A DNA stretch of 64,000 nt from Macrostomum lignano (taxonomy: Eukaryota): assembly GCA_002269645.1 (NCBI GenBank), contig NIVC01002059.1:186001-250000 (forward strand), given 5' to 3'. Of the stretch, positions 1 through 64,000 are shown in pieces. The notes beneath the pieces are model-generated. The model was not told the DNA's origin. It did not search any database and worked only from the letters and a program-made list of their open reading frames with translations. Position numbers and translations under genes: made by a program. Within the stretch, counting starts at the first letter, position 1. Each line of letters starts with the position of its first letter.

Positions 1-456
1 ACTAGGAATACTGCTGAAAGAGCTGGGGGTTGAGAGAGCAGAATGATTCAAGCAAGAAAATTCAAGAGAAACTTTTTAAGAAAATAACAGCAAAAGAAAA
101 ATAAATGGATGACATGATATACTTTTGAGCAGCAGTTAGTTTCCCAAATTTGGTACTCACACAGGCTGCCACTCGAAGGCCGCTGCTACAGCCCGCGCAT
201 CTTTAAAAGAAGAAAAAAAGTAACTTGATATTAGCAATCTCCTTACTTTCTTTTTCCTTTTAAAGATGGAAAAAAATTAACTTGTCTGAAACAAGAAAGA
301 GAAGATTTAGAGAAGAAGAGAAGAGAAGAGAGGAGAAGAAGAAGAAGAAGAAGAAGAAGAAGAAGATTTAGAGAAGATGAGAATTATCTTCTTATTATTA
401 AGAAGATAAAGAAAAGAAAAGTTATATTTATGTACTATTTTTACTATTTTTATTTA

Positions 457-1224
457 CTATTCTTTTTTTATTTGAATAACACCCATGCTCCAATAGGTTT
501 TATATTTATTTGAACACATTAACATGTCTTCAATATCATTTTTTAAGGTGTAAAGTTCCTCAAATGTTATATTTAGCTTAAAAAAACGAGGATAATCATG
601 TAATGTTTTACTAAGAGACAACATTTTTCTAATAGTGCTTTTAGCATATGTTATCCCATGTCGTTGCAAAAACTCCAAAACCTGATCATCACAACTTTTA
701 CATTTAACAGTTTCTTCAGGATGTTCTATTCTATGTTTCGCTGCGTTGTGGTTAAGCCATACACCACAGATGTATGTGGCAATGAGCATACGATTATTAC
801 ATCTTTTTAAACTTGTGACTGCCGTCTGTAGTTGTTCTTCTACAGATAACGGCTTATTCGTATCAACAATAGAATAGGGGTGATTAAATTCATCGACCCC
901 TTCAAATTCAAATACTTTTTCGCAAAGATATTGATGAAGCGTCTCACCAGTTGTCCGTAGTTTTTGCTTCTTTACTTTTACTTTCTTTCTTGCTGGTTGA
1001 TCTTGATCCTCATCTACATCCATGCGCTCTTCATTTAATTTTTTTGATCGATCTTCTAAATTGCCACAACTAGGTACTAAGGGGCAATCTAATGTAACTT
1101 TTAAATGAATTAAATCATCTTCAGATAAGAGTAGTTCGTGTTTATTGTTATCTTTTGCTAACTCATTTAGCTGTAAAATTTTAGAGAAGAGAGATAGATC
1201 TGGTGTGACAGACAAGTCAGACAT
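457..1224 (-). CDS. Orphan intronless AT-rich ORF (255 aa), possibly cargo of a mobile element or virus
   Basis: Uninterrupted 255-aa ORF with ATG and stop. Globular-looking sequence with a basic NLS-like patch (RKKVKVKKQK) and a helical C-terminus (FLQRHGITYAKSTIRKMLSLSKTLHDYPRF). Codons are AT-rich, unlike most host exons here. Family not recognised. Confidence 0.5.
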   Translation of the reverse strand: MSDLSVTPDLSLFSKILQLNELAKDNNKHELLLSEDDLIHLKVTLDCPLVPSCGNLEDRSKKLNEERMDVDEDQDQPARKKVKVKKQKLRTTGETLHQYLCEKVFEFEGVDEFNHPYSIVDTNKPLSVEEQLQTAVTSLKRCNNRMLIATYICGVWLNHNAAKHRIEHPEETVKCKSCDDQVLEFLQRHGITYAKSTIRKMLSLSKTLHDYPRFFKLNITFEELYTLKNDIEDMLMCSNKYKTYWSMGVIQIKKE

Positions 1225-1636
1225 TTTTAACCGAGTAACTCTTCAAAAGTAGTTGTATAAATAAGCTTTCTTCCTTACCCGACAGACTTTGAGGGGGGGG
1301 GGGTGTCCGCCTGATAGCGGCGAGACGACTTGGCTTTGGGGATAAGGGGAGAGAATTGAGTAGACTGAGAAGAGCTGTGGGACGAGGGACAATGGAGGAT
1401 CGGGGGGTATGGTTTTGGTTGGCCATACGTATGCCATACGTAGCATACACGTGCTGCGGGATTGACTGTAGGTAGAGAAGTGGAAAGAGAGAGAACTTGC
1501 TATGTAGAAATAAATGCTCGCGGTGAGGAGACGCTTTTGCATAGGAAGAGAGGTTCTCTCTGTATACGGGGCCTGCGTACTCTGAGTTAGTGAGGGCATG
1601 AAGCTTTTGCATGGGGGAAGAGATATTTGCTCTGTA

Positions 1637-1810
1637 CATGTTCGGCGGCGGAACATTTGTTGGGCTGAGGAACAAATGTTCGGCTGAGGAACATTTGTTC
1701 GGCTGAGGAACATTTGTTCGGCGACAGAACATTTGTTCGGCTGAGCAACATTTGTTCGGCTGAGGAACATTTGTTAGGCGACAGAACATTTGTTCGGCTG
1801 AGGAATATTT
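1637..1810. repeat. 19-bp minisatellite (GGCTGAGGAACATTTGTTC), about 8-9 copies
   Basis: Direct tandem repeat visible in the sequence, just upstream of the orphan ORF. Confidence 0.9.
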
Positions 1811-2199
1811 GTAGCTGGCTCTGTAGCTGGTGCCCTAGAGGGTAGTTTTACATTTTCCCTTAGATAAATAGTTGCAAGCGTTGATTTTAGATGTAAGAGC
1901 ATTGTGTATGAATAGATCTTAGTAGACATTAACAAGCCTGGCAGAACTGTTCAGTGTGAGTTCCTATAATAAGAACCTGGAGAGACAACTGGAAACATTT
2001 TTATTGAGAATTTAATTTTTTTCAAAGGGTAAGGACCCTGCGCTGATGATTTAAAGTCTTTGGGATCTGGTTTCACCGCTTTGGATTGAATGTGGGCCCC
2101 ATGGGGAGAAGAATGCAGATTTTTTTCTGATTGTTTCGAAGATGCTATGGGTGGATGTCAGTGGATTATGTCAGTGTCAGCGAGCATAACAGGTGTCCA

Positions 2200-2410
2200 C
2201 TGTCTGATTCTGTCGGGGATAATATGGATGGATTTAATAGGATTATGTTCGAAGTTTTCAGAGCAAGTGCGGCCCCTCCCCTTTTTCATGATTCTGTCAG
2301 GGATAATATGGATGGATTTAATGGGATTATGGAGGACGTTTTGTGAGCGAGTGCGACCCCCCTTTTTTTCTGATTCTGTCAGGGATAATATGGATGGATT
2401 TAGGTGGATT
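2200..2410. repeat. About 84-bp imperfect tandem repeat, about 2.5-3 copies
   Basis: GATTCTGTC(G/A)GGGATAATATGGATGGATTTA recurs at about 2206, 2290 and 2373. Confidence 0.85.
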
Positions 2411-3402
2411 ATGGAGGAGGTGAAAAATTTTGTCCCAGAAGCCCCCTCATGCATTCTACTCGCATGCCAGGCACGCCAATGTATTTATGTATTGTGCATT
2501 ATGCACGCCAAATGCATGCCACTTACCTAATCGCACGCCGGTGCACGCCACTTTTAAAAATGCACGCGGGAAAATTCTCGCGTGCACTACATGATCTACA
2601 CTATGGCTCACCTCTCTCTTCTCTCTCCTCTCCTCTCTCCTCTCCTCTTTCTTCTCTCCTACTCCTCCCTTTCTCTCTGCTCTCTCTAGCAATCTTTCTT
2701 TCTTGTCAGACCTCTTGAGTCTTACCAGTAGTCTCATCCTCCTATTCTCCATTAATATCGATTAATCGATAAATCGATAATCGATTAATATCGATTTATA
2801 GAACTTTTGATATTGTTACTTTTTAGAATAAATTGGTGGACTTGTTGCGGCAGCATGTAGCTGTACAAAGAATAATCTACAGGTTAATTAAGTACACAAG
2901 AAAGGTAGAACGTTACAATAATTTCAACAAGTACAGATAGCTCATGAAATCATTTTCTGGTTTAATGCAGTTGGTAATTGTTAAATCTCTACTGCGGTCT
3001 TACATGAATTCTGCTCCGAGATGCCGGGATTGAGAAGAATTCTTCGGGATCCTGGAATTACAAATACTCGGGATTTAGCGGGATCGATTCCCGGGATTGA
3101 CAAAAGACCGGGATTTTGTAATCCCTAGGTAGGTACTGCTACTGTAAACTAAATAAAATATGAAGGATCAGCTTGATCTAGTTCAGAATGAAAGGCAAAT
3201 ATGGCTTATTTATTTTGAATTGAAATGACATATACATGCTATTGAACTTAGCTGGCATGAAATACTGCGCTTTGGTAGTGCGTGAGACTAAGAGCACGAC
3301 TGTTTTACACAGTTAATACTAATTTGCACATTTAACTGGCCTTCCTTATTGGGTTCGACTGCAGATAACGCAAATATCGGACACATCCAATCCAAAGACA
3401 GC

Positions 3403-3531
3403 ACAGAGGGGGCGGCAGCTACAGAGGGGGGCGGCAGCTGCAGAGGGGGGCGGCAGCTGCAGAGGGGGGCGGCAGCACAGAGAGGGCGACAGCTACAGAG
3501 GGGGCGCCAGCTACAGAGGGGGCGGCAGCTG
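3403..3531. repeat. 18-19-bp GC-rich minisatellite (CAGAGGGGGGCGGCAGCTG), about 7 copies
   Basis: Tandem repeat downstream of the KCNK stop codon. Confidence 0.85.
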
Positions 3532-3742
3532 CTGCTAGAAGCTGGCTGCATCAAGCTGCTTGCCAGCGAAAACACGGCTAAGCTTGCGGACTGCGCTCTT
3601 TTAAAAGATATTCAGGCAGGAAAATCTCCCATTTTCTCTCAAAGCAAAACACACTCCTAATGCGTTGTGAGCAAGCCTGGGGCTTCCGTTCTCGCGACAA
3701 AAATTCCGCAAAGTTCAGTGTGCTCTAGTTTATATTAACAGG

Positions 3743-14317
<10,575 letters not shown>

Positions 14318-14387
14318 TTAGGGAGATAGTTTGACTCTACTTGAGCACCTGAGACTTGACATTGCAGGATTATTTATAGTAGTGTGG

Positions 14388-14812
14388 GTAGGAATACTCA
14401 AGTAGCTAATGTGCTGGGCCTCCTCTCCTACTTATGTAGCTAATGTGCTAGGTGTCCCCTACTCAAGTAGCTAATGTGTTGGGTGTCCCTCCTACTCACG
14501 TAGCTAATGTGTTGGGTGTCCCCTCCTACTCAATTAGCTAATGTGCTGGGTGTCCTCTCCTACTCACGTAGCTAATGTGCTGGGTGTCCCCTCCTATTCA
14601 CGTAGCTAATGTGTTGGGTGTCCCCTCCTATTCAATTAGCTAATGTGCTGGGTGTCCCACCTACTGAAGTAGCTAATGTGCTGGGTGTCCCCTATTACTC
14701 ATGTAGCTAATGTACTGGGTGTCCCCTCCTACTCAATTAGCTAATGTACTGGGTGTCCCCTCCTACTCATGTAGCTAATGTGCTGGGTGTCCCACCTACT
14801 GAAGTAGCTAAT
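14388..14812. repeat. About 34-bp minisatellite upstream of the KCNK start, about 12 copies
   Basis: Unit AGCTAATGTGCTGGGTGTCCCCTCCTACTCACGT. Confidence 0.92.
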
Positions 14813-16339
14813 GTGATGTAAGATTTGAGGCCGTCTGCCCTCCCAACTCAGAGCTAGTTAGTACCCGACATACTTTCAATTAAAATTAAAATCTAATTCC
14901 AGACAGAACGTCTCAGACTAGATAATAGCTTCATAATTTGGCCATGGCCTTTTTAGAGGACTAAGAAGGAAGCGGCTGTCCTGGATGAGACTGTCGGAGT
15001 CTGGCATCTCCGCAATGGCTGTCATTTGAACTGTGCAGCCGAGCCCCGGGCTAATTTTGATTTAAGGAACTCCAGTTGAAAAGTCAGCCCACTGCCGAAC
15101 AAAAAGCAGCCAAGGAGACGAAGGAGAATTAGTGCATTTTCTGAGGGGGGCGGCGCATAAATTTCTGGCCGAGCTGTTGCCGGGCGGAAATGAGGAGTCG
15201 GGGAGGAGGAGCATAGGGAAAGCTCGTCTCTCTTCTTCACACTTTTGAAAAAAAATTCGCGGACTTGAAAACTGGTCAAGGCCAGCCAGCCCCTGGGCAT
15301 GGCGGAGATGGCCGGTTCTAATTGTAGGAAAGGCCTCGGGCAATAATTGGTGCCCATAGGAAGCGGGCCCGACTTGTGCGCCCCAACCGGTGCATGCGGC
15401 GAACTTTCTGGCGCAGTCGAGCACGGGGCCCAATTGACTAGCAATGAGAATGGATAAATGAGGGCCAGAACTGCAGTGGCTATGGGCTGAGCTGCGCTGA
15501 GATGTGGAGGATCATATTTTCTTTGGCATGGATCTCGCCCGCCTTCCAGCTCTTTCTGAGTCATCTTGAAGTCACACCGCCTGCCCGACCCTCCAGGAGC
15601 CCATCAGTCAATCGGGAGAGCAGTTGAGACTCGGACATTCCTCTCGGTACCCCAAGCTCTTTTCTTGCCCCCCCCGATTTTTCAATCAGCAGCAATATTT
15701 CGCGGAATTTCACCAGCGGCAAGGGCGGAGTTCTTTTATTATTTGCTGTTGTCGGGGCTAAACCTAGCGGGGAAATTGAAAACCGCTAATTACTACTGGA
15801 TGAAAACTGAAAATCCGAAACTAAGCTGCACATTCAATAACAGGCTCAAGGACCACTGTAGTGTAACAAGACGTAAAACTCAAAGATCGTGTAATTTTTG
15901 GAGGCCGATTTCCTGGAAAGAATACACTGCGGAGATAGAAGAAAACCTTTCTTCACCACATAATCAATGATTGCATTTTTGTCAATTTAGCATGCGCAAC
16001 ATGTTATTCTGTTGTATTTTATACAGCTGTGTAGTGCAAGTTTCATTTTAATATTGTTTTCTTTTTGTTACAGAAGCCCCAAGTTTTTTCCTTCTTAATT
16101 GAATCCAGGATATTTGTAATAAAAATTTTGCATCCAGGTACTCTTAAGCCATTATTGTAGGTATGATTCCATTCCAATGAATATTAATTCCTACTAATAT
16201 TCACTTTGGGTTTATGAAGTAAAAAGAAAACAGTAGTAGGAAACTTTCACTTTTGTCTTTTTTTTCCTATCTCCGCAGTGTCTTTTTTCCCAGGAAATCG
16301 GCCTTCAAAAATTTACACGTTCTTTGAGTTTTATGTCCT

Positions 16340-16600
16340 GTTACACTACAGGAGCTTGCTGGGGGGAATTGCTGAGATGTCAAGGCTTACTGGGGGAATT
16401 TCTGAAATGTCAAGGCTTACTGGGGGAATTGCTGAGACTTCAAGGCTTGCTGGGGGAATTTCTGAGATTTCAAGGCTTACTCGGGGAATTGCTGAGATTT
16501 CAAGGCTTACTGAGGGAATTACTGAGATGTGAAGGCTTACTTGGGGGGATTTCTGAGATGCCAAGGCTTACTGGGGAAATTATTGAGATGTCATCAAGGC
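16340..16600. repeat. 30-bp minisatellite, about 8 copies
   Basis: Unit GGGGGAATT(G/T)CTGAGATGTCAAGGCTTACT. Confidence 0.9.
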
Positions 16601-17569
16601 TTATGGCATATTGAGCTCCTGCTGCGGACCAGAATATGCCCAGGCCAATGACGATATGCCCTAAGAGTTTGTGCTTGAAAGGATAAGTACTATTTGCTGA
16701 ATGAGAAAGGCTTTTGGGCTGATGAAGGAAACTTTGGCTGGTGAAGGTTTTTATTCATGGCAATTTATTTTTGCCAAAAATAAGAAAAAGTAAATTTTGA
16801 TTAATGGATTTTGAATAATAAGTAAGGTTATTACTCATTGGCCAAAATAAAAACCACTTGGCGTCATTTTTGCGCCCCCCAACGGGGGGCTTAAATTGCT
16901 AGTAACTAACTAAAAATGGTGTTATGCAGCTGTACGAGCGTAATATAAAAAATATGCAAGTAAAACTTTCACTTGCCTGAAATTTGGGACACGTTGTTTT
17001 TTTACTGTTTATTGATTTAAAAAAATCGTCTGGCCAGCAAATTGAAAATCAGAAGATTTCAATGCAGATCCTCACTGGGTTCGTTAAGCAGCGATTGTTA
17101 GTGGAAAGTTTTTTTCCTAGAATATCGTGGCCCGCCGGCGTCTGGGCTCTCCAATTGACGAGCTTGAGCCGTCTGCCTTTTAGCTGGTGGTTAAAGTGTA
17201 GGAGAAATGTCACGGTACCAATGCTGGCGCAATGCGTGATTGGCCGCCTTAGGCAAAGCCAATGGGATTATAGATATAGGCTAGAGACGATGCGAAATCT
17301 AAAAAAACTTGAAAATATGGACTTGCACTAAAAGTAAGTTTTCTTACTGTGATTGATGCGGCCTGAGACTTGATGAAGAGGTTTCTGTTCTGAGACGACT
17401 TTTCTACTGATATTACTTTGACTGACTGTTTAAGCAAAAAGCCTTTATATATGAATTTATTTACAATTATGAAATTAATTTTCTTTTTTTAAGAGTTCTG
17501 GTTCACAGTATTTTATATATTATGACTTTCTTGTCGCAAACGACTCATAAATAATGTGTATTAACAGTA

Positions 17570-19262
17570 GAACTACAAGAGGGGGGGGAAATTTCCCCCC
17601 CCTGACAATTTTTTTTGCTGCGCCGGAACGGAGCAACGCAGGCACACGAAATTCAAGAACACGGGCTAACTTTTTGTTGCGCACCTTCTCAAACAAGAAT
17701 CAAGTCGCCAGCCCTCCGGACCGTTGAGATATTTGACGATTCTGCCAGAAGGTCGGATTTTTCCCATAAGTGCTAGTGTATTCAGTACAACCCCTGTGCG
17801 CCAATTAGCACTGCGCCGCAGTGCAGCCTTGCCAAGTCTCCAAATTTCATCAGCACGTCGAACACATGTGTCTGCATCAGTTCTGACTTCGTTGGTCACT
17901 AGCCTTCACCCAAGTGGAGCTTCTGGACCCTCAACAGCTGTGGCACCAGGTGACTATGGACACCCTGATGCGGATTTCTCTAGTTTCGCCGATCAAGCCT
18001 CGACAGTGGGCAAGAATCAACCGCCAGACATTCTCAGCTAGTCTCTCAAGCATTCCGTCATCATCCGACGCCGTCGGGACGCCGGGACGTCGGGACGCCG
18101 TCATCATCCCGACGTCCGCGGATCCGACAGCCTGTTGCAAATATGTCAGGTTTTTCTTATCAAGCTTCAATAATGAGCAACCTCAACTTCTGGACATCCT
18201 CAGCTAGTCAGTCAAGCATTCAGCCATCACCCCGACGCCGTCGGCACCTTTAACAGGTGGCACCAGGGGAGTAAGGACACCTGAGCGTGATTTTTTATCA
18301 TGCTCTTAACATTTCTGAAGCTCTCAAATTTTTAAAGCACGGACATTGCTATAGTTAAGCTTGAACTCATGTTGCTGTATATTTATATTATTATTACACA
18401 TACTTTTATGCATACGAGCTACATACGTATTTTATTCGAAAAGCTGTTTAGTTTATTCAACTATAAGATTGAACCCAATTTTTATGCAGAAAGGGTTATG
18501 CTTTTAAGAAGCCAGTAAATTCAATCCGTTTTTTCATTTTTTAATAATAAGAAAAACCTGACATTTTTGCAACAGGATGTCCATTGTCACCTGGTGTAAT
18601 CTGTTGAAGGAGCCGACGGCGTCCGGTTGATGGCTGAATGCTTGACTGACTAACTGAGGATGTCCAGCAGTTGATTTTTGCCCACTATCGAGGCTTGATC
18701 AGCGAAACTAGAGATTTCTTATCAGGCTGTCCATAGTCACCTGGTGTAATCTGTTGAAGGAGCCGACGGCGTCGGGATGATGACGGAATGCTTGAGAGAC
18801 TAGCTGAGAATGTCTGGCGGTTGATTCTTGCCCACTGTCGAGGCTTGATCGGCGAAACTAGAGAAATCCGCATCAGGGTGTCCATAGTCACCTGGTGCCA
18901 CAGCTGTTGAGGGTCCAGAAGCTCCACTTGGGTGAAGGCTAGTGACCAACGAAGTCAGAACTGATGCAGACACATGTGTTCGACGTGCTGATGAAATTTG
19001 GAGACTTGGCAATGCAGCACTGAGGCGCAGTGCTGATTGGCGCACAGGGGTGTACTGAATACACTGGCACTTATGGGAAAAATCCGACCTTCTGGCAGAA
19101 TCGTCGAATTTCTCGACGGTCCGAAGGGCTGGCGACTTGATTCTTGTTTGAGAAGGTGCGCAACAAAAAGTTAGCCCGTGTTCTTGAATTTCGTGTGCCT
19201 GCGTTGCTCCGTTCCGGCGCAGCAAAAAAAATGTCAGGGGGAATTCCCCCTCTTGGTAGTTC
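17570..19262. mobile_element. Foldback-like inverted-repeat element (about 1.7 kb, about 500-bp arms)
   Basis: 17570-18080 is a high-identity reverse complement of about 18765-19262. Shuffled inner sub-repeats (18120-18270 vs 18545-18750) are also inverted. No TSD found. Confidence 0.7.
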
Positions 19263-19959
19263 GACGGGCGGAAAAATGGCTTGTATTCCTACTGTTAAGC
19301 GAAAGATATATGTGGTTGGAGTTCAACTAGTGCGCAAAAATGTAAAATAATGAACGCCAAACGTGATTCCCCAAAGTCCCTGATGAAATCGGTCCCAAAA
19401 GTGCTTGGGTCTCGCTGAGCACAGGTACAATGGGTATTATACATTCATGATGGATATTTTCCTGCGTTTCTTAGGAAGCTCAACGACTTCGAGATTCTTC
19501 AAGCGAAGTAGCAGCATAGTGAGTGGCCGTGGCTACAAATCCAGCCTCCGTGCCAATCAGACCCATGCGACAGTGAAGAAATATAAGCAAATAAACTGCC
19601 TGCCGAGGACGAGACTGATCAGATTTTCCATCTCAACAGTGTGAGCACCTATCTTATACGCCTGACATATGGGCGGCCAGACCTCCCCACTTAATTGAAC
19701 TGATGATTGCAGGGAATGAACCAGGCGCGAGCTGGCGGGCTCAAGTATGGGGATTAGGATTGGTGGCCAACATCCTCTTCCCCATTATCTATTCAAAGCC
19801 TCGCTCGTGCTTTCTCCCCTGCCTGCGCCTCTGTCCTCACGCCCAATTATTATCCCAGCCATATGGAGGGATGGATGGAGAGAGTGAGACTGCGGGAAGC
19901 TGGCGGGAAGGTGAAAGGACGCGAAAAAAATTAGGATAAATTAGGGCTGCCAAAGAGGG

Positions 19960-20162
19960 AAGTGAGGGTGAGACAGAGGGAGTGGGAGAGGGAGTGAGGG
20001 TGAGACACAGGGAGTGGGAGAGGGAAGTGAGGGTGAGACACACGGAGTGGGAGAGGGAAGTGAGGGTGAGACACACGGAGTGGGGGAGAGAAGTGAGGGT
20101 GAGACACACGGAGTGGGAGAGTTTGGGGGAGAGAAGTGAGGGTGAGACACACGGAGTGGGGG
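19960..20162. repeat. About 33-bp minisatellite, about 6 copies
   Basis: Unit GGGAGAGGGAAGTGAGGGTGAGACACACGGAGT. Confidence 0.9.
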
Positions 20163-20616
20163 AGGTAATGGCAATTTCTCCATCTTGGCGATGTTCAAAT
20201 CTGGCAGGCAAATGACATCTTTTTGAATCGCAAAGTCAGCAATTGAGAGACGTGCAATTGTCTCAACGATAAAATGCATCAATCATAAAAGACGAACATA
20301 TTAAATCCGCATGTATGGATAGAGAATTTAATGAAAATTCTAAAATTCCTGAGCTCATCAAAAAGGCGTCACTAATTGTTCTACTATTAGTAGGAAGAAA
20401 TGAATATTATCAACAATTTTTGCTTGTGTTCGGCCGTCAGAGGAATGCATCTATCAATAGAACGGTAAAAATAACCCTGACTGACAGGGGAAAAGGCTAA
20501 GCTAACTGAATTAAAATCAAAAGGTGTGCAAAAATAGCTGTAGGCATTAAAATCGTGTTGCATTACAAAACTGAGAGATCTATACAAATACAGTAAATCT
20601 GCCGACTAGCATCTAA

Positions 20617-21060
20617 CAGGGGGTTCGCGGCTCAAGCGGTGTTGCGTCCCCCCCCCTTAGCCCTCAACTCTGAGGTTCTTAGAAAGGCACCAAAGTGGCA
20701 TAGAGTCTGCGCGCTACATTGGGTGTCATGGGCGCCTTAAGTTTGCAAATTGGAAATAAAACAATATTTTATGATGCTAAATCTAGTGGCTCAAAATATA
20801 ATCTAGTGGCGTCAAAATGTAATCTAGTGACGCCAAAACAGAATCTAGTGGCGCCGAAATCTAATCAAGAGGCGCCAAAATAAAATATAGTGGCGCCAAA
20901 GTTTAATCAAGTGCGCCAAAGTTTAATCAAGTGGCGCCAAATATAATCTAGTGGCGCCAAAATATAATCTTGTGGCGCCAAAGTATAATCAAGTGGCGCC
21001 AAAATAAAATCTAGTGGCGCCAAAAAATTGGTGGCGCCAAAATATAATCTACTCTCGCCA
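20617..21060. mobile_element. Truncated MITE-like element with an internal 21-bp GTGGCGCCAAAATATAATCTA array
   Basis: Starts CAGGGGG and carries about 12 degenerate 21-bp units (20780-21050) sharing the GGCGCYAAAAT core with the 23.8 kb and 53 kb elements. Second end not found. Confidence 0.45.
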
Positions 21061-21223
21061 ACTCATAAGCTTTGTTGGCGCCAGAGTCCATTCCAGATGC
21101 GTCAAACTGAGTAGGACAGACACCGCATCGCGTATACCGCCGATTATGGGGAAATGAGGAAGATGGGAAAATTCCCCCCACAATGAAATCCCGCAGATTT
21201 TACTCAGCCGGGGGGGGGCGCGG

Positions 21224-23044
21224 TCAGTCCAGCCGGAAGAAATGGCAGCTGACCAGCGCGGACACTGCGCGCCCCGGCAAGCGGCCACCCGGCTGAAATC
21301 CCGGCTGTTGTCGGCGGCGCTCCGGCACAGTTGGTGGAACCGGGACTCGGGCGAGCCGGCCTTGGCCAGGGTTACCATGGTGACGAATTTGAAACGAGAG
21401 TTGGTACCAGACACGAGCAGTTGCAAAATCTGCTTAGCTATCTGGACAGCTCTGTGCGAACAATCCTCGGGCTCGTAGTCAATCAAGGACTCCAGCTCCC
21501 GCTGCACACAGTCCAGCACTTGCTCCAGCGGTCCTGGAGGCCGGCGGCCAGGGCGGCATCGGCTGAGTCGGCCAGCAGCCAGGAGGCCAGCGCCGGCTCA
21601 GCTGGTAGATTATCATAGACGGACTGGGAGCTGCCGACCGACGAAGCGGAGGAGGACGCCGGTGGATCCGCGGTGCCATCCGTTGGCATCCTCGGCGAGT
21701 CTTCGGCGATCGACCAGAGACAGCAAGCCTCAGAAGGCTCGTCCATCGCGTTGCCGGCCGATGGAGACAGAGGGACAATTATCGCAGCCTCATCCGGCTC
21801 AGCCTCCGCCTCCATCGCGTCCTCATCCCCATTGATAGGTTCAAATATTACTTTTTCGGCGACTGGGAACTGTCTAAGCAGTACATTGTTTGACTCGACA
21901 ATGGAGTCGTAACGGCGTCCAACTGAGATTCTGAACCAGACCGTTGCGCATCCTGAAAAATGGGGTAAAAATGCGATGAATACTGAACTGATGTAGAGCG
22001 TTTAAAAGTTCTGACTAGGTCTTCTTGTTGCTACATTAACCTCTCCTCCTGTATCTAGGCCCACTGCGGCTCACGCACTCTTCCCACTGGACCTCTGCAG
22101 CTGCCTCTCCCTCCTGTATCTAGGCCCACTGCGGCTCACGCACTCTTCCCACTGGACTCTGCAGCTGCCTCTCCCTCCTGTATCTAGGCCCACTGCGGCT
22201 CACGCACTCTTCCCACTGGACCTCTGCAGCTGCCTCTCCCTCCTGTATCTAGGCCCACTGCGGCTCACGCACTCTTCCCACTGGACCTCTGCAGCTGCCT
22301 CTCCTCCTGTCCCTCAGCACACTGCAGCTCCCGCACTCTTCCCACTGGACCTCTGCAGCTGCCTCTCCTCCTGTCCCTCAGCCACACTGCGGCTCACGCA
22401 CTCTTCCCACTGGACCTCTGCAGCTGCCTCTCCCTCCTGTATCTAGGCCCACTGCGGCTCACGCACTCTTCCCACTGGACCTCTGCAGCTGCCTCTCCCT
22501 CCTGTCCCTCAGCACACTGCAGCTCCCGCACTCTTCCCACTGGACCTCTGCAGCTGCCTCTCCCTCCTGTCCCTCAGCACACTGCAGCTCCCGCACTCTT
22601 CCCACTGGACTTCTGCAGCTGCCTCTCCCTCCTGTCCCTCAGCACACTGCAGCTCCCGCACTCTTCCCACTGGACCTCTGCAGCTGCCTCTCCCTCCTGT
22701 CCCTCAGCACACTGCAGCTCCCGCACTCTTCCCACTGGACTTCTGCAGCTGCCTCTCCCTCCTGTCCCTCAGCACACTGCAGCTCCCGAACTCTTCCCAC
22801 TGGACCTCTGCAGCTATATACCTGTATAGCATTCCCCCCAGCCACCTACCCTGTGCAGCTGGGCCGCAGCATCCGTCAGAGCGTTGTGCTCCTCCTCGCT
22901 GACCTCCCGGCCGAGTCCTTCGTCATCGGTTTCGCCGCCATTGACGCCGGCGGACTCTGACGAGGCGCAGTTGGCAACCGTTGCAGATCGGCGCTGCCCT
23001 GAGCAATGCCAGCTAAGCTCTGAAGCCGTCGCTTTGACTTGCAT
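21224..23044 (-). CDS. Tctex1 (dynein light chain)-domain protein with a long acidic N-terminus; reading frame broken by 2-3 single-base deletions
   Basis: Exon about 23044-22850 (start uncertain), GT-AG intron, exon 21952-21224. Restoring one base in homopolymers at 21852-56, 21536-37 and 21272-75 gives ...GPLEQVLDCVQRELESLIDYEPEDCSHRAVQIAKQILQLL...RFKFVTMVTL...DNSRDFSRV..AVSALVSCHFFRLD*, which fits the Tctex1 pattern. Confidence 0.6.
22040..22815. repeat. 65-bp minisatellite, about 12 copies, in the Tctex1-gene intron
   Basis: The unit recurs at 22046, 22111 and onward, in two variant types. Confidence 0.95.
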
Positions 23045-23810
23045 CGCTAACAGTTGCTGGCATTGAATCTTTCAGTGAGTGTAGAGATCGAGAGACCGAC
23101 AATTGCTTCGCCTCCGCCAACAACTTGGAATTATTAAACTTTGAATTGCCGCAGTTCTGCAGCTCGGGTTTCAGGAAAAAACTTTTCTAACCCTTTGGCG
23201 CCAGGCTTTGCACCGGATTTCGCCCGAGATGCCCTCCGAGTGCGGCATGCATTCTTATAAGTGCGCCATAGGGGGGGGTTGCTGTCTTTTGGCACCATGG
23301 GGCGAGCAGCGGTAGAATTCATAGCTGGGGGACAGGGCAAAGAGCAGCACAGTCAGAGACGTCCGACGGACAGGTTCAATTAATTCATTTTGTATTCAAA
23401 GCATGCGAGTGCCAACCCGAGCGTAACAGCTAACAGAATAGAATGGCGATAAACTCTATTGGAACAATAAGTGTTGTTGGCGCGCAGAGAGGCACAGAGG
23501 CTACAGTGCAGCGCACTCATGGATGCGGAGAGAGATGAGGCAGAAGCCTATTTTCCCAGCAAAGCAGAGCAGTGAGGCAGGGACAGCGAAGCAAGCTCAG
23601 TCCATATGATTACTCGGCTGCAGATGGCTATGCCTGCTGCTCAAGATCTGCATAATTAAAGGAAAGGAGACAACTCAGCTTAGGGATGGATTATAATTAT
23701 AGCACACACGTGACCGTCCTCTTCAACAATCAGCTTTCCCTTCTGTATATTCTACTATAGAGAGCGCAAGAAAACTGAAAAAAAAACACAGGATTCGAAA
23801 AAACCGTCTG

Positions 23811-24415
23811 CATGGGCGTCGCCATGGATTTTATGGTGGGGGACAAAGCCAAGAATTCTACATGCACATGTACATGACTAAATTCCTACATGTACCCCTT
23901 TCCTACCTTTGAGTCGGTGTTATCAGTGCTCATTTTAGCGCCGCAGGCACTCATTTTAGCGCCGCAGGCACTCATTTTAGCGCCGCAGGCACTCGTTTTG
24001 GCGCCGCAGGCACTCATTTTAGCGCCGCAGGCACTCATTTTAGCGCCACAGGCACTCATTTTAGCGCCACAGGCACTCATTTTAGCGCCACAGGCACTCG
24101 TTTTGGCGCCGCAGGCACTCATTTCAGCGCCACAGGCACTCATTTCAGCGCCACAGGCACTCGTTTTGGCGCCGCAGGCACTCATTTTAGCGCCGCAGGC
24201 ACTCGTTTTGGCGCCGCAGGCACTCATTTCAGCGCCACAGGCACTCATTTTAGCGCCACAGGCACTCATTTCAGCGCCATAGGCACTCGTTTTGGGGCCG
24301 CGGGTGCTCTATTTTGTCACTCTGAAGCAAAACTATTGATTTCCATAACAGGTCACAAGGGTGGAGGGAACAAGCCCCAGCTCCCCCAGCTGTCCCTCCG
24401 AAGGCGACGCGCCTG
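23811..24415. mobile_element. hAT-like MITE with an internal 21-bp minisatellite (copy 1)
   Basis: Ends CATGGGCGTC...GACGCGCCTG; degenerate 8-bp flanks ACCGTCTG/GCTGTCTG; homologous inverted copy at 53074-53793. Confidence 0.75.
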
Positions 24416-24698
24416 GCTGTCTGTAATTTTAAATAAATACTTGTCTTAAAGCCTAATCAATGCTTTGCAGCTCTCACAGACTAACACTACGCTCGTAGCT
24501 TGTAAATTTTATAGATATATCGAAACAAAAATTGAAAGTGGCCAAATCGCTAGGTACTGAAATTGATGGAGAATGACAACACACTATTTTCTAGTTGCTT
24601 TTCACCTAATAATAGTTAAATAGTTAACAGCAAGAGCGGGCAATGCGAAGACTTAAGAAGTAGACTTTCGTATAGTTCAAGCGAGGTTAGTAGTACAT

Positions 24699-25165
24699 TA
24701 ATACCCATGCTTTAAGGGCGTTAATGGGAAAATCAGAGGGCGCCGTTAGGACAAGGCGCCCGAGGATTTCTCATTAACGCCCGCAAAGCATGGGTATTAC
24801 TATCATTGTTTAGCAATTTGACGATCATTATTCACATTTTTAATGCAGAACAATACATTACTACAAACAATGTATTGCCTGTAGGATCGTCAAACAGAAA
24901 AACAATGCAAAGAATCAGCGGTCCCAGTGCGTGACAACGATTGTCTGGCGAGCGCCGTTATTTATCCATTAACTGCCCGCTAATTTGCATTAAAGTAAGT
25001 GTGACTCCTGCAAGCGGGCTTCAATGTAGTTTATGGCATTAAAAGGCAAGAATAAGTGCCCAGCGGGCACAAAGGTCATGGTACAATGGAGGAATCCAGC
25101 ACGCTGACGAGTGCGTCAATGGCTGAAACACGAGTGCGCGTAGCGCACGAGGGTTTTTGCCATAG
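24699..25165. mobile_element. Hairpin-bounded non-autonomous repeat
   Basis: 100-nt hairpin at 24699-24799 and a GCGTAGC-capped hairpin at 25119-25163. Body 24800-24950 is homologous to 30480-30640. Confidence 0.5.
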
Positions 25166-25190
25166 ACGCACAAGTCAAAGTGCTTGATTC

Positions 25191-25503
25191 CCATTCTTAT
25201 TTGATCCAACATGTGTGGCTAAAGTAGACAAGGGTGGAGCTGGGGTGTGGAGTTAGACTTGAACCATAGACAAAATATGCGCGAGCTAGTCTGAACATTC
25301 TTGCACGATGGAAAGAAGATTATGCTTGTAGTCTATGGCTGTTATGCTAAATATAGAAACATTGCGCATTACATTCTTGCACGATTGACATTCCTGCACG
25401 GAGTGCACATGTAAATCCAAGGTGCTTTTACCATAGACACTTGCATTTCTGCACGCATATGGCGACTTCCAAAGCATTCTTGCACGCTGGATCAAATAAG
25501 AAT
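25191..25503. mobile_element. Small MITE with a 17-bp TIR
   Basis: CATTCTTATTTGATCCA (25191-25207) and TGGATCAAATAAGAATG (25487-25503). No clear TSD. Confidence 0.5.
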
Positions 25504-26450
25504 GCCTATAATAGTTGCCTCAACCCAGCTACTGGTAATGCTTGGCTTTGTGACAAAAAGCTTCCTGACAAACTTCTATCGATCGATCGCTACATGTCTA
25601 TGGCCTTTAGCTAAACTGGCACCATAGAACCCTCTGCTTCCTCGCAAAGTTCCATGACAACGAGAAATAAATCAATTTAAGGACGAGTTTAAGGCCTAGA
25701 TAGCCAAGTTGGACATAAACTACTTGAGTCATTTTGTCGTCAATTATATTCGAACAGGACTCATCAGGACTTAACACTGGCTAAGAGATAAAAAACTAAA
25801 TAGATAAATGTATCCAGATATACATTTTAAATTGCACTCTGCCATCGTTAGCACGCGTTTTGTCCAAATTGGCGTCGTAAGCTTAAATTCAGAAGAAAAG
25901 TGCTTCCAATCCAGGTCACACCCTGTCCACTCGGCATAGAAGTCCATGCTGAGATTTTAGCGAACCAACTAAAAAACGTTAAGACAATTTGTTTATTAGG
26001 CAGCCATAGCAAGAGCGCTGCGGGACAAAAAACCGCGCCTCTTCAATTGAAACCACAGTGTTCACACCTTCATTCACAGCCCACCTGCAGAGCAAACTGT
26101 GAAGCAAAGCAAGAAGAAAAACCCAATTAAATTGTTATCTAATTAAACTAAACCTAGCAGACCATAAGCTCAGCAGACAAAGCAGACTTTATTCTCATTG
26201 AAATAAAATAAAACAACCTAAAAGCAAATTTTTATACAGAATGTTATTTAGAAGTGGGGCAAGACTGATTGCGAAACACGGAGAGTAATTTAGCTTGCAA
26301 CGTTTTAAGCTAATTATCCGTTGCTATTATTATTATTTAAATGATCATGCACTCGCTTTACAGGAAGCCACAACAAAGGTTAAGGGTTAGCGAATTCGGG
26401 ATAATCTAATTAGCTTGAAACAAAGCAAATTGCGCAGCATTTGCCCCGCC

Positions 26451-26897
26451 CACAGATACGAGAATAACTAAATGGACCACTCCGCACATTTGCATGTAAG
26501 CTACTTTCAGGTCAGTAGCAAGTTAAACTGAAGCATTTTAATGTATTTTTAAAGCCAAGGCTCATTTTATTGGCTCTTACCCCTTCCCCCCCAGCTTCAA
26601 GCCTCCAACCGCGACTTTCCACACTACCCCCGCCCCGCCCCAATTTTTATTGCCTTTCTCGGAATTCCAGCCTAAAGCTGCCATGTACATTTCAGCGGAC
26701 TGGCTAATGTACATTATTGCTGAACCAAATAGCAAGTTGCTTACGCCTGCAAGCTTGGGCTGCTAAACTTATCAAATTCATTTCAGCTGGCCTTTTTTAT
26801 AAAATAGCCTTTGTATTCTTCTTTGCTACTGAACTGAAAGTAGAACGCTGTTTTACTTGCCTGTGGCCCATCCAGTTATTCTACAATAGTATCTGTG
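26451..26897. mobile_element. hAT-like MITE, CACAGATAC family (copy 1)
   Basis: TIR CACAGATAC..AGAATAAC; about 440 bp homologous to the inverted copy at 50968-51410; TSD degenerate. Confidence 0.75.
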
Positions 26898-27266
26898 GCC
26901 GCCTAAGCAGGATACGATTAACTGTGTAAAAAGCAAGTAAGATATGCTTTTAATCAGACTTGAGGATATGCGCTGGATGCAATGGGAACATTAAATATAA
27001 TATATAGAAAACACTGACAAAGCAGAAAAATACAAACTCCCCAAGCATTAGTAAGTGAGAAAATTGCTAACAATGACTGGGGCACTACTAAGAGGGCTGT
27101 AGACATAAAAAATAACAATTTTTTAACGCACAACAATTCAAGTGAAAGATGATTGCGTCACACAGAACTAAAGGGAACACGTTTCAGAGTTTAATCAGAC
27201 AGAAACAAACAAACCAAGCGACACAGAACAAGTTTTTGTTATAAACAACAAGTTACAATGAATCTT

Positions 27267-33160
<5,894 letters not shown>

Positions 33161-33473
33161 TGTGGTTGAAGTTTATTATAGAATATCAATACCAATATGT
33201 TAATAAGACTTATCTAGTACTATTTTAAAAAACAAAAAGTTTATGCAGTGTACTACTAGGTCTTCCAAAACTGCAAGCAGCCAAAAGGTGAGCCTAAAGT
33301 CTCTAAAAGGCGTTTACTGTTTTCTAAAATTCTGCCTTAATAAATATTTTTTATCAACTAAGACAGACAGACGAAGACAGTAGAGAACGTACTATAAGTA
33401 AAACTCTGTAGTTAGCAATGTTTTTGAAAGTTTTTATCAGTAGTTCCTAGAAAAAATAAAACAAGACATAATT

Positions 33474-36400
33474 GGGTCGTTCTCAAAGCTAGGTCACAAC
33501 TTTTTGTTATTGCAAAAAAAGTTTATACATCGACCAATAATCGTACAAAAAAAATTCTTTCGACAATTTCTGTAAGAAGCTGCTACTAAAACCACAAGAA
33601 AACTTGAAATTGACAAGAAATCAAGGCTATTTGTTATTCTTTGTTGCGGAAAATAAACGACAAAAATATTAAAGAGAAAATAAAATTTTCTTCTATTTTT
33701 ATTTTAAATATGCAGTTAAATTTCTTTTGCAAAAATAAAAGAACAAGAAATTGACAAAGGAAATGTTTTTGAGCACAGCATTTTGTTACTCTGCTCTAAA
33801 TCCCAGACATTTAAAATTATCGTGTGCGAAAAAGTGCGAAATTATTATAGCATGCACTCGAAAGGACTTCGATCAGTTTAACTAATCACTGAATTAAGAA
33901 GTCTAAATAAGTCTTGAAAGGTTGAATTAAAAATCAAGTTTTCACTATGTATCTTTTCAAAGTTAAGATGATTCGACAAATAAAGAATGTTCATTTTTAT
34001 GGTTAATAGAATTGTTTTCATTTTTACATTAAATATAATAAAATCTAACTAATAATAGAAAAAGTCAGGGAACTATCCTTGAACACCAAAAAGCACATTG
34101 TGGATTTAATATCGACTGCATGTTCCTTAATAAAGGAATTCGGATACTAGTATATATTTGATTATTTGTAGCATAATTTCTGAAAACTATAACTTGCTTG
34201 ATTTTACTTTAAGTACTTATTACATTAATACTTATACCAAAGCTACATGTACTTAAAATAAAAAATTATAGTTACTTATTAGACATTTTACTCCAATTAA
34301 CTTAAAATAATTCAAATTTATTTTAATTAATTCATTTTTTGAAACTTTTTGGAAAATAGACAAAATTGAATTATTTAATTACCAAAAACCTACTAGCTTA
34401 ACTAAAATAGCAATTAGTCTTTAAGAAAAGATTTCACTTGTTAATTGAGAAAAATGAGGATGTGCGAGGTGTAAAAATGCGAAAGAGCATGCAGGAAACA
34501 GAGACAAACAAAAATGTAGGTAAAAGACACTGCACATGCACATAATATGATAACCAGACATAATGCGCACACTGAAACACCAGTAGCAATGACGCCCAAG
34601 CTTTTGATGATCACAAGTGAAAAGGCAAAACCCAGCCATCTAATCAAAGAAGTAGACTATAGCACGCATATTGAGTGCATCACGCATTTTTTGCAGAGAA
34701 GCTCGAAAATTAACATTGTATTCTGTGCACAACCACCAACTGCGACAGGGTCTGCCGGGGGATTTGTGGGCACGCGGTCGCGGATACAAATCGGAGGAGT
34801 CGCTGACCATTCTGAAATTACTAGCTAGCACATGTAATTTTGTGTATTAATATTTTTTAGCCCGCTTTATTTCTATGCTCTCGTCCGCCTCTCGTTAATG
34901 CATCCCCAGACTCATGCAAAAATTAAACTTATGATCGAACTATGCATGGCTTCCGTCCCTCGCTTTGAATCTCTCACCTCCCCATAGTTCCATCAACCTT
35001 ACCGTAGTGGCTTCCTATGCAAAAATCATCCCTCCGCATCTTACACAGGCTACTTCAGGCTGTAGACTGTACTACACTATTAATTAGTTGCGCTAAAGAA
35101 TCTACATGTATTTTGATCGCAGCGCAGCGCGCTGCTCAAAGAAGTTTAGATCTATCTAGATATTCTAGTAATTTCAGGTTTGTCCATAGACTAGAGCTCA
35201 TGAGATGAGAATTCCATTAACTAGTACATTTAATATGAATGAACTGCGTGTGTGTGTGCTGTGCATACATATGTATAATATACGAGTAGTTTATGGGCCA
35301 AATTATTGTGTGGCACAATTCTTGGCATCACTCAGCAGGCACAAGATGCAGTTAAGCAGCGCACGAAAATTCTACAAAAGAAATTGAGCCTGGTTGAGGT
35401 GATGCGAGGAGGCAGATCCACACAATCTCAGTGAATACACCAGACTGCACCAGATACGAGTCCAGTCGAATGTGCGCACTGGTCTAAGCAGCACACGCAT
35501 GTCCTTCTGACAATGACGGCACCTAGCTTCGTCCAAGCCTTTGCCAGCGTCACTGACAGCGTCAATACTACCATGCAGTGCCACCTGCAGCACCGACAAC
35601 GGCAATTCCTCCAGTTAGCCCACAACAGTGGCTAAACTGAGGGACAGGGAACCTACCCACAGAAGACACACACATACACACACAGCACCGGCAGCAGCAC
35701 TCTGACAGCATAACCTAAAGCTCCATGAGCTCAGTTTTCAAGCATTGAAGAAGCAGAAGCAGTCATCTTGGATCCAGGGATCAGGAAGAGTGTTGCATGT
35801 CCGACATGTGCTGTTTCCGTGGCAAAAGGTGATGGAGCAAATTAATCAACACTTACTATCTAGCTCGTATTAAGACTAAAAAACTGAGGCAAGCTGGGAT
35901 TAAACTAAAGAAAATTTTTTACTATACTTTTTTACCATACTTTTACTATACTTCTATAGTATAGTAGAGAGGTACTCTATTTAAATGCAGTAAGAAGTGA
36001 AACAAATTTATATATTTAATTATTAAATTAAATTAATTCAAGGTAAATAACTAATTTAACCAATTTATTAGGAGTATTTATTATTATAATAAAGTGATTT
36101 TTATACCTTACACGAAATAAGCTCTACATTCATTTCTTAGCTTGGGGCCCATCTGTATAAGGTCAGTTTCTTCAAAATGCTGATTAATTAATTAAGGCCT
36201 GTTGTCTTTACTTAAATTTATAAGGGCATCTTAGAAGTTAATATTACTATATAATACAGGTATAATAGTATTACTATATTATAATAATATAGTTGCAATT
36301 TTAATGACTATTGAATAAGTTTAAATGCTTCCCCTATTGACTCTAAATATATGGTATCTTTCCCTTCAGAAAAAATTAGCATAGAATGACTTGATGAAAA

Positions 36401-37274
36401 CAAAAAAAATCATTTCGAGATACACATTTGCTGATCATTCAGGTCAAATTTCAAGGTCCAGTTTTGCACATGTTTCTCTGTAGCTTGGTTACAAGGATTT
36501 TAATAAAAATATAATAAATATGTCCAATGAACTAACTGATACATAGCCAAATTGAAGTATTTTCAAAAACAAAAAAAATCATTTGCTCAGTTTACTTTAC
36601 TGGATATCTGTGTAAAATTTCAGCTCAAAAGGTGCTCCATGGAGAATGCTAGTGTGGTTACAGGATATTTATTTTGTGCTTCAAAGTAGGAGTTAATTGC
36701 GATGCATGGTTGCTTTTAATTATTTTTATCAATAATAGTGCTCTATTTCATAACAATTTTTTACAAAAAGATAATAAGACATGTTTTTCTAATTATCTGC
36801 ATCAAAATGTATCATTTTAAGCGCACATTCTAGACGTCAGCTGAAAAATACATTTTGTGAGACGCAAAGAGGCTATCCCACCGGAAATGCTAGGCGTCCA
36901 GTTAAGCGTCTATAAAATCATTTATAGTGCAGTTTATTGAGCTTTAAAAAATTCTTAAATTAAATTTATATAAGCTTTAATTTTAAATGTAATATAGCAA
37001 GGTTTCAACACAACAACAACTTGTTTTAGCTACAGACATCTTGTAGTATCAAAAATTAACATCGGTGAAATGATTGAATTTGAATTTTTTCATCGCTAAT
37101 TATCGCTTAATACCGCCAGATGATTAAAAACACTTTTGCATGATAAAGTTCAACCCAAAAATTATCTTTATTCACAGATAAAAGTGTCCTATTATTTTGA
37201 ATATGGCAGTAACAATAGTAAATGTTCGGAAAATTGTTAAAATTTTTGCTCCTTCTAGAATTTGCGAACGACCC
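33474..37274. mobile_element. Non-autonomous Sola2-like DNA transposon (3.8 kb)
   Basis: Left end GGGTCGTTCTCAAA (33474); right end TTTGCGAACGACCC (37261-37274, 13/14 match); 4-bp TSD AATT on both sides (33470-73, 37275-78). No long ORF. Confidence 0.8.
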
Positions 37275-38139
37275 AATTATTAATAATGAAAACAACAGTT
37301 AATTTTTTTTTGAAAATAAATATTTAAATTTTAAATTTTAACATTTTTGATAAATAACTTTGTAAAAATTTTGTTTAACTTTAAAAAATTAAAACAAAAG
37401 CTGTTCTTAACAGCTCCTAAATAGATTTGTTTACAAAGTCAACCCTCTTTGCTTTCAAAATATTTTTCAGAACTTTTGAACGGGTCGTTCTCAAAATCAG
37501 GAATTACGCGATAAAACAAGAAAAAAAAATTTTCGACCCTGAACCAGCCTTTCATGCAAAACAAGCAACAGGGTAAACGTAGCTGTTGAAAGAAAAGTAC
37601 TTTATTTATCATTCGAAACAGTGAAATTGGTACGGTTGTCAAAGCAACTGACTACTGAGTCATTTTATCAATTTAATATTTCCATTTCTTCGATGTAACG
37701 CTAAGACGGTGTCATGTTTTGTGAAAAAATTCAATGGGAAAGAAACATCAGAAATAAACTATTTTGCACAGGAAGGAAGAAAAGAACATTAGAATTTGCT
37801 TCTTATTAAAGAATGACTGCTTAGTGATTTGTTCCTTGACTTAAACACAATCTTTCATCACTTAAACGCATCACTGTTCTAGTTACTAGCAGTTGAATTG
37901 TACAAATATATTGCTAGTTTTTTAGGTGAAAGCAATGCATATGGCGTCTTTTGGCGTTTTTTTGTGCCTTATAATGTGATCTTTGTATTTGTGATGTTTT
38001 TATATGGATTAGTGCACCACAGTTGTTGCAATATTTTTTTATACAATTAATTGCTACTAAGACAGGCACAAGCCAATAAACGTTGGGACCACAGTTTTGC
38101 AACACTGGAATAAGATAATGACCAAAAAAAGGAGTAAAG

Positions 38140-38512
38140 TGGAGAACTGGGTGTCTTACAGGAGCATTTTTGTGCTTTTTTAAATACATTGCCTCTGAGC
38201 CCCACAATTAAGCAGAGCATCTGAAAAACATGCACTTTTGCATGTGTCAAAACGTTGGGACTGCCATCATGGGTCACTGAAAGAACTGATTGGGCCGAAT
38301 TTTTTGGAGAGTGTTAGACTAGGTGTCTTATGGGAGCATTTTTTGCATTTTTAAATACATTGCCTCTGAGCCCCACAATTAAGTAAAACATCTGAAAAAA
38401 CATGCACTTTTGCATATGTCAAACCATTGGGACTGCCATCATGGGTCACTGAAAGAACTGATTGGGCTGAATTTTTTGGAGAATGTTTTACTAGGTGTTG
38501 TGTAGGAGCATT
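38140..38512. repeat. 172-bp tandem duplication inside the transposon
   Basis: GGAGCATT anchors at 38161, 38333 and 38505, with high identity between units. Confidence 0.9.
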
Positions 38513-39027
38513 AATTTTTTAAAAGAAAATATTGCATATAAGCCACACAAAATATGTTAACAATTTAGAAACCAGGCAATACATACAAACTGTAATTTAT
38601 GAGTAAGGGATTCAGTAGCATTTTAAACTTGAAATTAAAATTGATGTTTTAAATTAGATATTAGATCTCAATGACTGAAAGAATATGAATCAAGTGGCTT
38701 TATTTGTAGAAATTGGTCCATCAAAAAAAGTTTTGGCCATTTGGAAAATTTTACTTTGAAATGTACAGTTTCTTGCAAAAAATCCTGAATTTTGTGTCCC
38801 AATAAGCAAGTAGCTATTGGCATTATTTAAATGAAAGATACAGTTTAGACTCTATGCAGATTTAGCACAAAATAGACTGCAAAATTTGGATATCATTTTT
38901 GAAGCTTTTCCACTAGGTCCTACTGGCAGTTGAGGCATCTAATAGTGACATTGCTGGGTTTGTTGCCCCTAGTAACATCTAAGTGATTCCCAATCACATG
39001 ATTGTCCAAATTACACTGCAGCTGTAA

Positions 39028-41190
39028 TTGCTTGAAATGACTGCAAAACACAAAAATTCCCACCATCTGTTTCAAGCAATGCCGTTCAAGCCGACTGAAC
39101 GACAAAAGCGGCGTGAAAAGAGGAAAAAATATATTAAAACAAATTTTGGCTCCCACAGTAGCTACCTAGAGCACATGCGGCGGCAACAGCAGAAGTATAG
39201 GGACAAAGGCAATCGCAAGGACAAGGCAGGGTCCAGCACTTCGGCAGAGATCCCCCAGCGATCCTTGGCAAGATCGGCAGCGGCGTTCAAGCGGGAGAAT
39301 GCCAAGCTAAAGGCCAGGGTGCACCTGCTTGAGACTGCTGCCAAGCAGCGCAAGACAAGCAAAACCTGCCTGCGAGTGAAACTTCACCGCGCGAATAAGG
39401 AATTGGCGGCAAAAAGTTGCCGGCTTCAGACTTTCACCAACATAGCTAGCCATGTGAAGAGAGCGCTGCAGTCAGTCAGACGGTTCAATAACACCCGGCG
39501 AGTAATCAAGGCTGCCTGTCTAAACGCCCACGAGGCAGGACGGAAGGCCGTCATGGCCTTCTTTGGCGCCTCCGCGAAGATCTTGAAGCAGCCGAGAGCG
39601 CCGAAGATAAATCTGCTTGTGAGCGTCGTCCAGGAGTACTTTTGCCAGGACGAAAACTCGCGGGCCACCTCCTCCCGGAAGGATTGCATCTCCAAGAGAT
39701 TTGGCGAGGAGAAGGAGACAAAGCAGAAGCGTTATCTCCTGAGCTCAGTCTCCCTGCTCCATGCAAAGTTCCTTTGGGAGTATCCTGGTGTGAAGATCAG
39801 CCGGGCAACATTTAACCGCTGGAAGCCATGGTATGTCAAGAGGGCTCGTCTGTGTGACCGAGACATGTGTATGTGCATAAAGTGCACTAACACGGAGTCC
39901 TTAATCAAAGGCATGCACATTGCTGGACTTCTTCACAGCCACCACATTACTAAAGTGTTGAATGAAATGGTCTGCGACATGGAATACGCTGACTGCCTGC
40001 TGCGCAAATGCGACGAGTGCCGTCGCAAGTCATTTGTAGTCACGGAGACAGCTGAGGCTGAGCCACAGGTTGTGTACCGCGTTTGGAAGCCTCGGACAGA
40101 TGGACGCAGCGGCTTGGATGTGGTCAAAGAGACGGCATCATGCAAGACGGCTATCAGCATGCTGATGGTGCAACTAGTCGACTTTGCGGGCCACTTTATG
40201 CGGATGCGGAACCAGTATCGTGCAATCCGCCAGGTTAAGGATACTCTGCAGCCGGGACAGCTCCTGTTGCACATAGACTTATCCGAAAACTATACGGCGA
40301 AGTACCACAAAGAGGTACAGGCGGCGCACTTTGGCGACAAGGATCAGGTGGTGCTTCATCAAGGCGTGGCCTACATGGCTGGACATCAACCTTGCTCATT
40401 CGCAACGGTATCAGGAGAGAGGAGTAAGACGGCGGAGGCCATCGCCGCTCATCTACAACCAGTCCTTCGCCACTTTAAGGAGAAGCACGATGTCGATAAG
40501 GACGCCTTTAGCCAACTGGACCAGATCGTCATCGTCTCTGATTCGCCATCCAGCCAGTATAGAAATCGCAAGATGGTTTTCTTATTCGACCGCCTGATGA
40601 AGATCATGAGGGTGTCAAGCTGGCGTTGGATCTACACAGAGGCCGGACACGGCAAGGGTGCTGCGGATGGAGTTGGAGCGGCTATCAAACGCCGCTGCGA
40701 TGAAGTCGTGGCTAGCCGGCAGGACGTTGTAACACCTCAGGATGTTATGGAAGCCGTCAGATCGGGTAGCCCTCTGCACATACTCACATGGTTGGTTCAG
40801 CCAGAGGACATGAACTATTTCACAAGCATCATCACCTTCGTAGGTGAGGACCTCTGCGGCATGCCAGGCTCGAAGTCGATGCACGACGTCTCAAGGACTG
40901 ATGGTGGGCCGATCACTTACCGTCAGCTGTCCTGCATGTGCCCTGGTACAGCAGTAGCCTGCCCATGCCACGAGATGAAAGTGTGGGCGCCGCTGATGCT
41001 GCCGGAGGCGCCAGCTCCTGATACTGCAACGAGTGGACTCGGATGTGGGCGTGGAGGTGGACGTGGACGCCGAGGTGGACGAGGACGCGGAGGTGGACGC
41101 CGAGGTGGACGAGGACGCGGAGGTGGACGTGGACGTGCAAGTGGTGATGAAAAGGCGCTGCTCCCTTATGACTTTTACAACGAACCTTAG
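39028..41190 (+). CDS. DDD/E transposase, Sola2-like (about 703 aa from ATG 39079), with a C-terminal RGG tract
   Basis: Motifs RWKPWYV, CxCxxC, HIDLSENY, QVVLH, IVSDSPSSQYRN and EAGHGKGAADGVGAAIKR; no stops; lies within TIRs and TSD. The transposase call is solid; the subfamily is less certain. Confidence 0.85.
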   Translation: MLEMTAKHKNSHHLFQAMPFKPTERQKRREKRKKYIKTNFGSHSSYLEHMRRQQQKYRDKGNRKDKAGSSTSAEIPQRSLARSAAAFKRENAKLKARVHLLETAAKQRKTSKTCLRVKLHRANKELAAKSCRLQTFTNIASHVKRALQSVRRFNNTRRVIKAACLNAHEAGRKAVMAFFGASAKILKQPRAPKINLLVSVVQEYFCQDENSRATSSRKDCISKRFGEEKETKQKRYLLSSVSLLHAKFLWEYPGVKISRATFNRWKPWYVKRARLCDRDMCMCIKCTNTESLIKGMHIAGLLHSHHITKVLNEMVCDMEYADCLLRKCDECRRKSFVVTETAEAEPQVVYRVWKPRTDGRSGLDVVKETASCKTAISMLMVQLVDFAGHFMRMRNQYRAIRQVKDTLQPGQLLLHIDLSENYTAKYHKEVQAAHFGDKDQVVLHQGVAYMAGHQPCSFATVSGERSKTAEAIAAHLQPVLRHFKEKHDVDKDAFSQLDQIVIVSDSPSSQYRNRKMVFLFDRLMKIMRVSSWRWIYTEAGHGKGAADGVGAAIKRRCDEVVASRQDVVTPQDVMEAVRSGSPLHILTWLVQPEDMNYFTSIITFVGEDLCGMPGSKSMHDVSRTDGGPITYRQLSCMCPGTAVACPCHEMKVWAPLMLPEAPAPDTATSGLGCGRGGGRGRRGGRGRGGGRRGGRGRGGGRGRASGDEKALLPYDFYNEP

Positions 41191-41307
41191 GTAGCTCATC
41201 TCAGCTCTCTAACTATCCTAGGCTATATATCCTATATACTAAAAATGAAATCCTATCCTAATTGTACGTGCTATATACCATTAAAGTAGGGGTTGATTTG
41301 CTCACAT

Positions 41308-41838
41308 TTATATATTAAATAAAGTTAGGCGCAAGTAGTACAAGTAAGGTGAACCATTCGTATTTAAATCCGAATGCGGAACGAGGCCTCCATCGGCTGC
41401 GGCAGAGACAAGGGAGTATGGCCTCCTTGGAGTCGGCATCTCCAGCGGCGTTGAGGTGGGCGGTGCAGCAGGCTCCGCTGTTGCAGCAGGATGGACTGCG
41501 GCAGCGAGCTGTTGTATTAGCTGTTGGTTCTGCTGCATCTTCGCGGTCATCAATGCGTTGACATCGATGCCAGGAGTTGTCGGGGTGAGGGTGGCAGCAG
41601 TGACCGGCGCAGTAGGAGTAGCAGCCAGTTGTTGTGGGCCCCGGTCGGTCCCGGCGAGGTCGTAGCGGTCGTTAAAGTTGGGTGTCAAAGAGGCATCAGG
41701 ACCAGTGGGGGCTCCAGAACTAGTGCCAGCGGTGGCAGCAACAGCGGTCGGAGTGGGCGGCATGGTATGCGCCAGAGCAGTAGTGGTTGCAGAAGTGGAG
41801 GTGGTGTCGCCGGCATCCATCGAACGCATAATAACCAT
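41308..41838 (-). CDS. Convergent orphan ORF inside the transposon (176 aa, Ala/Thr/Pro-rich)
   Basis: ATG-to-stop ORF with GC-rich, coding-like composition, ending 117 bp from the transposase stop. No recognised domain. Confidence 0.45.
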   Translation of the reverse strand: MVIMRSMDAGDTTSTSATTTALAHTMPPTPTAVAATAGTSSGAPTGPDASLTPNFNDRYDLAGTDRGPQQLAATPTAPVTAATLTPTTPGIDVNALMTAKMQQNQQLIQQLAAAVHPAATAEPAAPPTSTPLEMPTPRRPYSLVSAAADGGLVPHSDLNTNGSPYLYYLRLTLFNI

Positions 41839-43908
41839 GAATTATTTGAAGAGTTGTGAACGCTCTGCTACCAAATTTGTCGCTTGGACAACAAACTAAT
41901 GAGCAGTTAGTAGATGGAGTGTATTTCGTGGCAGTGGAAGCAAAAGGTAAAGCAGAAAGAAAGGAACATGGACGCGCCTGAGGGGAGCAAAGCTAAGAGA
42001 AACCTATAACGGAGAGGAGGTCTTGTACATAGATATAAAAGTGGTAAACGCAAAGGATGAGCTAGGTCACTATTGCTGGAATTGCTTGGCTAAACGGTAG
42101 GGATGAGGTCATAGACAATAAATAAGGTTAGCTGCAACTAAGTAATATGTTAAAGGGACTAAAAGTACATGAAAACGTAAGTCGAAGGTGAAGGCCCAAA
42201 AGAGGCGAAGTATTGGAGGATTATAATCCGACACCCATGATGTCAAAACTCGGTCCATCACATCCTGTTACATTTCTTTAAACTAGTGTTAAATGCACAC
42301 TATGTTTAAAATACTATCATTCTTCATGCACTATTTTTATTGATTCAGGGGCAGTCAAGTCCAAGCATGACTGTTTCGATAGCTTCATTATATAGTTCCT
42401 TCATGCCTACATATACAGATAAATGTTTTTTAATCTACCCATTTCATCAAATTGTTTTCAGTTGTTTTTGTCCTGCAGTAACGTTTGTAAATCCTTTTGG
42501 ATTGTAATACTTTAGCATAAACCAGTCAGTATACATGTACTTTTTAAATTTCTTCTTGTTTAATAATATTGTATCCATTCATAGCAGACTAGAGTATATA
42601 GCTGTTTGCAAGACTACATTTCTTGCAAGAATAAAAAATATAAGACAAGAAAATGTCTTATTTATAATAAATAATTACATTTAGAGTCAAACATAGATAA
42701 TTCTACAGAATATCAGGCTGCATTCATATGTACCATATATTAAGATGTCCAAACTCCAATATTCCATGCATATTTACAATGCAACAAAGCTTTTTGCAAT
42801 CATATTTCATTTCTGTGCTTGATTTGTTTTGTCTCTTCTTTCCAGTTTTTGCATCTTCTTGAACTTTTTGAGACTATACACAATGCACACGAATTTTCTC
42901 AGCTCTTTATATGCCATGTGTGCTATATTTAAACTGCCTTTGTAATTTCATACTTACTATAAAGCTTCTCTATTATACACTCATGCTTTAATTTTTGCTG
43001 TAGATGTATAAATATATTCTTTTTCCGTCTGAAGCAGACTTCTGAGTTAAAATATGAGTACATATAGATCTTCCTATGGATGTTTGAATCATCCAAAAGG
43101 ATTATGTGATACATAAACTTTGCAATCATTCTTGTAACCACAGATATGAATTAGCGCCTAGCGGGATACTAAATTTCGCGCATAAATGCACATATCAGTC
43201 GTTCACGCTAAGAAATGTAGCTAACAATTTTCAGATAATGTTTTGAATTACTATATTTGCGTTATCCAACGCAATGCGCATTGTAATTAATTTGTAAATA
43301 GCTAGAAAATGTCACGAACAAAGCAATGTAATACTTGAGATAGTACCCTCAGGTTGCGCGACGCACAAATTGTTCAAAGTTAAACGAATGCGTATCATAG
43401 GTATACAGTCATATTATAACAAAATATGTTTATTTAAGGGTTCGGCGCTCCGTAAACAGAAAACTAATTAAATGAAATTATTATCTATTTTAAAAGAATA
43501 AATTACTCTATAGAATTTGACGATGATATGCTGGTGTATTTCTAGTTTTCGTGCAATAAAATAATTCCGATAATAATATTTAAACAAAGCGGCATTCCAT
43601 GCTGTCCTGACATTTTGTTGTGGTTTACGACACAAAATACGTTTGTTGCATCTATAATTCGTTCTTAGGTAAAGATTGAGTCACGAATTTTTAAAGAAAA
43701 AAAACGGAAGCATAAGCAGTGCCTGATTTTGAGAACGACCCGAACAATTAAAATATTTCAGTTACTTTTTTACTGCTAGTCTTATAAACATTTTAAATTA
43801 CATTGTGCTTTTGTCTCGCGCGATCTTTTTTACCATTATCGTATTATTGCATTTTCAATCAGCAATACATTTACTTTCGAATCTTTGTCAACGATCGGAA
43901 ATAAAGCA

Positions 43909-46900
43909 ATGGCAGAGCACATGCAATACAAGGGCCAGCTCATTGGTCACAATGGCTGGGTAACCCAGATCGCTACTAATCCACAATTTCCAAATATGAT
44001 TCTTTCTGCCAGTCGGGGTAAGGATTTTTTCTTTTTGTATAAGTGGATTCTTAGTCAATGGTTTGACTTTAAGATTAACTTTTAATCAGTGATCTTGCCT
44101 ATATTATTACCTGTCAAATTACTAGTATAAAGACATGTTTACCTTTTGACTAATTTATAGAACTTTTTATCAAAAGAACAAAAGTTTAGGATCCAGGACA
44201 ATTTGTTTGCTGGACTATTTAAATGACTAGGCTTAGTGGCAGTGGAATATTTATCTGCTGGTGCTAAATAATGAATAATAATTTATAAATAAAAAATGTC
44301 ATTGTAATGATTAAGTCTTAAGTCTTAATTATTAGGGATTGACCAACTGTGATTTTTGTATGCATGATTGGAACTAGACCATAGTGTTGAACACTGTTAA
44401 TGAAAATATTAACTTCCATTAATGGCAAAAGTGTTGGCATTAAAACAAAAAATCTTAATTTAGTAACTCTTAATTTTGTTAAGTTAAATAAAGGTTAACT
44501 AATAATTGGTTAATAAGCATTAATCTATTAAAGACTTTAAAGTTAACTTGATTTAAAGATCTAAAGAATCTAAAGATTTCTTGCACTTTTTTTCAAAACA
44601 GACTTTCTAATGCACTGTCTGCTTTTCCACCTTTTTAGTGAAACACTGAGGTCATCTAAAAGATTTATAAGCTAAAAAAGGTGTCCTAATAAATAATAAT
44701 TTTAAAAACTTTATGTATAAATACTTTTATAAAAAATATATAATTTATTAATTTAAGTAAGTAAATGGTAAAAGAAGTAACTCTTATTTAATTCTTATTA
44801 AGTAACTTTATAGTAATGATACGAAATGTGACTTGTGGATAGATAAACAGGTGTATTTTGTGTATGAATCACCTTGTCTTGTGTGTCTGTGGTCAGCAAA
44901 AGTTGGGACTTTGCAACCCAAATGTGGCGCCAAAAAATGCATCAAGCATGCTCTAGTCTAGGGGGGGCATTAGCTACATAGAATATATGTGGCTCATTGA
45001 TGTGCCGCTATAGAAATGAAAACTTCTCCCACAAAAAATCTGCATAGAGAAATTTGAAATACAGTTACATGTATACTACAGGAGCAATTTGATTGGCCAA
45101 ATATTTTTATTAAAAATGACATTACTTAGCATTGGGTGTTGACAAAATGCAATGCAGGCAAATCTGTTGCAACTCACAAGGCTACATGTACGAGTAAATG
45201 CAGCACTAAAGGAAAAAGCATTGCAGAAATCTCCACGGGCAAATTGCACTGCGGGAAAATCTCGGCAGGAAAAGCTCAGCGGGCAAATCTGCGCAGGCAA
45301 ATCTGTGGGCAAATCTCGGTGGGCAATTTGTCTGCGGGCATTTCTCATGGACCCAGCTCGGCACCCTGTGTTGCTCTATGTACTCTGGCTATTGGGAGTT
45401 AGAAGAAATTTTATTGGCATTTTCAAAAGTTTAGTAGTATTGTACTATTGGGAATATTAAAAAATAATGAAATATGCCTAGACCAAATACCAACCTACCT
45501 TTCCAAGTTTATGGAAATCATGCCCCTATCAACCTATGCTCCATTAACTCAATTCTCAATGCTCCACTTCTCTCAAAGCCTCAAATCTAAGCAAAATGTG
45601 TTTGCAACTTCTTAAGCACCCTTAAAATATGCTATATGTCCTTTATTTAATTCGTTTCATTCCTTTTTGAGTCAAGCCCATAACCCCTAATATTCTTAAC
45701 TTTTCAAACTCAAACTTCTCATTCCTCCATTCCTTTTAAAGCCTTTTCATAACTTAAGAGCATAATTATCCTTAATTCCTTCTTTCATTTATTTGCCATA
45801 CTGCTTATACCAAAACCCAACTCTTGACTTAGTGATTGGCATATGTATGCTTGAATTTTCAAGCATAAAGGCCACATGCTAGACAATGGAAGTAAATACC
45901 CTAGAAATTTTTTGTCTATATATATTGTATATTGCAACTATCTATTTGGTCAACAGTCTATTTTGGTAAAAAAATTGTTAGTCATTATAGCAACCACAAC
46001 CAACCATTATAGCAACCAAAACTGACATGAAGTTCCATTTTTAAAATGTTAATTTCTTTGTATATTTTGTTGACAAGTAAAAAAAATAATAGGAAAATTT
46101 CTAATGTCTAAGCAATGACATTGGCAAGAAGTTCCTTTTCAAATTAATTACATTGATCTTTCTCTGTGTATTGTTGAAAGTATAGTCCCTGATTACATAA
46201 TAGAATATTTTTTATTCAATTTCTCCATTTTATTTTTTCTATAGTAAAATGGTTCTATCTAACAATTTGTTACTATGGCAGTACATGGTACGCGCCTTAA
46301 CTTTGTATGCAGCATGCTATTTGCATACACGTGCAGTCTCTTAAATTACATCAAAATAAGAGCAAAGTAAGAAATCTTATTGGGGATTCTAATTAACCAT
46401 GCGATCTGGTTGACAATTTTAGACAAAAGTCTCATCATGTGGGAGCTGAACCGCGGCGAGAACTACGGCGTGCCTAAGCGCGCTTTACGCGGCCACAATC
46501 ACTTCGTGTCGGATGTCGTGATGTCATCTGATGGCCAGTTTGCCCTGTCCGGCTCCTGGGACAGCACCCTGCGTCTGTGGGATCTCACAACCGGCCTCAC
46601 AACTCGTCGATTCACTGGCCACACTAAGGACGTCCTGTCCGTGGCGTTTAGCGCCGATAATCGCCAGATCGTGTCCGGCTCGCGCGATCGCACTATCAAA
46701 CTGTGGAATACGCTGGGAGTGTGCAAGTACACCATCACCGAGGACAATCACTCTGACTGGGTTAGCTGTGTGAGGTTCTCGCCGAACACGGCCAATCCAA
46801 TTATTGTCAGCGCCGGTGTTGACCGTCTAGTTAAGGTGTGGAACCTGACCAACTGCAAGTTGCGCACCAATCACATTGGGCACAGCGGCTACCTCAACAC

Positions 46901-47276
46901 TGTTGCTGTCAGCCCCGACGGCAGCCTGTGCGCCTCCGGTGGCAAGGACGGCAAAGCCATGCTATGGGACCTGAACGAGGGCAAGCATCTGTACACCCTG
47001 GACGGTGGCGAGAGCATCAACACGCTGACCTTCTCGCCTAATCGCTACTGGTTGTGCGCGGCTACCGGTCCTCTAATTAAGATCTGGGATCTGGAGAACA
47101 AAGTGGTTGTTGACGATCTGCGCACCGAGGTTGTGGCCACTAGCACTAATCTGAAGCGCAAACCAGCTAGTCCAGAGTGCCTGTCGCTTGCCTGGAGTGC
47201 CGACGGTCAGACCCTTTTCGCTGGCTACTCGGACAATGTAATCCGCGTCTACGGTGTCACCGTGTCTGCCCAGTAG
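43909..47276 (+). CDS. RACK1: Receptor for activated C kinase 1 (WD40 ribosomal protein), 320 aa
   Basis: Exon 1 43909-44017 ([36 protein letters not shown]), phase-1 intron, exon 2 46423-47276 (DKSLIMW...[14 protein letters not shown]...); total 963 nt; WD40 repeats. Confidence 0.98.
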
Positions 47277-47329
47277 CTTAGGCCTATTGATATTTCACCG
47301 ATTCCCGACCAGAACCCGCGAGCTCCTTT

Positions 47330-47335
47330 AATAAA
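47330..47335 (+). promoter_or_regulatory. Polyadenylation signal of RACK1
   Basis: AATAAA 54 nt after the stop codon, followed by a T/GT-rich stretch. Confidence 0.7.
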
Positions 47336-47711
47336 AAGTTGTGTTTTTTGCTTCTCTGTCTCTCTTTTCATCTAGTGCGCGATCGATTGTAAGCTGATCT
47401 TCTACTAGTTAGTAGTGTAGTCAGGCAATAAAACAGAGATCGGTTCGAGATTAAACAAATACCAGCTGTGAAAACTAGCAGAAGCGAAATGTGTTCCGGC
47501 GTGACTTCAGCGCGTATGGAGGATTGTTATAAAAAAGTAAAATCCAACTTGGTTTGAAATTTTCTCGCGATGGCTAAGCCGAGTCTCTGGACTGTTTGTG
47601 ACAGTTCTTGAATTTGCATTGGATATGAAAAATGCGTTCTTTTATCTGGTTTTTATCCGTCTTATTTATTTTTCCGATATCAGGCATCTAGCTCTTCAGT
47701 CTTTGCCACTC

Positions 47712-49620
47712 TCCGATTTACTCAAAACCCCTCGGATCCAGCCTCCCAGACTCAACAGATCCAGCCTCTCTGACTCAACAGATCCAGCCTCCCAGACTCA
47801 ACAGATCCAGCCTCCCAGAATCAACAGATCCAGCCTCTCTGACTCAACAGATCCAGCCTCCCAGACTCAACAGATCCAGCCTCCCAGAATCAACAGATCC
47901 AGCCTCTCAGAATCAACAGATCCAGCCTCCCAGACTCAACAGATCCAGCCTCCCAGACTCAACAGATTCAGCCTCCCAGACTCAACAGATCCAGCCTCCC
48001 AGAATCAACAGATCCAGCCTCCCAGACTCAACAGATCCAGCCTCCCAGAATCAACAGATTCAGCCTCCCAGACTCAACAGATCCAGCCTCTCTGACTCAA
48101 CAGATCCAGCCTCCCAGACTCAACAGATCCAGCCTCCCAGACTCAACAGATCCAGCCTCTCAGACTCAACAGATCCAGCCTCCCAGACTCAACAGATCCA
48201 GCCTCCCAGAATCAACAGATCCAGCCTCTCAGAATCAACAGATCCAGCCTCTCAGAATCAACAGATCCAGCCTCCCAGACTCAACAGATCCAGCCTCCCA
48301 GAATCAACAGATTCAGCCTCCCAGACTCAACAGATCCAGCCTCTCTGACTCAACAGATCCAGCCTCCCAGAATCAACAGATCCAGCCTCTCAGACTCAAC
48401 AGATCCAGCCTCCCAGAATCAACAGATCCAGCCTCCCAGACTCAACAGATCCAGCCTCCCAGACTCAACAGATCCAGCCTCCCAGACTCAACAGATCCAG
48501 CCTCTCTGACTCAACAGATCCAGCCTCCCAGACTCAACAGATCCAGCCTCTCTGACTCAACAGATCCAGCCTCCCAGACTCAACAGATCCAGCCTCCCAG
48601 ACTCAACAGATCCAGCCTCCCAGACTCAACAGATCCAGCCTCCCAGACTCAACAGATCCAGCCTCCCAGAATCAACAGATCCAGCCTCTCTGACTCAACA
48701 GATCCAGCCTCTCAGAATCAACAGATCCAGCCTCCCAGACTCAACAGATCCAGCCTCCCAGAATCAACAGATTCAGCCTCCCAGACTCAACAGATCCAGC
48801 CTCTCTGACTCAACAGATCCAGCCTCCCAGAATCAACAGATCCAGCCTCTCAGACTCAACAGATCCAGCCTCCCAGACTCAACAGATCCAGCCTCCCAGA
48901 CTCAACAGATCCAGCCTCTCAGACTCAACAGATCCAGCCTCCCAGACTCAACAGATCCAGCCTCCCAGACTCAACAGATCCAGCCTCTCAGAATCAACAG
49001 ATCCAGCCTCTCAGAATCAACAGATCCAGCCTCCCAGACTCAACAGATCCAGCCTCCCAGAATCAACAGATTCAGCCTCCCAGACTCAACAGATCCAGCC
49101 TCTCTGACTCAACAGATCCAGCCTCCCAGAATCAACAGATCCAGCCTCTCAGACTCAACAGATCCAGCCTCCCAGACTCAACAGATCCAGCCTCCCAGAC
49201 TCAACAGATCCAGCCTCCCAGACTCAACAGATCCAGCCTCCCAGACTCAACAGATCCAGCCTCCCAGAATCAACAGATCCAGCCTCTCTGACTCAACAGA
49301 TCCAGCCTCCCAGACTCAACAGATCCAGCCTCCCAGACTCAACAGATCCAGCCTCCCAGAATCAACAGATCCAGCCTCTCTGACTCAACAGATCCAGCCT
49401 CCCAGACTCAACAGATCCAGCCTCTCTGACTCAACAGATCCAGCCTCCCAGACTCAACAGATCCAGCCTCCCAGACTCAACAGATCCAGCCTCCCAGACT
49501 CAACAGATCCAGCCTCCCAGACTCAACAGATCCAGCATCTCAGACTCAACAGATCCAGCCTCCCAGACTCAACAGATCCAGCATCTCAGACTCAACAGAT
49601 CCAGCCTCACAGACTCAACA
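47712..49620. repeat. 23-bp minisatellite (GATCCAGCCTCCCAGACTCAACA), about 80 copies
   Basis: Long homogeneous array between the 3' ends of RACK1 and the neurotactin-like gene. Confidence 0.97.
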
Positions 49621-49863
49621 GGTGGTCGGCCCATCATTTTCCTCAGCTAAACGAAGTTATCAATTTTTTTCAAAAGAGAATTTCAGCTATTTCATACACG
49701 AAACGAATTAATTACGTAGTAAGCATAGGGTCTCTAGTTTTTTTTTATAGTTGCTATTATTTAGAGTAAGTTTTCAGTAACTTTGAAAAATCGGAAGAGG
49801 AACAGTTAGAAATTCAATGAAATAACGATTTTGCGTTCAACAAGTCCAATAATCAATCAGGAT

Positions 49864-52800
49864 TCAGATTGTGGTTCTTAGTTTCGGGAATTTGTCGTAG
49901 CGCACAGTGTCGCAATAGGCCAACATGTCGTCCGGTGGGGTGGACCAAATCTGTCCATTTGCGTCTGCTAGCACTGTGTAGTCGTCTTCAACCGTGCTCC
50001 AACTTGACGGCGGTATACCGCTGCTGGCAAAAGTACTTAATGCACTTTGCATATGCTGCATCAGAGCCTGATCGCGCCGGTCCCAGCTATCAGCTGCGCG
50101 CGGCGCCGTGCCCAGCATGAGGAGCAGGTCGAGGCCGTAGAATGCTCCCGTGTGCTTGCTGGCGCCGCCGATGGCTAGAAATTTCGACGGGTATTTCAGA
50201 CTGTAGCGCTGCACAAAGTGATAGATTGGCGAGCTGCGTTTGGCCTGCTTAACTAGGGATTTTGCCAGGTAGCGATAGGGGCAGATGAAGCGCAATAGGG
50301 TGGCCGCTCTGGCTGCGGTTAGCAGGCCCTGCGGGAGATTGCACAGATATTGAGACTTTCAACGCCCGTTGAAAGCGTTACTTTGGCAAGAATCGCGGGG
50401 TCGTTTCACAAACCTAAAATTTACAATGCCGAAAACTCAGAATGCCGCTATTCTTTACAATGCTGAAATTTCATGAACCCGAATTTTCACAATTCTTTTC
50501 AGTCAGTAAAATTTGTCATCATGAAATTTTTTTCGACATTGTAAAATTTCGGTATTATGAAATGGGCTGCATAAATTTTCGACAACATGAAATTTCTGAT
50601 TCTAATTCATAAAGTGACGCAGAACGCCTCAAATTAAACCATTAACGACTTTTTGCCTGGCGACTTGTACCGTGACATCTGGTCGTGTATAGATCGGTCC
50701 TATATTAATTTTACGTGTTATCTGCAAGACTGCAACGACTCTGGGGACAACGCAAGTGGCTCTGTGACAATTCTTGGCCTAGATTCCGGTTTTATGAGGA
50801 AAGAAAAAATCCATTTTTCACTGCTTGCTTTATATAGAACAGAAATAAATGAACACCTGACCGCTTCCGGTTGGCTAGGAGCACAGATACTATTGTAGAA
50901 TACTATTTTAGTATGTGGCCAGTAGTAACGTGCAGTATCAGTTGTGTACTGTCAAGACAGTCACAACCACAGATACTAAAATAACTAGATGATCCACTCG
51001 GGCATATTTACTTAGAAAAACAGCTTTCTACTTTCAGTTCAGTAGCAAAGAAGAATACATAAGCTATTTTATGAAAATAAAGCCAGCTCAAACGACTTTG
51101 ATAAGTTTAGAAGCCCAAGCTTGCAGGCGTAAACAGCTTGCTAATTGGTTCAGCAATAATGTACATTAGCCAGTCCACTGAAATGTACATGGCAGCTTTA
51201 GGCTGGAATTCCGAGAAGGCAATAAAAATTGGGGCGGGGCGGGGGTAGTGTGGAAAGGCACGGTTGGAGGTTTAAGCTAGGGGGGTAAGTGCCAAAAAGA
51301 GCCTTGGCTTTAAAAGTACATTAAATGCTTCAGTTTAACTTGCTACTGAACTGAAAGTAGCTTGCACGCAAATGTGCTGAATGGCCCATCTGGTTATTCT
51401 CGTATCTGTGGTCACAACTCGTATTTCTCTCACGTTGGCGGGGTCACCATTTTGCCAGGTGCGGTCCTGTCCTATCGCAGCTATAGGATGAACTGGAGCT
51501 CACAATGGTAGATTGCGTAGTAGGTAAGGGACTGAAGTAATGGCGCACTCGTGTTTGGCCATTATTTCAGTACCTTACCTACTACGCAACGTCATTGTCT
51601 ATAAGACACATAGAGGCCATTATTTCAGCATAGCGTAGTCTGGTGGCCATTATTTCAGCGTGCCGGAAGTGGTCATTATTTCACACTTTTTATCATGCTT
51701 TAATTGGCTGTTTTGAGAGTTATTTTACCCATAGATGACTGAGATGTGTGTCATAGTTTTACCATAGACAACACGTGATGAGTGCTGATTTCGTTTACGT
51801 CTTGCAAGAAATCAGGAAAGCGGGTATTACAAGTGAAAGCTATTTGTCTTGCCAAACAACTATGGCTGGTGCATCTCGTCAAACAGCCCCGCTTATTAAT
51901 TGGAAAAATTTTCTTGTCGACGACTGAACGAACCGTGCGACCCATGCTTCAGTGGAGATGACACAGGAGATGCGGGTGAAGCATGGTAAGCATAATGTGT
52001 CAACATTGTAAGTAAATTAGTGGCTATACTATATGAAACTGAATTTTTTACAATGTCCATTAATCTGCAGGTCAGATGGATTCGGAACGCGCAGTTCGCT
52101 TCTTCGAGAACTGCCACTTCAAGGATTAATGAAGGTTTCAGTTTTAATGAGCAACTTCTGTTGAACAGTCTATGACTACTGTGTTGTTTTTTGTGTTTAA
52201 TGTGTGCGTTTTCCATTGTTTGTTAGCTAAAATGTCTTGACTATCCTTTTTTCACTGTATTCCAGAATGCCATGTAGACTGCGATCATTCCATTATGTCA
52301 GTTAATAAATGCATAGTTAACTAATCGTCTATGGTTCAAGCGCCTGCTAAAGCTGAAATAATTTAGATCGAAATTTCACATTATTTCACAGCTTTTGAAA
52401 CGCAACCCCGTCAGCAGCAGCAGCCCATGCATCGGCTGCGTGCAGTACGACTCAGCGCGGATGATGTCGCCTGCCAGAGCTTAGACGGAGCAGGCGGACG
52501 CGGCGATAGAAGTGCGACAGCATGCATTCAAAGGTACTCATCAATATTAGCAAACCTGCGAGTCCGAGCGCGACATATCGGGCCGTTTTAGACGAGCAAT
52601 CAGCCGATCAGGACTGCCGGCTAGTTCCAGATCCTTGACCGTTTTAAGAACTTTCTGCCAGACTTTATGCCACTTGTCCGAGGCCCGGAAGCCGGGAAAA
52701 CCTTCGTAGTGATCGGCTACGTTGCCAAATACTATGGGAATGTCGTCCCACGAGCCCAAGCCCAAAGGACCTGCCTCAGTGGGCGAAGAGATCAGAGTGA

Positions 52801-55800
52801 CACTGTCCGGTGCCAGCCATTCTAGCGGGGCCGGCGAAGCTTTGGTGTTGCCGGACACGGACAGGCTGCCCTGTTTGGTCAGTCCGGCCAGGCTTGGCCA
52901 CCAGTCCTCCAGGTAGCCGGTGCGAGTCCACGCCTTGAATACGTCTTCGTTCGATGTCAGGTAGACGAGCAGGCGGCCCTTTGATGATAACAGTCGGGCT
53001 TCAGTTAGCGTGCATTCATACTAGTAAAAACCACCAGCGCCATCCCCAATGCTCCCTATACGGTAAATGCAAGCAGGCGCGTCCCCACGGGGGGGGGGGA
53101 CATGCCCCCCCCCCCAGTAAAAGCTCTGGGGGACATGCCAATGCTTTGTTTCCCCCCCCCCACCCCACCTTGTGAGTCGTTGTGGTAATCAATAACTTTT
53201 CTTCAGGGCGCCAATAGCGCCATAAGTGCCTGCGGCGCTAAAATGAGTGCCTGTGGCGCTAAAATGAGTGCCTGTGGCGCTAAAATGAGTGCCTGTGGCG
53301 CTAAAATGAGTGCCTGTGGCGCTAAAATGAGTGCCTGTGGCGCTAAAATGAGTGCCTGCGGCGCTAAAATGAGTGCCTGTGGCGCTAAAATGAGTGCCTG
53401 TGGCGCTAAAATGAGTGCCTGCGGCGCTAAAATGAGTGCCTGTGGCGCTAAAATGAGTGCCTGCGGCGCTAAAATGAGTGTCTGCGGCGCTAAAATGAGT
53501 GCCTGGAGCGCTAAAATGAGTGCCTGCAGCGCTAAAATGAGTGCCTACGGCGCTAAAATGAGTGCCTGCGGCGCTAAAATGAGTGCCTGTGGCGCTAAAA
53601 TGAGTGCCTGTGGCTCTAAAATGAGTGCCTGTAGCGCCAAAATGAGTGCCTGTGGCTCTAAAATGAGTGCCTGTAGCGCCAAAATGAGTGTCTACGGCGC
53701 AAAATAATCGAGTGCCAAAATTTAGTCATTTACATGTACATGTTGAACTCTTGGCTTTGTCCCCCCACCGTAAAATCCATGGCGACGCCCCTGCATGCGT
53801 CGAGATACATACAGTTCCTAAACTTCAGTCCGCCTTGAGTGAAATCGCCCCACAACCAGCTCTGAGGCAGTTCTGCCCATTCCGCTGACTCCTGAGTACA
53901 TGCAAGCGCGCCAATACTGTACGCAGGCACGCAACTCACACACGCGCTCACACAGGGTGCACAGCGGCCCTGACTGTCTAATCGTCAGACATGTACACTC
54001 TCTGTGCCTTGAGGTTGGCCCTCACGAGTGTGAATCTCGCACGACAACCCGCCGGCTAATTTTCGTGCTCAAGCACCAAACGAACGCGGGCCACGCACGG
54101 AATCGAACCAGGGGCCGTGGCGTGAGATTCAGACGCGTTTAACGCTGAGCTGGTCTGCCCCCCCTGCCTGCATTCCTCCACACTCTCGACTAAGATCTCA
54201 CCTCGTCCATCGTCTCCAACTCGCGTCGGCACTCGGTGACATTGTCCACCTTACAGTTGAGCTGCGCCTCTGTAATGTTGGTCCACCTGTTGGCGTGGAT
54301 CTTTTTCAATGCTTTCAACATCTCGGGCGCCGAGTCCGGGATGCGGGACGGACCGCTGGACAGCCAGGCCCCGTGGACGAGTCGCCTGCCTGTCCGCTGC
54401 TGCAGTTGCAGCAGCGCCATTACCATCGCCGCGCCGCTGCCGTGACCGAACACTGTGACTCTGGGGGGGGGAATTGACAACTACCTTTTTTCTTTTTTGT
54501 CTTTAATGGGTTTCTTTCTACTATCGCCAATCCGTTTCTGCACCCCATCACCAATCCGTTTCTGCACCCCATCACCAATCCGTTTCTGCACCCCATCACC
54601 AATCCGTTTCTACACCCCATCACCAATCCGTTTCTACACCCCATCACCAATCCGTTTCTGCACCCCATCACCAATCCGTTTCTACACCCCATCGCCAATC
54701 CGTTTCTACACCCCATCGCCAGTCCGTTTCTACACCCCATCGCCAATCCGTTTCTACACCCCATCGCCAGTCCGTTTCTACACCCCATCGCCAATCCGTT
54801 TCTACACCCCATCGCCAGTCCGTTTCTAAACACCATCGCCAGTCGGTTTCTACACCCTATCGCCAATCCGTTCCTACACCCCATCGCCAATCCGTTTCTA
54901 CACCCCATCACCAATCCGTTTCTACACCCCATCGCCAATCCGTTCCTACACCCCATCGCCAATCCGTTCCTACACCCCATCGTTATGTCTGGAAAGTCTT
55001 ACAAGATCGACAAAGTCGATATCTCAGCAGCTCACTTGTTTTTATCCCCGCCGAAGTGCTCGACAGTCTTTCGCAGATGCTCGAGACCGCGAACCAGGTC
55101 CGACAGGCCGTAGTTGACCACCCTGAAGCCGGTGGCGTCGCCAGGTGGCCGGAAGGTGCCATGGAAGGCCAGCCGGTAGCCGATACGGACAACAACGGCC
55201 TGAAGCTGGTCTGGCAAGCCGTCGTCCGAGTGCAGCAGCGAGTCCTGGCCGAGGCTGCGCGTAGTCTCGGACACGAAACCGGAGCCGGTGACGAACACAA
55301 TCACCGGGTAGCCGCTGTTGTAGTCGCGCGGCCGGCCAATACTCAGAAACAGGCAGTCCTCGGACATGGCCGGCTCGCCAGGGACGCCGACTAGCGGGTC
55401 CGCTTCGGGCAGGCGGATCATGGTGGTCATGTTCGGCTCTACGAGCGGCGGCTCCGGCGTGCGAACCTGGTGCAGCTGCCTGAGAGATGTTCCAAAAGCG
55501 ATCGGTCAGTTTTCTAGATTGGTCAGTTTTCTAGATCGGTCAGTTTTCTAGATTGGTCAGTTTTCTAGATTGGTCAGTTTATTAGATTGGTCAGTTTTCT
55601 AGATCGGTCAGTTTTCTAGATTAGTCAGTTTTCTAGATTGGTCAGTTTTCTAGATTGGTCAGTTTTCTAGATTGGTCAGTTTTCTAGATTGGTCAATTTA
55701 TTAGATCGGTCAGTTTTCTAGATTGGTCAGTTTTCTAGATTGGTCAGTTTATTAGATCGGTCAGTTTTCTAGATTGGTCAGTTTTCTAGATCGGTCAGTT

Positions 55801-58588
55801 TTCTAGATTGGTCAGTTTTCTAGATTGGTCAGTTTTCTAGATTGGTCAGTTTTCTAGATTGGTCAGTTTTCTAGATTGGTCAGTTTTCTAGATTGGTCAG
55901 TTTTCTAGATCGGTCAGTTTTCTAGATTGGTCAGTTTATTAGATTGGTCAGTTTTCTAGATTGGTCAGTTTTCTAGATTGGTCAGTTTTCTAGATTGGTC
56001 AGTTTTCTAGATCGGTCAGTTTTCTAGATTGGTCAGTTTATTAGATTGGTCAGTTTATTAGATTGGTCAGTTTTCTAGATTGGTCAATTTTCTAGATTGG
56101 TCAGTTTTCTAGATTGGTCAGTTTTTTAGATTGGTCAGTTTTCTAGATTGGTCAGTTTTCTAGATTGGTCAGTTTTCTAGATTGGTCAGTTTATTAGATT
56201 GGTCAGTTTATTAGATTGGTCAGTTTTCTAGATTGGTCAGTTTTCTAGATTGGTCAGTTTTCTAGATTGGTCAGTTTTCTAGATTGGTCAGCTTTCTAGA
56301 TTGGTCAGCTTTCTAGATCGGTCAGTTTTCTAGATTGGTCAGTTTTCTAGATTGGTCAGTTTTCTAGATTGGTCAGTTTTCTAGATCGGTCAGTTTTCTA
56401 GATTGGTCAGTTTATTAGATTGGTCAGTTTTCTAGATTGGTCAGTTTTCTAGATTGGTCAGTTTTCTAGATTGGTCAGTTTTCTAGATTGGTCAGTTTTC
56501 TAGATCGGTCAGTTTTCTAGATTGGTCAGTTTATTAGATTGGTCAGTTTTCTAGATTGGTCAGTTTTCTAGATTGGTCAGTTTTCTAGATTGGTCAGTTT
56601 TCTAGATCGGTCAGTTTTCTAGATTGGTCAGTTTATTAGATTGGTCAGTTTATTAGATTAGTCAGTTTTCTAGATTGGTCAGTTTTCTAGATTGGTCAGT
56701 TTTCTAGATTGGTCAGTTTTCTAGATCGGTCAGTTTTCTAGATTGGTCAGTTTTCTAGATTGGTCAGTTTTCTATATCGGTCAGTTTTCTAGATTGGTCA
56801 GTTTTCTAGATTGGTCAGTTTTTTAGATTGGTCAGTTTTCTAGATTGGTCAGTTTTTTAGATTGGTCAGTTTTCTAGATTGGTCAGTTTTTTAGATTGGT
56901 CAGTTTTCTAGATTGGTCAGTTTTCTAGATTGGTCAGTTTTCTAAATCAAGAGGCTAAAGTTACCTATGCCGGACCAGGTGATAATGAGAGCAGAACCGC
57001 GGACTGGAGTGCACATTGCACTTGTGCACGCCGTCTATGAATCGGCAGTCGCTGGTCCGGTGCCCCAGGATGCACAATTCCAGACCGTGGATTTTCTCTG
57101 GCATGCGCCAACGGCCTGAAGAGATGTAAAACGGTAATTCAAATATTTAGGCTAGATTATCTGATCGGCCTTCCCGTTTTAATGAGGTTGCTCTACCAGC
57201 TCTGTTGAGATTGTCCTACCAGCTCTGTTGAGATTGTCCTACCAGCTCTGTTGAGATTGTCCTACCAAGTCTGTTGAGGTTGTCCTACCAGCTCTGTTGA
57301 GATTGTCCTACCAGCTCTGTTGAGATTGTCCTACCAAGTCTGTTGAGGTTGTCCTACCAGCTCTGTTGAGATTGTCCTACCAGCTCTGTTGAGATTGTCC
57401 TACCAGCTCTGTTGAGATTGTCCTACCAGCTCTGTTGAGATTGTCCTACCAGCTCTGTTGAGATTGTCCTACCAGCTCTGTTGAGATTGCCTAAGTTGAA
57501 CTACCGTGATCAAATGGCATCCAAACGTGCATCCAAATAAAAACGATCCATCAGATGACAAGCGAGACTCTACCCAGCAGTTTGTCTGCGAGCTCCTTCA
57601 GCGGGCCGACCTCCTCTTGCGGCTTCAACGGGCACGGCTGCAGAGCGAATGGCACGGCTCGATAATTAGCTGAGCTGATGTTGCTGCCAAGGTACCAGGC
57701 GCATTCCAACTGGTTGACAACGGCCAGGTACTGCGGAGGCGGTCGAATCAGCACCAACACTAGGTGCACAGCCAGGGACAGCAGACAGACGACTAGCAAG
57801 GTGCAGAAGGCGCTGTTGGATATGAGGTAGCTGGCGGCGCCCGTAATCGAGTCGAGTTTACTGCCGGTGCCCAGGTAGATCAGAGCTGATTTCGTTATCA
57901 GGTCCGCGTTCGGCACCTGACTGTTGGGAAAGAAGTCGTGAACGTTGCGCTTGCGCCGCCATTGAAGAGTTGTGATTTTTATCTTCTGACTGCGCGTCAG
58001 CACCGACGGAGAAGGTGCCGGCGAGGACGGTTGATCCGCGGCTGATGATGGAGACGTGGGTGTCTCAGCCGGAGGCGGAGGCGGTGGTGTCGAAGATGTC
58101 GGAGGTGCCGTGGGAGGTGAAGGCGGTGGTGTCGAAGATGTCGGAGGTGCCGTGGGAGGTGAAGGCGGTGGTGTCGAAGATGTCGGAGGTGCCGTGGGAG
58201 GTGAAGGCGGTGGTGTCGAAGATGTCGGAGGTGCCGCGGGAGGCAGAGGCGGTGGTGTCGAAGATGTCGGAGGTGCCGCGGGAGGCAGAGGCGGTGGTGT
58301 CGAAGGCCTCGGTGGAGCTGGATTTAATGGAGGTGTCGAAGAAGGCCGAAGCGGAAGATCATTAGGAAGAGGAGTCGGGGTTGTCAAAGGCTCAGGTGGA
58401 GGTTTCGTAGGTGTCTTGGGAGGCGGAGGTTGGGGTGTCTTTTGGGGTGGAGACGGTGTCTTCGAGCGCGGAGCTGGCGGTGTCTTCGAGCGCGGAGCTG
58501 GCGGCGTCTTCGAGCCGGGAGGTGACTGTGTCTTAGCACGTCGAGGCTTTTTACGCGACTTGGACTTCTTTGCCGATGTATTCTCCAT
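49864..58588 (-). CDS. Neurotactin-like type II membrane protein with a non-catalytic cholinesterase/carboxylesterase domain, 918 aa
   Basis: Exons 58588-57574, 57115-56965, 55479-55036, 54460-54202, 52978-52556 and 50328-49864; GT-AG with phases matching; total 2757 nt. Pro-rich N-terminus, one hydrophobic segment (AFCTLLVVCLLSLAVHLVLVLI), then YRAVPFA..P, SEDCLFL, YRL, NYGLSD, FGGDKNKVTVFGHGSG, RFICP and GAFYGLDL. Confidence 0.85.
50968..51410. mobile_element. hAT-like MITE, CACAGATAC family (copy 2)
   Basis: TIR CACAGATAC..AATAAC; perfect 8-bp TSD GTCACAAC (50960-67 and 51411-18). Confidence 0.88.
51513..51589. other. 77-nt near-perfect hairpin
   Basis: Arms TTGCGTAGTAGGTAAGGGACTGAAGTAATGGC and GCCATTATTTCAGTACCTTACCTACTACGCAA, about 32 bp with 2 mismatches. 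Confidence 0.8.
53074..53793. mobile_element. hAT-like MITE with an internal 21-bp minisatellite (copy 2, inverted)
   Basis: Ends CAGGCGCGTC...GACGCCCCTG; array of GGCGCTAAAATGAGTGCCTGT; terminal region homologous to 23811-23890. Confidence 0.75.
53805..54158 (-). mobile_element. tRNA-derived SINE
   Basis: On the minus strand: A-box-like AGCTCAGCGTT (54151-41), B-box GGTTCGATTCC (54109-099) about 30 nt downstream, then a unique body and a TGTATGTAT tail. Confidence 0.55.
54524..54981. repeat. 24-bp minisatellite, about 19 copies
   Basis: Unit CCCCATCGCCAATCCGTTTCTACA; fills the intron. Confidence 0.95.
55498..56943. repeat. 17-bp minisatellite (AGATTGGTCAGTTTTCT), about 85 copies
   Basis: Occupies nearly the whole intron 55480-56964. 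Confidence 0.97.
57193..57490. repeat. 23-bp minisatellite, about 13 copies
   Basis: Unit CTACCAGCTCTGTTGAGATTGTC. Confidence 0.95.
58081..58305 (-). repeat. Coding 42-bp (14-aa) tandem repeat, STPPP(S/L)PP(T/A)APPTS x5
   Basis: In-frame repeats within exon 1 of the neurotactin-like gene. Confidence 0.9.
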
Positions 58589-59144
58589 GGCCTCCTGAGC
58601 AGAAGCGGCACTAATAAACCACTGCTTGATGAATTCACGAATATTATTAATAATAAAGCTAAATTTCGATTCTATAATTGAAAACTAAGAATCAAGATTA
58701 GATCCATTAGAATTCGATGGCTTCTTAGCCTAAATGACATGCTGCACTCGCAACTCAAAGCCTTCTAGCGGGGCCATAGACTGTTAATTTTCTTTTTTTA
58801 AATCTAAGTCAGAGTCGCTCGCGCAGTAAAGCACTTTCGGTTCTGTAGTTCGGCCTTACTCTGTTCAAGCGACCTGTCACGCTGACTGGGGTTTGGCCAT
58901 AGACAAATCCGTCCAGACAAAACAATGCAGAGACAGGAGAAGCTGGAAACTCGCCGCAACTTTGCTTGCTTGCCGGTCTCCGGCAGCAGTTCATGAAAAA
59001 ACAGCTTGATAAACTTGTGAGCGCAGCTCGGACAAAACACCTGCTGGCTGCATCTGCAATTCGGAAGTCCAGCAGGTGAGGCATTGGGGATTCAGTGCTG
59101 AAAAACTGAAAACTTCCCATCTCGCAGCGAAATTGAAGGAGTAC

Positions 59145-59363
59145 AGCGTTCTGGGGCTTCAGCTGTCCATAAAAAAAGACTTCCTATTCAAACAGGGGAA
59201 TAATATCTTGGGGGGAGAGGTGTCTTGGGGGGCGAAGTCCTTAAATGGCGGTGTCGCGGGGGTTGGAGGTGTCTTACTCGTAGGAGGCGGTGTCTTTGGG
59301 GAGGTGTCTTGGAGCGCGGATTGCGTGATGAAGGCTTAGCCGGTTTCGCAGATTTATTTTCAT
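59145..59363 (-). pseudogene. Degenerate duplicate of the 5' end of neurotactin-like exon 1
   Basis: With two 1-nt corrections it reads M(E)NKSAKPAKPSSRNPRSKTPPPKTPPPTSKTPPTP, against MENTSAKKSK...RSKTPPAP in exon 1. Confidence 0.5.
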
Positions 59364-59848
59364 AGCTACTTTGTGCAGAGCAGGCGCTGGTTGAGCAGCT
59401 TAGCTAGTATAAATATTAGCAATGAAAACCGATTGCACTTTGAGAATTGACGCTTTCAAATGGCTAGCCGAGGTAGCAAAGTCAGTTTTTCGATTCTCAG
59501 AAGAATTGAACGGTTTTAACATTTGGAATTCTTTGAACTCATTGGCTGCTGCACCGATCCAGAGAACTTCGTCGTGATTTTTTGTAGAAAAACTGACGTC
59601 CTGTTTCTCACATTAAGGAATACATATCCCCAGCAACATTGAAAACCGACAGACCAGAACCCAGTGCGCACTGCATTTGCTTAAAAATAATGCCAGTCTG
59701 AGACAACTGAAACATCTCAGGCACAATTAGTGTAATCGCACATGCACCAACCAAAGTGAGTTTATTTAGCCAAAATAAAATGCCAGTAGAATTTGCATCA
59801 AATACCAGAACCACAGTTTGATTAGTACGACAGATACGGTAAGAGTAA

Positions 59849-60021
59849 TCAAAAGTCCAATGGAGTACCCTGCGCAGAGGTGCCGCAGGTTGGCTGCGGC
59901 ACTGATTTGCTCACTCGACTGGCCGTCTCCGAGATGTCGGGTGGCAGGTGCAGCCGCTGTAATTGGTTGTAGGAGAGCGGAAATACAGCTGTCTGTCTGT
60001 CTGTCTGTCCGTCTGTCTGTC

Positions 60022-60058
<37 letters not shown>

Positions 60059-60165
60059 GTGTGTTTGTCTGTCTGTCCGTCTGTCTCTGTGTGTTTGTCT
60101 GTCTGTCTGTCCGTCTGTCTGTCTGTCTGTCTGTCCGTCTGTCTGTCCGTCTGTCTGTCTCTGTG

Positions 60166-60204
<39 letters not shown>

Positions 60205-60262
60205 CTGTCTCTGTGTGTCTGTCTCTCTGTCCGTCTGTCTCTCTGTCCGTCTGTCTGTCTCC

Positions 60263-60340
<78 letters not shown>

Positions 60341-60345
60341 GTGCC

Positions 60346-60400
<55 letters not shown>

Positions 60401-60511
60401 GTGTGTTTGTCTGTCTGTCCGTCTGTCTGTCTGTCTGTCTGTCTCTGTGTGTTTGTCTGTCTGTCCGTCTGTCTATCTGTCTGTCTGTCCGTCTGTCTGT
60501 CTCTGTGTGTT

Positions 60512-60542
<31 letters not shown>

Positions 60543-63118
60543 CTGTCTCTGTGTGTCTGTCTCTCTGTCCGTCTGTCTGTCTCTGTCTGTCTGTCTGTCT
60601 GTCCGTCTGTCTGTCTCCGTCTGTCTGTCTGTCTGTGTGCCTGCCTGTCTGTCTGTCTGTCTGTCTGAGCCCAACTACCTGCACCTAAGCCTACAGGGCA
60701 CATATAGCGGCCATCAGTCACCACAAAACGCAAAACACGCCAACCTGAATAAGGAAATTCTTCCGGCGCACTCTGAAGCCAAACTCGAGCGTGTCCGGCC
60801 GGGCCACCGGGGCCGCGGAGCCGGGCAGGCAGGGCAGCTTGGCCAGGCTCAGCAGGCCGTGCAGGTCGCGGTACAAAGGATTGGCGGCACGGCGTCGACC
60901 GCCGGCCACCTGCAGAGAGTCCAGCCGCAGACAGTAGTCGACCAGGTGCCGCATTCGATCGGACAGGATCGGCCGCTGAAAATCGTTGGCAATTGTTCCA
61001 AGTCCACCACCACAGATACTACTATAAGTAGATAGGCCACTCATTGGCTCGCTTAAACAGTTCTCTACTTGCAGTTCAGTAGTACGAATGCGTAAGCGCA
61101 GGGCCTATCCACCAGTTCTCACTTCTCAGCCAATTCCACATGAACTCACCTGCAGTCGCAGACAGTCAGGCACGGTGAGCCAGACGGTGCACAGGTGCTT
61201 GGCGCAGAGATCCCGCAGGCTGTACAAACAGCGCAGGGCGTCGCTCTCGTTGTCTAAGCGGCCCCAGAGTGGGGATGCGAAACCTGGGATAACTGCAGGC
61301 GAGGCGGGGAGCGAAGAGGTTTTTATAGTTACAGGAAATCTAACCCAGTAGATTAGATAGACCGGAAATCTCACCCAGTAGATCAGATAGACTGGAAATC
61401 TCACCCAGTAGATCAGATAGACTGGAAATCTCACCCAGTAGATCAGATAGACCAGAAATCTCACCCAGTAGATCAGATAGACTGGAAATCTCACCCAGTA
61501 GATCAGATAGACCAGAAATCTCACCCAGTAGATCAGATAGACGGGAAATCTCACCCAGTAGATCAGATGGACCGGAAATCTCACCCATTAGAGCAGATAA
61601 ACCGGAAATCTCACCCAGTAGATCAGATAGACCAGAAATCTCACCCAGTAGATCAGATAGACGGGAAATCTCACCCAGTAGATCAGATGGACCGGAAATC
61701 TCACCCATTAGATCAGATAGACGGGAAATCTCACCCAGTAGATCAGATGGACCGGAAATCTCACCCATTAGAGCAGATAAACCGGAAATCTCACCCAGTA
61801 GATCAGATAGACTGGAAATCTCATCCATCGCACCCAGTAGAGCAGATAAACCGGAAATCTCACTCATCTCACCCAGTAGAGCAGATAAACCGGAAATCTC
61901 ACTCATCTCACCCAGTAGAGCAGATAAACCGGAAATCTCACTCATCTCACCCAGTAGAGCAGATAAACCGGAAATCTCACTCATCTCACCCAGTAGAGCA
62001 GATAAACCGGAAATCTCACTCATCTCACCCAGTAGAGCAGATAAACCGGAAATCTCACTCATCTCACCCAGTAGAGCAGGATTCGAAATCTCGGTCCATG
62101 GCAAGTGTCAAAAAAAGAAGTCAGTACCAAGAAAAAGATAACAAATATGAAGGAATTAAACTAGCCAGCAAGTCTTACCAACTTTGAGCAGACTCTGCGT
62201 ATCCTCAGTGGGCCGGTCGGGATACCGGAATTCCGGCCCGCCATCGACAAGGCGCTGCCGAATTTGATCCAAAGCCAGGCTGGCATTGGCAGGGAATGAG
62301 CTGCGGGTTGGAGCATCAGTATAGAAGTATTATCTCGGTGTGTATGACCAGAAATTCAAGGCCAAGAGTAAGATTACCTACCCACCTACCTACCTACCTA
62401 ACTACCTACTTATCTATCTATCTATCTATCTATCTAATTTCAGTTTAAACTCATTATACTACTTACGATGCTCTTATCATTAAGCGGTATGGAACGGGTA
62501 TTTTTGAATTGCGTGATACTGCTGCGAAAGGCCATATTGGGTAATCGCGGATCCAGGGACTCACTACATCACTCACTAAGGGCTAGGCAATTTCCTACAG
62601 AAAAACCTATTTAGTTTAGCATTTTTCAACGAACGCCAGGATCTGTCAATTGGAACGCACCCGAATTCGTCAAGATGAAGAACGTTCAATCGAAGCGAGC
62701 CAGCCTCTTCGAGCTTTGTCAAGTCTAACTTCTTTGACAGATCGAAACTTTTAGCTCCGGTTGTGGATTTGTCAAGGCTGTGCCGCTCCTATAATGGAGA
62801 GGGGTGAGTCAGTTTGTTCGCAAAAAGCAGCAGACATGCCCGTTGCACTGAGTCAATTTACTACGAGAAAATCATTGAGGCGAAAATGATACGATTAATC
62901 AGTATAAAGTAGTAAAAAATATTATTATTTATAGTCACTCGCCTCGAACTGCGGCGCGTTCATGTAACGCCAGGCGATGGCCAGGCCGTCGTCGTTGCCA
63001 GCGCCGCTGTCTCCAATGCCACCTGCTGGTTGCTGTTGCTGTTGTTGTTGTGATTTTGTACCCTCCTCAAGATCTGGCAGATTCTGGAATTAAGTGCGTT
63101 GTTTAGTAGAGGTAGTAA

Positions 63119-63204
<86 letters not shown>

Positions 63205-63214
63205 ATAGTAGTAG

Positions 63215-63300
<86 letters not shown>

Positions 63301-63863
63301 CGGTAGTAGTAGTAGTCGTCGTAGTAGTAGTATCAAAGAGAACCCCGCAATTACTCCCATAGGACATCTCACACCCCGCCACCCACCGCTAGCAGGTACT
63401 CCGAGTGCGCTTGGTTGGCGGCCACTAGCATCACGTGATGCCCATCCAGCAGGCTCTGGGCCAGGAAATAGCGAGTCAACACGCCTGCATAGGCGCCTGT
63501 TGCGTCTTCGTCTGTTGTTGGGTTTTTTATGGGTGTCGTAGAAACAATTGGCATATGATATTATCAGAGTGATGTTACAATAGGGATTTCATAGTCGCTG
63601 CCAGCTAATTAAAAAGGGATGCCAGTGTTTCCATCCTCACCGACAACGCACAACCCGCCGACAGCCAGCCCGCCGCCAATCAATACGTCGAGAGCGGCCA
63701 CTCCGCAGCTGGTGACCGTCGCCTGCTGATTCTGCGCCACCAACTGCTGTTGCTTCTGCTGCTGTTGCTGCTGTCCACAGACGGGCCGGCCGCCGGGCAC
63801 GCGAGGCCGAGGCCGCGAGATGCCGACGCCGGGGCCGCCTGGAGCAACGCGACGAAAGCCAGA
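59849..63863 (-). CDS. ELP4: Elongator complex subunit 4 (PAXNEB family), 5'-incomplete
   Basis: Exons 63863-63641, 63511-63387, 63083-62943, 62788-62661, 62300-62179, 61292-61150, 60975-60745 and 59956-59849 (1221 nt, in frame). Motifs LDVLIGGGLAVG, YAGVLTRYF, IAWRY, FDLSK, ASPLWG, HGLLSLAKLP, FRVRRKNF and LHLPP...LDF*. ATG not found within the window. Confidence 0.92.
59990..60667. repeat. (TCTG)n microsatellite, last ELP4 intron
   Basis: About 680 bp degenerate array. Confidence 0.97.
61335..62078. repeat. 30-bp minisatellite changing to a 39-bp variant
   Basis: Unit GACCGGAAATCTCACCCAGTAGATCAGATA; distal units carry a 9-bp insertion. Confidence 0.95.
63112..63330. repeat. (AGT)n microsatellite, ELP4 intron
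   Basis: About 70 units. Confidence 0.97.
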
Positions 63864-64000
63864 CTGAAGAAATGGCAAGAAACACAAGACTATAGCTAGG
63901 CAATTGGACTGTCTTAATTTATCTTCTTCATTTATCCTTCCCTCCGGTGAAATGTCTATGGCCGGACTGTCTCACCCTCTATCTCTCCTCATCTATCCTT

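Follow-up and report, generated by a model that had tools for sequence, protein, structure and literature searches.

The locus studied here lies in a 64-kb stretch of Macrostomum lignano DNA (contig NIVC01002059.1; hereafter the window), in which the genes for the PP2A catalytic subunit (PP2Ac) and RACK1 are divergently arranged. A tblastn search with human PPP2CA placed PP2Ac exon 1 at 33050..33160 on the minus strand, with the ATG at 33160. Spliced reconstruction added further minus-strand exons at 29734-29261, 28656-28376 and 27339-~27267, and gave a full, intact coding sequence of 312 aa with the C-terminus ...TPDYFL. RACK1 exon 1 (43909..44017, plus strand, ATG at 43909) was also located by tblastn and, when spliced to exon 2 (46423-47276, plus strand), yields the 320-aa M. 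lignano RACK1, identical to P0274 / UniRef A0A1I8HXC9. Both coding sequences are thus intact on this haplotype, in which two transposable elements occupy most of the DNA between the start codons.

Element 1 (3801 bp, 33474..37274, no strand assigned) and element 2 (6260 bp, 37482..43741, plus strand) were delimited by their terminal inverted repeats (TIRs), target site duplications (TSDs) and corresponding empty sites in two other copies of the locus, with a second genomic copy available in the case of element 2. Both end in GGGTCGTTC(T/G)CAAA. The TIRs of element 1, GGGTCGTTCTCAAA (33474-33487) and GGGTCGTTCGCAAA (37261-37274, minus strand), match at 13 of 14 positions, and those of element 2, GGGTCGTTCTCAAAATCAGG (37482-37501 and 43722-43741), are perfect over 20 bp. 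Each element is flanked by a 4-bp duplication, AATT for element 1 (33470-33473 and 37275-37278) and GAAC for element 2 (37478-37481 and 43742-43745), and the two are separated by 207 bp (37275-37481). The terminus pattern GGGTCGTTCKCAAA has exactly four exact matches in the window, at 33474(+), 37261-37274(-), 37482(+) and 43728-43741(-), compared with a mean of 0.68 in shuffled controls that tolerated two mismatches. An earlier note on this DNA had described two related elements with precisely these coordinates, TSDs and intervening gap, all of which were confirmed in the sequence. The relatedness itself held for the common 14-bp termini but not for the interiors, where neither blastn nor tblastx detected any similarity between the elements.

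The same assembly contains a near-identical copy of the locus (L004, NIVC01003296.1), with flanks that are 100 % identical, in which both elements are missing and AATT and GAAC each occur once at the respective positions. The PP2Ac and RACK1 start codons of L004 are 679 bp apart (313+203+163), matching the approximately 680 bp that the earlier note had arrived at by deleting both elements in silico. Both elements are also absent from a third near-identical copy (L005; about 674 bp ATG-to-ATG), and a distant, older paralogous PP2Ac/RACK1 pair (L002) has 641 bp between the ATGs. The empty-site alleles that the earlier note had suggested looking for therefore exist, with precise empty sites for both elements in L004 and L005 likewise empty, and the three distances support its proposal of an ancestral compact head-to-head arrangement, i.e. 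a divergent pair with less than 1 kb between the 5' ends, here measured ATG-to-ATG. As the TSDs differ and each empty site is separate and precise, the insertions are independent, again as supposed. The insertion-bearing copy is an allele or very recent duplicate of the PP2Ac/RACK1 locus, in which two recent Sola2-type insertions have expanded the intergenic region from 679 bp to 10.7 kb. The original intergenic DNA is retained as three remnants: a PP2Ac-proximal segment of 313 bp that includes the left AATT (33161..33473; 100 % identical to L004 6808-7120), a central segment of 207 bp between the elements (37275..37481; 100 % identical to L004 7117-7323), and a RACK1-proximal segment of 167 bp (43742..43908).

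Given that M. lignano assemblies are repeat-rich and that the outer termini at 33474 and 43741 are perfectly complementary, the arrangement could in principle represent an assembly artefact or one composite element bounded by those termini. We regard this as extremely unlikely, since every junction is base-exact and the 207-bp spacer derives from the original intergenic region, being located between both empty sites in L004. For the composite, the outer flanks (AATT versus GAAC) differ, and TSDs are obtained only when the termini are paired element by element; the mismatched flanks, the original-DNA spacer and the L004 empty sites together effectively refute it.

The Sola superfamily reportedly goes back to Bao et al. 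2009. Element 2 encodes a putative transposase of 717 aa plus stop (39037..41190, plus strand; 39028-41190 for a TTG-started version), with Cys-rich regions on both sides of the core and an RG-rich C-terminal tail (41035-41154). The family to which this protein belongs is very large, with 7694 cluster representatives at E<=1e-3. The predicted catalytic residues D414, D502 and D544 (D417, D505 and D547 in the TTG-started ORF) do not vary among 35 diverse relatives. Neither sequence searches of Pfam and the PDB with the ORF nor a PDB search with the family profile returned anything relevant; Sola elements are known to be without a matching Pfam model (PMC5751038). Sola2 transposases from Dictyostelium fasciculatum (Sola2_DFa-2) and Polysphondylium pallidum (Sola2_PPa-1) were taken from supplement 3 of PMC3627910 as references. 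Because pairwise BLASTP against Sola2_DFa-2 was not significant, profile comparison was used. The 35-sequence family profile was aligned by hhalign to Sola2_DFa-2 with a probability of 95.6 % (E 1.1e-8) and to Sola2_PPa-1 with a probability of 85.9 % (E 5e-6); both alignments keep the Asp triad in register. The Sola2 core motifs DFKEN, SDG and HGKxxxD align with D(F/L)SENY, SDSPSSQYRN and GHGKGAADG, respectively. An AF2 model of the transposase (pLDDT 76) has the core order b1-b2-b3-a1-b4-a2-b5-a3 at residues 411-562. Foldseek matches to this model were weak, with one at E<=0.001, and the best were RNase H-like nucleases; the model is consistent with a DDD triad on a predicted RNase H-like fold.

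The "Sola2-like" label of the earlier note is thus borne out by homology to two published Sola2 transposases, the DDD triad and the 4-bp TSD, the last being the length known for Sola2 (PMC3627910). AATT and GAAC each occur twice around their element in the window but once in L004, and inverted repeats delimit both elements. A single large transposase ORF, short TIRs and the lack of a Pfam model are further features common to Sola2 and element 2. There are also differences: the transposase is only ~15-18 % identical to the amoebozoan references, the GGGTCGTTC... termini contrast with the ends of DFa and PPa, which are AT-rich, GAAC (one of the two TSDs) departs from the AT-rich AWWT, and element 2 has no Fanzor/TnpB passenger gene. 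At the level of profile comparison the assignment to Sola2 is supported, with Sola2 DFa-2 and PPa-1 as the only references compared; a closer relation to Sola1 or Sola3 is conceivable. Among more distant relatives, a 37 %-identical one (L008) has the same GGGTCGTTCGCAAA termini with flanks TACA/TGCA, and those of ~30 % identity have a related terminal motif (about GRGWCRTTCTC). The flanks of metagenome-derived relatives appear chimeric between copies, so that their TSDs are not usable. Two M. lignano copies carry the UniRef label 'ATP-dependent DNA helicase', which looks like an auto-annotation artefact, the sequences being the same transposase with other predicted splicing.

A second genomic copy of element 2 (L001) is 99.8 % identical over the full length, and the similarity ends at the termini. 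The two differ by five internal substitutions in 6.26 kb (0.08 %), and the ORF is intact in both. The 5' tip of L001 reads CA where the window copy has GG, and a TSD could not be recognised there. At the protein level, the window transposase differs from that of L001 by F415L, adjoining the first catalytic Asp, and C714Y; as F415L affects a nearly invariant position, the window copy may be impaired. Within the 5' non-coding part of element 2, a ~172-bp tandem repeat (38146..38512; ~2.1 copies, ~90 % identity) was found by repeat search and as off-diagonal matches against L001. The GC-rich 3' part contains a low-complexity ORF of 176 aa from the ORF listing (41308..41838, minus strand), for which there was no Pfam match; between 41000 and 42000, GC content is 0.52-0.55 with a strong GC skew. 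Element 2 displays an intact ORF and TIRs, near-identical copies and insertion polymorphism, as would be asked of an active element. These sequence features suggest that it is young and probably still mobile.

Element 1 contains no ORF above 93 aa, and an HMM scan of the six-frame translation revealed no transposase remnant in it, nor a second transposase anywhere in the window. Since no second copy was found in the M. lignano loci examined, the case for its mobility consists only of its TIRs, TSD and empty site. In keeping the terminal 14 bp and a 4-bp TSD while coding for nothing recognisable, element 1 resembles the non-autonomous partner in autonomous/non-autonomous pairs (Ac/Ds-like, or MITE-like deletion and capture derivatives). 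In contrast to such derivatives, it is large (3.8 kb), and because no relation to element 2 could be detected in its interior, it did not arise from this particular copy of element 2 by simple internal deletion. By analogy with DDE/DDD transposases, the element 2 transposase would bind the GGGTCGTTCTCAAA... inverted repeats, excise the element and integrate it via 4-bp staggered cuts, which would generate 4-bp TSDs; element 1, having kept the family termini, could be mobilised in trans by an element 2-type transposase. Taken as a whole, it is very probable that one copy of the locus was hit independently and very recently, within a 679-bp region, by two cut-and-paste transposons with the same termini, element 2 being an autonomous Sola2 and element 1 non-autonomous.

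The RACK1-proximal remnant includes TCTCGCGCGATCTTTTTT (43814-43831), approximately 84 nt upstream of the RACK1 ATG, which on sequence grounds is a candidate TCT/TOP-type initiator. L004 and L005 retain the segment with this motif, as does, in part, the paralogous L002. Intergenic footprinting against L002 was otherwise uninformative, the two being too diverged except for a CG-rich motif near RACK1. None of the public transcript contigs encodes the exact window RACK1 protein. The closest Logan transcript (L006), with an unrelated 5' UTR, is probably from another species or a paralog. With element ends at distances of 313 bp from the PP2Ac ATG and 167 bp from the RACK1 ATG, and with the transposase gene co-oriented with RACK1 such that read-through is possible, the ends might supply promoter or enhancer activity to PP2Ac and/or RACK1 on the insertion haplotype. 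We consider this quite improbable: the original proximal segments of both genes are unchanged, and the TCT/TOP-like motif that they include near RACK1 is also present in the empty copies. Furthermore, the existence in the assembly of undisturbed near-identical copies and of the distant paralogous pair weakens the idea that these essential genes depend on the element ends. PP2Ac and RACK1 would still be driven by the proximal promoter segments that they have kept, of 313 bp and 167 bp, respectively.

Why two insertions should occur together can be read in several ways. The clustering may be causal, as the earlier note supposed, if the Sola2 family, in common with DNA transposons generally, prefers nucleosome-depleted DNA at active 5' ends and a strongly expressed bidirectional housekeeping promoter acts as a hotspot. 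Within a promoter of 679 bp, two distinct elements that share their termini have inserted at sites 203 bp from each other, and theirs are the only four termini in the window. In addition, the window and L004 haplotypes differ by four TE insertions in ~11 kb of aligned sequence, namely both Sola2-type elements, a MITE of 629 bp flanked by a 9-bp TSD and, in L004, a MITE of ~165 bp; all of them fall within ~2.35 kb, at the PP2Ac 5' end and in the intergenic region. A preference for 5' ends or promoters is established for the P element of Drosophila, piggyBac, Mutator of maize and mPing of rice. The present locus resembles these systems in that insertions lie a few hundred bp upstream of the start codons of highly expressed genes, and in that several DNA-transposon polymorphisms gather at its 5' end. 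However, the preference of those transposons is genome-wide, whereas here we have a single locus and one non-promoter copy: of the three accessible family insertion sites, L001 is away from any evident promoter, its neighbours being an ankyrin ORF, a fragment of a retroelement and further ORFs without annotation. The locus was moreover picked post hoc by a reader seeking oddities, and we entertain such targeting tentatively.

We give similarly guarded credence to the absence of targeting, with insertions landing widely and a redundant locus copy, under relaxed selection on its promoter, allowing transposable elements to accumulate. At least two further near-identical loci have undisturbed promoters (L004 and L005), in addition to the older paralogous pair L002, and private insertions are found on both haplotypes. 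The insertions are young, as indicated by the identical flanks and the 0.08 % divergence of the element copies, and purifying selection has therefore had little time. Because intact locus copies exist, relaxed selection accounts equally well for the persistence of the insertions. On the other hand, it leaves the proximity of two same-family elements unexplained (fewer than ~0.3 close pairs would be expected by chance in a ~760-Mb assembly for a copy number below ~1000, by our estimate), and the PP2Ac and RACK1 coding sequences remain intact. The insertions could also have been coupled, with transposase that was bound to the termini of the earlier insertion, or that element 2 supplied in cis, recruiting a second transpososome nearby. 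The common 14-bp termini imply that the same transposase should bind both elements, which sit 207 bp apart with one autonomous and the other not, but a haplotype with just one insertion was not found, L004 and L005 being without both; we think such coupling unlikely.

The insertions at PP2Ac/RACK1 are a well-documented but ordinary transposon polymorphism in a genome that is TE-rich and has duplicated loci. They nevertheless provide a within-genome comparison of the PP2Ac/RACK1 promoter in an intact state (679 bp) and split by 10 kb of transposon DNA. As both versions coexist, allele-specific expression could reveal the extent of promoter needed and whether the two genes have elements in common. 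To our knowledge, experimental transposition has been shown for no element of the Sola superfamily. Since M. lignano is a model flatworm in which transgenesis works, element 2, on present sequence evidence a possibly active Sola2 transposon, is a candidate genetic tool. It is fairly unlikely that M. lignano harbours an active Sola2 family, consisting of a 6.26-kb autonomous master and non-autonomous partners, with a preference for open, highly expressed promoters. Should this be true, the locus would offer a naturally occurring comparison of a bidirectional housekeeping promoter with and without insertions, and element 2 would be the first transposon of the Sola superfamily that could serve as an insertional or enhancer-trap vector in a flatworm model amenable to transgenesis.

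The genes bounding the two transposons lie where the earlier note had placed them, with the first exon of the PP2A catalytic subunit (PP2Ac) beginning at 33160 (-) and that of RACK1 at 43909 (+). Both coding sequences splice to intact proteins (312 and 320 aa, respectively), and the spliced RACK1 product is identical to a UniRef M. lignano RACK1. A pattern search for GGGTCGTTC(T/G)CAAA across the 64-kb window returned exactly four occurrences, at 33474(+), 37261-37274(-), 37482(+) and 43728-43741(-). Junctions read from the sequence delimit element 1 at 33474-37274 (3801 bp; AATT/GGGTCGTTCTCAAA...TTTGCGAACGACCC/AATT) and element 2 at 37482-43741 (6260 bp; GAAC/GGGTCGTTCTCAAA...TTTGAGAACGACCC/GAAC). 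The inverted repeats of element 2 are perfect over 20 bp (GGGTCGTTCTCAAAATCAGG), while those of element 1 match at 13 of 14 positions. We excluded a single composite element spanning the outer termini, because the sequences flanking it differ and the 207 bp separating the two elements belong to the original intergenic region.

In the 11.3 kb compared, the window shows no difference from contig NIVC01002059.1 (L003; GCA_002269645.1). Using M. lignano RACK1 proteins to locate their contigs, we obtained three further PP2Ac/RACK1 loci from the same assembly. In the closest of these, L004 (NIVC01003296.1), element 1 and element 2 are both missing, although identity with the window is 100 % across 32677-33473 and 37275-37481 and 99.75 % across 43742-47700. 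Its junctions read ...GACATAATT/ATTAATAATG... and ...CTTTTGAAC/AATTAAAA..., with AATT and GAAC each present as a single copy, and its start codons are 679 bp apart, exactly the window spacing once the two elements and a single copy of each target-site duplication (TSD) are subtracted. Both sites are likewise empty in L005 (NIVC01001111.1), which is ~95-97 % identical and has ~674 bp between the ATGs. The third locus, L002 (NIVC01003274.1), is an old paralogous PP2Ac/RACK1 pair in the same head-to-head arrangement, with 80-87 % identity of exon DNA and 641 bp separating the start codons. It follows that the compact divergent arrangement is ancestral and that elements 1 and 2 entered one copy of the locus as separate, precise and very recent insertions. 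These spacings bear out the compact bidirectional region proposed in the earlier note, as do the two precise empty sites its proposal of independent insertions.

The original proximal segments are retained in the window, 313 bp at PP2Ac and 167 bp at RACK1. Within the latter, TCTCGCGCGATCTTTTTT at 43814-43831 is conserved in the empty copies and is a candidate TCT/TOP-type initiator of RACK1; such initiators are typical of translation-machinery genes. Elsewhere, long tandem-repeat arrays occur inside a PP2Ac intron (27359-28262, ~47-bp period) and downstream of RACK1 (47735-49000+, ~23-bp period), and neither has the same length in L004 as in the window. RACK1 intron 1 of L005 (~1326-9582) is ~7 kb longer than that of the window; rather than a recognisable transposable element, it holds mostly a 21-bp satellite (~5660-7000) together with purine-rich repeats of low complexity.

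The 720-aa ORF of element 2 is a ~100 % match to a M. lignano hypothetical protein. A second genomic copy (L001, NIVC01000504.1), whose locus is unrelated, can be aligned along the entire 6.26 kb with 5 internal substitutions and 3 small indels, similarity stopping at the termini, and both copies contain an intact 717-aa ORF from the ATG (39037 in the window). On these sequence comparisons, element 2 is multicopy and young. At the ends of the L001 copy (L001 8398-8400 and 14653-14660), the 5' tip carries CA in place of GG and the flanks show no matching 4-bp duplication (...TTGCA / AGGA...); damage to the end, aberrant insertion or rearrangement of a flank are possible explanations. Codon 415 of the window transposase (40279-40281, counted from 39037) encodes Leu beside the first catalytic Asp of the D-F-S-E-N motif, a position occupied by Phe in L001, in the other M. 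lignano copies and in >90 % of the family; at residue 714 (41176-41178) Tyr replaces Cys. Relative to the master element, the window copy may be weakened. Past the stop codon of the transposase, the segment 41200-42000 is GC-rich (0.52-0.55) and strongly GC-skewed; it includes a low-complexity minus-strand ORF of 176 aa (41308-41838), and WormBase/UniRef gene models splice variously across it. Two M. lignano copies of the element 2 transposase, UniRef entries A0A1I8J4H8 and A0A1I8GA31, are named 'ATP-dependent DNA helicase' while their sequences are those of the Sola2-type transposase; the name is probably an automatic mis-annotation.

Element 1 has only the 14-bp termini in common with element 2. 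Neither blastn nor tblastx detected internal similarity between the two, and element 1 has no ORF >93 aa and no transposase remnant that we could find. The best reading is of a non-autonomous element, which would need a transposase that recognises these shared ends.

The element 2 ORF has no Pfam match, consistent with the reported lack of a Pfam model for Sola (PMC5751038), and no PDB sequence match. With HMMER, 1.84 billion cluster representatives yielded 7694 matches at E<=1e-3 (997 at E<=1e-30), placing the predicted protein in a very large family. When 35 diverse members were aligned, D417, D505 and D547 (numbered from an ORF start at 39028) proved invariant, as did several cysteines. As Sola2 references we used two published transposases, Sola2_DFa-2 and Sola2_PPa-1 (PMC3627910 supplement). 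Pairwise BLASTP of the element 2 transposase against Sola2 reference sequence was not significant, while the family profile matched Sola2_DFa-2 (probability 95.6 %, E 1.1e-8) and Sola2_PPa-1 (probability 85.9 %, E 5e-6), with the three aspartates in register with both. Around them, D(F/L)SENY, SDSP and GHGKGAADG in the family align with DFKEN, SDG or CDN, and HGKSxxD in the references, respectively. An AlphaFold2 model (mean pLDDT 76, core >90) predicts an RNase H-like strand-helix order around the three aspartates. Foldseek against solved structures gave weak matches only, the best being RNase H-like nucleases, with transposases absent from these best matches. Together with the 4-bp TSD, a Sola2 feature (PMC3627910), the profile matches and predicted fold support the 'Sola2-like' label of the earlier note, in a comparison that covered the two Sola2 references.

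The termini are shared more widely. One complete relative of 5.2 kb (L008, from a JGI contig), whose transposase is only 37 % identical, ends in GGGTCGTTCGCAAATCTTGGG on both sides, the same termini as element 2, and relatives of ~30 % identity on JGI contigs end in GGGTGATTCTACAGG, GAGACATTCTCC, GAGTCATTCTCTG or GAGTCATTTTCTC, indicating a lineage-wide terminal motif of approximately GRGWCRTTCTC; TSDs of relatives in these metagenome assemblies are unreliable. In contrast, dictyostelid Sola2 ends are AT-rich and unrelated to this motif. Relatives of ~30 % identity (L010, L014, L015, L038, L044, L069 and others) carry numerous subterminal GTCCACTCCGTTAC-like 14-mers in both orientations, to which the transposase may bind; in element 2 nothing equivalent was noticed.

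An insertion preference for promoters could explain a spacing of 203 bp between two members of one family within 679 bp. All four transposable-element insertion polymorphisms between the window and L004, over ~11 kb aligned, fall within ~2.35 kb around the PP2Ac 5' end. Besides elements 1 and 2, these comprise a MITE-like insertion of 629 bp in the first intron of PP2Ac (32039-32667), precisely absent from L004, and a palindromic MITE of ~165 bp at L004 ~5443-5607 (window ~31328), flanked by duplicated (T)ACATATT and absent from the window, so that both haplotypes have private insertions near the PP2Ac 5' end. The former has long terminal inverted repeats (GGCAGTGCTTATTTAGCCGGCACCGGTC...) and internal subrepeats, and its 9-bp TSD (ACCATAGAA, at 32030-32038 and 32668-32676) suggests a Mutator-like origin. 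However, L001, the sole further copy of element 2 that was accessible, does not lie at an evident promoter, and the locus was chosen post hoc. Moreover, promoters are undisturbed in at least two other near-identical copies of the locus in the genome, which also has the paralogous pair, so selection against elements 1 and 2 is probably weak. Promoter targeting is thus not established, and the intact copies weaken the idea that two essential genes rely on element ends.

The observation of two elements between PP2Ac and RACK1 is therefore confirmed, and strengthened by the empty-site copies. Of the overall reading in the earlier note, the compact ancestral region hit twice by the same kind of element stands, whereas its causal part is not established. 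Nothing at the locus is outside known transposon biology. It constitutes a textbook filled-site/empty-site pair and a natural experiment on the PP2Ac/RACK1 promoter, while the element 2 family is a young, probably active Sola2 family in M. lignano and element 2 a candidate tool.
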